From an uncultured Thermoanaerobaculia bacterium (GTDB taxonomy: Bacteria; Acidobacteriota; Thermoanaerobaculia; Thermoanaerobaculales; Sulfomarinibacteraceae), in contig CAZSTH010000001.1 of the NCBI GenBank assembly GCA_964609835.1, positions 34,087 through 98,086 on the forward strand: 64,000 nt of DNA, in the 5' to 3' direction. The position numbers and the translations under genes are program-made. The notes beneath the pieces are model-generated. The model searched no databases. It was not told the origin of the DNA and saw only the letters and a program-made list of their open reading frames with translations. Below, piece after piece: positions 1 through 64,000 of the stretch (positions are counted from its first letter, which is position 1; each line of letters opens with the position of its first letter).

Positions 1-451
1 GCGCGTCCGGCAACACCACCGTGCCGATGTCACGACCCTCCATGACGCCGCCCGCGTCCATCGCCAGCCGCTGCTGCAACGGGACCAGGGACCTCCTCAC
101 CGACGGCAACGCCGAAACCGCCGAGGCCATAAGCGAGCACTCCGGGGTCCGCAGCTCGTCCTCGACATCTTCGCCATCGATCAGGACACGGGTGCCCGAG
201 GCGTCCGCATCCACCGTGATCGAGTGGCTCCCCATCAGCTCCACCACCCGCTCCTCGCTTCCGCCGTCGAGCGCGGGGCCGAGACCCGCGCGCAGCGCCA
301 GCAGCCCGACTGCTCTGTACATGGCTCCGGTGTCGAGGTACGGGATTCCGAGCCGCTCCGCCAGCCTCGCTGCCACGCTCGACTTCCCGGCACCAGCCGG
401 TCCGTCGATGGCGATCAGCAGCCGCTCGGTGGATTGATCGGAAGATGCCAC
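1..451 (-). CDS. cmk: cytidylate kinase, N-terminal part (3' end lies beyond window start)
   Basis: Absent from the ORF track because it runs off the window. My reverse translation from GTG 451..449 gives VASSDQSTERLLIAIDGPAGAGKSSVAARLAERLGIPYLDTGAMYRAV...VMEGRDIGTVVLPDA. The P-loop GPAGAGKS plus YLDTGAMYR and GRDIGTVV-PDA are Cmk hallmarks. Confidence 0.85.
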   Translation of the reverse strand, partial: MASSDQSTERLLIAIDGPAGAGKSSVAARLAERLGIPYLDTGAMYRAVGLLALRAGLGPALDGGSEERVVELMGSHSITVDADASGTRVLIDGEDVEDELRTPECSLMASAVSALPSVRRSLVPLQQRLAMDAGGVMEGRDIGTVVLPDA

Positions 452-494
452 GCGCTCGATGCCTTTCCACTGCCGGCGCCGGCAGCGGGGCGGC

Positions 495-500
495 ATTGTA
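495..500 (-). promoter_or_regulatory. putative -10 box TACAAT upstream of cmk
   Basis: Plus strand reads attgta, so TACAAT lies on the minus strand 43 nt upstream of the cmk GTG. It is one of 7 TACAAT copies in the window, all intergenic and gene-oriented. GGAAAGG lies before the start. Confidence 0.4.
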
Positions 501-530
501 CAGCGATTGTCGGCCGACGGAACCTCGGCC

Positions 531-1604
531 TCAGCTCCGCGGCCGCGGCGGCCGGCGGGTCAGGGCCTCGGACGGCGCGACGATCACCGGGATCGTCAAC
601 TTCGGCTTGTCCTCGTCGGTCGTTTCGACCGTAATCTCGCCGTCGATGCTGCCGACCAGCTCACTGTCGCCGACGCCATCGGCGAGCGCCACCCGAAGCC
701 GCTGGTAGCCGTTCTCCGATCCTGGATTGGCGATGGCGGCGAAGAGCTCGGGATGCGACACCGAGACCCGGGTGACCTCGAAACGCCCGCCGTCCCGCCT
801 GCGCAGGCCGACGATGGTCTGGCTGCCGGTCGAAACACCTCCCCCCGGCCACAACCTGACCACGTCCGGCCGGACCTCGACCAGCGCCTGCACCCGGACC
901 GTGTACGGAACCTCCAATTCGTCGAGCTCGGGGTGATTGGTCTGCAGCCGGAGGGTTCCGGCCACCACCCCCACCGGCAGCTCCGGAGATCCGGCCACCT
1001 CGACCCACACGTCACCCGGGAGAGCGTCGAAGGTGCCACGGCGGCCCGGAGACTCCACGCTCTCGACCCGCACGTCGATTGCAGCATGCCCGGCGCTCGC
1101 GCCGTAGATCGCGAGCGGGGCCCGGTCGGCACGTCGCAGCAGCATGCCTCCCCTCAGCTCCTCACCCTCCATCCCCCCCACCGTCATCCGCAGCCGCGGC
1201 TTGCCGATGATCGGCTGGTCGATGTGGACCGTGAATCGGAGCAGGAGGCGCCGGGCGCCGTCGGCGTCGGTTTCCACGTGGATCGACTTCGAGAAGCTGC
1301 CGCTCTGCTGGGCCATGGTCGAGACCGACGCCCGCAGCCGGCCGCTCCCGCCGGGCGCGATCACGCGATCGTAGTCGGCGACCGTGCACCCGCAGGACGG
1401 CTTGACCCGCAGGATGCGTACCGGCACCGGACCGTCATTGCGGAAGGTGTAGGTGGCGTAGGCGGTCCGCCCGGCGATGACGCGCCCCAAATCGAGGCTC
1501 GCCTCCTCGACCCGGAACCGTTCGCCGCTGCCACCGGCAGCCGGTGCCACGGCCCCCGCCGTCAACAGCAGCGCCGCGGCAGCGGTGCAGATTCTCGGAA
1601 CCAT
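531..1604 (-). CDS. secreted DUF1573-domain protein
   Basis: ORF 531..1769 trimmed to the Met at 1604, giving the signal-like N-terminus MVPRICTAAAALLLTAGAVA; the longer start would overlap the upstream gene. FRNDGPVPVRILRVKPSCGCT matches the DUF1573 PSCGCT motif and is followed by beta-rich repeats. Confidence 0.75.
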   Translation of the reverse strand: MVPRICTAAAALLLTAGAVAPAAGGSGERFRVEEASLDLGRVIAGRTAYATYTFRNDGPVPVRILRVKPSCGCTVADYDRVIAPGGSGRLRASVSTMAQQSGSFSKSIHVETDADGARRLLLRFTVHIDQPIIGKPRLRMTVGGMEGEELRGGMLLRRADRAPLAIYGASAGHAAIDVRVESVESPGRRGTFDALPGDVWVEVAGSPELPVGVVAGTLRLQTNHPELDELEVPYTVRVQALVEVRPDVVRLWPGGGVSTGSQTIVGLRRRDGGRFEVTRVSVSHPELFAAIANPGSENGYQRLRVALADGVGDSELVGSIDGEITVETTDEDKPKLTIPVIVAPSEALTRRPPRPRS

Positions 1605-1642
1605 CGTCACGCTCCCCGGCCGCAAGGCCGAAGACGATTGTA

Positions 1643-2407
1643 TCAGCCGGCGATCCGCTGCTCGCCGAGCAGCTGGCCCCCGGTGCCGACCACCTGGCAG
1701 TTGACGGTCAGCTTCCGGCGCGCCCGCCGAGCAGCGTCGGTGGCGAGGCGCACCAGCCCGCTGCAGCACGGGACCTCCATCACGATCACGGTCAAACTCG
1801 CGATCCCGGCATCGTCGATCATCGACACCAGCTTGCGGAGGTAAATGTCCTGTTTCGAGTCCAGCTTCGGACAGGCGATGGCCAGCGAACGGCCAGCCAG
1901 GAACCGTCGATGGAAATCACCCACCGCGAACGCCACGCAGTCGGCGGCGAGCAGCACGTGTGCGCCGAGAAAGAACGGCGCGGTCGCCGATGCGAGATGG
2001 AGCTGGACCGGCCAGTTCGCGAGCTGTGAGGCCACCTCCCGGCCCGGTCCCGGCTCGGCGGGCGCATGAGGTTCGAGAACCCGGGTCCGCGAACCCGGGC
2101 AACCGCCCCCCGGTGCCGAGCCGATCACCGCCATCGGCGTCCCTTTCGAAGGCTGATTCGTTCGGTGGGCGGCGAGGCGGGCCTCCACCGCGGACTCGTC
2201 GAAGGTTTCCGCCTCGCGCCGGACCACCGTCAGCGCTCCTTGCGGACAGTGTCCGAGGCAGGCTCCGAGACCGTCGCAGTAGACGTCGCTCAGCAATTGC
2301 GCCGTGCCGTCGACGATCTCGATCGCCCCTTCGGCACAGGCCGTCACACAATCCCCACAGCCGTCGCAGAGTAGCTCGTCGATCTCGATCACGTCTCGGA
2401 ACGGCAT
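1643..2407 (-). CDS. 4Fe-4S dicluster ferredoxin-domain protein with Cys-rich C-terminal domain
   Basis: The N-terminus carries CDGCGDCVTAC and CDGLGACLGHCP cluster motifs; the C-terminal part has ACPKLD and EVPCCSG. The start abuts the stop of the cupin gene, consistent with an operon. Confidence 0.7.
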   Translation of the reverse strand: MPFRDVIEIDELLCDGCGDCVTACAEGAIEIVDGTAQLLSDVYCDGLGACLGHCPQGALTVVRREAETFDESAVEARLAAHRTNQPSKGTPMAVIGSAPGGGCPGSRTRVLEPHAPAEPGPGREVASQLANWPVQLHLASATAPFFLGAHVLLAADCVAFAVGDFHRRFLAGRSLAIACPKLDSKQDIYLRKLVSMIDDAGIASLTVIVMEVPCCSGLVRLATDAARRARRKLTVNCQVVGTGGQLLGEQRIAG

Positions 2408-2767
2408 TCAGCCCTCCTGTTCGCGCTCGCGCAGCATGGTCAGCAACATGTAGGTGGGCTCCAGAGCCTCGAGCGAGTGCGGCACGCCGGCGGGCATGCG
2501 CACGATCTCACCGGCTTCCGGTGCCACCTCGACGCCGCCGATGACGAGGCGCAGCCGGCCCTCGATGACGTGGACGACGGCATCGAATGGCGCGGTGTGC
2601 TCGGACAGGCTCTGGCCCTTGTCGAACGCGAACAGGGTCAGGCTGCCACCCCCGGTGCGTGCCAGCACCCTCGAGACGATGGCCGCCTCGCCGATCTCGG
2701 CGAGATCCGTCACGGCTACCGCGCGGTCGGTCGGCAGGTCTTCGCGTGTCGTGTTCCTGGATGTCAT
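2408..2767 (-). CDS. cupin domain protein
   Basis: Cupin_2-like pattern GQSLSEHTAPFDAVVHVIEGRLRLVIGG...RMPAGVPHSL. GAGAGGGGA Shine-Dalgarno upstream of ATG 2767. Confidence 0.75.
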   Translation of the reverse strand: MTSRNTTREDLPTDRAVAVTDLAEIGEAAIVSRVLARTGGGSLTLFAFDKGQSLSEHTAPFDAVVHVIEGRLRLVIGGVEVAPEAGEIVRMPAGVPHSLEALEPTYMLLTMLREREQEG

Positions 2768-2830
2768 GTCAGTCCCCTCTCGCGGCCCCGAGCCGCAACT
2801 TCAGTGTGGTCGTGTCCGCAGGCGGTTTCC

Positions 2831-2844
2831 TTGATCCGCATCAA
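2831..2844. promoter_or_regulatory. FNR/CRP-family binding site TTGAT-N4-ATCAA
   Basis: TTGATCCGCATCAA is an exact 10/10 match to the palindromic half-sites. It lies in the 111-bp gap upstream of the cupin/ferredoxin operon, centred about 70 nt before ATG 2767. Confidence 0.5.
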
Positions 2845-2878
2845 GTCGACGGCCCGCACGGCGGCTTCTTCCGCCCGG

Positions 2879-4144
2879 TCAGCGACGCGGATAGACCGGA
2901 GCCCCGGCCATCACACCCACGGTCGCACCCTCGAATTCCTCACGCCATCGCGCGAGTACCGTCTCCGGATCGGAGACCGGCAGGAAACCGAGGTCGCCGG
3001 CGGTGGTGTGGTCGAAGCGCGAGTGGAGGTGGACCCGGAAGCGGGACGTCTTGTCGAGCAGGCGCAGCGTGGTGTGCCCGTATTGCACCCAGGCCTCCGC
3101 CAGCCGATCCATGATCGCTCGTGGTCGCGGGTCGGCGACGAATGGTTCCATCTCCGGCGATCCGAGACCATCGTTGAGGGCGGCGGTAAACAGGAGCTCG
3201 CCGCCCGGCGCGAGAAAATCGCACGCCGCGTCGAGGCCCTTGTGTGCCTGGACCAGCGTCGCATCCGTCGGACCGCCGCCGCCGCTGGCGACCATCAGGT
3301 CGCAGGCCTCCGGAACCGCGACCTCGAACCACTCCCGCGCCGCCACCACCGCGGCATCGAAGGCAGTCCGCCACGACCCGGCGCCGACCCAGGCGATGCC
3401 ACCTTCGGAACCGGCCACGCTGCACACGGCGAAGTCGGGCGGCCTCTCGCCCGCAGCTCGTGCGATCTCTTCCGCCACCGGGTTGCCGTCGAGCACGCCG
3501 GCGCGGCAGCGCCCGTCGGGCCGGCGCTGGCTGCCCTCGCCGCACAGCACGAGCGAATGGTTGGCTTGGATCTCCTCGTAGCCGGCGATTCCGGGGAAGA
3601 CCATCTTCGGGCCGCCGCCGAAGCCCGCGAAGTAGTGGTGCCGCACGCCGCCGACGGTGACCAGGAAATCGGCCTCCACCGCGTCGCGCGCGACCCGCAG
3701 AGGCATTCCGGGCCGCAGCTCGCCGACAGCGACAAGTCGGTCCGCGGCTCGGGCATCATGCTGGCGCGCCCGGAGCTCGGGGGGCAGCGGTCCCAGGAAG
3801 CGGCGCAGATCCTCGTCGTCGATGGGGGGATGGGTGCCGCAGGCGACAATCACCGTGATCGAATCCGCCGTGATCGCCGCGGCCTCGAGCCGAGCGAGGA
3901 CCACCGGCAGGATCGCCGGCAGCGGCAGGGGCCGCGTCCAGTCCGACACCACCAGCGCCGCGCTGCGCTTGCCGCGCGCTCTCTCGACCAGCGGCGGGCC
4001 ATCGAGGGGCCGGTCGACCGCGGCGGCGATCAAGGCGCCGGGATCCCGGCTCGCGGAGGGTCCGTTGCTCGCCAGAGGCCGCACCCTCAATCCTCGCAGG
4101 TCGAGGGCCTCGACGCCGCTGCCGAAGGGCAGTTTGACAATCAC
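2879..4144 (-). CDS. LarA-family (DUF2088) nickel-pincer-dependent racemase/epimerase-like protein
   Basis: VRHHYFAGFGGGPKMVFPGIAG, with Lys at the position of the cofactor-tethering Lys, followed by ANHS. Start set to GTG 4144 (VIVKLPFGSG); the ATG at 4294 would overlap the divergent AMMECR1 gene. Confidence 0.75.
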   Translation of the reverse strand: MIVKLPFGSGVEALDLRGLRVRPLASNGPSASRDPGALIAAAVDRPLDGPPLVERARGKRSAALVVSDWTRPLPLPAILPVVLARLEAAAITADSITVIVACGTHPPIDDEDLRRFLGPLPPELRARQHDARAADRLVAVGELRPGMPLRVARDAVEADFLVTVGGVRHHYFAGFGGGPKMVFPGIAGYEEIQANHSLVLCGEGSQRRPDGRCRAGVLDGNPVAEEIARAAGERPPDFAVCSVAGSEGGIAWVGAGSWRTAFDAAVVAAREWFEVAVPEACDLMVASGGGGPTDATLVQAHKGLDAACDFLAPGGELLFTAALNDGLGSPEMEPFVADPRPRAIMDRLAEAWVQYGHTTLRLLDKTSRFRVHLHSRFDHTTAGDLGFLPVSDPETVLARWREEFEGATVGVMAGAPVYPRR

Positions 4145-4161
4145 CGCATCACGATAGCATT

Positions 4162-4740
4162 GTGGTGGGGATGGACTCCTCTGCCGATCCTCACCCGATC
4201 TCCCCGATAGGTCGCAGGTTCCTTCTCGCGCTGGCGCGCGCGACCATCGCTGAACAGCTCGATCTCCCGGGGGTCGCACCTCCCGGCGAACCACCGCATG
4301 AGGTCGGCAAGCGGCAGGGCGCCTTCGTGACCCTCAAGATCGACCGCCGTCTGCGCGGTTGCATCGGTCACGTTGTCGGCGTGGTCCCGCTGTGGGAGGC
4401 GGTCCGCGACAACGCCGCCGCCGCCGCTTTCCGCGACCCGCGATTTCCGGCCCTCGAGGCCGACGAGCTGGAACGGGTTCGGCTCGAGATCTCGGTCCTG
4501 AGCCCGCTGCGCCCCGTCCCGGCGGACGGGGTGGAGGTGGGACGCCACGGAGTGCTCATCGAGCGCGGGCCGACGCGCGGCCTGCTTCTGCCCCAGGTGG
4601 CGGTGGAGTACGGCTGGGACCGGGAGATTTTCCTCGACCACACCTGCCGCAAGGCCGGCCTCGAGCTCGGCTGCTGGCGTGATCCGGAAACGGTGATCCA
4701 GGTCTTCTCCGCCGAGGTGTTCGGGGAGGACGATCTCTGA
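4162..4740 (+). CDS. AMMECR1 domain protein
   Basis: GAFVTLK..LRGCIGH..RDPRFPAL..LEISVLSPL..GLLLPQVA signature. Start is GTG 4162 or ATG 4171. Confidence 0.85.
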   Translation: MVGMDSSADPHPISPIGRRFLLALARATIAEQLDLPGVAPPGEPPHEVGKRQGAFVTLKIDRRLRGCIGHVVGVVPLWEAVRDNAAAAAFRDPRFPALEADELERVRLEISVLSPLRPVPADGVEVGRHGVLIERGPTRGLLLPQVAVEYGWDREIFLDHTCRKAGLELGCWRDPETVIQVFSAEVFGEDDL

Positions 4741-4830
4741 TTTTGGAACTCGGATTCGTCGAGTGCTCACCGGGAGATGATGTGACCAGCCGGCGTGAGG
4801 GTCGGGCGGGAAATCCGAAATCCGAAGTCC

Positions 4831-6780
4831 TCATCCGGTGACGTTCAGGACGTCCCGCTGGTACGCCTCGATCGAGGGGTATGACCGGAACGGGCGGCCG
4901 CGGGCGGCATCGGGATCCGGCAGCGGCACCGCCTCTGAAATGTCGAGCAGTCGGTCGAGCAGCTTCTGGAACGCGGCCATGGCGTTGTCGGCCGCCACCA
5001 GCGATCTCGGGTCGAAGGCATTGCTAAGCAGGCGCACGGTACGAATCTGCGGGCGGTCGCCCCACGGCGAGTCGAGCAGGAGGTCGACGAGCACGATCGG
5101 GCGCTCGCCGGAGCGAGCGATCCCGCCCACCGCCAGAGCCTGGATCGAGTCCAGCCCGATGCTGCGGAGCCGGCCGTCGATCTCCAGTTCGAGCAGCGAG
5201 CCGTTCAGCCTCCGAGGAATCGCCTGAACCACCTGCAGGGTGTGCGCGGCTCTGCAAACCTCAATCGCACCATTGAGGGTCTCGCCGAAGCCGGATGACG
5301 CAGCCGTCGTCTCCTCCTCGCGTTCCGACGCGCGTGCGCTTCCCAGCTCTTCGCGCGCATCCGGAGGCAGCTCTGGATCCGCGAGCGCAGCATCGATGAC
5401 GGAGGCAACCGAGGGCGCCTCGAGCGTGATCGCCAGGCGCGCGAGGCGCAGCCGCAGCCCCGCAGGTGTCGAGTGGTCCATTCGCCTGAATGCCAGCTCG
5501 ACGGTGTCGCGGGCGCCCTCGTCCCGTCGATCCCGCTCGAGCAGCTCGGCCATGCGCACCGCGAGCGCCGGCTCGACCGGCAGATTGCCGCAGGCATGCA
5601 GCATGTCCTCCCAGTGGGCAATTACGAACTCGTCGTCTCCGCGTCGGACCGCAGAGGCCAGGGCCCTCAGCATGGGCGGCACCGCGGCGGCTGTCATGTC
5701 GTGCTTGAAGCACAGGTTCCACAACGCCATGGCTGCGTCCACGTTGTCCGGATTGACGGCGAGCTCACGTTCGAACGAGCCGACGGCTCCGCGCACGTCG
5801 CCGCTCTCGGCGAGCGCCGACGCCGTCTCGACGGCGGTGTTGTCGACCAGGGTGACCTTGGACTCGATCGAGCCGTGGATGTACTTCTCCTCGATCCTGA
5901 GATAGGCGATCACCGCCGCCGCAACCGCGCCGAAGCCGAAACCCCAGACATGCGCCCAGAACGCGACACCGCCGCCCCCGGCGCCGGGAGCCAGGGTGTC
6001 CATCGCGGCCGCGTAGGCGAGTTCCTTGAAGAACCACAGCGGCAGCATCAGCCACGCCGGTGCCTCGAAGGTGCCGCGAACCACCAGACCGAACCAGTAG
6101 AAGAAGCGGATGTTGGTGCTCCAGTAGCGAACCAGGAATGCACCCATGACGCCGGCAATGGCCCCAGACGCGCCGATCAGGGGCGCGTCGAGCTGCGGGT
6201 ACCGGACCATGAACATCAGCCCTGCGACGACACCGGCGATGATGTAGAAGGCGCCGTACAGTGGCCGCCCCCACACGTCCTCGATGAACGGGCCGGCGAG
6301 AAACAGCAGGAACAGGTTTCCGAACAGGTGCCAGAACCCGCCGTGAAGAAATTGATGGGTGATCACGGTCTCGACGTGGAACCTGGCCGGCACCAAACCC
6401 CACCGCCACATCGGTGATTGCTCCAGCGCCGCGTAGATCTCGCCCACGAGATCTTCGAGGAAGCGCTGCTCCTCGGCAACGATCTCGGGGTTGGCCGGAC
6501 GTTCGGGGCCGAGTTCGCGCATCGCCTCGATTTCGGCCGCCATCTCGTCCGCGCCGTACTGGCCCTCGAAGAAGCTGTAGAGGCGCTCCGGAAGCTGGAG
6601 GTAGGGATGCTCGGCGAAATACTCCAACGCCTGTTGCAGGTTTCCAGCCGCCTCCCGCTCCCCCCCGGAACCCATCAGGGAGGTGAAGATGGAGACGAGG
6701 ACGCACAGACCCATGATTGAGAAGGTCACCCAGGGCAGTCGTCGAACCGTCGTGTGCTCGTGGCCGATGGGTATGATCAT
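4831..6780 (-). CDS. rhomboid-family intramembrane serine protease with ~350-aa C-terminal extension
   Basis: HQFLHGGFWHLFGNLFLLF and GASGAIAGVMGAF (GxSG catalytic Ser) plus multiple TM helices. The C-terminal half is soluble, TPR-like and unassigned. Confidence 0.85.
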   Translation of the reverse strand: MIIPIGHEHTTVRRLPWVTFSIMGLCVLVSIFTSLMGSGGEREAAGNLQQALEYFAEHPYLQLPERLYSFFEGQYGADEMAAEIEAMRELGPERPANPEIVAEEQRFLEDLVGEIYAALEQSPMWRWGLVPARFHVETVITHQFLHGGFWHLFGNLFLLFLAGPFIEDVWGRPLYGAFYIIAGVVAGLMFMVRYPQLDAPLIGASGAIAGVMGAFLVRYWSTNIRFFYWFGLVVRGTFEAPAWLMLPLWFFKELAYAAAMDTLAPGAGGGGVAFWAHVWGFGFGAVAAAVIAYLRIEEKYIHGSIESKVTLVDNTAVETASALAESGDVRGAVGSFERELAVNPDNVDAAMALWNLCFKHDMTAAAVPPMLRALASAVRRGDDEFVIAHWEDMLHACGNLPVEPALAVRMAELLERDRRDEGARDTVELAFRRMDHSTPAGLRLRLARLAITLEAPSVASVIDAALADPELPPDAREELGSARASEREEETTAASSGFGETLNGAIEVCRAAHTLQVVQAIPRRLNGSLLELEIDGRLRSIGLDSIQALAVGGIARSGERPIVLVDLLLDSPWGDRPQIRTVRLLSNAFDPRSLVAADNAMAAFQKLLDRLLDISEAVPLPDPDAARGRPFRSYPSIEAYQRDVLNVTG

Positions 6781-6805
6781 GGACGCTCCGCCGCGGTCCC
6801 TCGTC

Positions 6806-6812
6806 TATTATA
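6806..6812. promoter_or_regulatory. overlapping face-to-face -10 boxes in a 38-bp divergent intergenic region
   Basis: The sequence TATTATA reads TATTAT on the plus strand, 7 nt before ATG 6819. It reads TATAAT on the minus strand, 26 nt before ATG 6780, with GGAG in between. Confidence 0.45.
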
Positions 6813-6818
6813 TCCGCC

Positions 6819-7556
6819 ATGGCCGTGGGAGCCGTGATCCTCGTCGAGCCGTCCCTGCCCGGCAACATCGGTGCCGCGCTGCGCGTCGCGGCCAACTTCG
6901 GCGTCCCGAGGGTCGAGCTGGTCCGCCCCACTCCCCCACCTGACGACCCGGAGGTGCTGGCTTGGGCGTGCGGCGCTGAGCAGCGTGTCCGGTGCCGCAG
7001 CTGGGAGACGCTCTCGGAGGCCGCAGCCGGTTACCGAACCCTCGCCGCCTCAGCCTCCGGCCGCGGCCGCGAGAACCTGCCGGTGATCGGTCCCCGTGAG
7101 GCCATCGCGGTGCTCCGGCAGCGCGGGCTCGAACGCACGGCGCTGGTCTTCGGCAACGAGACACGAGGACTTCGACGGGATCATCTCGACTGTTGCGACC
7201 TCGTCATCCGGGTCCCCACCGAGCCGGAGTTCCCGGTGCTCAATCTCGCTCAGGCGGTGGCGATTCTGGTCGCTGCATTGCGGCTCGCGGAAGGCCAGGA
7301 AGACGACCGGGGGCCGGAACCTGCCGCGCAGCGCCAGGTCGAGGAGATGATGCAGCACCTCCACCGCAGCCTGCTCGGCATCGGGTTCCTCGACCCCCAG
7401 AGCCCACAGCGCATCCTCGGCAAGCTCCGGCGGCTGTTCGGCCGCGCGGGCATCACCGACAACGAGGTCAAGATCGTGCGCGGGATCTGCCGCCAGATGG
7501 AGTGGGCAGCTCGCGCCCGGCCCGGGAGATTCGACGATCGCGAGCCCGAAGGCTGA
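6819..7556 (+). CDS. trmJ: SpoU/TrmJ-type tRNA 2'-O-methyltransferase
   Basis: VILVEPSLPGNIGAALRVAANFG...LVFGNETRGL...PVLNLAQAVAILV is collinear with TrmJ/SpoU motifs. Confidence 0.7.
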   Translation: MAVGAVILVEPSLPGNIGAALRVAANFGVPRVELVRPTPPPDDPEVLAWACGAEQRVRCRSWETLSEAAAGYRTLAASASGRGRENLPVIGPREAIAVLRQRGLERTALVFGNETRGLRRDHLDCCDLVIRVPTEPEFPVLNLAQAVAILVAALRLAEGQEDDRGPEPAAQRQVEEMMQHLHRSLLGIGFLDPQSPQRILGKLRRLFGRAGITDNEVKIVRGICRQMEWAARARPGRFDDREPEG

Positions 7557-7699
7557 TCGGGAACCGACTCTCGAACCAACAAGACACCAACCCACCAGGA
7601 TCCTGACGATGCCGCGCTCGCCGCAGCATCTGTCTTCTTGGGGTCTCCGTGTCCTGGTGGCTCGGTTCACGCGGTGGTCAGAGACTCGAGCACGAGCCT

Positions 7700-8956
7700 T
7701 TACCGTCGATCGACCTCGCGACGCAAGCGCTCTGCCAGCCGCAGCAGCTCGGGATCTGCGGGAAATCGGTCGAGTCCGCGGGACAGTGTGACCGCCGCCT
7801 CGGCGAAGCGACCGGTTTCGAGCTGCACACTTGCCAACGCTGCGACGTGGCGGGGCTCGTCGGGCTCGATCTCGACCGCTCGTTCGAGCGCCAGCAAACC
7901 GTCGGCTTGGCGACCGGCCTGCAGCGCCACCGCCGCGATCCGGTGCAGGAGCCCGACATCCGCAGGCGCCATGCCCCACGCCCGGCGCAGGTGGTCGAGT
8001 GCCTCCTCGTGATCGCCGCGACGCAGCGCCAGGGCTGACAGCGTCACGTACGGCGCGGGCGACGTCCGCTCGAGCGCGATGGCCGCGCGGGCGGCCTCGA
8101 GCGCCCCGTCGCTGTCCCCGAGGCCGTCGCGGGCAACAGCGATCAACGACCAGGAACGCGCCCGCAGGGCGCGCGGGATACGTCTGTCCTGCGCCAGCGC
8201 CTCGAGACTCGCGAGTGCGCTCCGCGACTCTCCCGCCTCCAGCGCCCAGGCGGCCCGCTGGATCACGATCTCGGGGTGACCTCGGAGCGGTTCGAGGACC
8301 GCTGCCGCGCGGTCGCGCTCTCCGTCGGCCCGCAACGAACGCGCCAGCTCGAGGGCTGTCTGAACCCGGCGCCGCGGGTAGAGCGAGCCACGAAGCTCGA
8401 GACCCCAGCGTCGGACCCGGCCCTGGTCCTCCGGCGCCAGCTCCACCGGCGGCGATCGCAGTCCGGGCGCCACCGCGTAGGCGACCACCAGATCCTCGAT
8501 CGCGCGGTCGAGGGCCCCGACGTAGAGCAGCACCAGCGCTCGCAGCCGGCGCAGCGAAGGCGACAGCGGATCCAGCGCCACCGCCCGGTCGATGCGTGCG
8601 ACGGCCTCGGACGGGCGGTCTCCCAGAATCGCGGCATGGGAAAGGTGCGTGAAACCGGCCGGGTCGGTCGGCATCCACAGCGCCTGCAATCGTCCCAGCC
8701 GCGCGAGCCCAAGCACGACGGTCTCACGGGACGCACCGCCGAGATCCCGGACCGCCAGCCGCCGGGCCCGGTGGACGAACGACGGCAGCGCCGCCAACGG
8801 GTTTGCGGCGAGGGCCAGCGCACCCGCCTCGGGGTTGACCGAAGCCGTGCCGGCAACCGCCATCCAACCGAGCCATCCCATCGTGTCGACCGATGCCACG
8901 AAGGCGGCGAGGAGCGCGGCCGCGATCCACTGCAGGCGGCGTCGGCGCACCGTCAC
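7700..8956 (-). CDS. membrane-anchored TPR-repeat protein
   Basis: N-terminal TM segment (LQWIAAALLAAFVASV) followed by Ala/Leu/Arg-rich TPR-like repeats. The GTG start overlaps the murB stop (GTGA). Confidence 0.65.
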   Translation of the reverse strand: MTVRRRRLQWIAAALLAAFVASVDTMGWLGWMAVAGTASVNPEAGALALAANPLAALPSFVHRARRLAVRDLGGASRETVVLGLARLGRLQALWMPTDPAGFTHLSHAAILGDRPSEAVARIDRAVALDPLSPSLRRLRALVLLYVGALDRAIEDLVVAYAVAPGLRSPPVELAPEDQGRVRRWGLELRGSLYPRRRVQTALELARSLRADGERDRAAAVLEPLRGHPEIVIQRAAWALEAGESRSALASLEALAQDRRIPRALRARSWSLIAVARDGLGDSDGALEAARAAIALERTSPAPYVTLSALALRRGDHEEALDHLRRAWGMAPADVGLLHRIAAVALQAGRQADGLLALERAVEIEPDEPRHVAALASVQLETGRFAEAAVTLSRGLDRFPADPELLRLAERLRREVDRR

Positions 8957-9945
8957 GGCTCCACCGCCCGCCCGTCCTTATCGACGAAGCAGAGGGTGGT
9001 CACGATCTCGCGGCCGGTTCGCTCCGCGACCCGCTGTCGGATCAAGCGCACGAGCTGGCGGACCTCGTCGGCGCGCGACGACCTCGCTGTCGTCATGAGG
9101 TTGAGGTCGTGGTTCGACAAACGCACGCCACCGACCGCCAGGTTGCCGCAGTCCGCGCGCTCCAACAACTCTTCGGCCGGCACGCCCTCCGCCGGCAGGA
9201 AGGCGGGGCCGGCGCATCGTGGCTGGCGGGGCGGGCGGGATGGAGCTCTGGTCGGCCCGGACGATCCAGTGGGTTGGGAAGACGCCGCCAGGTGCAGCCG
9301 GGCGCGTACGATGATCCGCCGCTCCATCGCCAGCCGCAGTTCAGCCGTGCCGCGCGGTCTCGGGGAGAGCGCCACCCGCTCTATCGGCGCCCCGGGGCGC
9401 GCGAGGTCGACCCAGTCGAGCAATCCGTCGAGGGTCCCGGCCCCCGCGCTCGTCGCCCAGGCAGCCCCGCCCACCGAACCACTCTCCGCCATCAGCCGAT
9501 CGAGGCCGGAGATGCCGGTTCGTGCCGCGGCGTGGGACACCTGTGCCAGGTTGGCACCGCCTCCGGCGACCGCACCGTCGAGGTCGAGCTCCCACAGTGC
9601 GAGCTGGCCGGCAAGAGTGATGACCGGCACTCTGAGCCCGGCGTTCGGCGGCACCAGCCGGCTGCCGGCGCCGAGCACGAGCCATCGCAGACCGTGGGCG
9701 GCAAGCAGGTCGAGAACCCGCTGGAGCCCGTCAGCACTGCGACATCGGATCAGCAGGTCGGCAACGCCACCGATGCCGAGACCTGTCCAGGCTCGCAGGT
9801 CGACCCGATCGTGGACCTCGGGATCGCCTCGCTCGCGAAGATCGCGCAGGTGCTTTCGGAGGGTCGGGAGACCGTCTCGCAAGAGAAATTCACCGCAGTC
9901 TGAAATTCTGGCATGCCCTTTGCGTGTTCGCCGAGTGCCGGGCAC
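8953..9945 (-). CDS. murB: UDP-N-acetylenolpyruvoylglucosamine reductase
   Basis: LRAWTGLGIGGVADLLI...LVLGAGSRLV...GISGLDRLMAESGSVGGAAW and C-terminal SRADEVRQLVRLIRQRV match the MurB layout. The true start is uncertain: GTG 9945, or downstream TTG 9882. Confidence 0.8.
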   Translation of the reverse strand: MPGTRRTRKGHARISDCGEFLLRDGLPTLRKHLRDLRERGDPEVHDRVDLRAWTGLGIGGVADLLIRCRSADGLQRVLDLLAAHGLRWLVLGAGSRLVPPNAGLRVPVITLAGQLALWELDLDGAVAGGGANLAQVSHAAARTGISGLDRLMAESGSVGGAAWATSAGAGTLDGLLDWVDLARPGAPIERVALSPRPRGTAELRLAMERRIIVRARLHLAASSQPTGSSGPTRAPSRPPRQPRCAGPAFLPAEGVPAEELLERADCGNLAVGGVRLSNHDLNLMTTARSSRADEVRQLVRLIRQRVAERTGREIVTTLCFVDKDGRAVEP

Positions 9946-9970
9946 ACAACGACCTGGTATACGACATCAT
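9890..9970 (-). CDS. possible 26-aa leader ORF (MMSYTRSLCARHSANTQRACQNFRLR) overlapping the murB 5' end
   Basis: ATGATG is preceded by the longest purine Shine-Dalgarno tract in the window (AGGAGGAAGGAGGAGG, complement of 9972..9987). It ends 7 nt before a possible murB TTG start. No homology evidence. Confidence 0.25.
   Translation of the reverse strand: MMSYTRSLCARHSANTQRACQNFRLR
9909..9924 (+). promoter_or_regulatory. sigma-54 (-24/-12) promoter
   Basis: TGGCATG-CCCT-TTGCG matches TGGCAYG-N4-TTGCW, with GG at 9910-9911 and GC at 9922-9923 at exact consensus spacing. It is on the strand opposite the surrounding genes, adjacent to a sigma-54 activator gene. Confidence 0.5.
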
Positions 9971-10012
9971 ACCTCCTCCTTCCTCCTGCGGGCTCCGGCC
10001 CGCACTTTTTTT
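9935..10012 (+). ncRNA. candidate sigma-54-dependent small antisense RNA (about 75 nt)
   Basis: Bounded by the sigma-54 promoter (predicted TSS near 9935) and the intrinsic terminator. It contains a 5' hairpin GUGC-CGG-GCAC and a CU-rich stretch ACCUCCUCCUUCCUCCU complementary to the minus-strand SD/AUG. Confidence 0.4.
9987..10012 (+). terminator. rho-independent terminator
   Basis: TGCGGGC-TCCG-GCCCGCA stem-loop, then C plus T7 (10006..10012). The T run follows the hairpin only on the plus strand. It ends 5 nt before the complement of the activator's stop codon. Confidence 0.6.
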
Positions 10013-10016
10013 GGCG

Positions 10017-13000
10017 TCACGCCATCCCCGGATTCTGGAGGCCGAGCTGCCGGAGATGGTACAGCAGCGCCTGGCGCGAGATCCCGAGTTCGCGAGCGGT
10101 CGCACTCCGGTTGCCGCCGTGACGGCGCAGGGCGGCGGTCAGATAGGCGATTCGGAAGTCCCGCTGTGCCTCGTCCCACGCCTTGACCGGGCCCTCCGGC
10201 GACGTTCCGATCGGGAGGTGATCGCTCCGCACGACTCCGCCGTCAGCCCGTACCATCGCCACCTCGACCGCCTTCTGGAGCTCGCGTGCGTTGCCCGGCC
10301 AGTGGTAGCGGCCGAGCGCCGCTTTCGCCTCCGCCGACCACCGCACCGGCTGTAGCCCGTGGAGGCGGACTGCGTCGCGCTCGAACCGTTCGGCGAGGAG
10401 GCTGATGTCGTCGCGACGCTCGCGCAACGGGGGGATGACGAGCGGACACATCGCCAGTCGGTAATAGAGGTCGTGGCGGAAACGCCCCTCTCGAACCCGC
10501 GCTTCGAGGTCACGGTTGGTGGCGGAGAGGATTCGCACGTCGACCGCCACGACGCCATCGGCGCCGACCGGCCGGACCTCCCGGCTCTCCAGAAACCGCA
10601 ACAGCTTGACCTGCAGCGGCGGATCGAGGTCGCCGATCTCGTCCAGAAACAGGGTGCCCCCGTCTGCCGCCATCACCAGACCCCGGCGGGAGCGATCGGC
10701 CCCGGTGAACGCGCCGCGAACCGAACCGAAAAGCTCGGACTCCAGCAGACTCGATGAAATCGCGTTGACGTTGACGGCCACGAACGAGCCCCGGCGCCCG
10801 GAGAGCCGGTGGAGTGCCCGCGCCGCCACTTCCTTGCCGACTCCGGTCTCGCCGAGGATCACGATCGGGAGGTGGCTCGGCCCGAGGGACCTGAGATCCC
10901 GGCGGACCGTCCGGGCGCCGGCCGAGGCACCTGCAAAGCCGGTGTCGCCTCCGTCGTCGTCATCCGCCTCGTCCGGCCTCGCCGGCGCGAAGACAGCCAC
11001 CAGGCCCTTGACGAGGGTCCAGGCGGGGTCGTCGGTCACCTCGCCACCGAGAGGAACCAGCACGACGCTGCCGGAACGGACCTCGGTACCGGTGCCTCCT
11101 GTTCCGTGGTGCCACAGAACGTCGCCGGACCTCCCGTCTCGCACCTCGAGGCCGGTCACGCCGAGGCTCTGCACCAGCGGCTCCGCCAGCTTCCGATCGA
11201 GGTCAGACCATGATCCCTTCTCCACCACCCGCGCCATCGCGGCGACCACATCCGACCGTCCCTGCTCGCACAGCCGCTCGGCCCACCCGTGGAGACCGGC
11301 CGCGCGCAGCGCGTCAACGGCACGCACCCGAACACCCGGGTCGATCGATACCGCGCTGCCGCCGACCCGCTGCGCCAACGCCACCGCCAGAGCCTTCGCA
11401 GCGGAACCCGTCCTGCCGACCTCGGGATCCCCGGCCGGCTCGGTCGAAGCCGCCTCCACGCACCTCGCCGCCACGGCCACTCCCCACGCATCGTCATCGA
11501 CAGTTGTCGGCTCGCGCCCCTCCATCGCGTCCACCAGCGTGGTCCAGACACGTCCCTCCAGTCCGCCCGCTGCGAGGTGGCGCCTCGCCTCATCGAAGCG
11601 ACCCTCCAGCACCTCAGCCGCGCCCTGCAACAGGGCCAGCCCTTCCCCGACCGCGGGGCTGCCGACGTCGGCCATCGTCTTGAACTCGTCGAGCAGCGTC
11701 CGAAACCGCGCCTCGTCGCCGACTGCCAGCGCGAGCCGGCAGAACTCCCCGGTGACGAACAGGCTGTCGGCCTCCCCCGCGGCGAGCAGCTGCAGGCGCT
11801 CCTCTGCCTGCCGGACCCGAAGCTGGTCCACATCGGCCACCGCCAGGTTGAAGACCGCGATCCGCGTCGCGTGGCGGAACCCGGCGGCCTGCAGCAGGCG
11901 GAGCGCACGCAGCTGGTGAAGCTCCGCGCGCCGGCTCCAGCCGGCGGCGATCGAGGCCGCGCCGAGATCGTTCTCGATCACCCCACACCGTCCCGGGCCA
12001 AGCTCCTCGTCGAGCAGACGTGCAAGCATTCGAACCGCGCTGCGGGGGCGTCCGGAGTCGACCAGGTGCAGGGCGCACCGGTACATGATCCGGCCCACGA
12101 GCTCAGGATGACCGCCCGCGATCTCCCGGCGCCAGCCACGGTCTCGTAGCCGCTCGGGCGTGTCGATCGCCGCGAGGTCGATCTCGAGACGTCTGTGCAA
12201 AGGTCCCGAGAGCTTCTTCAAGCGCCCGCGAAGCTGAGAGCGCATCGCGGCGGCAGCGGCCGCGTCACCGCGACGACTGCGCAGCAGCAACTGCCGCGCT
12301 GCGATCTCCGCGGCCACCCGGTCCGCACCAGCGGCTTCCACCGTATCCTGATCCACGAACCAGGTATCGGCCCGACGGTCGAGACAGCCGATCCAGCCCT
12401 CCAGTGCCGGACGGTCGGCATCGGCGGCGCCCGAGCACATGGCCCTGGCGCCGGAGAGATCCAGGACCGAGAGGCAGGACTCGGAAGCCAGGGCCGCGAG
12501 CCGGGGCCCGAGCGCGGTAGGATCGGCGGTCACCAGCAGGTCGCGAACCGTGGCACCGTCCAGGCCATTCAGCCGGTCCCGGGCCCACGACGCCAGGTTG
12601 TCGGTATCGCCGGATGCCAACGCCTGGTGAAGCAGCCGCCGCGGATCCTCTTCGGGATACAGATCTGCGACCGTGCCGTGGAGCGGGCCGGAGCGCATCA
12701 CTCCCGGCTGGGGGAGGCGCCACCGTGCGCGGCCGGTGATGACCTCGAGACCCGCCGCCGCCTGCTCCAGCTCGCCGAGCGTCAGCCCGCAGTGGAGAGC
12801 CACGAAGGCGGGCGGCAGCCCGTCTGGATCCAGCCGCAGGATCTCCTCCAGTCGATCGCTCGGCCCTCGGTCCCCGACCGAGATTCCGGCGGGCGCGGGA
12901 GATTCGAAAAGACGACGGGCGGCTGCCGTCAAAGCCAAGCGGTCGCTCTCGTCGAGCGGATCGAAGCGGCCGTTGCGCTGGTCGACGGCCTTTCGCGACG

Positions 13001-13877
13001 CCTCGGGATCCGGGCCGGCCACCACCAGGTGGCGTCCAAGGTGCTCGCCATCGACGCCCGGCGGCGCAGGCGGATGCCACCCGGGCGGAAACCGGCCGAT
13101 CGCAACCGCGCTGCCACCCCCGGCCCGCGTCCACCGCGACAGCGCAGCCAGCTCGCGGGGGCCGAACTCTCCGGCCAGGATCAGGAGCCCGCTTCCACCG
13201 TCCCCCACCGGGAGCGGCAGCCCGCGTGCATTTCCTGCCTCTCGCACAAGGGCCGAAGATCCGCGCCTGCGGAAAGCCGCCCACAGGCTCACAGCCAGAC
13301 GGCGGGCGAGCGCCGGTCGTGGAACATCCCAGTAGCTGGTGGCCCCCTGCTCCGGCGGCGGCACCGGGTCCCATCGCAGCAACCACAGGCTGCGGGCGGT
13401 CGAGGGATCGAGCGGGCGCGGCAGGTCGGCAAGCTGACGGGCGAGAGCCCGGGAGAGGAACAGGCCCGGCTCACCCCGCTCGACGTCGATCGCGGCCGGC
13501 CTCAGTCCGGCGACTTCGGCGATCGACTCGATGACCGAACGGCGCATGGTTTCCGCGGCGGCCTGTCCCCCGCCGAGGCGCGCCGCCACGCGCGTCAACG
13601 ATACCGGATATCCACCCAGGCGGGCCTGAACTCCGTCATGGGAGCGGATGACCACGGCCTCGCGGAAACCGCGTCGGCCGATCCAGAGGTCGAACTCGGC
13701 CAGCAGTGCCGCTGCAGCCGTCAACTGGACTGCGATGCGGTACCGATCGAGGCGGCCGAGACGTACACCGGCGAGCGGCTCGCCCACCGGTGCCAGGGTC
13801 GGGTGGCCGTCGCCGATCTCCGGGACCGGCACCGCCGGGTGCTCCACGAGCAGCGCGGCGGGCTCGGGCAGCCTCAT
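10017..13877 (-). CDS. sigma-54-dependent transcriptional activator (bEBP) with very large N-terminal region
   Basis: The C-terminal ~310 aa carry Walker A GETGVGKE, an intact GAFTGA loop (SVRGAFTGAD), LFLDEIGD, HWPGNARELQ and a Fis-type HTH (SATARELGISRQALLYHLRQLGL). Start set to ATG 13877, which overlaps the aroA stop (ATGA). The ORF-track start at 13943 would overlap aroA by 70 nt. Confidence 0.9.
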   Translation of the reverse strand: MRLPEPAALLVEHPAVPVPEIGDGHPTLAPVGEPLAGVRLGRLDRYRIAVQLTAAAALLAEFDLWIGRRGFREAVVIRSHDGVQARLGGYPVSLTRVAARLGGGQAAAETMRRSVIESIAEVAGLRPAAIDVERGEPGLFLSRALARQLADLPRPLDPSTARSLWLLRWDPVPPPEQGATSYWDVPRPALARRLAVSLWAAFRRRGSSALVREAGNARGLPLPVGDGGSGLLILAGEFGPRELAALSRWTRAGGGSAVAIGRFPPGWHPPAPPGVDGEHLGRHLVVAGPDPEASRKAVDQRNGRFDPLDESDRLALTAAARRLFESPAPAGISVGDRGPSDRLEEILRLDPDGLPPAFVALHCGLTLGELEQAAAGLEVITGRARWRLPQPGVMRSGPLHGTVADLYPEEDPRRLLHQALASGDTDNLASWARDRLNGLDGATVRDLLVTADPTALGPRLAALASESCLSVLDLSGARAMCSGAADADRPALEGWIGCLDRRADTWFVDQDTVEAAGADRVAAEIAARQLLLRSRRGDAAAAAAMRSQLRGRLKKLSGPLHRRLEIDLAAIDTPERLRDRGWRREIAGGHPELVGRIMYRCALHLVDSGRPRSAVRMLARLLDEELGPGRCGVIENDLGAASIAAGWSRRAELHQLRALRLLQAAGFRHATRIAVFNLAVADVDQLRVRQAEERLQLLAAGEADSLFVTGEFCRLALAVGDEARFRTLLDEFKTMADVGSPAVGEGLALLQGAAEVLEGRFDEARRHLAAGGLEGRVWTTLVDAMEGREPTTVDDDAWGVAVAARCVEAASTEPAGDPEVGRTGSAAKALAVALAQRVGGSAVSIDPGVRVRAVDALRAAGLHGWAERLCEQGRSDVVAAMARVVEKGSWSDLDRKLAEPLVQSLGVTGLEVRDGRSGDVLWHHGTGGTGTEVRSGSVVLVPLGGEVTDDPAWTLVKGLVAVFAPARPDEADDDDGGDTGFAGASAGARTVRRDLRSLGPSHLPIVILGETGVGKEVAARALHRLSGRRGSFVAVNVNAISSSLLESELFGSVRGAFTGADRSRRGLVMAADGGTLFLDEIGDLDPPLQVKLLRFLESREVRPVGADGVVAVDVRILSATNRDLEARVREGRFRHDLYYRLAMCPLVIPPLRERRDDISLLAERFERDAVRLHGLQPVRWSAEAKAALGRYHWPGNARELQKAVEVAMVRADGGVVRSDHLPIGTSPEGPVKAWDEAQRDFRIAYLTAALRRHGGNRSATARELGISRQALLYHLRQLGLQNPGMA

Positions 13878-15148
13878 CCCTCGCCGGGCCCGACCAGCTT
13901 CTCCCAGGTGCTCCAGAAGTCCGGAAACGACTTGCTGACGCACTCGGGGTCGTCGAGCTCGAGCGGTCCGACCGCCAGCGCAGCCACCGCCATCGCCATC
14001 GCCACCCGGTGATCACCGGCCGAGGTCACCCGCGGCGACGGACCGGGAGTGGGCCGCATCGGCGAGTGGACCTCGATCTCGGACTCGCGGACGGTGAGAC
14101 CCGCCCCCAGTCGTCCCAGATTCCGCACCATCACCGTCAGGCGATCACTCTCCTTGTGCTGCAGGTTCTCCAGCCCGGTCAATCGAGAGCCGGCAGGCGC
14201 ACAGGCCGCGACCACCATCAGCGGCGGAAACAGGTCCGGCGTCTGCTTGAGGTCGGCGACCACAGCCGACCTCACCGGCCCCCTGGCCGCGAGGTAGTTC
14301 TGCCTCCAGTCGGCGCCGAGCCCGGCCGCGGTCAAGACATCGAGGATCGCGCGGTCGCCCTGGCGGCTGACCGCATCCAGGGGCCCCATCTCGACCTGAC
14401 CACCGGCGATCGCCGCGGCCGCCATCATCATGGCGGCCGCCGACCAGTCGCCCTCGACCTCGTACAACGCCAGGCGCAACGGACCGGGGGCGACCCGCCA
14501 CCACCGGCGGTCGTTGTCGACGATGACGCCGCCACCGAACGACCGCAGCACGTCTTCGGTGAGATCCAGGTAGGGTGCGGAGGGCAGCTCGCCCACCACC
14601 TGAAGGTCGATCCCCTGCTTCATGAGGGGCGCCGCCAGCACCAGCGAGGTCACGAATTGAGAGGACACCTGCGGTCTGATCGTCGCCTGTCCGCCCTTCA
14701 TTTCGCGTCCCTCGATGGACATCGGCAGCCGCCCGTTCTCGGTCGCGATCTCCGCACCCAGGGACCGCAGGGTCTCCACCAGGGGCGCCATCGGCCGTTC
14801 CCGCAGGCGGGGACTGCCGTCGAGCTCGTAACGCCCGGGGCTCGCCGCGAGCAGGCCGAGGAGCAACCGAGCGCCGGTACCCGAATCGCCGATGTCGATC
14901 CGGACAGCACCCTCGGGGAGGGTTCGACCTCCGACCTCGAGCTCCCGTCCCCAGTCGACCTTCCAGCCGGCGGTGGTGAGCGCGGCGGCCAGCGCCCGGG
15001 TGTCATCGCAGTCGAGCGGCGAGGTCACGATCCCACCGTCGGCCACGGCGGCGGCGATCAGGGCGCGGTTGGTCAAGCTCTTCGACGTCGGCAGCGTCAC
15101 CGAGCTGCGGAAGCTCGTGCGCGGTCCCGGCAGCACCATTGATGTCAT
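13874..15148 (-). CDS. aroA: 3-phosphoshikimate 1-carboxyvinyltransferase (EPSP synthase)
   Basis: LPTSKSLTNRALIAAAVADG...GDHRVAMAMAVAAL matches the EPSPS pattern. Start trimmed to ATG 15148 (MTSMVLPG) with a GGGGAGGA SD. Confidence 0.9.
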   Translation of the reverse strand: MTSMVLPGPRTSFRSSVTLPTSKSLTNRALIAAAVADGGIVTSPLDCDDTRALAAALTTAGWKVDWGRELEVGGRTLPEGAVRIDIGDSGTGARLLLGLLAASPGRYELDGSPRLRERPMAPLVETLRSLGAEIATENGRLPMSIEGREMKGGQATIRPQVSSQFVTSLVLAAPLMKQGIDLQVVGELPSAPYLDLTEDVLRSFGGGVIVDNDRRWWRVAPGPLRLALYEVEGDWSAAAMMMAAAAIAGGQVEMGPLDAVSRQGDRAILDVLTAAGLGADWRQNYLAARGPVRSAVVADLKQTPDLFPPLMVVAACAPAGSRLTGLENLQHKESDRLTVMVRNLGRLGAGLTVRESEIEVHSPMRPTPGPSPRVTSAGDHRVAMAMAVAALAVGPLELDDPECVSKSFPDFWSTWEKLVGPGEG

Positions 15149-15176
15149 TCCGTCTGTCCTCCCCGCATGCTGCCTC

Positions 15177-15935
15177 TTATTGTATCTCCGGTACCGGCCA
15201 CGAGGTCGGACACAGCTGCTGGTCCACCAACCGCCAGCCGCCATCCCCGTCCACCAGCACCGCCGTGCGGCACTCGAGCCACGCCGGAATGATCAGAGCC
15301 TCCCGGTCGCCCTCGGTGGTCCGCCATGTGGAGTGGAAGTGCCCCCAGAACACGACGTCGATACCGGCGTCCCACGCCGACCGCGCCGAGCGCCTGAGAT
15401 CGTGGAGGGGTTTGGTGTAGCGGAACTTGCGGTTGGTTTCGGCGAGCCGGGCCTCCATGGTGCGGACGATCGCTACAGCCACCGATTGCGGCAGCAGCCT
15501 CGCCCAGATCCGCGCGGGCGTCGATTTGGAAAGCCGCGACCAGAAGCGGTACCGAAGGTCGCGGCGGTTGACGAGGTCGCCGTGGTCGAGTCTGAATCGA
15601 ATGCCGCCGGAGGTGAACTCGAGCCGGCGACCGCTCCAGTCGATCTCCGCCGCGAGCTCGGGCGCATCGAGGAAGAAGTCACGGTTGCCCTCCACGATCG
15701 CCACCCGCGTCCCCTCCGTTCGCCGCAGCTCACGCCAGGCCGCCACGACCTCCCGAACCGGGGCGGTCCAGAACTTGGACATGCCGATCAGATACTGGAA
15801 GCCGTCGCCGAGGTAGACGATCTCGCCGCAGCCGGCGGCGACCGCCGACCGGATCAGGGCGATCATGGCCTCCACATCTCCGTCGGCCTGGCCGACGTGG
15901 GCGTCGGCGATGATGAGACGTTTCACGGCCGCCAT
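15177..15935 (-). CDS. lpxH: UDP-2,3-diacylglucosamine diphosphatase-like metallophosphoesterase
   Basis: Collinear with LpxH motifs: IIADAHVG, YLGDGFQYLIG, VEGNRDFF, DHGDL, WGHFH. The ORF-track entry 15177..16517 is trimmed to ATG 15935, because its upstream part is a shadow frame of serC. Confidence 0.75.
   Translation of the reverse strand: MAAVKRLIIADAHVGQADGDVEAMIALIRSAVAAGCGEIVYLGDGFQYLIGMSKFWTAPVREVVAAWRELRRTEGTRVAIVEGNRDFFLDAPELAAEIDWSGRRLEFTSGGIRFRLDHGDLVNRRDLRYRFWSRLSKSTPARIWARLLPQSVAVAIVRTMEARLAETNRKFRYTKPLHDLRRSARSAWDAGIDVVFWGHFHSTWRTTEGDREALIIPAWLECRTAVLVDGDGGWRLVDQQLCPTSWPVPEIQ
15179..15184 (-). promoter_or_regulatory. putative internal -10 box TACAAT upstream of aroA
   Basis: TACAAT overlaps the lpxH stop codon TAA and lies 30 nt upstream of aroA ATG 15148. 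Confidence 0.35.
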
Positions 15936-15964
15936 GGTAGCCCACCGGCCGGGCGGGCTCGCGC

Positions 15965-17053
15965 TCAACCGTGGTCCGCGGCGAAGCGCTCCATGAACCC
16001 GGCCAAGGTCTCGACCCCCTCGATCGGCATCGCGTTGTAGATCGATGCGCGGCAGCCACCGACCGATCGGTGGCCCTTGAGTCCCACCATCCCCGCAGCC
16101 TTGGCGTCGGAGACGAAACGTGCCTCCAGCTCCTCGGACGGCAACCGGAAGACGACGTTCATGAACGAGCGGCTCCCCTCCTCGACCGGGCAGCGGTAGA
16201 AGTCCGGATGGGTGGCGATGACGTCGTACAGGCGGCCGCCTTTGGCCCGGTTGCGCTCCTCCATCGCGCGCAGCCCACCCTCCTCTTTCACCCACTGGAG
16301 GACGTTGCGGACCATGTAGATCGCGAAAACTGGCGGTGTGTTGTAGAGCGACTCCTTGGCGGCGTAGGTCGCGTACGAGAGCATGCTGGGGAGGCGCTGG
16401 TTGGCCGTGTCGAGCCACGATTTCCGGAGCACCACAACGGTCACGCCCGCGGGCCCGATGTTCTTCTGGGCACCGGCGTAGATGAGGTGGAAGCGGTTGG
16501 CGTCGAAGGGTCGCCACATGAAGTCCGACGACATGTCGGCGACCAGCGGGACCGACCCGGTGTCCGGGAAATCGTGATATTGGGTCCCCTTGATCGTGTT
16601 GTTCGAGGTGATATGGACGTACGCCGCATCCGGGTCGAAGTCGCAGTCGCCTGCCGCCGGGATGCGTGTGAACCCGTCATCCTCGCTCGAGCCCGCGGTA
16701 CGCCCGCGCGCCACGATCTTCGCCTCCTTGAGCGCCTTGGTCGACCAGGTTCCGGTGTTGACGTAATCCGCGGACCCACCTTCGGGAATGAAGTTCATCG
16801 GCAGCATCGCGAACTGAAGTGACGCGCCGCCCTGGATGAACAGCACCTGATGGTCGTCGTCGAGACCGAGCAGCTCGGCCACGAGGTCCATCGCCTGATG
16901 GTGGACGGCGTCATATTCGGGCGATCGGTGCGACGTCTCCATCACCGACATCCCGGTGCCCTCCCAGTCGGGGATCTCGGCTTCGGCTCGCTCGAGGGCG
17001 GGTCTCGGCAGCGTGGCGGGACCGGCGTAGAAGTTCCAGATTCGGCTCATCAC
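15965..17053 (-). CDS. serC: phosphoserine aminotransferase
   Basis: NFYAGPATLP...METSHRSPEY...FIQGGASLQF...GLKGHRSVGGCRASIYNA are SerC signatures. Confidence 0.9.
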   Translation of the reverse strand: MMSRIWNFYAGPATLPRPALERAEAEIPDWEGTGMSVMETSHRSPEYDAVHHQAMDLVAELLGLDDDHQVLFIQGGASLQFAMLPMNFIPEGGSADYVNTGTWSTKALKEAKIVARGRTAGSSEDDGFTRIPAAGDCDFDPDAAYVHITSNNTIKGTQYHDFPDTGSVPLVADMSSDFMWRPFDANRFHLIYAGAQKNIGPAGVTVVVLRKSWLDTANQRLPSMLSYATYAAKESLYNTPPVFAIYMVRNVLQWVKEEGGLRAMEERNRAKGGRLYDVIATHPDFYRCPVEEGSRSFMNVVFRLPSEELEARFVSDAKAAGMVGLKGHRSVGGCRASIYNAMPIEGVETLAGFMERFAADHG

Positions 17054-17060
17054 ACCCTCC

Positions 17061-17942
17061 TCAGGCGGTCTGCTGGACGAAGTCCTCGAGAATTCTCACC
17101 ACGACGTCGCCGATCCGCAACATATTCTCCCGGCTCGAGGCTCCGAGGTGCGGTGTCATGATCACGTTCGGGGCGTCGTAGAGCGGGCACGACTGGTCCG
17201 GAGGGTCGCACTCGTAGACGTCGGTCGCGTACGCGCGCAGCTTGCCCGAACCGAGAGCCGCCACCACGTCCTTTTCGACCACGCAGCCCCCGCGCGCGGT
17301 GTTCACGATCACGACTCCGTCCTTCATGTTGGCGACGGTCTCGGAGTTGATCATCCCCTTTGTGCTGTCGGTGAGAGGAACGTGAAGCGAAATGAAATCA
17401 GATTGCGCGAAGAGCTCGTCGAGATTCACAAGGTCCACGCACTCATGGCTCTTGAGCAGCGGATCGTAGGCGATCACGCGCATCCCGAATGCGATCGCCC
17501 GCCGTGCGAGCTCGGTTCCGATGTTGCCGGCCCCCATCAGGCCGAGCGTCTTGCCCATCAGCTCGGTCCGCTTGAGCTCCTTCTTCAGCCAACTCCGCTG
17601 TTTCATGCCCTCGTGCCCCTCCACCAGCCGCGTCGGCACCGCGATCATGAGCGCGAAGGCCAGCTCGGCTACCGCCACCGCTGACGCCTGCGCGGTGTTG
17701 AACACCTGGATGCCCTTCGAGCGCGCGTACTCGACGTCGATGTTGTCGAGACCGACGCCGCCGCGGATGATCAGGCGCAGGTTCTTGGCCTGATCGATGT
17801 ATTCCCGGGTGCACTTGGTCTTCGAGCGCACCAGCACCACGTCGACCTCGGGCAGCCGGTCCTTGTCACTGGTCACCTCGCCGAACGCCTCCAGCTTGCC
17901 GGGCAACGATGGGTCGAATGCATCGGAAATGAGAATCTTCAT
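17061..17942 (-). CDS. serA: D-3-phosphoglycerate dehydrogenase (short form, D-2-hydroxyacid dehydrogenase family)
   Basis: GLMGAGNIGTELARRA NAD-binding motif, HVPLT, VNTARGG, TPHLGASS. Trimmed to ATG 17942 (MKILISD). Lies in an operon with serC. Confidence 0.8.
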   Translation of the reverse strand: MKILISDAFDPSLPGKLEAFGEVTSDKDRLPEVDVVLVRSKTKCTREYIDQAKNLRLIIRGGVGLDNIDVEYARSKGIQVFNTAQASAVAVAELAFALMIAVPTRLVEGHEGMKQRSWLKKELKRTELMGKTLGLMGAGNIGTELARRAIAFGMRVIAYDPLLKSHECVDLVNLDELFAQSDFISLHVPLTDSTKGMINSETVANMKDGVVIVNTARGGCVVEKDVVAALGSGKLRAYATDVYECDPPDQSCPLYDAPNVIMTPHLGASSRENMLRIGDVVVRILEDFVQQTA

Positions 17943-17956
17943 GGCTCCCCCTCGTC

Positions 17957-19204
17957 TCAGTCTTCGAGCGGCCTGACGATCAGGCCGGAACGCAGCTTGG
18001 GTTCGAACCAGGTCGACTTCGGCGGCATCACGAGTCCGGAGTCGGCAACCGCGAAGAGCTGGTCGATGGATGTCGGATAGAGGGCGAAGGCGACTGCCCA
18101 CTCCCCGGACTCGACTCGACGCTCGAGCTCCTTCAGGCCACGGATCCCGCCCACGAAATCGATGCGCTCGTCCGAGCGTGGATCGCCGATTCCGAGAACC
18201 GAGGCCAGCAGGTTGTTCTGCAGGATTGCCACGTCGAGCCGGTTGACGGGGTCGTCCTCCGGCACGCCTGCGGCTCGTGCCCGCAGGCGATACCATCGGC
18301 CACGCAGGAACATGCCGAACTCCCGAGCCGTCGCGGGGCGGCCGTCATCGCCCGTCTCGTCCACCTCGAACGCCCCGGACACCGCCTCCAGGAATTGCTT
18401 GTCGGTGAGCCCGTTCAAGTCCCTGACGATCCGGTTGTAGTCGAGGATCTTCATCTGGTTGTCGGGGAAGATCACCGACAGGAAGTAGTTGTAGGCTTCA
18501 TCGCCGTGGTGGTCCGGGTTTGCCTCGCGACGGAGGGCCCGGATCCTCGTTCCCGCGGCCGAGCGGTGGTGGCCGTCGGCCACGTAGAGCTCGGGTACCG
18601 ACGCGAAGGCCCCAACCAAGGCGTCCCGTTCGGCGGGACCGTCGACGACCCACAGAACATGCTGGATGCCGTCGTCGGCGATGAAGTCGTAGGCCGGCTC
18701 GGCGGCGGTCAGACGCTCGACCAGGGCGTCGATCTCGGGCCGGGCCCGGTAGGTCAGGAAGACCGGACCGGTGTTGGCGTCGAGGGCGTCGATGTGCCGC
18801 GTGCGGTCATCCTCCTTGACCGGACGCGTGTGCTCGTGCTTCTTGATCAGATCCGCTTCGTACTCGTCGACGCTCGCCCCGGCCACCAGGCCGGTCTGGA
18901 CGTGGTCACCCATCCGCTGCCTGTAGAGGTAGAGGGACGGCTCGTCGTCCCGCAGCAGGACGCCTTCGTGCATCAACCGCCGGAGATTCTCGGCCCCCTT
19001 GGCGTAAACCTTTGGCGCGTAGACGTCAACGCCGGGCTCGAGGTCGATCTCGGGCTTGACCACGTGAAGAAACGACAGTGGCCGGCCGGCTGCCATCTCC
19101 CGCGCCTCCGGGGTGGACACCACGTCGTAGGGGGGGCTCGCGACCTCGGCGCACAGATCCGGCCGGGGGCGCCATCCCCTGAACGGTTGAACTCGCGCCA
19201 TCAC
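17957..19204 (-). CDS. DUF1015 family protein
   Basis: The N-terminal VQPFRGWRP...SPPYDVV and internal YVADGHHR motifs are typical of DUF1015. First gene of the serA/serC array. Confidence 0.8.
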   Translation of the reverse strand: MMARVQPFRGWRPRPDLCAEVASPPYDVVSTPEAREMAAGRPLSFLHVVKPEIDLEPGVDVYAPKVYAKGAENLRRLMHEGVLLRDDEPSLYLYRQRMGDHVQTGLVAGASVDEYEADLIKKHEHTRPVKEDDRTRHIDALDANTGPVFLTYRARPEIDALVERLTAAEPAYDFIADDGIQHVLWVVDGPAERDALVGAFASVPELYVADGHHRSAAGTRIRALRREANPDHHGDEAYNYFLSVIFPDNQMKILDYNRIVRDLNGLTDKQFLEAVSGAFEVDETGDDGRPATAREFGMFLRGRWYRLRARAAGVPEDDPVNRLDVAILQNNLLASVLGIGDPRSDERIDFVGGIRGLKELERRVESGEWAVAFALYPTSIDQLFAVADSGLVMPPKSTWFEPKLRSGLIVRPLED

Positions 19205-19326
19205 ATCCTCCTCGCGCTCGCTCTGGCGGCAGCGGCATCACTCTCCGGACCGCCGCCGTGGATGAGGGAACTGAATCGATGCCGGCCCGGCAGCGCCCCG
19301 TTCCCGCGGCGACCCGGACCGGCGTC

Positions 19327-19355
19327 ATTGTACTGTTTGTGAAACTACGATACAA
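19327..19355 (-). promoter_or_regulatory. putative sigma-70-type promoter (TTGTAT-17-TACAAT) of the DUF1015-serA-serC array
   Basis: On the minus strand the -35 TTGTAT is at 19355..19350, followed by a 17-nt spacer and the -10 TACAAT at 19332..19327, about 120 nt upstream of ATG 19204. Confidence 0.4.
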
Positions 19356-19373
19356 GCGCGACGTGGCGGGAGG

Positions 19374-19961
19374 TCAGGAGAGCACCAGCCGCAGCCGGAT
19401 CCGGCCTTCCCACCCCTTGCCCCAGACCTCGAGGAAGAACGGGCGGCCCGCGGACAGGTCTCGGGGCCGCTCGAAGTACAGGAGGTCGACCATGCCGTAC
19501 CCTCGTCGCAAGGTGACGCTGTCGCGCAGCACGTTGCCGCGACCGGTCTGGAGATCCGGGAAGAAGTTGGTGGGGCCCAGCTTGCGGCTCGAGTACCAGA
19601 CCCGCCACGGGATTCCCCCAGTGGACATCATACGGCGGTCGAGCACCATCTTGCCGTAGTCCCGCCGCCAGTCCCTGACCGACGGCATGACGTAGACAAG
19701 CCCGTCGAGGTCACGCAGCCGGAAACTGTCGCGGTCGAGGGTGACCGGATTCTTGGCGTTGTTCTGAACCCCAACCACGATCGGCAGGTATGGCTGGTCG
19801 AGGCGCTGCGCGGTCAGCGTCAGGACCGCCCACACGCGACCGTTCTCGTCCTCGGCGATCACCTCCGGCCGGGGTTGCTCCGGCTCTGCGGCCGAGGCCG
19901 GACCGAGGACGAGCACGATCGGCGCAGCCAGCATGACGAACGTCGCGGCGAGATGCTTCAC
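19374..19961 (-). CDS. hypothetical secreted protein
   Basis: Start chosen at GTG 19961, giving the signal-like N-terminus VKHLAATFVMLAAPIVLVLGPASA. An alternative is ATG 20021; the 20144 start would overlap the MFS gene. No family recognised. Confidence 0.5.
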   Translation of the reverse strand: MKHLAATFVMLAAPIVLVLGPASAAEPEQPRPEVIAEDENGRVWAVLTLTAQRLDQPYLPIVVGVQNNAKNPVTLDRDSFRLRDLDGLVYVMPSVRDWRRDYGKMVLDRRMMSTGGIPWRVWYSSRKLGPTNFFPDLQTGRGNVLRDSVTLRRGYGMVDLLYFERPRDLSAGRPFFLEVWGKGWEGRIRLRLVLS

Positions 19962-20048
19962 ATCAGATCCCACCGCCACAACCTCCCGGGCCGGCCGGTT
20001 GTTCCGATTCCAGGCCTGCATTCCCGCAGCCACGGCGACGATCCCGCG

Positions 20049-20054
20049 TACAAT
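20049..20054 (+). promoter_or_regulatory. putative -10 box TACAAT upstream of the MFS gene
   Basis: TACAAT lies 29 nt before ATG 20084, with a GGAGGA SD in between. Confidence 0.35.
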
Positions 20055-20083
20055 GCCCGGCGGGCTGCGAGGAACGGAGGACC

Positions 20084-21256
20084 ATGCAACCGCATCGAGA
20101 TCTCTACCGCGCCCTCGGCGCGACCCTCTTCTTCGGCGCGGCATCGGGGATCTTCGCCGCGACCCTCAACAACTACCTGGCCGAGGTCCACCATCTCGGA
20201 GCCGAGGCTCGCGGCTGGCTCGAGTTTCCGCGCGAGCTTCCCGGCTTCTTGATCATCCTCGTCTCAGGCGCGATGCTGACGGTGTTCCGGGAGACCCAGA
20301 TGGCGGCGGCGGCGATGCTGCTGTCCGCTGTCGGCGCGCTCGGGCTCGGCTACCTCGCCCCGGCCCACGCGGCGCTCGTGCTCTTCATCATCGTGTGGTC
20401 GCTGGGCGACCACATCATCTTTGCAGTCGAGGGTCCGATCGGGCTCAAGTTGGCCGCCGGCGGACGGGAGGGGCGCCGGCTGGGTCAGTTCGGAGGCGCC
20501 CGCAACCTCGGCACCATCATCGGTGTCGGCGCCGTCTACGTGCTCGCGCGGATCTACGGGGACCGATTCTCGCTCTTTTACGCGCTGGCTGCCGCGAGCG
20601 CCGTGGCGGCCGGCGTTCTCTACGCAAGGCTCGGCATCGGCACCGGCGACCCCCCGTCCCGCCGCCTCGTTTACAAGCCGCGGTACCGGCTCTTCTACGC
20701 CATCTCGGCCCTGTTCGGCATTCGCAAGCAGATCTTCCTCGCCTTCGGTGCGTGGGTGCTGATCGAGCTGCACGGCGTCACGGTCGGCACCATCGCCCTC
20801 CTCTATTTCATCGGTGCGGCGCTCGCCGTCGTGCTGCGTCCCTTGCTCGGGGAGGTCATCGACTGGCTCGGCGAGCGCACCGTGCTGGCGGCCGACGAGC
20901 TCCTGCTGCTGGCGATCTGCCTCACCTATGCCTTCGCCGGCGACCTGCTGTCCGGTCACTGGGTGCTCGTGGCACGGTACGCGGCCTACGTGCTCGACAT
21001 GATTCTGTTCGCGCTCCGCGTCGCCCGCACCACCTACCTCAAGAAGATCGCCGAAGACCCCGCCGATATCACGCCGACCATCTCGATGGGCATCACCATC
21101 GACCACGCGGTGGCCATGACCTTGCCGGTGCTCTCCGGATATCTCTGGGAGGCCTTCGGTTTTCGCTGGGTCTTCATCCTCGCCGGGACGATCGCGCTCG
21201 TCGGCTTCTTCGTCTGCCTCAGGATCAGCACCCCCGAGCGCCCGCGAAACCGATGA
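20084..21256 (+). CDS. MFS transporter
   Basis: About 12 hydrophobic segments across 390 aa, with an MFS-like loop (GRRLGQFGGARNLG). Substrate unknown. Confidence 0.7.
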   Translation: MQPHRDLYRALGATLFFGAASGIFAATLNNYLAEVHHLGAEARGWLEFPRELPGFLIILVSGAMLTVFRETQMAAAAMLLSAVGALGLGYLAPAHAALVLFIIVWSLGDHIIFAVEGPIGLKLAAGGREGRRLGQFGGARNLGTIIGVGAVYVLARIYGDRFSLFYALAAASAVAAGVLYARLGIGTGDPPSRRLVYKPRYRLFYAISALFGIRKQIFLAFGAWVLIELHGVTVGTIALLYFIGAALAVVLRPLLGEVIDWLGERTVLAADELLLLAICLTYAFAGDLLSGHWVLVARYAAYVLDMILFALRVARTTYLKKIAEDPADITPTISMGITIDHAVAMTLPVLSGYLWEAFGFRWVFILAGTIALVGFFVCLRISTPERPRNR

Positions 21257-21535
21257 TCTTGCGCTCCTGGCCGAGAGAGCTGTCGGCTCCGCGCTGCCGC
21301 GGGAAGAGCCCGATGTGGTGGCGCTGATTCCGCGGGTACGACCGAACGGTGTCGAGGCCCCGGACCTGCGGCCCCTCGCCACTTTGGAAACGGATCGGGT
21401 CGAATGGGATCCCGATCTCGACCTGGTACCCGTCGGCGGGCCGCGTGGCCGCGGACGTCGTCGTTGATGGCATCGGTCTGCACTCCAAAAGGGTTGACCA
21501 TGTACTCGTCCGCGCGGCGCTCGAGATCCGTTTGC

Positions 21536-24193
21536 TCAGGGCGAGTCCCCGAGCCGAGGCAGCAGCAAGGAGTTGAAGACCAGCTTGAAGGTCGCCGGAG
21601 TCGAGCCGCGAAACTGGGGCCGAAACCCGAACAGGACGATCTGGCCCTCTCCCGCCCGCACCCAGACCGCGGCGGGCCGGTTGCGCAGCGCCTTCTCCCC
21701 CTCCAGGTAGCCGCTGAGCAACAGCTCGCGATCGGGGTGGACGGCCACCACCCGGCGGTCGGTGTCGAGGCTCGGAATCGACGTTGCCAGCACCGGCCGC
21801 CCACGCGAGAACGCCCCGCCCTGCCTCGGCATGCCCAAAGTCACAGGGTGCCCCTCGAGAAAGTCGACGGCGAGGAAGGCCCCCGGAACCATCAGCCCCT
21901 TGTCGTCGGCGGATTCGGTCGCGTCACGCACCGGGAGATCCAGGCGTTCGCCGTTCTCATCATCGCCGCCGGTCGCCGCCAGGCCATCAGTGAACAGGCC
22001 CGCCGATCCGCCCCATGACACGACCACGCCGCCGCCCAGGATGAACTCGGTCAGCCGCGCCAGGCCCCGCTTCGAGATCGGCTTCCGGTACTCGGGCGGA
22101 AAGTCGTTGACGACGTAGCGGTCGCCGCGCTTGTACTTGCCCTTCGTGAGCACGTCATGGCTCGCAGCCGGGAACACCACCACGTCGAAGTTGCGCGCCA
22201 GCCCCGCGTCCTCGACGTCTTCAGGATGGAGCACCGTGTACTCGACGCCGTAGCTGTCGAAGAGGTAGCGGGTCCAACCGGCGTCCATGTCGTGGAACCA
22301 GGTTTCCACCAATGCCACCCGCGGCCGGCGCAGCTTCGACGTCGGGACCATGATCTCGGAGTCGAGGACGCGCGGCTCGATCGCCGAGCTCGCCGCCACC
22401 CTCTCGACCGCCCCGGCCGGCGCACCACCGGTCAGGATGACGAAGCTGCCGGGCGGCAGCTGGTCCCCACCGTGCTCGAAGCCGCCGGTCAGCCGCCTGA
22501 CCTCCATGCCTTCCGCGAGGGCGGTGAAAGCCGCACGGTAGGCCTGGTTGCTGGTGCACGGGTAGACCAGCGCCCAGGCGCCCCCGGGCACCTCCGTCAC
22601 GCGGCGCAGCGAGCCGGGTTCCAGCGGCTGCAGGTGGCGGTCGAGCTCGTCGGAACGGGTGTCGATCTGGAGTGCTCGCACACCCATGTGCAGCGGCAGC
22701 GACCAGCTGGTGATGTCGTACGGCCGGATCAGTTCGCCGTCAGGGGTGTAGTGGCGCTCCGGGTAGCGCTGGCGCTCCATCACCTCCTTGACGAAGGGCC
22801 GGTACGGCTGGCTCAGCGGCACCACGATGTCGCCCTCCGAGAGCGCCGTGTCTCCGACCGTGACCGTCCCCCCGAGCCGGTACAGCTCGATTCCGTGCTC
22901 GTCGAGCAGCTCCACCAGCTCGATGACCGCGCCGGGGTCGTGCTGGCGCGAGGGCAGCACGTAGTAGAAGGGCGGCTGGCTCCGACCCTTCTCGACCTCC
23001 TCCCGGCAGAGGTGGTTGCGGTGCTCGAGGATCGCGCGGCGGTGACGGGATGCCGTCCGCAGAATCGAGGACATGGTCGAAAGCTCGTAGGCCACGATCT
23101 CGGAGAGCCCCCAGCGGCCGCCCGGCCATGGGTCGGTCATGTTGACGCCCTTCTTGTACTCTGACAGGCCCTTGCCCCGCACCGTGAGCTCGGTCGGCTC
23201 GACGAAGATTGGCGTCGCGAGCCGGCAGCTCGCCGCCTCGGTCAGGAAGCTGATGACGTTCTTCCAATGCGAGGTCTCGGTCGACCCCGGCCAGTAGTCG
23301 TCGAACAACCAGTTGCTGGCCACGCCCTGCAGGCCGTCGTCCGCCATGTCGCGCCGCAGCTCGGCCCCGAAAACCGCCGACCAGTTCCACAGCCCTTCGT
23401 CGATGACCTGTGCGATCGGGTCGTGGTTTGGCGGCACGAAATAGCGGGGCCCGGTGGAACCCATCTGGTGCTTCTCGACCAGCACGTGCGGATACCACTC
23501 GGTGCTGTAGAGCCGCGAGATGACCCGCGTGTCCTCCTGGGTGAGGGCGACGAAGTCGCGGTTGTTGTCGTGGCCGACGTACCTGTGATAGACGCCCGGC
23601 AGCGACGAGCCCTCGTACGGCGTCCCGAGGTACCTGCGGTAGTGCTCCACCACCATGTCCATTCCGTCGGGGTTGTGGCAGAGCACGAACATCTGCACCA
23701 CGTTATCGAGCGCCTCCACCAACTCGGCGTCATCAGCGGTTGCCATCCGGTAGGCGAAGATCGGCAGCGACTGGCTCGGGCCCACCTCCCCCGAGTGCAT
23801 CGACAAGGTCTCCATCACGAACACGCGCCCCTCCTTGACGAGCTGCTCGCGCTCGTCGGCGCCGAGGTCCGGATCGAGCGCGAGGCGGCGGTTGATCTCC
23901 CGCAGCTCGTCGAGGCGGGCGAGGTTCGCGGGCGACGAGATGAACGCCACGTACATCGTCCGGCCGAGCGGTGACTCACCCACCGTGCGCATCTCGATGC
24001 GCGGCGAGGCCTCCGCCAACCGCTGCATCACGTCCACGAGCTGGCCGTAGTCCATCAGCTCCCGGTCGGCGCCTGGCTCGAAACCGAGAACCTCCCGCGG
24101 GTGGGGCACCGGGGCCTCACCCTGGTGGGCCGGAAGCGTACCGGCGACCACGACCGCGATCGCGAGCCATACCACGCGCTGCAATCTGAGCAT
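21536..24193 (-). CDS. secreted M14-family zinc carboxypeptidase-like protein (large, multi-domain)
   Basis: Signal peptide MLRLQRVVWLAIAVVVAGTLPA; MHSGEVG (HxxE zinc motif), CHNPDG, YVGHDNNRDF. Confidence 0.8.
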   Translation of the reverse strand: MLRLQRVVWLAIAVVVAGTLPAHQGEAPVPHPREVLGFEPGADRELMDYGQLVDVMQRLAEASPRIEMRTVGESPLGRTMYVAFISSPANLARLDELREINRRLALDPDLGADEREQLVKEGRVFVMETLSMHSGEVGPSQSLPIFAYRMATADDAELVEALDNVVQMFVLCHNPDGMDMVVEHYRRYLGTPYEGSSLPGVYHRYVGHDNNRDFVALTQEDTRVISRLYSTEWYPHVLVEKHQMGSTGPRYFVPPNHDPIAQVIDEGLWNWSAVFGAELRRDMADDGLQGVASNWLFDDYWPGSTETSHWKNVISFLTEAASCRLATPIFVEPTELTVRGKGLSEYKKGVNMTDPWPGGRWGLSEIVAYELSTMSSILRTASRHRRAILEHRNHLCREEVEKGRSQPPFYYVLPSRQHDPGAVIELVELLDEHGIELYRLGGTVTVGDTALSEGDIVVPLSQPYRPFVKEVMERQRYPERHYTPDGELIRPYDITSWSLPLHMGVRALQIDTRSDELDRHLQPLEPGSLRRVTEVPGGAWALVYPCTSNQAYRAAFTALAEGMEVRRLTGGFEHGGDQLPPGSFVILTGGAPAGAVERVAASSAIEPRVLDSEIMVPTSKLRRPRVALVETWFHDMDAGWTRYLFDSYGVEYTVLHPEDVEDAGLARNFDVVVFPAASHDVLTKGKYKRGDRYVVNDFPPEYRKPISKRGLARLTEFILGGGVVVSWGGSAGLFTDGLAATGGDDENGERLDLPVRDATESADDKGLMVPGAFLAVDFLEGHPVTLGMPRQGGAFSRGRPVLATSIPSLDTDRRVVAVHPDRELLLSGYLEGEKALRNRPAAVWVRAGEGQIVLFGFRPQFRGSTPATFKLVFNSLLLPRLGDSP

Positions 24194-24216
24194 GTCAGCC
24201 TCCTTCAGCAGCTCTC

Positions 24217-24222
24217 ATTGTA
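24217..24222 (-). promoter_or_regulatory. putative -10 box TACAAT upstream of the M14 peptidase gene
   Basis: TACAAT lies 23 nt upstream of ATG 24193, with a GAAGGAGG SD in between. Confidence 0.4.
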
Positions 24223-24293
24223 GGCTCGCTGTCAAACAGCGGCGACGGTCCCGGACCGCGACTGGTAGGATGCCGCCACCGGAGGTGTCGACC

Positions 24294-25472
24294 ATGGCCA
24301 CGTCGTTTCATCCCCCGCAGCGCACGCTCATGGGACCCGGTCCCTCCGACGTCTCGCCTCGCGTCCTCGAGGCGATGGCGCGGCCGACCCTCGGCCACCT
24401 CGATCCGCGTTTCGTCGCTTTCATGGACGAGGTCAAGGAGTTGCTGCGTTCGGCCTTTCGCACGGTCAACCCGCTCACCATGCCGGTGTCCGGTCCCGGC
24501 TCGGTCGGCATGGAGACCTGCTTCGTCAACCTCGTCGAGCCCGGCGACACCGTGATCGTCTGCATCAACGGCGTCTTCGGCGGCCGCATGCGGGAGAACG
24601 TCGAGCGCTGCGGCGCGACGGCGGTTGTCGTCGAGGACCCGTGGGGGCGCGCGGTGGATCCCGGCAAGGTGGACGCGGCCCTCGCGGCCCACCCGGAGGC
24701 GTCGCTGTTGGCATTCGTTCACGCCGAGACCTCGACCGGCGCTCGCTCCGACGTCGAGACGCTGGTCGATCTGGCGCACGACCACGGCTGCCTCGCCATC
24801 GTCGACGCGGTGACCTCCCTCGCCGGGGTACCGCTGCTGGTGGATGAGTGGCGGATCGACGCCGTCTACTCCGGCAGCCAGAAGTGTTTGTCGTGCACCC
24901 CGGGGCTGTCACCCGTCAGCTTCGGCGATCGCGCGGTGAAGCGGATCCGCAGCCGTTCCAGCCGGATCCAGAGCTGGTTCATGGACATGGATCTGGTGAT
25001 GGGATATTGGGGCGGCGAGGGCCAGCGCACCTACCACCACACCGCACCGGTCAACGCCCTGTACGGCCTCCACGAGGCGTTGGTGATCCTGCACGAGGAG
25101 GGGCTCGAGGCTTCGTGGCAACGCCATCTCCGCTACCACCACGCGCTCCGCGCCGGGTTCGAGGCCATGGGGCTCGAGTTGGCGGTGCCCGAGACCGAAA
25201 GGCTGCCGCAGCTCAACGTCATCCGGGTGCCGGCCGGCATCGACGACGCCAGGGTCCGCGGCCGACTGCTCGACGAGTACCGGCTCGAGGTCGGCGCCGG
25301 CCTCGGTGCGCTCGCAGGCTCGGTGTGGAGGATCGGGCTGATGGGGCACAGCTGCAACCTCGCCAACGTGCTGCTGTGCCTCAACGCCTTCGAGTCCGTG
25401 CTCGCCGGCGAGGGGGCCGCGATCGAGCCCGGCGTCGCCCAGCCGACGGCACTCGCGACATACCACGCGTGA
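24294..25472 (+). CDS. class-V aminotransferase (alanine-glyoxylate / serine-pyruvate type)
   Basis: TLMGPGPSDVSPRVLEAM..., VHAETSTG, SGSQKCL (PLP Lys). Start trimmed to ATG 24294, preceded by GGAGG. Confidence 0.85.
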   Translation: MATSFHPPQRTLMGPGPSDVSPRVLEAMARPTLGHLDPRFVAFMDEVKELLRSAFRTVNPLTMPVSGPGSVGMETCFVNLVEPGDTVIVCINGVFGGRMRENVERCGATAVVVEDPWGRAVDPGKVDAALAAHPEASLLAFVHAETSTGARSDVETLVDLAHDHGCLAIVDAVTSLAGVPLLVDEWRIDAVYSGSQKCLSCTPGLSPVSFGDRAVKRIRSRSSRIQSWFMDMDLVMGYWGGEGQRTYHHTAPVNALYGLHEALVILHEEGLEASWQRHLRYHHALRAGFEAMGLELAVPETERLPQLNVIRVPAGIDDARVRGRLLDEYRLEVGAGLGALAGSVWRIGLMGHSCNLANVLLCLNAFESVLAGEGAAIEPGVAQPTALATYHA

Positions 25473-25504
25473 AGATCAGCGCGGCGCGTCCCGGCGCTGC
25501 GGCG

Positions 25505-26563
25505 TCAGGACTCGCTCTCGAGGCGCACCTCGACCGCCCTGCGGCTGTCGAGCATCACCGCGATCCACTGCAGATCATCGGTGTTCTCGAACATGATCTT
25601 GAGGATCATGGTCAACGGCACCGACAGCAGCATGCCGATCGAGCCCCACATCCAGCCCCAGAACACGAGGGACAGGAAGACCACGAGCGTCGACAGCCCG
25701 AGGGTCCTGCCCAGCAGCATCGGCTCGGCGAAGTTGCCGATCGAGGTGTTGATGACGACGTAGCCGATGGCCACCGCCACGGAGTACCCCACCCCGCCCT
25801 GCACGAGTGCCAGCATCACCGCCGGAATCGCGGCGACGATCGAGCCTATGGTCGGGATGTAGTTGAGCAGGAACGCGAGCAGGCCCCAGACGACCGCGAA
25901 CTCGAGACCGAGGATCCCGGTCCATGTCCCGGCCAGGACTCCCGTCACCAGGCTGGTCACGGTCTTGATGCCGAGGTAGTGCTGGACCTGCCTGACGAAC
26001 TGGCGGAGGTTGTCGAGATCGAACCTGCCGGTGCCGATGGCGGCCTGCATCTTGACCGGAAAGCTGGCCGCCTCGAGGAGCATGAAGATCATGGTCAGGA
26101 TGATCAGGAAGAGGTTCGACAGCACCGCGGCCAGGTTTCGCAACACGCCTCCGAGGAGGTTCATGAGTCGTCCCGGCTGCAGGACGTTGAGGATGTCGAG
26201 GTTCGCGGTGTCAATGTCGCGGGCCTCGAGCCATGACGAGGCGTCGGTCACCAGGCTGTCGAAGCGTTCCTGGTACTGGCTCGCGAAGTTCGCGAACTCG
26301 TTCACCGAGCCCCCGACGATGGCGCCGAAGCCAGTGAAGACTGCGAGCAGAACGATCACGACCGCCAGCACCGACACCGTGACCGGGACCCGCCGACGGG
26401 TCATCCACGACACCGCCGGCGCACAGATGATGGCCAGGAACAGCGCGAGGAGGAACGGAATCACCAGCGTCTGGGCCGCCTTGAGGCCGGCCAGCACGAT
26501 CACCGACGCCGCCCCGATAACCAGCCATCGAGAGCCCGATCCGGGGTGCGCCGTCCGCTCCAT
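25505..26563 (-). CDS. AI-2E family (PerM/UPF0118) transporter
   Basis: Multi-TM protein with LNYIPTIGSIVAAIPAVMLALVQGG and the C-terminal LSVPLT motif typical of the family. Confidence 0.85.
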   Translation of the reverse strand: MERTAHPGSGSRWLVIGAASVIVLAGLKAAQTLVIPFLLALFLAIICAPAVSWMTRRRVPVTVSVLAVVIVLLAVFTGFGAIVGGSVNEFANFASQYQERFDSLVTDASSWLEARDIDTANLDILNVLQPGRLMNLLGGVLRNLAAVLSNLFLIILTMIFMLLEAASFPVKMQAAIGTGRFDLDNLRQFVRQVQHYLGIKTVTSLVTGVLAGTWTGILGLEFAVVWGLLAFLLNYIPTIGSIVAAIPAVMLALVQGGVGYSVAVAIGYVVINTSIGNFAEPMLLGRTLGLSTLVVFLSLVFWGWMWGSIGMLLSVPLTMILKIMFENTDDLQWIAVMLDSRRAVEVRLESES

Positions 26564-26661
26564 TCCCCGAGCTTAACCCAGATGACTCCGAGCGGGAATG
26601 CCGGCTGCGGATATCGGCAGCCCGCCGGTGCGGTTGGAGTGAAAAAAATCACAAATCGCAC

Positions 26662-26689
26662 TGGACGTGACCGAAAATCAGCGTATTCT
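26662..26689 (+). promoter_or_regulatory. weak sigma-70-like promoter candidate (TGGACG-16-TATTCT) for the oad-like operon
   Basis: Located in a relatively AT-rich 207-bp gap, about 80 nt upstream of ATG 26771. Confidence 0.25.
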
Positions 26690-26770
26690 GGTGGCGATTC
26701 CGCGGAGGTGTGCGGCCACCATGACGAACTGCCACATCTCGTGTGACACCATCCAGATCACGAGGACGAC

Positions 26771-26986
26771 TTGATGGATGCCACGCTGCTGCTGTCGGCG
26801 TGCGCGGTGGCCATCGTCGCCGTGTTCGTGCTCCTCAGCGGCCTCGCCGCGGTGATGGCGGGGATCACGCGCCTGTTTCCGGAGCGGTTCACTGACCTCG
26901 ACCCCGTGATCGTGGCCGCCATCTCGAACGCGGTCGCGGTGATCTCGCCGGGCGCCAGGGTGACTCGAATCGAGGAGGAACGATGA
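26771..26986 (+). CDS. Na+-translocating decarboxylase gamma subunit (OadG-like)
   Basis: One N-terminal TM segment, then ITRLFPE...DPVIVAAISNAV, resembling OadG (ITRFFPE...KPVIAAAI). Its stop overlaps the next start (ATGA). Confidence 0.6.
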   Translation: MMDATLLLSACAVAIVAVFVLLSGLAAVMAGITRLFPERFTDLDPVIVAAISNAVAVISPGARVTRIEEER

Positions 26987-28833
26987 TTTTTACCGAACGA
27001 CCGAAGAAGATCCGGGTGATGTTCACTCCCTTCCGGGACGGGCTGCAGAGCTCGTTCGGCGGCAAGGTGCGGCTGCAGGACATCCTGCCGGCAATGGAGT
27101 TCTCGGCCAGGGAGGCCGGCATCCGCCACTTCGAGTTCGGTGGAGGGGCCCGGTACCAGGCCCCGTTCTTCTACGTCGGTGAGGATCCATTCGAGTGCCA
27201 GGACAAGATGCGCGAGGCGGTCGGGCCGGACGTAGATCTCCAGATTCTCACTCGCTCGGTCTCGGGCGTCACGCTGACCACGCAGCGCCTCGACGCGCTC
27301 GAACTGCAGGCCGAACTGATGGCCGAGCACGGCACCACATGGGACCGGAACTTCGACTACATGAACGATGTCGACAACCTGGCCAGAACCGGGAAGCCGA
27401 TCGTCGATGCCGGGATGCACCACCAGGTCTGCGTCGCGCTCATGGGTCTGCCCTTCGAGGACCCGACCGTCCACACCGCCGACTTCTACGTCAACACCAT
27501 TCGACAGTTGCTCGACCGCGGCGTCCACATGGACTCGGTCTGCATGAAGGACGCCTCCGGCACCACCGATCCGAAGACCTGCTACGAGACCGCCAGGGGG
27601 CTCAAGAAGATCCTGCCACCCGAGGTGATCCTGTGGCAGCACACCCACGACACCGCCTCGATGGCTGTCTCCTGCTACATGGCGGGCATCGAGGGCGGCG
27701 TCGACGGCATCGACCTTTCTGTCCGGCCCATGGCATCCGGCACCGTGCAGCCTGACGTGCGCTCGATGTGGCATGCATTGAAAGGGACCGGCTACTCCCT
27801 CGACATCGACCACACCAAGATGGACGAGATCGAGAACCTACTCAACGACGGCATGGCGGACTACGACTTCAACCCCGTCACGACCAGTGCCGACGCGCGC
27901 GTGGTGGGCTTCCCGATGCCGGGCGGCGCGATCGGGCCCAACGTCCACATGATGAAAGAGGCCGGCATCCTCGACCGGTACTCCGAGGTCCTCGCCGAAT
28001 TTCCGGTGGTGGTCAAAGCCGGCGGCGCCTGGACCAGCGTCACGCCGGGCAGCCAGCAGTACTGGCTGCAGGCCTTCAACAACGTCTTGCTCGGCCGCTG
28101 GGAGAAGATCAACGACGGCTACGGCAAGGCAGTGCTCGGCTACTTCGGCCGACCACCGCTGCCGCCGGACCCGAAGGTCGTCGAGATCGCCGCCGAGCAG
28201 CTCGCAAAGCCGCCGTTCGACGGCGATCCGCTGGAGGTCGCCCCGGACAGCCTCAGCGAGGCGCGGGCGGCCCTCGAGGAGCGAGGGCTGCCGACGACCG
28301 ATGAGAATGTCTTCCTGGTCGCGTCGGCAATCATTCCCGGGAAGAACATGGACCTCAACGAGGGCATCCGGCTGCTCACCGGCAAGTCCAAGATCGTGCT
28401 GCCGCTGAAGAAGAAGGAAATCCCGCCGGCCGAATCGGTATCGACCACCGCGCCCGCCGCCGCGCCCGCCGTCTTCAGCGCCCCAGTCACCACCACCTGC
28501 ACGGTGGTGGAGAACGGTCGCCAGCGCACCTTCAATATCACCATCGAGCCGCCGGAGGGTGCAGCCAACCCCGCTGCCGCACCGGCGAGCACCGCCCAGG
28601 CCCCGACCAACGGCACCCCGGTCCTTTCACCGTTCCAGGGCAAGACCGAGCTGGTGGAGATCAACGTCAAGGCCGGCGACACCGTGACCGCGGGTCAGGT
28701 GGTGGCCGCGGTGGAGGCCATGAAGGCCAAGCATGACGTCAAGGCGCCGTGCGACGGTCGCGTGGTGAGCCTCGACGCCGAGATCGGAGCTGATATCGAC
28801 GCCGGCATGCCGATCATGACGATCGGCTCCTAG
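26983..28833 (+). CDS. biotin-dependent carboxyltransferase/decarboxylase alpha subunit (OadA-like)
   Basis: N-terminal HMGL-like TIM-barrel domain (FRDGLQS, MKDASG, HTHDTA), a Pro/Ala linker, and a C-terminal biotinyl domain (VAAVEAMKAKHDVKAP). Confidence 0.8.
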   Translation: MIFTERPKKIRVMFTPFRDGLQSSFGGKVRLQDILPAMEFSAREAGIRHFEFGGGARYQAPFFYVGEDPFECQDKMREAVGPDVDLQILTRSVSGVTLTTQRLDALELQAELMAEHGTTWDRNFDYMNDVDNLARTGKPIVDAGMHHQVCVALMGLPFEDPTVHTADFYVNTIRQLLDRGVHMDSVCMKDASGTTDPKTCYETARGLKKILPPEVILWQHTHDTASMAVSCYMAGIEGGVDGIDLSVRPMASGTVQPDVRSMWHALKGTGYSLDIDHTKMDEIENLLNDGMADYDFNPVTTSADARVVGFPMPGGAIGPNVHMMKEAGILDRYSEVLAEFPVVVKAGGAWTSVTPGSQQYWLQAFNNVLLGRWEKINDGYGKAVLGYFGRPPLPPDPKVVEIAAEQLAKPPFDGDPLEVAPDSLSEARAALEERGLPTTDENVFLVASAIIPGKNMDLNEGIRLLTGKSKIVLPLKKKEIPPAESVSTTAPAAAPAVFSAPVTTTCTVVENGRQRTFNITIEPPEGAANPAAAPASTAQAPTNGTPVLSPFQGKTELVEINVKAGDTVTAGQVVAAVEAMKAKHDVKAPCDGRVVSLDAEIGADIDAGMPIMTIGS

Positions 28834-28841
28834 AGGGTGCC

Positions 28842-29999
28842 ATGGAGGCGCTGAGCATCCTCCTCGCGCGCTCCGGGTTCGCCGCCCTCGGCTGGCAGAA
28901 CCTCGTGATGTTCGCCATCGGCGGGCTGCTCATCTACCTGGCGATCCGCAAGGGTTACGAGCCCCTGCTCCTGATCCCGATCGGGTTCGGCGCCATCCTC
29001 GCCAACCTGCCCAACGCGATGATGTCCGCCTCCGCCGACGCTGCTGCGGGCGCGGCACACGGCACCCACCCGTTGCTGCAGCTGGTCTACAACTTCGGCA
29101 TCAAGACCGAGTTCCTGCCGCCGGTGATCTTCCTCGGGGTCGGCGCACTCACCGATTTCCGGCCATTGCTGAGCCGGCCCCTGACCTTTCTCCTCGGTGC
29201 TGCCGCACAGTTCGGAATCGCGGTGGCCGCCCTCGGCGCCTTCCTGCTCTTCGACTTCAACGCCCGCGAAGCGGCGGCCATCGGGATCATCGGCGGGGCC
29301 GACGGACCGACGTCGATCTTCCTGGCGTCGATCATGGCCCCCCACCTGTTGGGCGCGATTGCGGTCGCGGCCTACAGCTATATGTCTCTGGTGCCGATCA
29401 TCCAGCCTCCGATCATGCGGCTCCTGACCACCCGCACCGAACGCGCCATCGACATGCCGCAGGCCCGGCCGGTCTCGCAGACCGCGGTCGTGCTCTTCCC
29501 CATCGTCACCGCCGTGATCGCCTCGCTCGCGGTGCCGGCCTGCGCGCCCCTCATCGGCATGCTGATGTTCGGCAACCTGCTGCGCGAGTCGACGGTCACG
29601 GACCGCCTCTCGAAGACCGCCGGCGGCGCACTCGTCAATATCGTCACGATCTTCCTCGGGGTCGTCGTCGGTGCCACCATGGAGGGCACCACCTTCATCC
29701 GCTGGCAGACGATCTTCATCCTCGTGCTGGGCGCCGTGGCGTTCTCCTTCAGCACCTTCGGCGGGGTCGTTTTCGCCAAGATCCTCAACCTCGTGCTGCC
29801 GGCGGCCCACCGGATCAACCCCTGCATCGGCGCCGCCGGCGTGTCGGCGGTGCCGATGTCGGCGCGGGTGGTCCAGGACTTCGTGGCCCGCGAGACCGAT
29901 GGCCGGGTCAACCCGTTGATGGCCGCCATGGGGCCGAACGTGGCGGGAGTGATCGGCTCCGCAGTGGCGGCCGGAGTGTTCCTCGCCCTGTTGGGCTGA
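28842..29999 (+). CDS. oadB: Na+-translocating decarboxylase beta subunit
   Basis: YLAIRKGYEPLLLIPIGFGAILANLP and the downstream TM pattern are collinear with OadB/GcdB/MmdB. Confidence 0.9.
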   Translation: MEALSILLARSGFAALGWQNLVMFAIGGLLIYLAIRKGYEPLLLIPIGFGAILANLPNAMMSASADAAAGAAHGTHPLLQLVYNFGIKTEFLPPVIFLGVGALTDFRPLLSRPLTFLLGAAAQFGIAVAALGAFLLFDFNAREAAAIGIIGGADGPTSIFLASIMAPHLLGAIAVAAYSYMSLVPIIQPPIMRLLTTRTERAIDMPQARPVSQTAVVLFPIVTAVIASLAVPACAPLIGMLMFGNLLRESTVTDRLSKTAGGALVNIVTIFLGVVVGATMEGTTFIRWQTIFILVLGAVAFSFSTFGGVVFAKILNLVLPAAHRINPCIGAAGVSAVPMSARVVQDFVARETDGRVNPLMAAMGPNVAGVIGSAVAAGVFLALLG

Positions 30000-30069
30000 G
30001 CTCGTCTTTGACGACAACCCACGGCGCCGGGAGCGGCTGTGGGCACGTCGACCACTCCCGCATGTCACA

Positions 30070-31545
30070 ATGGAAGCGATGCGTACCGCCCTGTCGAGGT
30101 CCGCCGGTCTCACCCTACTGCTCGGCCTGGCGCTGCCCCTGTCGTCGTGCGCCCGGCTCTTCCCCGACCCCCGGCCGTCTTTCGTCCTCATCGTCATCGA
30201 CACGCTGCGGGCGGACTACCTCGGCTGCTACGGTTTCGACGGCGAGATCTCGCCCAACATCGATGCGCTGGCGAGGGAGTCACTGGTTTTCGAGCGCTGC
30301 TCCTCGCAGGCTCCGTGGACCACGCCGTCGGTCGCCTCGATGATGACCTCCCTCCTGCCCGACCTCTACGGCGTGATGCTTCCCGAGGACGCGCCGAGGG
30401 ACCACCGCGAGTGGCGCCGCCAGTGGAACCCGGCCATCCCCGGCGCGGCCGAAACCCTCGCGGAACGCCTGCGAGGCGAAGGCTACCGAACCGGAGCCTT
30501 CGTCGCCAACCCGTTTCTCGTCAGCGGCCTCGGCTTTGACCAGGGCTTCGAGATCTTCGACACCCGACGTGCCCGGGCGTCCGACCGCACCGCCGACCGG
30601 CTCGTCGAGGACAGCGCCGGGTGGCTCGACGAAGCCCTCGGCGGGAACGCTCCGTTCTTTTTCTATCTTCACCTCATGGACGTCCACGGGCCGTACACCG
30701 CTCACGAGCGCCACTACGCCGCCGTGCGGGGGAGCCCCGGCCTGCAAGGAGACGGTCACCGCCTGAGCAATGACGAGTACGACCGCATTCAGCCCTACCT
30801 CCGCGCGCCGCCGTGGGCGCGGCAGCCGCGAGGCCGGTTCGTGCACGAGTGGCGAGCGCGCTACTCGGCAGGGGTCCACGCGGCCGACCGCCGGATCGGG
30901 CGCCTCCTCGACACCCTTCGTGCCCACCGCAGGTGGTCGAAGACGGTGGTGGTCGTGACCTCGGACCACGGCGAGGAACTCTTCGACCACGGTGGGTGGG
31001 ACCACGGCTTCAGTCTCTACCAGCACCAGATCCACGTTCCGCTGATCATCCGCAACCCTGCGGCCCCACAGTTCGCTCGACGGGTTGACGACCAGGTCGG
31101 GCTGGTTGACCTCATGCCGACCCTGGTGACCGTGGCGGGTGCCGAAGTACCGGCAGGGCTTGCCGGTCGGAACCTCTTCGGACCGCGGGCACCCGCACCC
31201 CGTCCGCTCTTCGCGTCCTGCAACAAGGACCGGCCCGATGAGGCGGCGGTTGTCGTCGGCCCGCTGAAGCTCATCGTTGACCTGGAGGTGGGGAGTCGGC
31301 GCGTTTTCGATCTTGACGATGATCCCAAAGAGCTGGCGGAGATCACCACACCAGCGGCACCCGAGATCCAAGAGTTGCAGCGTGTCCTCGAGAGGATGGC
31401 CGCAGCCCGGAAATCTTCGGCCGCGGGCTCGCAGCCGATCCTCGAGCTCAGCGATGAGCAGCTCGAGAGACTCCGGGAGCTGGGCTACGTCGACCCACCC
31501 GCTGATCTCACCATTTCGCGTCGCGAGGTCCGCGAGATGCCGTGA
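30070..31545 (+). CDS. sulfatase-like (alkaline-phosphatase superfamily) lipoprotein
   Basis: FVLIVIDTLRADYLGCYG, QAPWTTPSVASMMTS, VVVVTSDHGEE. Lipobox LSSC. The likely true start is ATG 30079 (MRTALSRSAG...). Confidence 0.8.
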   Translation: MEAMRTALSRSAGLTLLLGLALPLSSCARLFPDPRPSFVLIVIDTLRADYLGCYGFDGEISPNIDALARESLVFERCSSQAPWTTPSVASMMTSLLPDLYGVMLPEDAPRDHREWRRQWNPAIPGAAETLAERLRGEGYRTGAFVANPFLVSGLGFDQGFEIFDTRRARASDRTADRLVEDSAGWLDEALGGNAPFFFYLHLMDVHGPYTAHERHYAAVRGSPGLQGDGHRLSNDEYDRIQPYLRAPPWARQPRGRFVHEWRARYSAGVHAADRRIGRLLDTLRAHRRWSKTVVVVTSDHGEELFDHGGWDHGFSLYQHQIHVPLIIRNPAAPQFARRVDDQVGLVDLMPTLVTVAGAEVPAGLAGRNLFGPRAPAPRPLFASCNKDRPDEAAVVVGPLKLIVDLEVGSRRVFDLDDDPKELAEITTPAAPEIQELQRVLERMAAARKSSAAGSQPILELSDEQLERLRELGYVDPPADLTISRREVREMP

Positions 31546-31726
31546 GCTGTGGCGTTTTCAAGCCGAGGGGCGCGGAGGCGTACTCGACAGCACGTCGAAC
31601 ACTCCGAGGCGAGAAAACTCCGAAGGTCGCGGCCTACCGCGGGCCGCAGCAGCGAGGTGGTGAGAAGTACAGACTCATCTGGACCGCAATTCGCGGTCAC
31701 CTGGGAGAGCGGCCGCGACTTGCGAA

Positions 31727-31936
31727 TCAGAACAGGGTATAGATGAACGGCGCCGCCGCCGACCCGGAAAGCACGATCAGCACGGTGACCAGGAGCAACA
31801 CCAGAATAATCGGCGTCAGCCACCACTTCTTGTTGTGCATCAAAAAGTCGAAGAACTCCCGCACGATCCCCTGCTGCGGCGCCTCGGCCTCGCGCTCGAA
31901 CTCGTTGTCCCGGAACTCCTCTTCACTCATCGTCAC
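31727..31936 (-). CDS. DUF5989-like small membrane protein
   Basis: 69 aa with an acidic N-terminus, then FLMHNKKWWLTPIILVLLLVTVLIVL. This is typical of the small partner of SxtJ/carbamoyltransferase clusters. Confidence 0.7.
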   Translation of the reverse strand: MTMSEEEFRDNEFEREAEAPQQGIVREFFDFLMHNKKWWLTPIILVLLLVTVLIVLSGSAAAPFIYTLF

Positions 31937-31939
31937 ACC

Positions 31940-32359
31940 TCAGAACTGTCGGAAGTAGCGTTTCGCCTCGTCGGCCGTTGCCTCCCGCTCCGCCCAGTAA
32001 CTGGGGGCCTCGGCGTCAAACCGGCGCCTCATGGGATCATACCCCACGAGCCGCATGACGAGCCCGATCGGAGTCAGTACGAGGTAGTAGACCGCGGCCA
32101 GCACCACATGCGACACCACGAAGCCGATCGGCCACGCCAGGTACGACATGCCGACGAAGACGGCCCGCATGAACGGCGGTGCGAGCCAGCCCACGACCGG
32201 CACCACGAGCGCCGCGATCCACAGCCCCGCAGCGATCGCCTGGTTGTCGAATTTGAAGCAGGCGACGGCCCCGAACAGGGTCAGGAAACCCAGCCACACG
32301 AAACCGAACTGGTTGAGCTGGCGGCGGCTCGGGTCGGTGTTGATCTGAATCACGCTCAT
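31940..32359 (-). CDS. SxtJ-family membrane protein
   Basis: 139 aa. RQLNQFGFVWLGFL..., 3-4 TM segments, and C-terminal YWAERE...RYFRQF resembling SxtJ. Confidence 0.65.
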   Translation of the reverse strand: MSVIQINTDPSRRQLNQFGFVWLGFLTLFGAVACFKFDNQAIAAGLWIAALVVPVVGWLAPPFMRAVFVGMSYLAWPIGFVVSHVVLAAVYYLVLTPIGLVMRLVGYDPMRRRFDAEAPSYWAEREATADEAKRYFRQF

Positions 32360-32450
32360 GATCTCACCATTCCGACCCCGATCCCTGTCCCGAGCCAGCC
32401 GATGGTGCCCCCCTCAGTCGGGGACGGAAACCTGCAAGTGCTCGGCACGG

Positions 32451-34283
32451 TCAATCCAGCTCGAACTGCGCGAGGTACTTCTCGCGGTCGGGGACGGCTT
32501 CGGTCGGCTGCTCGTCCTTGAGGAGGATGCAGTTCTCGAGCACCAGGACGTCCATGTCGGTGCCCAAAAAACAGTTCAGGGCGTCCTCCGGGGTGCACAC
32601 GATGGGCTCGCCGCGGACGTTGAAGGAGGTGTTGATCATGACCGGGCATCCGGTGCGCTCGGCGTAGCGCGTCATCAGGCGGTGGAGCCGCGGGTGGCGT
32701 TCCGGGTCGACCGTCTGCACCCGCGCCGAGCTGTCGACGTGGGTGATGGCCGGGACCTCGGAGCGGATCAGTTTGAGCTTGTCGAGACCCTGGTGACCGT
32801 CCTGATCGACCTCTCGCCGCCGCGTCTCGGTCACGTTCGCCACCAGCAGCATGTAGGGGCTGTCGGCCTCCTCCTCCATCTCGAACCACTCGCTGACGTG
32901 CTCGCGCAGGACGATCGGCGCGAACGGCCGGAACGACTCACGGAACTTGATCTTGAGGTTCATCACCGACTGCATGTCGCGGCTGCGCGCGTCACCGATG
33001 ATCGACCGGCAGCCGAGGGCCCTCGGACCGAACTCCATCCGCCCCTGAAACAGGCCCACCACCCGTTCGTTCGAGATGTGATCGATGATCTCGCGATCGA
33101 GCTCGACCTCGTCTTCGATCCGCCGGTAGACCGACCCAACGCGGTCGAGGAGGCCGCGGATCGATGCGTCGTCGAAGCGCGGACCGAGCAGCGAACCGCG
33201 CTGGGCGTCCGGTGCCCCGACCGAGCGGCGGTTGCCGAGCAGCTGATGCCAGATGAACAGCGCGGCCCCGAGCGCGCCGCCGGCGTCGCCTGCCGCCGGC
33301 TGGATCCAGATGCGTTCGAACGGCCCCTCACGCAGGATCCTCCCGTTGGCGACGCAGTTCAGTGCCACCCCGCCGGCTAGGCACAGGTTCCGCGTCCCGG
33401 TCTCCACCTGGACGTGGCGGCCCGCCTGCAGCACGATCTCCTCGGTGACCTTCTGAATCGACGCGGCGAGGTCCATCTCGCGTTGGGTCAGCGGCGACTC
33501 CGGCGTGCGCGCCGGGCCCCCGAAGAGCTCCTCGAAGCGCCGAGACGTCATCGTCAGCCCCTGGCAGTAGTTGAAGTAGGAGAGGTCGAGACGGAACGAC
33601 CCGTCCGGCTTGAGGTCCAACAGGTGCTCGAGGATGCGGTCCCGGTAGCGTGCCTCGCCGTACGGCGCCAGGCCCATCAGCTTGTACTCACCCGAGTTGA
33701 CCTTGAAGCCGCAGAAGTAGGTGAACGCCGAGTAGAGCAGCCCCAGCGAGTGCGGAAAACGCAGTTCGTGGCTCAACTCGACGCGGTTGCCGCGGCCGGT
33801 TCCCCAGCTCGCGGTCGCCCACTCCCCCACCCCGTCGAGGGTCAGGACCGCTGACTCCTCGAAGGGCGATGGGAAAAACGCCGATGCGGCGTGCGACTCG
33901 TGGTGCTCGGTGAAGACGATTCGGCGCCTGAAGGCGCCGTCGAGTTCGCGCCGGATCTCCCGCGGCAGATGGAGCTTCTGCCGCAGCCACAACGGCATCG
34001 CCTTCAAAAACGAGCGGAAGCCCACCGGCGCGTAGGCGAGGTAGGTCTCGAGGATGCGCTCGAACTTGAGGAACGGCTTGTCGTAGAAGCCCACGTAGTC
34101 GAGGTCGCCGGGCGCGAGTCCCGCTTCGGACAGGCAGTAGGCGATCGCATGGGACGGAAAGCCGTAATCGTGTTTCACCCGCGTGAAGCGCTCCTCCTGC
34201 GCGGCGGCGACGATTTCCCCGTCCACAACCAGCGCGGCAGCGGAGTCGTGGTAATACGCTGAGATGCCGAGGATCGCGGTCAT
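32451..34283 (-). CDS. carbamoyltransferase (NodU/CmcH family)
   Basis: ILGISAYYHDSAAALVVDGEIVAAAQEERFTRVKHD, GGVALNCVANG, NTSFNVRGEPIV. Confidence 0.9.
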   Translation of the reverse strand: MTAILGISAYYHDSAAALVVDGEIVAAAQEERFTRVKHDYGFPSHAIAYCLSEAGLAPGDLDYVGFYDKPFLKFERILETYLAYAPVGFRSFLKAMPLWLRQKLHLPREIRRELDGAFRRRIVFTEHHESHAASAFFPSPFEESAVLTLDGVGEWATASWGTGRGNRVELSHELRFPHSLGLLYSAFTYFCGFKVNSGEYKLMGLAPYGEARYRDRILEHLLDLKPDGSFRLDLSYFNYCQGLTMTSRRFEELFGGPARTPESPLTQREMDLAASIQKVTEEIVLQAGRHVQVETGTRNLCLAGGVALNCVANGRILREGPFERIWIQPAAGDAGGALGAALFIWHQLLGNRRSVGAPDAQRGSLLGPRFDDASIRGLLDRVGSVYRRIEDEVELDREIIDHISNERVVGLFQGRMEFGPRALGCRSIIGDARSRDMQSVMNLKIKFRESFRPFAPIVLREHVSEWFEMEEEADSPYMLLVANVTETRRREVDQDGHQGLDKLKLIRSEVPAITHVDSSARVQTVDPERHPRLHRLMTRYAERTGCPVMINTSFNVRGEPIVCTPEDALNCFLGTDMDVLVLENCILLKDEQPTEAVPDREKYLAQFELD

Positions 34284-34311
34284 GCTTCGAGTCTACCCGA
34301 GACGGGCGACT

Positions 34312-35664
34312 CTACTCCGGTGTTCCGAGATACCCGAGCAGCAGCTCCTTCTTGTCAGCCATCAGCCCGGCGGTCCGCGCCTCCAGCACCAGCCGCAGCA
34401 GCGGCTCGGTGTTGGACGGACGGACGTTGAACCACCAGTCGTCGTACTGCACGGTGATGCCGTCGAGATCGTCGATCCGGCCGTCCGAAAAGACCTCGCC
34501 GAGCCGGCGGATCATGCCCTCCTTGTCATCGACGTGGAAGTTGATCTCGCCGGTTGCGTGGTACCGCTCGAGCGGCGCCACCAGCTCGGACAGCGGTTGG
34601 CCGGTCTCGCGAATGTGGTTGAGAACCTCGATCACGGTCATGATCGACGAGTCCGTCGTGTAGTTTCGGCGGAAGTAGAAGTGGCCGGCAAGTTCGCCGC
34701 CGAACGGGGAGTCGTGCTCGCGCATGGTCGCCTTCATGAAGGAGTGGCCGACGCGCTCCCGCACCGGCACGCCGCCCGCTTCCTCGATCGCCTCCTTGGT
34801 GGCCCACGACGAACGCAGGTCGTAGATGATCGAGGCACCGGGCTCGTCGCGCAGGAAACGAGGCGCCAGCAGGCCCGTGATCTTGTCCGCCGAGATCGCC
34901 CGCCCACGCTCGTCGATCAGGATCGCGCGGTCGGCATCACCGTCGAACGCCACCCCGAGATCGCAGCCGTTCTCCTTGACCGCGATCTCGACGTCGACCA
35001 GATTCTCGGCCTTCAGCGGATTGGCCTCGTGGTTGGGAAAGCTGCCGTCGAGCTCGAAGTAGAGCGGCACCAGATCGACGTTCAGGCGCTCGAGGATCGG
35101 CAGGTAGATTGTGGCCATGCCATTGGCGGCGTCGGCCGCCAGCTTGACCCGAGGATCCTCGTCCATCAGCTGGTCGAGGACGTGCTCTGAGTACTCCTCG
35201 AAGACCGAGCGCTCCTCCTCCCCCGCCTGGGGCGGCAGATCGGTCGCGATGTCAGACGCCGTCACCAGCCGTTCGAGCTCGGCGATGCCGGTGTCGTAGG
35301 AGACCGGGATCGCCTCCCGGCGCGAAATCTTGAACCCGTTGTAGGCCGAAGGGTTGTGGCTCGCCGTGACCTGGATGCCGCCGGAGGCGCCGAGGTGGCC
35401 GGTGGCGAAGTAGTTCTGCGGCGTGTCGGCGACGCCGATGTCGATGACCGCGATGCCGCGCGCCCGGAGCCCGTCCTTGAGCGCTCGCGACAGCGGTATC
35501 GAGTGTGGCCGCATATCGCGCGACACAACGACCATCGGCCCACACGCCAGATCGAGCTCGTCCAGAAGGTCGCGGAAGTGGTACCCGATGCGGAAGGCAA
35601 TCGCCTCGTTGACCTGGTCGGGGTAGGTGCCGCGGATGTCGTAGGCCTTGAAGATCCCTGCCAT
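34312..35664 (-). CDS. phosphomannomutase/phosphoglucomutase
   Basis: FKAYDIRG, TASHNPSAYNGFK (catalytic Ser loop), GVAFDGDADR, GGELAGH. Confidence 0.9.
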   Translation of the reverse strand: MAGIFKAYDIRGTYPDQVNEAIAFRIGYHFRDLLDELDLACGPMVVVSRDMRPHSIPLSRALKDGLRARGIAVIDIGVADTPQNYFATGHLGASGGIQVTASHNPSAYNGFKISRREAIPVSYDTGIAELERLVTASDIATDLPPQAGEEERSVFEEYSEHVLDQLMDEDPRVKLAADAANGMATIYLPILERLNVDLVPLYFELDGSFPNHEANPLKAENLVDVEIAVKENGCDLGVAFDGDADRAILIDERGRAISADKITGLLAPRFLRDEPGASIIYDLRSSWATKEAIEEAGGVPVRERVGHSFMKATMREHDSPFGGELAGHFYFRRNYTTDSSIMTVIEVLNHIRETGQPLSELVAPLERYHATGEINFHVDDKEGMIRRLGEVFSDGRIDDLDGITVQYDDWWFNVRPSNTEPLLRLVLEARTAGLMADKKELLLGYLGTPE

Positions 35665-35722
35665 GATCTCTCCTTCGAAGTCTATGTCGTGCGCAGCGCG
35701 CGCAAAAGGCTACCACTTCTTC

Positions 35723-35770
35723 CCGCGTTTCAGGGCGGGTCGCCCCGAACCGGTCTGTCCTGAAACGCGG
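35723..35770. repeat. 12-bp inverted repeat CCGCGTTTCAGG / CCTGAAACGCGG separated by 24 nt
   Basis: Perfect arms at 35723..35734 and 35759..35770 in the PMM/SRAP divergent intergenic region. A third CGTTTCAG copy lies about 60 nt further on. Confidence 0.6.
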
Positions 35771-35885
35771 AGAATCGAATCGAAGCTCCCACGGTCCTCG
35801 AAATGATATCCGAGTCGGCGGCGGCGGGCGTTTCAGCGGGCGACTCTCGAGACCGGGAACGGGAGCGGAAACCGAACCGATCACG

Positions 35886-35906
35886 GGAGAGGCTACAATC
35901 CTCTCC
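35886..35906 (+). promoter_or_regulatory. -10 box TACAAT enclosed by a perfect 7-bp palindrome, abutting the SRAP start codon
   Basis: GGAGAGG-cTACAAT-CCTCTCC, then ATG 35907. The -10 box is at 35894..35899, 7 nt from the ATG, with no SD. Confidence 0.45.
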
Positions 35907-36572
35907 ATGTGCGGGCGTTTCGCGCTCATCGTGGATGCGTCGGTGCTGGCAGAGGTCTTCGAGGTCGAACCGCCGGACCTGCTGCGGCCGCGCTTCAACA
36001 TCGCGCCGACCCAGACCGTGCCGGTCGTCCGCGCCGGGCGGGAGGCCCCGCGCGAGCTGGCCGAAGTGCGCTGGGGCCTCGTCCCCTCGTGGGCGAAGGA
36101 CGAGAAAATCGGGGCGCGGATGATCAATGCCCGAGGCGAGACCGTCGCCGAAAAACCCTCGTTTCGGTCGGCTGCGAAGGGCCGGCGCTGCCTGGTACCG
36201 GCCAGCGGATTCTACGAGTGGGCGGAGACCGGCGGCGGCAAGCAGCCCCACTTCATCCACTTCGCCGACGCGCGGCCGTTCGCCTTCGCGGGCCTGTGGG
36301 AGCGTTGGCACAAGGGCGGCTGCGCACCGCTCGAAACCTTCACGATCATCACCACGACGCCCAACTCCGTGGTGGCGGAGATTCACGACCGCATGCCGGT
36401 CATCCTCCGCGCCGAGACCTGGGACGAGTGGCTCGCGCCCGCGCCGCTGCCGGACGAGCGGCTCGCCGAGCTGTTGGCCCCACACCCCCCCGAGGGCATG
36501 GAGGCTTACCCCGTCAGCCGTCACGTCAACAGCCCGCGCAACGACGACCCGGAGTGCATCGCGCGGGTGTGA
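35907..36572 (+). CDS. SOS-response-associated peptidase (SRAP/YedK family)
   Basis: MCGRFAL (catalytic Cys2), RFNIAPTQ, FYEW, and the FAGLWE pattern. Confidence 0.9.
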   Translation: MCGRFALIVDASVLAEVFEVEPPDLLRPRFNIAPTQTVPVVRAGREAPRELAEVRWGLVPSWAKDEKIGARMINARGETVAEKPSFRSAAKGRRCLVPASGFYEWAETGGGKQPHFIHFADARPFAFAGLWERWHKGGCAPLETFTIITTTPNSVVAEIHDRMPVILRAETWDEWLAPAPLPDERLAELLAPHPPEGMEAYPVSRHVNSPRNDDPECIARV

Positions 36573-36626
36573 CCCGACATCCGCCTCGATGTCGCCGAAG
36601 CGGACTTCGGGACGACAAGCCGTGCG

Positions 36627-36632
36627 TATAAT
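36627..36632 (+). promoter_or_regulatory. putative -10 box TATAAT upstream of the GYF/AIM24 gene
   Basis: A perfect TATAAT lies 28 nt before ATG 36661, with a GGAGG SD at 36652..36656. Confidence 0.4.
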
Positions 36633-36660
36633 CACGTGAAGCCCGAATTCTGGAGGTTCC

Positions 36661-37671
36661 ATGAGTGACCGAATGTGGTACGTGGCCGTTGACGGACAGT
36701 CGATCGGACCCATGAGCGAGGCGGAGTTGGTGGACGCCCTGCAAGCGGGCTCCTACGCCCCTGACGTCCAGGTGTACTGCCAGGGCGTGACCGAGTGGGC
36801 AGCGGCCAACACGGTGCCGGCGCTCTCCGAGCACTCCCCACCGCCGCCACCGCCCACCGCCCGCAGAGGCTCGACCGCCGACGAGGTGGACTTCGAGATC
36901 CACGGCGAGGAGATGCAGTTCGTCGAGGTCGAGCTCGATCCGGGCGAGAGCGTGGTCGCCGAGGCCGGCGCCATGATGTACATGGGCGAGGGCATCGAGA
37001 TGGAGACTATCTTCGGCGACGGGGCGAAGCAGAACAGCTCTTTCGTCGACATGCTGGTCGGCGCCGGCAAGCGGGTACTCACCGGCGAGAGCCTGTTCAT
37101 GACGATCTTCGGCCACCGCGGCACCGGCAAGAGCCGGGTCGCCTTCGCCTCGCCGTATCCCGGGAAGATCATCCCAGTCAACCTCGCCCTCCACGGCAAT
37201 CAGATCATCTGCCAGAAGGACGCCTTCCTGTGCGCCGCCAAGGGGGTGTCGGTGAGCATCGCGTTCCAGAAACGGATCGGCACCGCGCTGTTCGGCGGCG
37301 AGGGCTTCATCATGCAGAAGCTCGAGGGCGACGGGCTGGCGTTCGTGCACGCAGGCGGCACCATCATCGAGCGTAAGCTCGGGCCGGGAGAGAGGCTGCG
37401 GGTCGATACCGGGTGCCTGGTGGCGTTGGAGTCGTCGGTCGACTACGACATCGAGTTCGTCCGCAGCGTCAAGTCCGCCATCTTCGGCGGCGAGGGCTTC
37501 TTCTTCGCCCGCCTGCAGGGCGCCGGCAAGGTCTGGCTGCAGTCGCTGCCATTCTCGCGCCTGGCCGGCCGCATCTGGCAGGCGGCACCGCAGACCGGCG
37601 GCCGCACCAAGGGCGAGGGCTCGGTCCTCGGCAAGATGGGCGGTATCGGCGGCTTCTTCGACGGCAGTTAA
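36661..37671 (+). CDS. GYF_2 (DUF4339)-domain / TIGR00266 (AIM24-like) fusion protein
   Basis: The N-terminal [22 protein letters not shown]...[12 protein letters not shown] resembles GYF_2. After a Pro-rich linker, [20 protein letters not shown]...[21 protein letters not shown]...[10 protein letters not shown] resembles AIM24/TIGR00266. Confidence 0.75.
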
Positions 37672-37714
37672 CCCCTTTCCCGATGTCGTGCCGGCCGGCA
37701 CGGCATCGGGAGCC

Positions 37715-40561
37715 TCAGTCCCCAATCACCCGCGCCGCGAATGCGTCGAGGACCCGCAGGTACGGCTCGATGGACGGGATGAAGTGCCGTTCCTCGGCGG
37801 AGTGCGGCCCGATGCCGGTCTGGCCCCACACCACCTGATGGCCGCCGGGCGCGAAGCGCGCCGACGACCCGGGCTTCTTCCGTCCGAGCACCGCAGGCGC
37901 CCCCGAAACCTCTTCCACCGCCGCCGCCAGCGTCTGGAGCAGGGCATTGTCGGCGGGGCAGCTGACGCCAGGCTCCATCAGCGCGACGTCGAGCTCGAGG
38001 CCGAGCTCGGTGCACAGCCGCCCGGTGGCGGCGACCAGGCCGTCGAGGTCGTCGCCCGGGATCGGGCGGATCTCGAGGCCGAGCGTGCCGAGCGACGCGG
38101 TGATGTTGAACACGCCGGCTTCCCCGACGTTGAGGAACGGCAGCCGCGCGGTGGTCTCCCAGCCGTCGGCGCTGGTCAGCGTCAGGTGCCGCCTGAAGAG
38201 CGCCTTGAGAGCCGACTGGATCTCCACCAGCGAGTCGAGGAGGTCGGCCGGACTGCCGCTGGTGCCGGTGTGCCCGGCGATCCCACGCGCGGTCACCGTC
38301 GCGCGCAGGATACCGCGGCTCTCGGGACAAACCTCGCCGAACAGCTCGTCGCCACGCTCGCCCGTCCGCTCGCCCACCACCATCAGCGCCGGCTGCCAGC
38401 CGCTCTCGCGATGCAGGGTCTCGAGAACGTGCGGGGTCCCGAAGGGGTCGCTTTCGCCATTTTCCTCGTTGCCGACCAGGAGCAGATTGAACGGCGGGTA
38501 GGGCGGGCCCTTGGCGGCCTGCTCACCCATCCACACCATGCAGCTTGCTACCACCGTCTTCATGTCGGCGGAACCGCGGCCCCACAGGTATTCACCTTCG
38601 ATCCGCGGCTCGAACTGGCCGTCATCCGGATCCGGGCGCACGACGTCGAAGTGCCCGGAGAGCGTGACCGCAGCCGGCCGGGCGTCGCGAAAACCGGCGA
38701 GCACCGCGGGGTAGCGCCCGCGATCGAAGAGACGAACCTCGAGACCGGCCGAGGCGAGCTGGTTGGCGATGAACCCGGCGCACGAGAAAACCTGTTCGAC
38801 CCGCTCGTCAGGGCAATTGGTGACCGATGGGATGCGCACGAGGCTGGCGGCCAGCCGCAGCACGTCGGCGGTGCGGTCGTCAACGCAGCCCGCCCGAGCC
38901 AGCTCTCGCGTCGGCCCCAGCCGCACCGGCATCGCCGGCCGCTCTTCCGCCAGCCGGCCGAGGCCGGAGACCAGTGGTGCCAGCTTGGACCAGTCGCGCC
39001 CGTACGAGGACGCTTCGGAGGCGATGTCATTGATCTCCTCTGAGAGGCGCCGCCGACGCTGCTCGAACCAGGTCTCGAGTAGCTCCGGAGGGACTACGAG
39101 CGCTCCTGACGGCGCCGTGCGCGGAGCCTTTCCCAACTCGTCGAGCAGCCAGCGCCGCAGCGCGTTTGCCGGGTTCTGGCCGCCGCCGGCCATCTCCCGC
39201 AGCGGCTCCAGCAGGTCGCCCGCGTCGAGCGCCTCCGCCAGCGGCCGGACGTCCTCGAGGAGTTCGGCCAGGAACTCGCGGGTGGCCAGACGGTGGCCGC
39301 GGATGGGATGCTCGATCTTTGCCTCCAACCCGTGGACCGCCGCGGCGACTTCATTGGCCCGCGCACGATCGACGTCGGCCGCGCCGTACGCGTAGCCCTC
39401 CCCGTACGACGGGTCGGCGTAGATTCGCAGCATCAGGAGGTCCTTGAACAGGACCTTTGCGATCGACAGTGGGAGGTCGTCGCCTCCCTCGTCGGTACGG
39501 ACCTCGACCCGGTTCATGGCGAGATCGACCCGGGCGCAGAGGTTCTCCACCACGAGAGCCTGCTCGGCGTCTTCGAGGGTGCCGTGCTCTCCGATCGAGT
39601 AGATGCCGCGCGAGTAAAGCTCGCGCAGTTGTTCGCTGGTGGCCATGATGTTGCGGCGGACCGGGTCGACGTCCGACCGCGCCCGCACCGGGGTCCAGTT
39701 ATTGGCGCCGAACCGGACCCCGGACCGCACCAACCGGTAGGAGATCTCGAGGTAGTCGGCGTGGCTCGCGTAGAGCCCGGGGACGTCGAGCTGCTCGGGG
39801 TTGGGGAACGACAACAGCCGGCAGGAATCGTGATCGGTGAGCACGACCTCGCAGCGCCCCTCGACCTCTTCGGTAGCCAGCGGCGATGCGGCGCTGACCG
39901 CGATGAACGCGGGGCACAGGGGCCGCAGCAGGCGCGTCGCCCGGACAATCGCCCGGTTCCGGTGATCCTCCAGCGTGCGTCCCCTGCGCTCGGACGCGGG
40001 CAGATGGAAAAAGTCCCAGGACAGCATCGCCTCCGGGTAGCTGTGGTTGGTGTGGATGCCGGCGGTGGCGAGGCGTTTTCCGAATAGCTGCACGCAGCGG
40101 CCCAGATAGCGGCGCCGGGCCAGGTTCCACCCGTCAGGAATGCTGTCGGCACCGACCCGGACCCGGTACGGAATGTTGCCGTGGAGCGCGATCAGCGCGA
40201 CTCCGTAGGCGCGGCCGACGCCGGCGAGCACGTCCATCAGGATCCCCTCCAGGACCCGTGACTGCGCGGCGGTCGAGCGTGCGGAGTAGCACGGCGCGGT
40301 GGTCAGCTCGGTCATCCAATTGAAGACCTCGAGCTGGAAGTGATCGCGCGCCCACTCGGGGAGGGCCTCAGCGAAGAGATAGTCTGCGAACGACCTGCGC
40401 TCGGGACCGTAGCCCACGTGCCCCATCGGCGCGAGGTCGCGTCCGAGAACGTTGAACTCCACCTCGAGACCTGACGTGCCGCCGCGCGGATCCCCCTGTT
40501 GCGAGTTCTCCAGCGCCAGCCGGACCTTGTCCGCGAACCGTGACCAGTCGCTCAGGCGCAC
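37715..40561 (-). CDS. fusion protein: glutamate-cysteine-ligase-like carboxylate-amine ligase (N) :: M20-family metallopeptidase/deacylase (C)
   Basis: N-terminal ~560 aa: GLEVEFNVL, AGIHTNHS, NRVEVRTDEGG, matching the GCL/GS-fold ligase pattern. C-terminal ~380 aa: LSGHFDVV, WGRGSADMK, LLLVGNEENGE, matching M20 ArgE/DapE/CPG2 motifs. Confidence 0.8.
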   Translation of the reverse strand: MRLSDWSRFADKVRLALENSQQGDPRGGTSGLEVEFNVLGRDLAPMGHVGYGPERRSFADYLFAEALPEWARDHFQLEVFNWMTELTTAPCYSARSTAAQSRVLEGILMDVLAGVGRAYGVALIALHGNIPYRVRVGADSIPDGWNLARRRYLGRCVQLFGKRLATAGIHTNHSYPEAMLSWDFFHLPASERRGRTLEDHRNRAIVRATRLLRPLCPAFIAVSAASPLATEEVEGRCEVVLTDHDSCRLLSFPNPEQLDVPGLYASHADYLEISYRLVRSGVRFGANNWTPVRARSDVDPVRRNIMATSEQLRELYSRGIYSIGEHGTLEDAEQALVVENLCARVDLAMNRVEVRTDEGGDDLPLSIAKVLFKDLLMLRIYADPSYGEGYAYGAADVDRARANEVAAAVHGLEAKIEHPIRGHRLATREFLAELLEDVRPLAEALDAGDLLEPLREMAGGGQNPANALRRWLLDELGKAPRTAPSGALVVPPELLETWFEQRRRRLSEEINDIASEASSYGRDWSKLAPLVSGLGRLAEERPAMPVRLGPTRELARAGCVDDRTADVLRLAASLVRIPSVTNCPDERVEQVFSCAGFIANQLASAGLEVRLFDRGRYPAVLAGFRDARPAAVTLSGHFDVVRPDPDDGQFEPRIEGEYLWGRGSADMKTVVASCMVWMGEQAAKGPPYPPFNLLLVGNEENGESDPFGTPHVLETLHRESGWQPALMVVGERTGERGDELFGEVCPESRGILRATVTARGIAGHTGTSGSPADLLDSLVEIQSALKALFRRHLTLTSADGWETTARLPFLNVGEAGVFNITASLGTLGLEIRPIPGDDLDGLVAATGRLCTELGLELDVALMEPGVSCPADNALLQTLAAAVEEVSGAPAVLGRKKPGSSARFAPGGHQVVWGQTGIGPHSAEERHFIPSIEPYLRVLDAFAARVIGD

Positions 40562-40586
40562 GCCGCCACCTCCCGGCCCGAACCGA

Positions 40587-41876
40587 TCACAGCGATGACA
40601 GCGCCCCCCACAGCCGGTCGAGGGCGGCGCTCGTGGTCTCGGGCGCCAGAGCGTACGAGAAGCGGATCCAGCGGGCTCCGAACTCGGAGAAGTACGCCCC
40701 GGGGACGACCGCGATCCCGTGCCGCTCTGCCAGCAGCGAGCCGAGCGACGCGGTGTCCTCGAGTTCGGCCCGCTCGAGCCACGGACTCATGTCGAGGAAG
40801 GCGTAGTAGCCCTTGCCGAGGATGTGCCCGATGCCGTGCCCATCCAGGAACGCCGCCACCAGCTCGCGGCTGGCGTTGGTCGGCGCCACGATCTCTGCCG
40901 CTACCGTGTCGAATCCCTCGCGATAAGCCGAGATCGCAACCGCCTGGCTGTGGAAAGAGGGAATCACCGCGTGGGACGCACGGCTCTGGATGAACTTGAT
41001 GATCTTCTCCGACGCCAGCAGGTGCGCGTTGCGGATGTTCGAGGCCCCGAGCGACTTGGTGATGCCGTCGAGGAAAATGCAGCGCTCGCGCTCCTCCGGG
41101 TCGAGGGAGCGCAGGAAGGAGTTGAGGTCGTGCGGCTCCTCGTCCGTCACCCGGTGGTAGATCCAGTCGAAGAGGACATAGGGAATGCCCGCTGCAAACG
41201 CGGCACGGGCGATGGCGATCTGCTGCTCGGGCTCGAGGCTGCGGCCGGTCGGGTTGTCTGGGCTGGTCACCACCAGCAGTGCAAGGCGGCGGCCCTCCAG
41301 ACCGGCTGCGAAGTCGGCGCAAGCGGCGACGCCGTCCGCCGTCAGGACCCACGCGTCCGACTCCTCGCCGGGAGCGAGCATGACGTTGGCGCCGACCGCG
41401 TAGGGACCCCAGTTGTACGAGATCCACGGCACCCGGGAGGCGACCACGAAGTCGCCCCACCGCCCGTGGCCGAGAAACTGGACGGCGTCGTAGGCTTTGA
41501 CGAGGGCATCACGGCCTCCCTGGCACGCGATGACGTTGCCGGGGCCCCACCCCGTGGCGGAGTCGAGGCCCCAGTAGTCCTCCACCACCGCCCGTCGGAA
41601 CTCGGGCGTCCCGAACGGCTTGTCATAGCCGGTGCCGTGCTCGATCTGGAGCTGGTGGGCCATCCCGAGGAGTCTGGCCGGAACCCCGGGCAGGCTCTGG
41701 CCGCCATCGCCCTGGCTTGCGTCGAAGACGGTCCCCTGCGGGTCGCGATCGAGGTAGACCTTCAGGGCCTCGTTGATCTCGAACATTCGACTCCCGGGAA
41801 TCGCGAGCATCCGCGACGGGCTCGAGTCGACCGCGATCAGCTGTTCCGGCCCCACCACCAGCTTCGGATCTCCCAT
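40587..41876 (-). CDS. class I/II PLP-dependent aminotransferase
   Basis: TSPDNPTG, FDWIYH, GITKSLGASNIR (PLP Lys), IRFSYA. Start trimmed to ATG 41876 with a GGAAGGAAG SD. Lies 25 nt upstream of the fusion gene. Confidence 0.85.
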   Translation of the reverse strand: MGDPKLVVGPEQLIAVDSSPSRMLAIPGSRMFEINEALKVYLDRDPQGTVFDASQGDGGQSLPGVPARLLGMAHQLQIEHGTGYDKPFGTPEFRRAVVEDYWGLDSATGWGPGNVIACQGGRDALVKAYDAVQFLGHGRWGDFVVASRVPWISYNWGPYAVGANVMLAPGEESDAWVLTADGVAACADFAAGLEGRRLALLVVTSPDNPTGRSLEPEQQIAIARAAFAAGIPYVLFDWIYHRVTDEEPHDLNSFLRSLDPEERERCIFLDGITKSLGASNIRNAHLLASEKIIKFIQSRASHAVIPSFHSQAVAISAYREGFDTVAAEIVAPTNASRELVAAFLDGHGIGHILGKGYYAFLDMSPWLERAELEDTASLGSLLAERHGIAVVPGAYFSEFGARWIRFSYALAPETTSAALDRLWGALSSL

Positions 41877-41958
41877 GGCCACTTCCTTCCGGCCGGCGCG
41901 TCCCGGCGCGGCGCCATTGTGCCAAAATTCGGCGGCGCCCCCGGTGATCCCGCCGGTT

Positions 41959-44073
41959 TCAGCCCACCAGCCAGGTGTCATCGACCGGATGATAGCTCGC
42001 CAGGCCCTCGCGGAGGCGTTCAAGCTCGTTGCCGGTCATCCGCGCGCAGCGTTCGCGCGTCGCCGCGATCATCGCCGCATCGCGGGCGAGGTCGGCAAAA
42101 CGAAAAGCTGCCGGACCCCACTGCCGGGTTCCCGTCAGCTCGCCCGGCCCGCGGAGACGGAGGTCAGCCTCCGCGATTTCGAAGCCGTCGCCGGTTTGGC
42201 ACACCGCCTCGAGGCGCTGGCGCGCGGCCTCGCCCGGCTCGTCATCGACCAGCAGGATGCACCAGGAGGCCCGCTCGCCGCGGCCGACCCGTCCGCGCAG
42301 CTGGTGGAGCTGGGACAGCCCGAAATGCTGCGCCGATTCGATCACCATCACAGTTGCCTCCGGCACGTCCACGCCGACCTCGACGACCGTGGTCGCGAGC
42401 AGGAGCCGATCGTCCCCCGAGCGGAACCGCGCCGTCACCAGCTCCCGTTCCTCGCGGCTCAGCCTGCCGTGGAGGATGCCGACACCGAACTCCGAAAACG
42501 CCTCCCGAACCTCGGCCTCGCGGTCCTCGATCGACGCCAGCTCGAGGTCCTCGTTGGCGTCGATGTGCGGACACACTATGAAGCCCCGCCCGCCCTCCTC
42601 GAGCTCACTGCGCAGGAAACGGTAGATGCGCGATCGGGCACCCACGGTCCTCAGCTCGGTCCGCACCGGCCGCCGGCCCGGTGGCATCTCGTCGACCAGC
42701 GACAGATCGAGATCGCCGTACACGGTCATCGTCAGGGAGCGCGGAATCGGCGTCGCCGTCATCACTAGCAGGTGCGGCGAATGCCCCTTGCGAAGCAGGG
42801 CAGTGCGTTGGGTGACGCCGAATCGGTGCTGCTCGTCGACCACCACCATCCCAAGCCTTCGGTAGATCACCGCCTCTTGAAACAGCGCGTGGGTGCCGAC
42901 AACCAACCGGATGGACCCATCCGCCACTCCACCGACCACCTGCCGGCGCTCCCGTGCGCTCAGGGAGCCGACCAGGAGCGCCGGCGGATACCCCGCCGTG
43001 TCGAGCACTTCCAGCGACCTCAGGTGCTGCTCGGCCAGGAGCTCGGTCGGCGCCATCATCGCCACCTGGAACCCGGCTTCGAGCACCAGAGACATAGCGA
43101 GAGCCGCAACCACGGTCTTGCCCGAGCCGACATCGCCCTGAACCAGGCGGGCCATGGGGCGCGGCCGCCCGAGGTCGGCTGCAATCTCGGCCACCACCCT
43201 CTCCTGAGCCGCTGTCAACCGGAACGGCAGCAGCGAGCGCACACCCCTGTCGGCCCCCCGCGCCGGCACCACCTGCGGCGCCTTCATGTCCCGACGCCGC
43301 CGCCGCGTACGCTCCACCGCGCACGCGTAGGCCATCAGCTCGTCGAATGCGAGCCGCGTGTGGGCTCCTGAACGACCTTCCTCGAGCGCATGCAGCGCCA
43401 CCTCCCGCGCCGCCGGGTCGGCGGGAAGCTGCGGTCGATGGAGCGCGACCAGGCTGTCCGCTATGCTCGGCAGTCCGGTGTCGCGCCGGATCGCGGCCGG
43501 CAGCGGGTCTAGGCAGCCGCTCGCCGCGACCAGGCATTGTTCAATCCACCGCCGCACGGCCCGTGATCCGAAGCGGCCGAGGCGGGGGTAGACCGGCACG
43601 ACACCTTCGGCGCCGTCCTCGCCGGGCTCGATCTCGGGGTTGACGAGCTCGAGGCCACCGCCGCGCCGGCGGCGGAGCCGTCCCCAGAGATAGAGCACGG
43701 GCTCGTTCTCGAGCCGGGCGCGGACCCACGGCTGATTGAACCACACAGCGGATAGGTGTGCGTGGCCGTCTTTGACCACTCCGTCCACGATGGTGAGCCG
43801 GCGCTTCGGGATGCGGCGCTCCCGGATCGCCGTGACGCGGCCGCGTACCAGCACCGGGCCACCCTCGCCCTGCAGCGAGTCGAGGCGCGCGACGCGGGAC
43901 CGGTCCTCCCACCGCCGGGGCAGAACGAACAGCAGATCCCGGACGGTCTTCAGGCGCTCGGCAGCGAGAGCCTCCGCCGATCGCGGGCCGATGCCCTTGA
44001 GCGCTGTCAGCGGGTCGTCGGGACCAAGCGGGCGGCCGCCGTCACTCAATCGCCGTTGGTCTCGAAGCGGCAC
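41959..44073 (-). CDS. recG: ATP-dependent DNA helicase RecG
   Basis: Wedge domain followed by GDVGSGKT, DEQHRFG, MTATPIPR and QLHQLRGRVGRG. An alternative TTG start at 44049 overlaps the upstream stop. Confidence 0.95.
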   Translation of the reverse strand: MPLRDQRRLSDGGRPLGPDDPLTALKGIGPRSAEALAAERLKTVRDLLFVLPRRWEDRSRVARLDSLQGEGGPVLVRGRVTAIRERRIPKRRLTIVDGVVKDGHAHLSAVWFNQPWVRARLENEPVLYLWGRLRRRRGGGLELVNPEIEPGEDGAEGVVPVYPRLGRFGSRAVRRWIEQCLVAASGCLDPLPAAIRRDTGLPSIADSLVALHRPQLPADPAAREVALHALEEGRSGAHTRLAFDELMAYACAVERTRRRRRDMKAPQVVPARGADRGVRSLLPFRLTAAQERVVAEIAADLGRPRPMARLVQGDVGSGKTVVAALAMSLVLEAGFQVAMMAPTELLAEQHLRSLEVLDTAGYPPALLVGSLSARERRQVVGGVADGSIRLVVGTHALFQEAVIYRRLGMVVVDEQHRFGVTQRTALLRKGHSPHLLVMTATPIPRSLTMTVYGDLDLSLVDEMPPGRRPVRTELRTVGARSRIYRFLRSELEEGGRGFIVCPHIDANEDLELASIEDREAEVREAFSEFGVGILHGRLSREERELVTARFRSGDDRLLLATTVVEVGVDVPEATVMVIESAQHFGLSQLHQLRGRVGRGERASWCILLVDDEPGEAARQRLEAVCQTGDGFEIAEADLRLRGPGELTGTRQWGPAAFRFADLARDAAMIAATRERCARMTGNELERLREGLASYHPVDDTWLVG

Positions 44074-44843
44074 TGGATCGTGCCGAAGACGACGGCGTCC
44101 CCGGGCGTTAGCGGCGCGGCGCGGCCCGCTACCAGCCGGACGCCGTTGACGAACGTCCCGTTCATGGTTCCCACGTCCTCGACGAGGCTGAAGGAACCGT
44201 CATCCTCGCGGCGAACGCGGGCATGCCGGCGCGAGATCGATCGCTTGCCATCCACCGGGGTCAGGTCCACGTCCGGCATGATCCCGGTGACCGGGTCGAT
44301 CCGGCCGATCGTTGTCTCCTTCGATTCCGACAGCGGGAAGGAGATCCCGCTCGAGACCTCCACCAACCGGGCATGCGGGTCGAGAGGGGCGGCCGGCGCC
44401 GGCTCCTTGATTCCCGACTCCTCGATGTCGACCTCGTGGCCCACCGCGTCCTCGAGCAGCTCGGTCGTCTGCTGCAGTCTCCGCACCAACTTGCGCATCA
44501 TGCGGATCGCGATCTCCGGGTTGTGCTTGAGAATGAACGTGAATGCGGACTGGTCGATCATCACCAGCTGGACGTCCTCCACGGCGTGCGCGGAAGCCGA
44601 TCGCGGGCGCTCGTCCTCGAGCATGCACATCTCGCCGAAGAAGTCGCCCTTGCCGAGGGTCGCGAGCACCTGCTCCCGGCCGCCGAGCCGTTTCCTGATC
44701 TCGACCTGACCGCCCTCGATCACGTACATCGCGAGGCCGAGGTCGCCCTCGGCAAAGATCACGCTGCCCTTCGGAAACTCGGTTCGCATCGGTTCCAGAG
44801 AGTCGTGGGTATCGCTCGTGGACTTGACCTTGAACTTCGCCAT
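44046..44843 (-). CDS. cyclic-nucleotide-binding domain / FHA domain protein
   Basis: The cNMP cassette GDFFGEMCML...RPRSASAHA carries the FGE..RSA phosphate-binding motif. The C-terminal FHA domain shows TTIGR...ISRRHARV...GTMNGTFVNG. Confidence 0.85.
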   Translation of the reverse strand: MAKFKVKSTSDTHDSLEPMRTEFPKGSVIFAEGDLGLAMYVIEGGQVEIRKRLGGREQVLATLGKGDFFGEMCMLEDERPRSASAHAVEDVQLVMIDQSAFTFILKHNPEIAIRMMRKLVRRLQQTTELLEDAVGHEVDIEESGIKEPAPAAPLDPHARLVEVSSGISFPLSESKETTIGRIDPVTGIMPDVDLTPVDGKRSISRRHARVRREDDGSFSLVEDVGTMNGTFVNGVRLVAGRAAPLTPGDAVVFGTIQCRFETNGD

Positions 44844-44844
44844 C

Positions 44845-45771
44845 TCAGCTCCACACCACGCAACCGAGCCGCGTGTCGACGGAGACCTCGGCGCCGATCG
44901 GCAGTGCCAGGTTCACGGCGCCGTGGCCGAACGGCAGGTCAACCACCACCGGCGCGCCCTCGGGAGCCGATTCTTCGAGCATGCAACACCACCTTCGCGA
45001 CCGTTCCGGAGCCGGGCGGCAATCACGCAAGCTCCCGCCAATCAATGCTTTCACCTTCCGCAATCTACCAGAGGACCGAAGGTGGGTCAACATCCGGTCG
45101 AGCCTGTAGAGGGGCTCGCCAACGTCCTCGAGAAACACCACCGAGCCCGCGAAGTCGGGCTCCCAGTCGGTGCCGATCAGGGACACCAGCACGCTGAGAT
45201 TCCCGCCGACGGAGGCCCCGACGGCAGCTCCGTGGCGCACCACCTGTCGCTCGCCGAATCTGAACAGACACTCGCCGCGGAGGCTCCCCTCCATCAGGTG
45301 GCGCAGCCGTGCGGCGTTGCGCGGGCGGTGCAGGCCTGCCGCGACCATCGGACCGTGGACCTGAACCGTTCCGCCCCGGCGCGCCAGCGGGTTGAGCAAC
45401 GCCGTCACATCGGAGAAGCCGACCAGCGCTACGTCGAGTTCGTGCAGCAGGTCCCAGCCCAGCCGGTCGAGAAGCCGGGTAGCACCGTAGCCGCCCCTGG
45501 CCGCCACGATCCAGCGCGCCCCGTGCTCCACGACCTCGGCCAGCCCGGCCAAACGCTCCTCGTCGTCACCGGCGAGGTAGCCCGCCCTCCGTCCCACGTT
45601 CTCCGCCACCACCACCGGGTGGCCCCAACCACGCACGACACCGAGGCCGGCCTCGAGGCGCTCTCGATCGACCGGCCCCGACAGCGCCGCCACGCCGATC
45701 GGCTCGCCGCGCTCGAGTCGCTTGAACGTCGCGTTCACGCTCTCAGCATGCCACGGATCGCGAGGTCGCAC
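44845..45771 (-). CDS. ldcA: LD-carboxypeptidase (S66 family, LdcA-like)
   Basis: IGVAALSGPV, AGYLAGDDEERLAGL, AARGGYGATRLL, DLPFGHG. The start may lie a few codons downstream. Confidence 0.8.
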   Translation of the reverse strand: MRPRDPWHAESVNATFKRLERGEPIGVAALSGPVDRERLEAGLGVVRGWGHPVVVAENVGRRAGYLAGDDEERLAGLAEVVEHGARWIVAARGGYGATRLLDRLGWDLLHELDVALVGFSDVTALLNPLARRGGTVQVHGPMVAAGLHRPRNAARLRHLMEGSLRGECLFRFGERQVVRHGAAVGASVGGNLSVLVSLIGTDWEPDFAGSVVFLEDVGEPLYRLDRMLTHLRSSGRLRKVKALIGGSLRDCRPAPERSRRWCCMLEESAPEGAPVVVDLPFGHGAVNLALPIGAEVSVDTRLGCVVWS

Positions 45772-45820
45772 GCCACTTTCCCGCCATCCAGGTGCGCGGC
45801 GTCACCCTCCGGCACGGTCC

Positions 45821-45859
45821 CCTTCAGCATTTCGTGCCGCCCGACGGCGCGGGCGGCAC

Positions 45860-45872
<13 letters not shown>
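45821..45872 (-). other. perfect 22-bp hairpin overlapping the 3' end of rnpB (terminator-like, no U tract)
   Basis: The arms at 45821..45842 and 45851..45872 are exact reverse complements, with an 8-nt loop. The arm at 45860..45872 is also the 3' strand of RNase P helix P1. Confidence 0.7.
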
Positions 45873-46245
<373 letters not shown>

Positions 46246-46310
46246 GCAGGATACACCCTGGAGCGTCAAGCCGCCAGTCCGGGGTCCGCGTCCGTTTCCG
46301 CGTTCGGGGA

Positions 46311-46359
46311 ACGGTGACGGTCAGCGGTGACGGTTGACGGAGACGGTGACGGTCAGCGG
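46311..46359. repeat. 17-nt direct repeat ACGGTGACGGTCAGCGG (x2, 32-nt period) within a GACGG-rich tract
   Basis: Copies at 46311..46327 and 46343..46359. GACGG occurs about 6 times between 46311 and 46359, 65-115 nt upstream of the rnpB 5' end. Confidence 0.6.
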
Positions 46360-46414
46360 ACACAGTGGCGGTCCGCATCGGCAACCGCGTCGCGAAACCA
46401 GGAGAACCCAGGGG

Positions 46415-47098
46415 TTAGACCACCCTGTTCATGCAGGTGACGGCGTACCCCGACAGCGACCCGGGCACGAAGCGGCAGTGGAGGCGGAAGCCGCGCTGGC
46501 GCACCTCGACTAGGGCCGCCTCGCCGTCAACCGTCCGGAAGCTTCGGCTGGCCTTGCGCAGCAGCCTCGACCGCAGCAGGTGGGAGACCTCTTCGAGGGT
46601 CTCGATGTCCTGCAGCAGCAGGGTCAGCCGCAGCGGGCTCGCGAGCTCGATGCTGGCCTCGAGGACCGCGGACTCGAAGGCCTCCACCATCTCCTCGACC
46701 TCCAACCCTCGCCCCCGCCACACTCCCAGCGGCTCCACGGTCAGCGACGACATCCCGCGCCTGACCGCGTCCTTCAAAATCGAGGACAGCGCCCGGCGGA
46801 CATTGCCGGCGCGGCAGGTCGGCTTGGCCTCGAGGTCGTGCACCACAGCCTGGTAGCTCCAGTAGGCGTCATCGGTACGGCTCCGCAGCAAAAGGTACCG
46901 CCCCACCGGGATCGGTCGATGTTCGGCGATCGCGACGTACGCGGCGTCGAGCCCGTCGTCACGGTCGAGGTCGAGGATGCCCGGCCCGGCCATCACCAGG
47001 TTGCGATCCTCCTGGACGACCGTCGCATCCGGGTGCAATCGTCTCCCGAGGGCCTCGTTCAGATCGAGGTCGAGTCGCAGGCTGAACTCGCGGACCAC
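46415..47098 (-). CDS. hypothetical protein, weakly macro-domain-like
   Basis: 227 aa with a GTG start. VVQEDRNLVMAGPG, AVVHDLE and MSSLTVEPLG loosely recall macro-domain motifs (IVNAAN..GGG, IIHAVGP, SIAFPAIS). No firm assignment. Confidence 0.5.
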   Translation of the reverse strand: MVREFSLRLDLDLNEALGRRLHPDATVVQEDRNLVMAGPGILDLDRDDGLDAAYVAIAEHRPIPVGRYLLLRSRTDDAYWSYQAVVHDLEAKPTCRAGNVRRALSSILKDAVRRGMSSLTVEPLGVWRGRGLEVEEMVEAFESAVLEASIELASPLRLTLLLQDIETLEEVSHLLRSRLLRKASRSFRTVDGEAALVEVRQRGFRLHCRFVPGSLSGYAVTCMNRVV

Positions 47099-47189
47099 CA
47101 GAACATTCTACCCCGTATTTCTCACCATCCCGCTCCTGCCGACCGCGATCTGCAGCGACGTGCGGCGCCTTCTCGCCTCGGATTCGACC

Positions 47190-48323
47190 TCAGTTGCCGT
47201 TGCCGCCCGTCGCCCGTTTCGCCATGTCGGGCGTGATCCGCAGCCGGTGCCGGCCGTCCCCCATCTCCTCCATGTCCTCGTGCTGCCAGGGGTCGAACTC
47301 GAGGCGGTTGACGATCTTGTTGAAGACCGTGCGCAGGGCCCGGGCCCCGGTCCGGATGTTCTGCTCCGCCGCCTCGGCGATCATCGCAGCCGCCACGTCG
47401 TCAAGCTCCAACTGGATGTCCATGACCTCGAAGAACGCCTTCGACCGCAGATAGGGCGAGTCGAGGGACTCCAGCAGGATCTCCTTGAGCACCTGTACGT
47501 CGAGGTCGCGGAGCAACACCACATTGTCGAAGCGGGCCATGAACTGCGGCACCATGCCGTACTCGAAGAGGTCCTCGGGCTTCAGGAAGTCCGCGAGCGC
47601 GAAGCGGGTCTCGATCCGGACCTGGCCGTCGGCGGTCTGCACCGCCTGCGACTTGAGCTTCTCACCGCTCGAGGGATTGATCACCCGCAGGTAGACCTGG
47701 TCGTAGAGACCCTCGAAGGCACCACCGCAGATGAACATCATGTGCCGCGTGTCGATGTTAAGGGTGACCGCCTTCTCCTCGTCGCCCACGCAGGCGAAGG
47801 TCTTGTAGGTCACGACCTCCCCCTCCATCAGGGTCAGCAGGCCCTGTTGCAGGACGACCCCAATGGGATTGGGCTTGCCCGCGACGATCGACGACATCTT
47901 GTCCACCTCGTCGATGCAGATGGTGGCTCGCTCCATGGTCTCACGCAGCGCGTCCGGGCTCGGCTGCTCGCCCACCAGGGCCCGCGCCCGCTGCTCGACC
48001 GCCTCCAGCAGCCGCGCCGGCTGGAACTCCATTCGCTCCGAGTCGACCAGCAGGTTGGCGTTGATGATGGTCATCGCCCGGAACGGCCGGTATTCCGGCA
48101 CGTCGTGGTACATCCGCTGGATGTTGTTCATGATGGTGGTCTTACCGGTGCCGGAGTTCCCGATCAGCAGGATATTGCCCGGCACCCTGCCGGTGGTGTG
48201 CTTGTAGACGGCGACCGACACGTAGCGAAGGGCCGAGTTCTGCCCGAGCACGCCCTTGCGGAGCTCGTCGAAGATCTCCGGCGGCGCGATCTTCTCGAGC
48301 GGTCGCAGCTGACCATCGCTCAT
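47190..48323 (-). CDS. ClpX-like AAA+ ATPase lacking zinc-finger, GYVG pore loop and IGF loop
   Basis: Collinear with ClpX: VLGQNSALRYVSVAVYKH, Walker A GNSGTGKT, Walker B ICIDEVDK, VLQQGLLTLMEG, MFICGGAFEGL, PEDLFEYGMVPQFMARF, TGARALRTV. Start ATG 48323 overlaps the stop of the upstream gene (ATGA). Confidence 0.85.
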   Translation of the reverse strand: MSDGQLRPLEKIAPPEIFDELRKGVLGQNSALRYVSVAVYKHTTGRVPGNILLIGNSGTGKTTIMNNIQRMYHDVPEYRPFRAMTIINANLLVDSERMEFQPARLLEAVEQRARALVGEQPSPDALRETMERATICIDEVDKMSSIVAGKPNPIGVVLQQGLLTLMEGEVVTYKTFACVGDEEKAVTLNIDTRHMMFICGGAFEGLYDQVYLRVINPSSGEKLKSQAVQTADGQVRIETRFALADFLKPEDLFEYGMVPQFMARFDNVVLLRDLDVQVLKEILLESLDSPYLRSKAFFEVMDIQLELDDVAAAMIAEAAEQNIRTGARALRTVFNKIVNRLEFDPWQHEDMEEMGDGRHRLRITPDMAKRATGGNGN

Positions 48324-49507
48324 CACGCGACCTCCCACACCCCTTCCCGCTGCACCAGCTCGGTCCCGTCCACCTGCACCGACCGGCCGCAACCGCCGGG
48401 TCGGAAGTCGGTGACGATGTCCACGTGCTGCGCCGAGCGGTTGAGCACGCCCCGCTTCGCGAGATCGTCGATCCGCTCCTTGCCCGCATCGGAGGCGGCG
48501 TTCTCGACGAAGCACTCGTCGTAGCTGGCGCCGATCGCGATGTGGAGGGTTCCCCCGACCTTCTCGACGAACAGCGGGTGCTTGAGCACTTGGTCGAGGC
48601 CCGGGTTCATCCCCAGCGCGACCTCCCCGAGCCGGTGCGAACCGTCGTCGGTCTCGATGATCGCCGCGAGGTGATCCTGTCCCACCTGTGCCGAGTAGTC
48701 GACGATGCGTCCGCCGTCGAAGCGCAGGTAGATGCCGCTGATGTCATTGCCGCCGTAGCTCACCGGCAGGTCGACGAAGATCTCGCCCTGCGCGCTGTTG
48801 GCGTCCGGGCTCGTGAAGATCTCACCGTCGGGGAAGTTTCGGAGGCCGTAGGACATGACCGCGCGGCCCTCGCTGATGTCGAGCTTGAGCGACAGCTCGC
48901 GAGCATCGTCGGGGTGCTCGGTCACGATGCGGATCTTGGTGCCGTCGTCGATCACCGGCGCGAGCTTCCGCTCGGCCTCGAGCAGCGGCCTCGGATCGGT
49001 GGTGGAGGCGCCCACGATGAATCGCTCGTAGGTTTCGTACGCCATCTCCTCCTGGGCGGCCGCGGCGGGGGTCGGGAAGAGCGTGATCACCCAGGGCTTG
49101 GACAGGCGGATGTTGGCGAACGGCCGGTCGGCTGCCGCGAGGGCCTGGGTCTGCTGCGCCGAGAGCCCTTTGAACTGTTCCGGGGCCTCGGCTCCGAGGA
49201 CCTCCACGTACTTGGTCATGCTCTCGTAGCGTTGGCGGTGCCACTCAGGAACCCGCTGCAGCTGCCCGTCGGTCGCGGAGCGGCCCATCGCCGCCGACCA
49301 CACGCGTCCGCGGTCGTTGTCCGGCGGCACGAGACAGACGTCCGGCACCGCGCCCGCCTCGATCACCTTGCGCTGCAGAACCGCCATCAGCGGCCAGCAG
49401 ATCCCTTCGCCCTTGATCATCACGCGATCGTCGGCGCCGACGCCGCCGAGCGAGTGGTCGAGCAGGTAACCCGCCCATACCTCGAGATCGTGTTCGTCGA
49501 TCATCAC
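48323..49507 (-). CDS. M29-family aminopeptidase (AmpS/PepS-like)
   Basis: LRNFPDGEIFTSP, GEVALGMNPG, VGGTLHIAIG and HVDIV match the M29 pattern. Start is GTG 49507 or ATG 49504, with a GGGGAG SD. Confidence 0.85.
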   Translation of the reverse strand: MMIDEHDLEVWAGYLLDHSLGGVGADDRVMIKGEGICWPLMAVLQRKVIEAGAVPDVCLVPPDNDRGRVWSAAMGRSATDGQLQRVPEWHRQRYESMTKYVEVLGAEAPEQFKGLSAQQTQALAAADRPFANIRLSKPWVITLFPTPAAAAQEEMAYETYERFIVGASTTDPRPLLEAERKLAPVIDDGTKIRIVTEHPDDARELSLKLDISEGRAVMSYGLRNFPDGEIFTSPDANSAQGEIFVDLPVSYGGNDISGIYLRFDGGRIVDYSAQVGQDHLAAIIETDDGSHRLGEVALGMNPGLDQVLKHPLFVEKVGGTLHIAIGASYDECFVENAASDAGKERIDDLAKRGVLNRSAQHVDIVTDFRPGGCGRSVQVDGTELVQREGVWEVA

Positions 49508-49537
49508 AACTCCCCTGCCGCAGAGGCGGCGGTCGGC

Positions 49538-49543
49538 ATTGTA
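49538..49543 (-). promoter_or_regulatory. putative -10 box TACAAT upstream of the M29/ClpX-like pair
   Basis: TACAAT lies 30 nt upstream of the M29 start, in the 52-nt gap after the SDR gene. Confidence 0.4.
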
Positions 49544-49559
49544 GCTCGGAAGCCGTGGG

Positions 49560-50420
49560 CTATGGGGCTCCGGGGGTCACCGCTCGACCGAGCCGCTCGA
49601 GACCGAACCGCCGCGACAGGATGCGGTCGCGAAGCCGGACCGGCAGCAGGGCCAGGAAGGGGAGCAACCGCGATCCCGATCCGAGGCGCAGCGTGTGCGG
49701 CGGGCGCTCGCCCGTCACCGCCGCGACCACTGCACGAGCGAACTCCTCGACGCCGATGGAACGGTGCTCCGAGAAGCGTGCGCGGGCCTCGATCGCGTCC
49801 TGAACCGTGCTGTAGACAGAGCCCTTCCGATAACGGTCGACCCCGCCCATTGCGGTCGTGCTGAAGCGGGTCGCGACTGCACCAGGCTGCACGGTCACGA
49901 CGTCGATCCCGAACGGAGCGAGCTCCATCCGCAGCGCATCCGAAAGCAGGTGGACCGCAGCCTTGGAGCCGCTGTAGGCGCCGCCGAACGGAGCCGCGAT
50001 GATTCCCGACGCGCTGCCGATGTTGACGATGGTGCCCGAGCCCGCACCGATCATGTGCGGAACCACGGCCTGCGTCACCGCCACCAGCCCGACGACGTTG
50101 GTCTCGAGCTGCCGCCGTAGCTCGGCCAGATCGAGCTCGGATACCGGACCGATCAGACCGTAACCGGCGTTGTTGACCACGATGTCGACCCGACCCGCCC
50201 ACTCGAGGCAGGATGCAACTGCAGCGTCGATCGTCGCCGGCGAGGTGACGTCGAGAGCCGCCGTCGCGACCGCCTCTCGCGCGATGTCGGCCAGGCTTTC
50301 CGGCCTCCTGGCTGTCGCCATCACCCGGTGACCCGCGACGGCGAACGCCCCCACCAGCTCGCGCCCGATCCCTGACGAGCAACCGGTCACCAGAGCGACC
50401 CGTTCAGCCGCGTTCGCCAT
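49560..50420 (-). CDS. short-chain dehydrogenase/reductase
   Basis: TGCSSGIG cofactor motif, NNAG, and YSGSKAA (YxxxK). Confidence 0.9.
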   Translation of the reverse strand: MANAAERVALVTGCSSGIGRELVGAFAVAGHRVMATARRPESLADIAREAVATAALDVTSPATIDAAVASCLEWAGRVDIVVNNAGYGLIGPVSELDLAELRRQLETNVVGLVAVTQAVVPHMIGAGSGTIVNIGSASGIIAAPFGGAYSGSKAAVHLLSDALRMELAPFGIDVVTVQPGAVATRFSTTAMGGVDRYRKGSVYSTVQDAIEARARFSEHRSIGVEEFARAVVAAVTGERPPHTLRLGSGSRLLPFLALLPVRLRDRILSRRFGLERLGRAVTPGAP

Positions 50421-50514
50421 GCAACACCTCCGCGGCGACCTGTCGATGGCCGCATCCTACAGCCTCCAGCCTCGACCCCCTCTCCCAATTTAGAATCGAG
50501 TATCATCACCGACC

Positions 50515-53500
50515 ATGGGACCCCCCGAAGGTACCGAACCCACTTTCGAAGATCTCCGGGAACGGCCGCCGGCCGAAGCTGCCGGCGTCATCGCGCGCCA
50601 GCTGGTGGACGAAGACGCCCCACAGCGCCGGGACAGCCGACTGGTCGACCTCCTGGACGACCGCCGAGCCGGCGACCAGATCCTGGAGCACCTGCCGTTG
50701 GAGGCGCTGGAAACCCTGGCTCGGCGGTGTGCGGGGCGGTTGGATCCGTCGAGTCCGGAGCCGTCGAGCAACGCCGTCGCATGGCAGCTGCTGGACGTCC
50801 TCCGAAGGCGGGAGGTGCTGGTCCGGATCGCCGCGGACGGGACCGTCGACAGCTGGGCGGAGCTGCTGCTCGAGCTGGTGGAACGGTCGCACTTCACCTT
50901 CGCGCGCCTCTTCCAGCAGCGTGCCGCGGGCTACGGCGAGCGGCCCCTCTTCGAGCTTCCCGCCAACGGCGGCAGCCGCAAGGTCAGCTGGCGGCAAGCC
51001 TCGGGACGGGTCGACCTGATCGCCCGATCTCTGCTCGCGCTCACCGCAGCCACCGGACAGCAGCCGGTGGGCATCCTGTCCCGGAACCGGCTCGACATGG
51101 CGCTCGTCGATCTCGCCTGCCTGACCAGCGGCATCGTCAATGTCGTGGTACCGGCCAATGCGACCGAGACCGACGTCGCATTCATCCTCGAACACGCCGA
51201 TGTCGGTGCCGTCGTGGTCTCCGACCGCGAGCAGGTCCAGAAGATCCTCAACGTTCGTGATCGGCTGCCACGGCTGGGACCGTTGGTGGCCCTCGACCCC
51301 GCGGCGGCCGGGCGTCACGGCGCGATCGCCTTCGAGCAGCTGATGGCAAGATCGTCGGAGGTGGCACCGGAGCAGCTCGAGGAGCGCCGGAGCGCGCAGC
51401 GCGTCGACGACCTGGCGACCGTCATGTACACCTCGGGAACCACCGGCACCCCAAAGGGCATCTGCTTCACCCAGCGCAACATCGTGTCCAAGCGCTTCGC
51501 GCGGGCGCTCGCGCTGCCGGAGATCGGCGAGGGCGACCGCTTCCTCTGTTATCTACCGCTCTTCCACACCTTCGGCCGATTCCTCGAGATGACCGGCTGC
51601 GTGTTCTGGGGCGCCACCTACTGCTTCGCAGACGATCCGAGTGTCGAGACCCTGACGCGGCAGATGCGTGGCCTGGGCACCACGGTCTTCATCAGCGTGC
51701 CGATGAAGTGGATGCAGCTCTACGATCTCGTGCGGCAGAGCGTGGATGTGGTGGCGGCAACCGACGACGAGATCCGGACCGCCCTGCGCGAGGTGACCGG
51801 ACCCGCACTGCGTTGGGGCCTGTCCGCCGCCGGCTACCTCGACCCTGAGGTCTTCCACTTCTTCCAGCGCAACGGTGTCGAGCTGATGAGCGGCTTCGGC
51901 ATGACCGAAGCCACCGGCGGCATCACCATGACCCCGCCCGGGCACTACAAGGACGACTCGCTCGGGCCCGCGCTTCCCGGCGTCGAAACCGACCTCGCGG
52001 CCGACGGGGAGATGGTGATCCGCGGCCCGTATGTGATGCGCGGCTACCTCGACCCTCCGGACGGAGTGCCGTCCTTCGACGACCGCGGCTGGTTCCATAC
52101 CGGCGACCTCATGGAGCGCGACGAGGACGGCTACTACCGGATCGTCGACCGCAAAAAGGAGATCTACAAGAACATCCACGGCGAGACCATCGCCCCGCAG
52201 AAGATCGAGAACCTCTTCCGGGACTTCGACTCGGTGGGCAGGGTCTTCCTCGTCGGCGACCACCGTCCCTACAACACGGCCCTCGTCTATCCCAACCCTG
52301 AGTTCGAGGAGATCGACCTGGCGTCGCTTTCGCCCAATGATCTGAAGGACCACTTCAGGTCGTTGGTGGTGAGCGCCAACTCCTTCCTGGCGCCGTACGA
52401 GCGGATCATCGACTTCGCCATCATCGACCGCGACTTCGACGCCGACCGCGGCGAACTCACGCCCAAGGGCACCTACCGGCGCAAGAACATCGAGCGCGCC
52501 TTTTCCGACCGCATCAGCCTCCTCTACCGGCGCCGCACGCTGACGGTCGGCGGCGCGAACGTGGTGGTGCCCAACTGGTTCTTCCAGGCGCTGGGCATGA
52601 CGGCCCAGGATCTCATCGTCGACGGTGACGAGCTTCGGCTGCGGTCCGAGGGCACCACGCTGGCCATCCGCGCCGAGGGCGAGGGCGCGGTCAGGGTCGG
52701 CTCGGTGGTCTACACCCTGCAGCAGAAGGCCGTCGACCTCGGTCATCTCCTCTCGATTCCCCGCCTGTGGCTCGGCAACGAGGCGCTGGTTGGCTTCGCA
52801 CCGCTCGCCCCCGAGCAGCGCAACCGCCGCCGGCGGCGGCGGGTGTCCGCAGAATGGCTGCGGCGCACCAGTCCCTATCGCGCGAGAACCGCCGACGGTG
52901 ACGCCATCTCCGCGCTGATGAGGCGCCAGGAGGCGGAGCTCCGCGACGTCCACCAGGCCGCGCTCCTGCTGGCGAGCGACGACGAGGGGGTGGCGGTGCA
53001 GGCGGTCAGGATCCTTGACCACCTCCTTCACATCGACGACAGCGGGCTCAACGATTTCACGCTCAGGATCCTGCGGCGAGCGGCGGACTCACCGCTTGGC
53101 CGCGTCCGCCAGCGTGCCTTCCAGGTCCTGGCGTCGGTGGAGCTCGACTCCCGGTACCGGAACACACTGGCTCGCTTCTTCGACAACGGCCACAACGTCC
53201 TCGATGCCGAGACCATCTCGGTGCTCGTCGACCGCGACCTCACCTCCCACCAGATCGAATGCTTCATCGCCGAGGCCGAGTCGCGGTGGATCCGCGGCGC
53301 CGGCGGCGGCGCCGACTACGACGTCGTCCGCGCCATGTGTGCCTTTCTCGCCCGTTACGGTGCGGCACATCCGAGCCAGTATCGCCGCCTCCGAGGCTTC
53401 TTCACGCGATCGATGATGATCGCCTCCGACCAAACCGCTCGGGACATGGCGGCGGCCGGCAAGCGCGAGCTCGCCGACGGCTTCCGGCTGTGGCTCGGCG

Positions 53501-55269
53501 CCCCGTCCCGGGTCGCGGTCGACCCCGAGACCGACCTCGAGTACCGCTGGGAAGACGTCGTCGAGTTCTCTGACGAGGTGGACACCGAAACCAGGGACCG
53601 GATCCTCGACGCCTTGCGGACCACGCCGGTGTTGCGCGAGGCTTCGTTCCTGATCGGCACCGCTGCGCGACCGGTTCGGCTCGAGGACATCCTCCCTGGC
53701 GGCGTCTGGGTCCGCCTCCTCGGCACCTCTCACGGCAAGTCGGTCTATCGAGTCGCCGTGCGAACCCGCGACCGGGAGCAGTTCGACCTCGCCCTCAACC
53801 TCAACCACGACCTCTCTCCCGACGACGTTCAGGAGGAGATCAACTGGCTGATCGTCTGCAGCGAAAGCAACGGGCGCGGCCCCTTGGTGGAGGTCTTCGG
53901 CGGGTGGTGGCACGAACATCATCTGTGGACCGAGGAGTTCATTCCCGGAGAGACGCTCGACAGGGCGCTGGCGCGGCTCGCGCGCAAGCATGCCGAACAG
54001 CCGGAGCGGATGACCCTGTGGTGGCCCTTCGCAGCCTGGGCGGCCGTCAGCGCCTACGTCGACTTCTGGAACCGCACCGGGCGTCGCCTGGTGGTGGCGG
54101 ATCCCTCGCCTGCGAACGTCATTGTCCCGCTGCACGACTACCACACCGGAGCGCGGCTGGTGTCGATCTCCTCGCGCGCTCCCTTCGACTCCCTTCCGAC
54201 CATGCTGCGGAGCTTCCAACACCATTTCATCGCGCCGGCCGAGGCGGCTCACCCGGAGCTTCGGGGCCTCGCCGGGTGGCAGGTCCTGTTCTCGGCGGTG
54301 CTCGAGGTGATCGGCGTCGAGGGCGGCGCCGCCGAGCTGCGGGCGGTCCTCGAAGCCTCAACCAGCGAGGATGCCGAGATGGCAGCCAGCCTCGAGGAGT
54401 TCCTGAGCGCGGTCGGAAAGCGCGGCTTCCTGCCGCGGAGGCTCTTCTTCGCTGCCAAGCGATACCACCGCTGGGAGGAGCTCAACCCCGACGCCACCTT
54501 GAGCGCTCGCGCGAGGACCCTCCAGGAGATCTACCAGACCTACGACCTCGGCGAGCTGGACGCAGTTTTACCGGAGGCGAGAGCGCGCTTCTTCCGCGAG
54601 ACCGTGCTGCAGAACGCCTGCGGCGAGCTGGTGGCCGGGCTCGAGGAGCTGATCAGCCGGCTCCGCTGTGCCGAGCTCGCTCGGGACGAGATGAGCGCCG
54701 CGGTTGCCGACCTGCGCGCCCACCTCTCGCTCGCGCCGGAGGAGGACTACTTCCTCGCCCGCCTCTCCTATCCCCATCTCCGCCCGGACGACGAGGCCGA
54801 GTACGTCGAGGCGGCAGCCGGGGGCATCCAGCAGAGCGAGATGGTGGTCACGCACGAGGACTCCGAAGGCATGCGCTATCAGATCCGCCACGCCCTCAGC
54901 GCCAAGGAGGTGGGGCGCCTCCACCGGCTGTTCCTGACCGCCAAGCTGCCAGTCCAGTTCCGGCCGGAGCATCGTTTTCTGGTCGCCATCAGCGATCGCG
55001 GTAACCTCATCGGCGGGCTGTTTTACGAGCTCGAACCCGAGGCTCAAACCGCCCACATGGACAAGATCGTGGTCGCCGACGCGTTCCACGGGCGGGGCAT
55101 CGCTGCCAATTTGCTGGAGGAGCTCAAGCACCGGCTTCGAACCGGCGGGTGCGGCGCGCTAACCACGGGCTTCTTCCGCCCTCAGTTCTTCTACCGGATG
55201 GGTTTTAGCGTCGAGCGCCGCTACGCCGGGCTGTACCTCTCGCTGGTGGACGGCGGCGGGGAGGGGTGA
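50515..55269 (+). CDS. 1584-aa multidomain protein: acyl-adenylate-forming ligase (FACL-like) / helical and kinase-like middle region / C-terminal GNAT acyltransferase
   Basis: AMP-binding motifs MYTSGTTGTPKG, GFGMTEATG, GWFHTGDL and DRKKEIYK in the first ~690 aa. The middle contains EEFIPGETLD...VVADPSPANVIVP, resembling ABC1/UbiB-type kinases. The end has VADAFHGRGIAANLLEELK...MGF (GNAT). Confidence 0.85.
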   Translation: MGPPEGTEPTFEDLRERPPAEAAGVIARQLVDEDAPQRRDSRLVDLLDDRRAGDQILEHLPLEALETLARRCAGRLDPSSPEPSSNAVAWQLLDVLRRREVLVRIAADGTVDSWAELLLELVERSHFTFARLFQQRAAGYGERPLFELPANGGSRKVSWRQASGRVDLIARSLLALTAATGQQPVGILSRNRLDMALVDLACLTSGIVNVVVPANATETDVAFILEHADVGAVVVSDREQVQKILNVRDRLPRLGPLVALDPAAAGRHGAIAFEQLMARSSEVAPEQLEERRSAQRVDDLATVMYTSGTTGTPKGICFTQRNIVSKRFARALALPEIGEGDRFLCYLPLFHTFGRFLEMTGCVFWGATYCFADDPSVETLTRQMRGLGTTVFISVPMKWMQLYDLVRQSVDVVAATDDEIRTALREVTGPALRWGLSAAGYLDPEVFHFFQRNGVELMSGFGMTEATGGITMTPPGHYKDDSLGPALPGVETDLAADGEMVIRGPYVMRGYLDPPDGVPSFDDRGWFHTGDLMERDEDGYYRIVDRKKEIYKNIHGETIAPQKIENLFRDFDSVGRVFLVGDHRPYNTALVYPNPEFEEIDLASLSPNDLKDHFRSLVVSANSFLAPYERIIDFAIIDRDFDADRGELTPKGTYRRKNIERAFSDRISLLYRRRTLTVGGANVVVPNWFFQALGMTAQDLIVDGDELRLRSEGTTLAIRAEGEGAVRVGSVVYTLQQKAVDLGHLLSIPRLWLGNEALVGFAPLAPEQRNRRRRRRVSAEWLRRTSPYRARTADGDAISALMRRQEAELRDVHQAALLLASDDEGVAVQAVRILDHLLHIDDSGLNDFTLRILRRAADSPLGRVRQRAFQVLASVELDSRYRNTLARFFDNGHNVLDAETISVLVDRDLTSHQIECFIAEAESRWIRGAGGGADYDVVRAMCAFLARYGAAHPSQYRRLRGFFTRSMMIASDQTARDMAAAGKRELADGFRLWLGAPSRVAVDPETDLEYRWEDVVEFSDEVDTETRDRILDALRTTPVLREASFLIGTAARPVRLEDILPGGVWVRLLGTSHGKSVYRVAVRTRDREQFDLALNLNHDLSPDDVQEEINWLIVCSESNGRGPLVEVFGGWWHEHHLWTEEFIPGETLDRALARLARKHAEQPERMTLWWPFAAWAAVSAYVDFWNRTGRRLVVADPSPANVIVPLHDYHTGARLVSISSRAPFDSLPTMLRSFQHHFIAPAEAAHPELRGLAGWQVLFSAVLEVIGVEGGAAELRAVLEASTSEDAEMAASLEEFLSAVGKRGFLPRRLFFAAKRYHRWEELNPDATLSARARTLQEIYQTYDLGELDAVLPEARARFFRETVLQNACGELVAGLEELISRLRCAELARDEMSAAVADLRAHLSLAPEEDYFLARLSYPHLRPDDEAEYVEAAAGGIQQSEMVVTHEDSEGMRYQIRHALSAKEVGRLHRLFLTAKLPVQFRPEHRFLVAISDRGNLIGGLFYELEPEAQTAHMDKIVVADAFHGRGIAANLLEELKHRLRTGGCGALTTGFFRPQFFYRMGFSVERRYAGLYLSLVDGGGEG

Positions 55270-56144
55270 TGTCCGGAATCACGATCCGACGTGCGGGAAG
55301 GCTCTTCGATAGCCTCGAGAGCCGGTGGCTGAAGATGGCGACCCAGCGCCGGATCGCGTCGTCGCTGGTGGTGGCCTTCGTGATCGCCCTGCTGCTGGTG
55401 GAGCTGCGGCGTCTCGGCCCGCTCCCGGCGACGATGGAGCGCTGGCTGCCGAGCAACCACTTCGAGGCGATCCTGGTGCCCTTCACTCTGCTGCTGCTCG
55501 CGGAGGTCGTGTCGCTGGTCTTCGCGCTCGCCCAGTCGGTGGCGATGGCTGTCGGCAAGCAGCTGGAGATCATGTCGCTGATTCTGATCCGTCAGTCATT
55601 CAAGGAGCTCACCTTTCTCCCCGAGCCGATCGTGTGGGATCTCTCCTCGGCGGAGGTCACCCGCCGAGTGCTCTACATTCTCTCGGACTCCGCCGGCGCC
55701 CTCGTGATCTTCGGGCTGCTGGTGGTCTACTTCAGGCTCCAGGCCCACCAACCCATCTCGCAGGACCCCGACGAGCGCTCGAGCTTCGTAGGCGCCAAGA
55801 AGCTGATCGCGCTGGTGTTGCTTGCCAGCATCGTCGTCATCGGCGGCGAGGTTGTGTGGGCGTGGGTGGTCGGGGCCGGAGCTCCCTCGTTCTTCGAGAT
55901 CTTCTACACCGTGCTGATCTTCGCCGACGTCTTCATCGTCCTCACCTCGCTGCGCTACAGCGTCGCCTACGCCGTCGTCTTCCGCTACTTCGGCTTCGCG
56001 GTGGCGACCGTCCTGATCCGCCTCGCGCTCACCGCACCGCGCATCGTCGACGCCGGCCTCGGGGTGGCGGCAACCCTGTTCGCGATCGCGCTCACCTGGG
56101 TCTACAACAAGACCATGGCGGCGGTCGCGGAAGCCACCACCTGA
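55266..56144 (+). CDS. integral membrane protein of unknown function, translationally coupled to the giant ligase/GNAT gene
   Basis: The start (GTG 55266 or ATG 55269) overlaps stop TGA 55267..55269. About 6 TM segments. No family recognised. Confidence 0.7.
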   Translation: MMSGITIRRAGRLFDSLESRWLKMATQRRIASSLVVAFVIALLLVELRRLGPLPATMERWLPSNHFEAILVPFTLLLLAEVVSLVFALAQSVAMAVGKQLEIMSLILIRQSFKELTFLPEPIVWDLSSAEVTRRVLYILSDSAGALVIFGLLVVYFRLQAHQPISQDPDERSSFVGAKKLIALVLLASIVVIGGEVVWAWVVGAGAPSFFEIFYTVLIFADVFIVLTSLRYSVAYAVVFRYFGFAVATVLIRLALTAPRIVDAGLGVAATLFAIALTWVYNKTMAAVAEATT

Positions 56145-56224
56145 AATCCTCGTCAACTCCGTTTCCGCGGCCGCCGTCTGCGGCCGCGGAAATCGACAGC
56201 CGGTGACCCGGCGAGCACAATCGC

Positions 56225-59200
56225 CTACCGATAACCGAACAGCATGGTGTAGACGATCAGCGCGATCAGGGTCAGGCCGATGCCGAGCGCCGTGAAGCCG
56301 ATGATCCTGGCGGCGCGCGCCAGTCCGGGATGGGCGGGCCCGGCGATCCGCTCCTCGAGCTGCTCGGGAGTCGCCCGGCCGATGAACTCGTCATACTCGG
56401 CAGGCTTGTCGTGCTTGAGCTCCTCGACGCCGACCCGACCGGTGAAGATCACCGGGTCCATCGGGAACTTGTCCGGGCGGAAGTGCGTGTTGAAGAAGTG
56501 GATGGTGAAGATGAAGGCGACCGCCAGCAGGGCCTCGTCGGAGTGGATGATGGTGGCGACGTTGATCGCCCAACCCGGCAAAACGATGGTGAAGAGCTCG
56601 GGGAACCACAGCACGAGGCCGGTGGAACCGATCACGAAAACGCCCCAGAAGACCGCAAAGTAGTCGAACTTCTCCCAGTAGGTGTAGCGCCCGTAGACCG
56701 GTCGCGGACCGCGGCCGAAGAACCAGCGAATCGACTCGAAGACCTGACGGATGTCGGTGAAGTTGAACATCAACGAGTTTTTGTCGAAGATGAAACCGAA
56801 CAGGCCCTTGCCCGAGCCGCGGAAGCCGTGCCACAGCTGGCGCAGGTGGTAGAGGAAGAGCACCGACAGGACGACGGCGCCGATGCGGTGCAGCAGCGCC
56901 ATGGTGTCGAAGCCCCCGAACAGCTGCGAAACGACCATCGCCCAGCCCATGTACGAGAACTTGAGCGCCATGCCGGTCAGCGCGAGCGTGAAGAAGCTGA
57001 CGATCATCACGAAGTGCATGATGCGCTGGGTGAGCGAGAAGCGGCGGTAGAAGCGGGTCTCTGCGGCATTCTTGTGGGCGATCCACTGCTCCTTCGTTCG
57101 CCACAGCCGGAACAGCCACAACATCGTGTGGAGGATGGCGAAGCTCAAGGTCCCCACCAGCAGCGTGGTCATGAAGATGAACGTCCAGTACAGGAACGGG
57201 TACTTGTCCTTGTCGTGGTGGGTCGCGTGGGTCAGGTAGCCCGCGAACTGGCGATGGGCCTTGGGGTGGCAGGTGGCGCAGGTCGCGACCACGTTCCAGT
57301 GGCTGAGGGTGGACTCGGGATCGTCCGACGGCAGGATGTTGTGGGTGCCGTGGCAGTCGTAGCACTTGGCCGCACCCTCGGAGCCGAGTTGCGTGATCTT
57401 GCCGTGATGGGTGTCGAAGAAGGTCTCGGCGAAGTCCTCGTGGCATTGACCGCACTGGTTCATCATCATGAAGCGGAAGCCCTGAGCATCGACCCGCGTG
57501 ATCTCGTGCGACATGTGGCAGCTCTCGCAGGTGGGTAGCTGCTCGGTCGTCGTGACGTTGTCAGGCCAGTGGATCGAGGCACGAAACTCCTCCTCGATCC
57601 CCTTGTGGCAGGCGCCGCATGTGGAGGTGATGTTGGCGGGGTTGACCGACGAGCCGGGATCGTCCTGCGGCAGCGCGGTGTGCGCAGTGTGGCAATCGAC
57701 GCAGCTCGCCGACACCACCAGGCCGCTGCCGATCAGTCCCCGTCCGTGCGTGCTTTCGAGATAGGTCTCGAAGATGTCGCGGTCGTCGCCAAGCCGCTCG
57801 GCCGCCGCCTTTCCGGCAGCGTGGCAGGCCCCGCACAATTCGGGGACGTTGCGGGCGTAGGTCGGCGAGGTCGGCAGCCGGTAGCCGGTCGTCGCGTGGG
57901 AGTCGCCGTGGCAGCTCTCGCAGGTCGGCGCGTCGGCGTCGCCGGCCGCCGCGAGCTGGCCGTGGCGGCTGAGGTCGTGCTCCTGCACCTGCTGCGCGTG
58001 GCAGATCGCGCAGTCCACCGGTGATTCGATGGTTGCGCACGCGCGCTCCGGGTGGCCGGGCGCCACCTCGGTGTGGCATTGGGCGCAGGCGACGGCGGCA
58101 TGCTCCGACAAGCCCAGGACCTCCTGGTCGATGAAGAGCGACACCGTGGTGCCGTCGCGAATCGTTTCCAGCTCCGGGTTCCCGTGGCACTCGAGGCAGC
58201 GCCGCGAGCTCGCCTCCCGCGGCGAGATCGGACGGCGACGGATCTTGTGCGGCTGGTGGCACTCGACGCACGACGGGATCTTGTGGGGCTCCTCCTCCCA
58301 CAGCCGTCCCTCGACGACCTTGACGTGGACCTCCTCGATCCTCGCGTGGCACTGCATGCACATCCCGGCCACGTTCTCGCGGGCGATCGACGACGCCGGG
58401 TTGTTGTGGTCGAGAATGTCGTGGGCGGTGTGGCACGAGGTGCAGACCGCGGTCACCGTCAGACCCTTCTCGAACAACGCCTCGCCGTGGACCGACATCG
58501 AGAAGTTCTCGAGGATCCGGTCCTGCGGGATCTCGTGCTGCAGCGACACCTCGGTGCCCTCGCGATGGCAGCGGCCGCACAGCAGCGGCACGTTGACCAC
58601 GTTGGTGGGTGCCTGCGGATCCGTGTGGGGCAGGATCGCGTGGTGGTCGTGGCAGATGATGCAGTTGGGGGCGACCGGATCGCCTTTGACCGCCGCGCGA
58701 CCGTGCAGCGACGCGCGGTTCTGCGCCGCCACCTCGGCGTGGCACTCTCCGCAGGCCTGGATCTGTGCCAGCGGTTCCACCGGCGCCACGACCTCGTGGC
58801 CGCTGTGGCAGTCGACACAGGTGGCCGCGGAGCGGCCGCTGACGACCTTCGCGTGGGGGCTGCGATCCACCTGTTGGAGAGCCCGGGCGTGACAGCGCGC
58901 GCACAGCGAGTCGACCCGGGAACCGTGGGTCCGCGCCTCGGTGTCCGAGGATGACCGCACGTCGTGGGTGCCGTGGCAGCTCGTGCACGCGGCGGCCGGC
59001 GAGGTCGGGTCCCGCGCCCAGCTCCGGTGCGGACCCGCGGCCAGCTCCGCCGCCATGTCGTCGTGGCACATGGCGCAATCCACCGCTTCCAGCTCCTCGC
59101 CGTGCGGCAGCTCCGCTCCGTCGAGCTCCATGTGGCAGTCGATGCACGCGAAGTCGGCGTGCACCGACGCGGCATAGCCGGCCGGATGAACGAAAACGGA

Positions 59201-59377
59201 GACCTCGGCGCCACCACGAAAGCCGGTCAGGTCGGGGTCTTCGTGGCACATCAAGCAGTCGTCGTTCTCCTGCGCGCGGACTGGGGAGACCCATCCGATG
59301 AGCACGATGCACGTCAACACCACGAACGCGCGGACCGCAGCCCCGTGGGGATTGATGCTGGCGCCTCGACCGATCAT
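56225..59377 (-). CDS. 23-haem c-type cytochrome fused to a C-terminal dihaem-type cytochrome b membrane domain (CbcL-like architecture)
   Basis: I counted 23 CxxCH motifs after a signal peptide (…WVSPVRA/QEND). The C-terminus has 5-6 TM segments with an FdnI/HydC-like pattern (RFSLTQRIMHF..LTG, LLHRIG, IIHSDEA, FTIHFFNTHF). Start set to ATG 59377, preceded by GGAGGAGGCGAGGAG; the ORF-track start is 59431. Confidence 0.9.
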   Translation of the reverse strand: MIGRGASINPHGAAVRAFVVLTCIVLIGWVSPVRAQENDDCLMCHEDPDLTGFRGGAEVSVFVHPAGYAASVHADFACIDCHMELDGAELPHGEELEAVDCAMCHDDMAAELAAGPHRSWARDPTSPAAACTSCHGTHDVRSSSDTEARTHGSRVDSLCARCHARALQQVDRSPHAKVVSGRSAATCVDCHSGHEVVAPVEPLAQIQACGECHAEVAAQNRASLHGRAAVKGDPVAPNCIICHDHHAILPHTDPQAPTNVVNVPLLCGRCHREGTEVSLQHEIPQDRILENFSMSVHGEALFEKGLTVTAVCTSCHTAHDILDHNNPASSIARENVAGMCMQCHARIEEVHVKVVEGRLWEEEPHKIPSCVECHQPHKIRRRPISPREASSRRCLECHGNPELETIRDGTTVSLFIDQEVLGLSEHAAVACAQCHTEVAPGHPERACATIESPVDCAICHAQQVQEHDLSRHGQLAAAGDADAPTCESCHGDSHATTGYRLPTSPTYARNVPELCGACHAAGKAAAERLGDDRDIFETYLESTHGRGLIGSGLVVSASCVDCHTAHTALPQDDPGSSVNPANITSTCGACHKGIEEEFRASIHWPDNVTTTEQLPTCESCHMSHEITRVDAQGFRFMMMNQCGQCHEDFAETFFDTHHGKITQLGSEGAAKCYDCHGTHNILPSDDPESTLSHWNVVATCATCHPKAHRQFAGYLTHATHHDKDKYPFLYWTFIFMTTLLVGTLSFAILHTMLWLFRLWRTKEQWIAHKNAAETRFYRRFSLTQRIMHFVMIVSFFTLALTGMALKFSYMGWAMVVSQLFGGFDTMALLHRIGAVVLSVLFLYHLRQLWHGFRGSGKGLFGFIFDKNSLMFNFTDIRQVFESIRWFFGRGPRPVYGRYTYWEKFDYFAVFWGVFVIGSTGLVLWFPELFTIVLPGWAINVATIIHSDEALLAVAFIFTIHFFNTHFRPDKFPMDPVIFTGRVGVEELKHDKPAEYDEFIGRATPEQLEERIAGPAHPGLARAARIIGFTALGIGLTLIALIVYTMLFGYR

Positions 59378-59418
59378 CTCCTCGCCTCCTCCGCGCCCGA
59401 TCCCTCGAGCTCCCGCCG

Positions 59419-59447
59419 AATGTATCTTCATGTGACGAATTATTCAA
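59419..59447 (-). promoter_or_regulatory. putative sigma-70-type promoter TTGAAT-17-TACATT for the 23-haem gene
   Basis: On the minus strand the -35 is at 59447..59442 and the -10 at 59424..59419, in the most AT-rich stretch of the divergent intergenic region. Confidence 0.35.
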
Positions 59448-59660
59448 GTTTGTCGTTTGCGGCGAATTGAGATAAAGACTCTTTTCAATAACCGGTTCCT
59501 GAGCCTCCGGGACGCTTTCGCGATCAGGGACCGTGTCGGGCGGCGTTCGATCGCCGATCCTGGACCCTCGCCACCGGTTCCACAGGGCGGTCTGGTCCAC
59601 GCGGCACCGGTGATGGTATTCTCCGGTCACGGTCGAGCAAATGTGCAAGGGAGAGCCGTC

Positions 59661-61118
59661 GTGATCCGAGATTTCCTGGACCGCCGAGGCCCCGGCAAGC
59701 TGTTCAATTACGCCAACAACCTCGTCACGATCACGGGAACCGTCCTGACCACGATGACGGGGCTGCTGATCGTCATCTTCGTCGTGGTGCAGTTCTTCGG
59801 CCACCTCGACAACCCCTACATCGGAATCTTCGCCTACCTGGTCCTCCCCGTGTTCTTCGTCGCGGGTTTGCTCATGATTCCCGCCGGAATGTGGTGGCGC
59901 CGCCGACGCCTGGTTCGCAGCGGCGCCTCCGCCGCCGAACGCTCCGCCTACCCGACCCTCGATTTCAACCGGCCGGAGATCCGACGCATCGCGCTCGTGG
60001 TGCTGGGGCTGACCGTCATCAACATCGTGATCCTCGGGTCGGCCTCCCTGTTCGCCGTCGAGCACATGGAGACCGTCCGGTTCTGCGGCGAAACCTGCCA
60101 CACCGTGATGCAGCCGGAGTACACGGCCTACCAGAAATCCCCCCACTCCCGGGTCGCCTGCGTCGACTGCCACATCGGGCCCGGGACATCGTGGTTCGTC
60201 AAATCCAAGCTCGACGGCCTCCGCCAGGTCTGGCGAACGGCTCTCGACAGCTACGACCGGCCGATTTCGACGCCGCTGCACACCCTGCGCCCGGCGCGGG
60301 AGACCTGCGAACAATGCCACTGGCCGACCAAGCATTTCGGCGACAAGCTACGGATCTTCTCGCGCACGGCCAGCGACGAGGCGAACACGCCGTCCTACAC
60401 CGCGCTGCTGCTCAAGACCGGCGGCGGCAGCCTCGACCTCGGTCGCCACGGCGGCATCCACTGGTGGCACATCTACTCCGACAATCGCATCCGATACGTC
60501 TCCGACGAGTCGCGGGATCACATCAGCTGGGTGGAGCTCCGTACCGCCGCGGGCGAGGTGCGAACCTACACGAGAGACGGCGACCCGCCACCCTCACCGG
60601 CGGAGATCGAAGCAGCCAAGATCATGGACTGCGTCGACTGCCACAATCGTCCGACCCACACATTTCCAGTCCCCGCAAAGGCCGTCGACAGCCTCCTCGA
60701 CACCCATCCGCGGCTCCGGTCTCTGCCCTATTTCAAGCGCGAGGCGGTGGCGGCAATCGAGGGCGAGTACCCGACCCGCGCGGACGGTATCGCGGCCGTG
60801 ACCTCAGCGCTCGAAGAGTTCTACCGGCAACAGTATCCAAGCCTCGCCACGACCGACTGGGAGATCATCCGGTCCGCGGCGCGGCAGGCGGCAGAGATCT
60901 ACGGGCGCATCGTGTTTCCGGCCATGGACACCGATTGGGAAACTCATCCCAACCACATCGGACACGACGACTTCCCCGGCTGCTGGCGCTGCCACGACGA
61001 CGAGATGTCGACGTCGGACGGCGAGCACTCGATCCCGATGGATTGCGAGAATTGCCATGTCTTCCTGGTCCAGGACAGCCCGAACGCTCCCGAGTTCGCG
61101 TATGCGCTCGAAGAGTGA
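59661..61118 (+). CDS. membrane-anchored hexahaem c-type cytochrome (NapC/NirT-related, ImcH-like layout)
   Basis: Three N-terminal TM helices, then CGETCH, CVDCH, CEQCH, CVDCH, CWRCH and CENCH. Start set to GTG 59661 with an AAGGGAGAG SD; alternatives are ATG 59613 or 59457. Confidence 0.85.
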   Translation: MIRDFLDRRGPGKLFNYANNLVTITGTVLTTMTGLLIVIFVVVQFFGHLDNPYIGIFAYLVLPVFFVAGLLMIPAGMWWRRRRLVRSGASAAERSAYPTLDFNRPEIRRIALVVLGLTVINIVILGSASLFAVEHMETVRFCGETCHTVMQPEYTAYQKSPHSRVACVDCHIGPGTSWFVKSKLDGLRQVWRTALDSYDRPISTPLHTLRPARETCEQCHWPTKHFGDKLRIFSRTASDEANTPSYTALLLKTGGGSLDLGRHGGIHWWHIYSDNRIRYVSDESRDHISWVELRTAAGEVRTYTRDGDPPPSPAEIEAAKIMDCVDCHNRPTHTFPVPAKAVDSLLDTHPRLRSLPYFKREAVAAIEGEYPTRADGIAAVTSALEEFYRQQYPSLATTDWEIIRSAARQAAEIYGRIVFPAMDTDWETHPNHIGHDDFPGCWRCHDDEMSTSDGEHSIPMDCENCHVFLVQDSPNAPEFAYALEE

Positions 61119-61398
61119 GGGCCGCGTGCTCAAAACGCGAGCAGCGTCCTGACACGCCGGTATTGTCGCGCCGGTTGCCGTTCGAAAACGGCGGGGGTCG
61201 GTTGTCTTGGCGTCTATCCGCGTTTATTTTGCACGGCGTACCCTAGGACACCTCCGCGCAAATCTATGATTTCCTGAGCCTTGCCGGAGAAGCGTTGGTT
61301 CCCTCCCCAGGAGCGGGACAGTTCCCATCTGAGTTTCCGGGTGGGTACGTGCTAGTCTCAATAATCGGAGAGGGAATTCTCCCTGGGGGCGCACCGAG

Positions 61399-62550
61399 AT
61401 GGAGTGGTTGGAGCAGAACATCGATGCCTACCGCATCGTGTCCGAAATTCTGGGTCAGCTGCGGATCGCCGTCCGCGAGGGCCTGGAGCGGGCGTACGCC
61501 GATGACTGGTTCCGTGAGGGCCTTCCGCAGGAAGTCTTCGACCGGCTGGTTGCCGCCAAGGAGCGTGAAAAGTCGATCGACTGGTACGAGGGCCAGTACC
61601 AGCAGATCATGGACTACGCGACCTTTCCAGACCTGATCCAGATCCTCGAGAAGAACTCCGACCTGTTTCCCGCGTTCGTCGGCCTCGCCCCCAGCCCGGC
61701 CCTCCTCCACGCCCGCTTCCTCGAGCTTGACGTCATGCGCGCCAAGCTCGGGCGCGCCCGCCCCATCAGCGAGACCGAGCTGTCGTTCCTCGGAACCTTC
61801 CACCTCCGTTTCCGCAAGGCCGTTGCGGAGGCCAATGCGGAAGGTCCCGACGATGCGCCCCCGAAGGTCCACGAGGTGCCCCGCTCCGAATCCCCGGGCG
61901 ACGACGAGAAGGTGCCGCCGACGTCCGCGAAACAGAAGGGCCCTGGCCGCGACGAGCCGACCCGGCCGCAACGGCCGGCGTCCATTTCGGCTCCTGACGA
62001 GGCGGATGAGAAAAAGAAGAAAAGGAAGAAGAAGGCCGCCTCCGAGGAGGACGACATTCCGACCAAGGAGATCTCGTCTTCGGACGCGGACCGCACGGCG
62101 GCGGGCGAGGACCTGGACGACGGCGACGACGACCGCGACGCTGAAGACCAGGAGGCCACCGGCTCCGATCTCGAGGAAGAGGCCTCTCCTCGCGAGGCGC
62201 CCGCGACCGTCACCACCAAGATCAGCGACGCGCTCGAAGACAACAACCACGTCGAGATCCTCCGCCATCTCTACCGGGAGGTGACCCGGATCGCCGAGGG
62301 GGTGTGGAGCAACGAGACGACACCGGCGCCGCTGATCTGGGAGCAGGTCACGGCCAGCGACTGGTACGAGCGCAACTTCTCACGTCTCGGGCTGCAGCCG
62401 TTGTCCGCGTTCTACGACGTAGCGGCCAAGATCGAGGCCAGAACCCGCGATGGCATCGACAAGAAACAACTCCAGGAGCTCCTCAAGGACTCCAACTTCG
62501 CGCGCACGCTGCTCCAGCTCAGGGACATGTTCCAGGCCAACGACATCTGA
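61399..62550 (+). CDS. Swt1-like-HEPN-related protein with central highly charged disordered region
   Basis: The N-terminal LRIAVREGLERAYADDWFREGLPQEVFDRL...MDYATFPDLIQILEKNSDLF...LDVMRAKLGRARPISETE resembles the Swt1-like HEPN pattern, but RAKLGR replaces RNxxAH. The middle contains EKKKKRKKKAASEEDD within D/E-rich tracts. Confidence 0.65.
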   Translation: MEWLEQNIDAYRIVSEILGQLRIAVREGLERAYADDWFREGLPQEVFDRLVAAKEREKSIDWYEGQYQQIMDYATFPDLIQILEKNSDLFPAFVGLAPSPALLHARFLELDVMRAKLGRARPISETELSFLGTFHLRFRKAVAEANAEGPDDAPPKVHEVPRSESPGDDEKVPPTSAKQKGPGRDEPTRPQRPASISAPDEADEKKKKRKKKAASEEDDIPTKEISSSDADRTAAGEDLDDGDDDRDAEDQEATGSDLEEEASPREAPATVTTKISDALEDNNHVEILRHLYREVTRIAEGVWSNETTPAPLIWEQVTASDWYERNFSRLGLQPLSAFYDVAAKIEARTRDGIDKKQLQELLKDSNFARTLLQLRDMFQANDI

Positions 62551-62559
62551 ATGTCGGAT

Positions 62560-63987
62560 TTACGCGGGCGGAAACTGTTCCGTGTAGGCGGCGTAGCGGC
62601 GGAGAATGCGACGCGTGTAGCCCACCGCCCGCCGGCAACGGCACACACCAGCCGGGAACTGTCGCGCCACCTCCGGATCGTCCAGCAGCAGCATCGCTGT
62701 CTCGACCGACCCCGCCCAGCGGTCCGGATCGAAGTCCATCTCCGCCGCCAACCGGCGAGCGTCGAAGACGTGGCGCGGACCAACGTTGTAGGAGGCGACC
62801 GCCATCGCCACCCGGTCCGGCAACGGCAGATCCAGGAACTCGTCCATCAACCGCCGCAGGTATCTCGCACCAGCTTCTGCAGCCTCTCCAGGGTGGTGGG
62901 GGTCGTCGACGCCCAGCTCCGCCCAGGTGAAGGGCATGAACTGGAACAGTCCGGCCGATCCGCCCGGCCCCACCGCCTCCGGATCGAATCGCGACTCCTC
63001 GTACATCAGCGACGCCAGCAGCCGCCAGTCGATTTCGTGGCGGCGGCCGACGAACTTCAAGAGCTCGTCGTAGGGGCTCAACGCGCCGTCGGGAATCGGC
63101 AGGGAGGTACGGATCCTCGGCGGCTCCCACGAGCCGAGCTCGTTGAGCACCAGCTGCTTGACCAGGCCCGACCGGCGGGCTTCGCCGATGAAGCGGTTGG
63201 CGGCACGGTGGAGGCGGGGTGACGACGGGTTGAGCAGCCACACCAGCTTGACATTCGGGATGACCGTCGGTCCGCGCTGCAGGTCGGGCCGGTTGGCCAG
63301 CTCGAGCCTGGCCGCGTCCTCGTCGACGACGGCCACCGGCAGCTCGCCCCGAGCCACGTCGAGAAGCGACGCGAACGCGTCGTGGGTGGCCGGCGACCTG
63401 GGGCGCATGGGCGCCGCCAGCGGCATCAGCCGGCAGAGGCTCGCCACCGGGCGGGAGGCGGCGATGCGCACGCCCGACAGGTCTTCGATCCCACCCGCCG
63501 GCCGGGCTCGAGCCGACATCACCGCAACCAGGTCGACCCTGCGGTACGGAACCGTGGCCAACAACGAGCCCTCGTCCTCCGGAGCCACCGGCTCGTGGAG
63601 TGCCGCGAGGTCGCCGTGGCCGCGCCGCAGCCACACCACCGGATCGACGTCACGCGGCGGGATCGCCAGCTCGAGCCGCACTCCCAGGGTCCGCGCGAAG
63701 CTCGAGGCAAGGTCATATTCGAAGCCCTCGAGCCCACCGTGCTCGACGGTGCACGTGGTGGCCGAGTTTCTGGTCACGAGGCGGAGCGCGCCCGCCTGCT
63801 GAACCTCACGCAGATCGCGGCACTCCGCCACCGGAGTGCCGCGCGCGAGCACCTTCTCCGCGAACAAGAAGTGGTCGACGGCCATCCTCAGCCGGCGGTT
63901 GGTGGGCCGGACCGCCCACACCAGCCCTCGCGGCGGGGCGACGGGTCCCAGGACCCCCAGCTCCCGGCCCACGCCCATGCGCAACAC
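62560..63987 (-). CDS. MltF-like lytic transglycosylase (SBP_bac_3 domain + SLT domain)
   Basis: The C-terminal LMYEESRFDPEAVGPGGSAGLFQFMPFTW...SYNVGP is an SLT catalytic domain. The N-terminal half resembles a periplasmic solute-binding fold. The 5' end may extend beyond the window. Confidence 0.8.
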   Translation of the reverse strand: MLRMGVGRELGVLGPVAPPRGLVWAVRPTNRRLRMAVDHFLFAEKVLARGTPVAECRDLREVQQAGALRLVTRNSATTCTVEHGGLEGFEYDLASSFARTLGVRLELAIPPRDVDPVVWLRRGHGDLAALHEPVAPEDEGSLLATVPYRRVDLVAVMSARARPAGGIEDLSGVRIAASRPVASLCRLMPLAAPMRPRSPATHDAFASLLDVARGELPVAVVDEDAARLELANRPDLQRGPTVIPNVKLVWLLNPSSPRLHRAANRFIGEARRSGLVKQLVLNELGSWEPPRIRTSLPIPDGALSPYDELLKFVGRRHEIDWRLLASLMYEESRFDPEAVGPGGSAGLFQFMPFTWAELGVDDPHHPGEAAEAGARYLRRLMDEFLDLPLPDRVAMAVASYNVGPRHVFDARRLAAEMDFDPDRWAGSVETAMLLLDDPEVARQFPAGVCRCRRAVGYTRRILRRYAAYTEQFPPA

Positions 63988-64000
63988 GAGATCGGAATCA

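Follow-up and report, generated by a model that had tools for sequence, protein, structure and literature searches.

A gene of the imcH family and a gene for a 23-haem cytochrome c::b fusion lie back to back in the 64-kb stretch of DNA analysed here (the window), and linkage between these two gene families recurs in several phyla, conserved yet not obligate. Both proteins of the pair are new members of known families. In Geobacter, ImcH and CbcL represent the two known inner-membrane cytochrome families through which respiratory electrons leave the membrane, and the two serve as metagenome marker genes for extracellular electron transfer. We think it probable, if only by a little, that the locus encodes two parallel inner-membrane quinol oxidases that are co-expressed and between which the cell chooses at the level of the proteins. 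From the window alone, two genes and one conserved promoter can be annotated with confidence. Part of this had been anticipated in a preliminary description of the same DNA, which correctly recognised two divergent, membrane-anchored multihaem genes flanking a low-GC spacer. These are the only open reading frames in the window with at least two CxxCH motifs.

The plus-strand gene (59661-61118) is predicted to encode 485 residues with six haem sites, and its GTG start at 59661 begins 5 nt after a ribosome-binding site (GGGAGAG, 59649-59655). An independent gene call in a public collection has an identical 485-aa product, and thus matches this start. The protein had been described as ImcH-like, with three N-terminal transmembrane helices and six CxxCH motifs. 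The helices are supported by two methods that agree: hydropathy gives segments at residues 21-50, 51-79 and 106-135, and the AlphaFold model gives helices at 21-46, 52-86 and 105-136 (pLDDT ~66-91 in this block). The membrane anchor accordingly comprises TM1 (aa 21-46), TM2 (aa 52-79) and TM3 (aa 105-135), encoded at 59721-60065. Only the transmembrane helices of the model were used, its mean pLDDT being 63; values below 50 in the haem-binding regions are expected of a model without cofactors. An Arg-rich TM2-TM3 loop and the positive-inside rule suggest an N-in topology with a periplasmic haem domain.

The count of six haem sites also stands, but not all are CxxCH. Five are canonical (residues 167, 216, 324, 441 and 462), and the first is an atypical CxxxCH (CGETCH, aa 142-147; 60084-60101) immediately past TM3. 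A CxxxCH motif in this position is the hallmark of the ImcH family (PMC6295460, PMC4251993), which is defined by three N-terminal transmembrane helices, the CxxxCH and five to nine further CxxCH motifs (PMC6295460). C142, C146 and H147 do not vary across the 69 homologues compared. The same homologues retain two putative quinol-site residues, K183 and Q189 (60225-60227), without exception, and a third, Y198, at 97%. Motif positions and homologue conservation place the five canonical motifs and the putative quinol-site residues within 60159-61058. Five more conserved histidines (162, 267, 270, 333 and 435) are candidate distal ligands, and the acidic TM3 position, E137, is E or D among homologues.

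Similarity searches agree with this assignment. The protein matches PF03264 at 38.1 bits (cut-off 24.1; 1.6e-9) over residues 111-200, and its sole solved relative is NrfH (2j7a_C, E=1.1e-5, residues 109-223). It is 39% identical to Geobacter sulfurreducens ImcH over residues 4-266 (E=2e-64), the reference having been rebuilt from a machine-read alignment figure and containing reading errors. Matches of 94% and 75% to Geobacteraceae proteins support the authenticity of the rebuilt fragment; a protein search with it returned mostly partial proteins, full-length Geobacter ImcH not being among them. Published identities of non-Geobacter members to G. sulfurreducens ImcH range from 31.5 to 49%, and the six-haem homologue of 'bacterium HR10' has haem motifs at 143/167/216/323/439/459, nearly those of the window protein. 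By every sequence-level feature of the family, the plus-strand product is thus a six-haem form of ImcH. Membership of a NapC/NirT, NrfH or TorC subgroup with a known partner was also considered and ruled out, because NCBIfam scores fall far under the cut-offs for NrfH (TIGR03153, 48.5 against 134.2), TorC (TIGR02162, 32.5 against 478.2) and NapC/NirT (TIGR02161, 18.6 against 310.6).

The minus-strand gene (56225-59377) is predicted to encode a 1050-residue fusion, comprising a signal peptide (59273-59377), a periplasmic domain with 23 CxxCH motifs (57266-59257) and a C-terminal cytochrome b domain of ~5-6 transmembrane helices (56228-57196). Its earlier designation as a 23-haem c::b fusion holds, given the 23 motifs and the C-terminal PF01292 domain. 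The PF01292 score is marginal (30.5 bits, cut-off 30.1), TIGR01583 stays under its cut-off at 1.7e-8, and the protein has 5-6 hydrophobic segments past residue ~728. That PF01292 is barely over its cut-off in the window protein is an observation that counts against a parallel-oxidase reading. At other imcH loci the neighbouring c::b proteins clearly exceed the PF01292 cut-off (L010, L019 and L039). Among imcH-linked c::b proteins, H750, H788, H830, H844 and H960 are invariant (38/38), and H945 is present in 37/38. Haem spacing is almost identical to that of the 23-haem protein GBD91784.1, a listed member of the CbcL/MtoC/MtrH family (PMC6295460 Table S2). This family is defined by a periplasmic multihaem c domain with 3-23 CxxCH motifs fused to a C-terminal membrane domain, and the window protein appears to be of this type by its domain order, conserved histidines and haem spacing. 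Comparing the 23-haem domain with itself by BLAST found no significant internal repeats; the periodic spacing of its motifs hints at tetrahaem modules.

Translation of the c::b gene most likely begins at ATG 59377 (MIGRG..., with GGAGGAGGCGAGGAG upstream) rather than at 59431, since six orthologues have both their start codons and their ribosome-binding sites aligned at this position and the -10 hexamer of the candidate promoter (59424-59419) would fall inside the 59431 version. With this start, the intergenic region is 283 bp (59378-59660; GC 0.597) and not 230 bp, as had been reported. It had also been called the most AT-rich stretch in this part of the window. Its GC content is indeed low (0.585-0.597 against 0.680 for the window, placing it in the lowest 0.4-0.7% of equal-size segments), but 61175-61457 is slightly lower still (0.555-0.569).

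A candidate sigma-70-type promoter for the c::b gene occupies 59419-59448 on the minus strand, with a -35 TTGAAT (59447-59442), a 17-nt gap and a -10 TACATT (59424-59419), ~35 nt upstream of the ATG. This element had been correctly placed in the preliminary description, and it is conserved phylogenetically. A 28-bp block (59421-59448) is matched exactly in eight relatives (L001-L005, L016, L089 and L090), whose remaining spacer is unalignable, and the pattern TTGnnn-17-TAnnnT occurs in 13/15 of the closest 23-haem loci. The call rests on this conservation, because 59200-59900, when scanned for sigma-70 and terminator consensus sequences, yielded neither and the element scores only 8/12 against the sigma-70 consensus. 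The spacer also contains a small conserved block, AATTGAGA, at 59465-59472.

Toward imcH, the extended -10 candidate TGgTATTCT (59614-59622, plus strand) was likewise located correctly and is plausible, aligning with a conserved TTGTnC-17-(TGn)TAnnnT upstream of imcH in L002, L004, L005, L007 and L016. It has a poor -35, however, and it is a weaker call than the c::b promoter because the window copy has diverged. The two candidate promoters stand back to back ~150 bp apart, and only that of the c::b gene is a strongly conserved block, giving no support to the single shared control region first suggested. A common operator in both promoters was also considered, based on a TGTATC...TTCAAG similarity in some relatives; it is absent from the window and was dropped. 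No Rfam family matched the spacer. Three ACCGGT palindromes (59491-59496, 59573-59578 and 59606-59611), two of which lie close to the imcH promoter or over it, make up 3 of the 21 copies in the 64 kb (P ~1e-4, post hoc). The spacers of relatives lack them, and we speculate that they might be lineage-specific operator sites.

Linkage was surveyed at genome loci of the 80 best imcH matches, drawn from several phyla. A b-domain gene is present at 55 of the 80 and lies within 250 bp of imcH at 46. The two genes may be divergent or co-directional in either order, sometimes with two c::b genes, and the c::b neighbours carry 9, 11, 13, 19 or 23 haems. Stop and start codons overlap or nearly abut at L019, L022, L031, L071 and L076, and Woeseiaceae-type loci have a three-gene cluster, c::b-c::b-imcH. 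Nearer to the window, close 23-haem relatives from metagenomes have the divergent imcH in 6/6 informative cases, so the proposed pairing is retained among relatives. It had been stated that ImcH-type and CbcL-type genes are not adjacent in Geobacter, which is true of G. sulfurreducens but does not extend across the wider Desulfuromonadia. Published tables place ImcH and CbcL homologues on consecutive locus tags in three MAGs of that class, and a paper on Desulfuromonas acetexigens lists the two under successive accessions. In the literature searched, we found no paper saying outright that imcH and cbcL-type genes commonly lie side by side, and the figures of PMC6295460 may show it; the breadth of the linkage is the one modestly new point.

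How might such a pair work? If NrfH and Geobacter ImcH are a guide, the ImcH-type protein would oxidise menaquinol at the periplasmic face beside haem 1, the CxxxCH haem, for which His/Gln ligation is predicted. The periplasm would receive the protons as well as the electrons, making this step electroneutral. In the c::b protein, a very long chain of periplasmic haems would be coupled to a dihaem cytochrome b quinol site of HydC/FdnI-like type. Each gene would have its own promoter in the window's clade, back to back, whereas other phyla place both families in one operon. The Geobacter logic most likely applies, in which both exits would be constitutive and the acceptor's redox potential would pick the current carrier at the protein level. 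Inactivation of CbcL by potential has been reported. Of the co-regulation or reciprocal regulation first proposed, the latter finds no support, and co-expression is argued from the lineages in which the two genes form a single operon whose stop and start codons overlap. Because the window's imcH promoter is poorly formed and accompanied by lineage-specific palindromes, imcH may nevertheless be differentially regulated.

The same operons bear on a different interpretation, namely that ImcH and the c::b protein form one unit, either with ImcH feeding the c::b haem chain or as a heteromeric complex, giving one periplasm-spanning wire with two quinol sites. Stop/start overlaps are typical of fixed-ratio subunits, and linkage is found in several phyla in both gene orders. 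Tight operon coupling in other lineages equally fits a physical complex, an observation that weighs against parallel oxidases. The partner has expanded to 19-23 haems, which judging by haem count could in principle bridge much of the periplasm, and no small periplasmic cytochrome gene was found nearby within the 64-kb window; the partners of ImcH are unknown, according to Levar et al. (PMC4251993). We nonetheless consider one unit unlikely. No b-domain gene is present at 25 of the 80 imcH loci (~10 of which are cut to under 1.5 kb on one side or both, while many have full flanks), and imcH is absent from 19 of the 44 informative c::b loci (~43%). Partner subfamily also varies by lineage, with 29-80% b-domain identity. 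In Geobacter, furthermore, imcH is monocistronic and genetically separable from CbcL, and purified ImcH exchanges electrons with PpcA. An evolutionary version of the idea is similarly doubtful: that imcH and the cbcL-type gene belonged ancestrally, and in most lineages still belong, to one linked quinol-oxidase module of two, sometimes three, genes, perhaps a physical complex with ImcH feeding the c::b haem wire, and that the unlinked G. sulfurreducens arrangement is a derived exception.

The pair might instead not serve outward extracellular transfer, but feed a soluble periplasmic reductase encoded elsewhere or run in reverse, reducing quinone with Fe(II), sulfur compounds or a partner cell supplying the electrons. 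The CbcL/MtoC/MtrH family is present in Fe(II) oxidisers as well as Fe(III) reducers (PMC6295460), NapC/NirT relatives usually serve periplasmic reductases, and relatives of the source organism are mainly described as sulfur cyclers. No outer-membrane conduit (porin-cytochrome or MtrC-like) or periplasmic shuttle gene was found in the 64-kb window, an observation that counts against extracellular electron transfer. We regard this alternative, too, as improbable: ImcH homologues have so far been linked only with quinol oxidation in metal reducers, imcH adjoins MtrC/MtrF-like surface cytochromes in some other lineages (L013, L036), marine Thermoanaerobaculia MAGs hold porin-cytochrome clusters elsewhere in the genome, and no terminal reductase gene adjoins the window imcH. 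That adjacency is a functionally meaningless by-product of local gene order is very hard to credit, for although the whole neighbourhood (AMP-ligase/GNAT gene, membrane protein, unknown protein, SLT-domain gene) is syntenic within the Thermoanaerobaculales/Sulfomarinibacteraceae clade, the two genes also adjoin, with unrelated flanks and in differing orders and orientations, in Terriglobia, Vicinamibacteria, Woeseiaceae, Steroidobacteraceae, Binatia and Desulfuromonadia.

Among the surveyed loci, the ImcH and CbcL-type families are thus usually neighbours outside Geobacter, often in one operon. Returning to two co-expressed parallel oxidases, this linkage argues that co-expression followed by protein-level switching may be the general design. 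It bears on the choice between ImcH and CbcL and on the interactions of ImcH, and it points to cultured carriers for a possible ImcH-c::b partnership, such as Lentisalinibacter orientalis YNA5901 (L027). It also provides a simple synteny criterion for annotating electron exits in groups that abound in sediment and soil, Acidobacteriota and Woeseiaceae among them.

Compared with G. sulfurreducens ImcH (GSU3259), the window protein shares the three N-terminal helices, the CxxxCH after TM3, the N-terminal ~265 residues to which the 39% identity applies, a NapC/NirT-like region spanning TM3 and haems 1-3, and the conserved haem-1 surroundings of Lys, Gln and Tyr. Its E137, K183, Q189 and Y198 stand at the same offsets from the haem-1 His, H147, as E127, K173, Q179 and Y188 do from H137, position 137 being Glu here and Glu or Asp in the family. 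It has six haem sites against seven, lacking the C-terminal seventh motif, as do published homologues listed for Anaeromyxobacter, Geothrix, Acidobacterium and 'bacterium HR10'; and its gene is paired with a c::b gene, whereas GSU3259 is monocistronic and unlinked. With NrfH of Desulfovibrio vulgaris (PDB 2j7a/2vr0) it shares a transmembrane helix plus the initial three haem motifs (E=1e-5), and with NrfH and NapC/NirT/TorC/CymA a presumed quinol site beside haem 1. It differs from all of these in having three transmembrane helices rather than one, a CxxxCH motif for haem 1, a further C-terminal domain of ~260 residues and no adjoining reductase gene.

The c::b protein shares with CbcL (GSU0274), MtoC and MtrH the order of signal peptide, periplasmic multihaem c domain and C-terminal HydC/FdnI-like b domain, including the conserved histidines of the last. 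Its 23 haems, against 9 in CbcL, make the periplasmic domain ~2.5x longer. In CbcBA (GSU0593-0594), the split b and c quinol oxidase of Geobacter, CbcB reportedly lacks sequence homology with the CbcL b domain. The b and c domains are fused in the window, whereas a split form like that of CbcBA, with a separate cytochrome b gene beside a multihaem c gene, is found at imcH loci L022, L035, L047, L048 and L078.

Two divergently transcribed genes occupy positions 56225-61118 and are the only open reading frames in the 64-kb window with two or more CxxCH motifs. The preliminary description of this pair stands, with the amendments given below. The plus-strand gene, imcH (59661-61118), most probably opens with the GTG 5 nt past GGGAGAG and has its stop at 61118; its 485-aa product has been called independently, in identical form, in public assemblies. 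The minus-strand gene (56225-59377) encodes a 1050-aa fusion of a multihaem cytochrome c domain with a cytochrome b domain (c::b), and very probably starts at ATG 59377 rather than at the listed 59431. The product begins MIGRGASINPHGAAVRAFVVLTCIVLIGWVSPVRAQ, GGAGGAGGCGAGGAG stands before the codon, and six orthologues line up with this start in both start codon and ribosome-binding site. The spacer between the genes is therefore 283 bp long (59378-59660). Its GC content (0.597, against 0.680 for the window) is among the lowest 1% of same-size windows. The preliminary description had called it the most AT-rich stretch nearby; it is indeed GC-poor, but the window's lowest values (0.555-0.569) lie at 61175-61457, just beyond imcH. 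The gene that follows there (61399-62550, plus strand) encodes a 383-aa protein with conserved N- and C-terminal domains, a highly charged linker and no Pfam match. It lies directly downstream of imcH in the window's clade, and directly upstream on the same strand in one rearranged locus (L006, 8654-9961; L numbers denote loci of relatives). On the far side of the c::b gene, a 1584-aa fusion (50515-55269, plus strand) has an AMP-binding N-terminal part resembling acyl-CoA synthetases, then a long middle stretch with no assigned domain, and at its C-terminus a GNAT acetyltransferase domain; it is syntenic in L002, L003, L004 and L016. Its stop is overlapped by the start of a gene for a 292-aa multi-pass membrane protein (55266-56144, plus strand), which is convergent with the c::b gene, lacks a Pfam match and is conserved in L004 and L016.

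On its sequence, the plus-strand protein is a six-haem member of the ImcH family, in agreement with the likeness first noted. This family is defined by three transmembrane helices, an atypical CxxxCH beside the membrane domain and five to nine CxxCH motifs (Levar et al. 2014, PMC4251993; Zhong and Shi 2018, PMC6295460). Hydropathy indicates three N-terminal transmembrane segments, and AlphaFold places helices at residues 21-46, 52-86 and 105-136 with good confidence; elsewhere the model is of low quality, as is to be expected when a haem protein is modelled without its cofactor. The six haem sites had been described as six CxxCH motifs; the count stands, but the site immediately past the third segment (CGETCH, 142-147) is CxxxCH, a diagnostic detail, leaving five CxxCH. 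Table S3 of Zhong and Shi (PMC6295460) lists many six-site members from Anaeromyxobacter, Geothrix, Acidobacterium, Solibacter and 'bacterium HR10', with motif positions almost as in the window protein. Against the first 275 residues of Geobacter sulfurreducens ImcH, reconstructed from an alignment that Pimenta et al. 2023 give in their supplement and that was read by machine, BLASTP identity is 39% (E=2e-64), inside the 31.5-49% published for non-Geobacter members. Further, the residues around haem 1 in that protein (H137, E127, K173, Q179 and Y188; Pimenta et al. 2023) have exact counterparts at a constant offset of +10 (H147, E137, K183, Q189 and Y198). All of 69 homologues compared have K183 and Q189, and 97% have Y198. 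Five further conserved histidines accompany the six motif histidines, the number that would supply five bis-His haems and one His/Gln haem. PF03264 (NapC/NirT) covers residues 111-200 above cut-off, and the sole solved relative is NrfH (2j7a, E=1e-5). The protein is not a member of a nitrite- or TMAO-reductase-linked subgroup: NCBIfam equivalog scores for NrfH, TorC and NapC/NirT fall far under their cut-offs, and no reductase gene was found adjacent to imcH.

Assignment of the fusion protein to the CbcL/MtoC/MtrH family rests on its architecture and on an indirect match, which together uphold the earlier analogy with CbcL. Its 23 motifs are spaced nearly identically to those of GBD91784.1 (23 haems, 1034 aa), the largest homologue listed by Zhong and Shi (PMC6295460). 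The score of the membrane domain for PF01292 (cytochrome b561 / Ni-hydrogenase b type) is barely over cut-off; the domain also resembles formate dehydrogenase gamma subunits, and six of its histidines are kept in 37 or 38 of 38 imcH-adjacent relatives. In two relatives the frame is broken or shortened (L003 6515-9709, b domain separate; L016 6528-9500, 20 haems), which may reflect assembly error or pseudogenisation.

Linkage of the two genes is frequent and far from random, yet not obligate. A scan with the ImcH-type protein, limited to one genome per species, gave at least 597 loci, of which the best 80 were analysed (41-73% identical). They come from Thermoanaerobaculia, Holophagae, Terriglobia, Vicinamibacteria, Woeseiaceae and other Gammaproteobacteria, Myxococcales, Binatia and others. 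At least one homologous cytochrome b-domain gene is present in 55 of these best 80, lying within 250 bp of imcH in 46, and two such genes occur in 12; of the 25 loci without one, about 10 have under 1.5 kb of flank on one side or both. When metagenome contigs were searched from the 23-haem protein, a divergent imcH stood 129-305 bp upstream in all six informative close relatives. Among wider 19-23-haem relatives whose contigs extend 2.5 kb or more both ways, imcH is present in 25 and absent in 19. The pair is co-conserved.

The arrangement varies. The pair is divergent, with a 23-haem neighbour, in the window's clade; co-directional with c::b upstream (mostly an 11-haem fusion) in many Acidobacteriota and Gammaproteobacteria; co-directional with c::b downstream (mostly 13-haem) in Terriglobia; and convergent in two loci with a 9- or 19-haem fusion. 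In a few loci the c and b genes are split. Several junctions show the pattern of co-translated genes: stop and start overlap as ATGA in L019, 1-2 nt separate the genes in L022 and L076, and L031 and L071 have overlaps of 17-37 nt. Because gene order is shared across the entire neighbourhood in the window's own clade, those loci are no independent evidence of linkage; distant loci with unrelated flanks do provide it.

Woeseiaceae-type loci (L053 772-7091, L029, L049, L069) form a three-gene cluster of 19-haem c::b, 11-haem c::b and imcH. In L053 these genes are tight and co-directional, with gaps of 35 and 143 bp, and PF01292 matches both L053 fusions and the shorter L029 fusion. Where imcH lacks a cytochrome b neighbour, some loci, from Myxococcales and Bryobacteraceae, carry an adjacent gene for a 9-10-haem protein (L013 7090-9831; L014 5854-8565; L036 11657-13831); those of L013 and L036 have MtrC/MtrF-like domains and are likely cell-surface cytochromes.

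Within the spacer, comparison gives good evidence for a promoter that lies about 35 nt ahead of ATG 59377. The candidate proposed earlier, TTGAAT-17-TACATT (59447-59419, minus strand), agrees with the consensus at only 8 of 12 positions, and a consensus promoter scan did not report it. It sits within a 28-bp block, TGTATCnnnAnGTrrCGAAwTATTCAAG (59421-59448), that is exact in eight orthologous loci where the remaining spacer is unalignable, and that persists in L003 and L016. Of the 15 closest 23-haem loci, 13 contain TTGnnn-17-TAnnnT, and as a rule there is no second match within 120 nt of the c::b start. Conservation is equally strong in the promoter spacer, a hint that a regulator site may overlap the promoter. 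Ahead of imcH, TTGTnC-17-(TGn)TAnnnT is common to five relatives; the candidate extended -10 TGgTATTCT (59614-59622, plus strand) is positioned correspondingly, but its -35 is poor. These back-to-back candidates are about 150 bp apart with only a short AATTGAGA block conserved between them. A single control region common to both genes finds no support. The spacer has no Rfam match. It holds three ACCGGT palindromes within 120 bp (59491-59496, 59573-59578, 59606-59611), out of 21 copies in the 64-kb window, two of them at the presumed imcH promoter. They were noticed post hoc and do not occur in relatives' spacers.

By analogy with NrfH and Geobacter ImcH, the six-haem protein would oxidise menaquinol at haem 1 and pass electrons along its six haems into the periplasm. 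Geobacter ImcH is electroneutral by measurement, with protons released to the periplasm (Pimenta et al. 2023). The c::b protein would join a dihaem-b quinol site to its 23-haem chain. We lean, by a little over even chances, towards both exits being made together, with acceptor potential choosing between them as in Geobacter. There, both genes are constitutively expressed, pathway use switches with potential in minutes, and CbcL use lowers growth yield. The operon arrangements of imcH and c::b fit this design, and reciprocal regulation, suggested earlier as one option, finds no support. Translational coupling favours a rival reading, that the two proteins form a physical complex and ImcH hands its electrons to the partner's long haem chain; the non-obligate linkage and Geobacter genetics weigh against it, and we rate it improbable. 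We consider it likewise improbable that the pair serves something other than outward extracellular electron transfer, or runs in reverse. Mere synteny, contradicted by the distant loci, is very hard to credit.

Both proteins belong to known families, in architectural forms already catalogued; some novelty attaches to one point, how general their linkage is. No explicit statement of it was found in the searchable literature, though the data are present in published tables. Comparing the locus tags in Tables S2 and S3 of Zhong and Shi (PMC6295460) places ImcH and CbcL homologues consecutively in three Desulfuromonadia-type MAGs (A2X79_01185/01190, A2X96_02395/02390, A2X92_08560/08565) and at most five gene positions apart in three further genomes; in Geobacter isolates the tags are far apart. 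In Geobacteraceae-type loci (L082 3652-7044, Geotalea toluenoxydans BBCJ01000020.1; L084 3425-6828) imcH is not beside cbcL. It lies back to back, at about 300 bp, with genes for a small multihaem cytochrome c, a 4Fe-4S ferredoxin-like protein and an NrfD-type membrane subunit, another quinone-interacting module. The preliminary statement that the two genes are not adjacent is thus accurate for G. sulfurreducens, where imcH is monocistronic (Levar et al. 2014, PMC4251993), but not for the families at large: besides the consecutive tags, a 2025 study of Desulfuromonas acetexigens reports homologues of ImcH and CbcL whose accessions follow one another and which are both expressed on electrodes.
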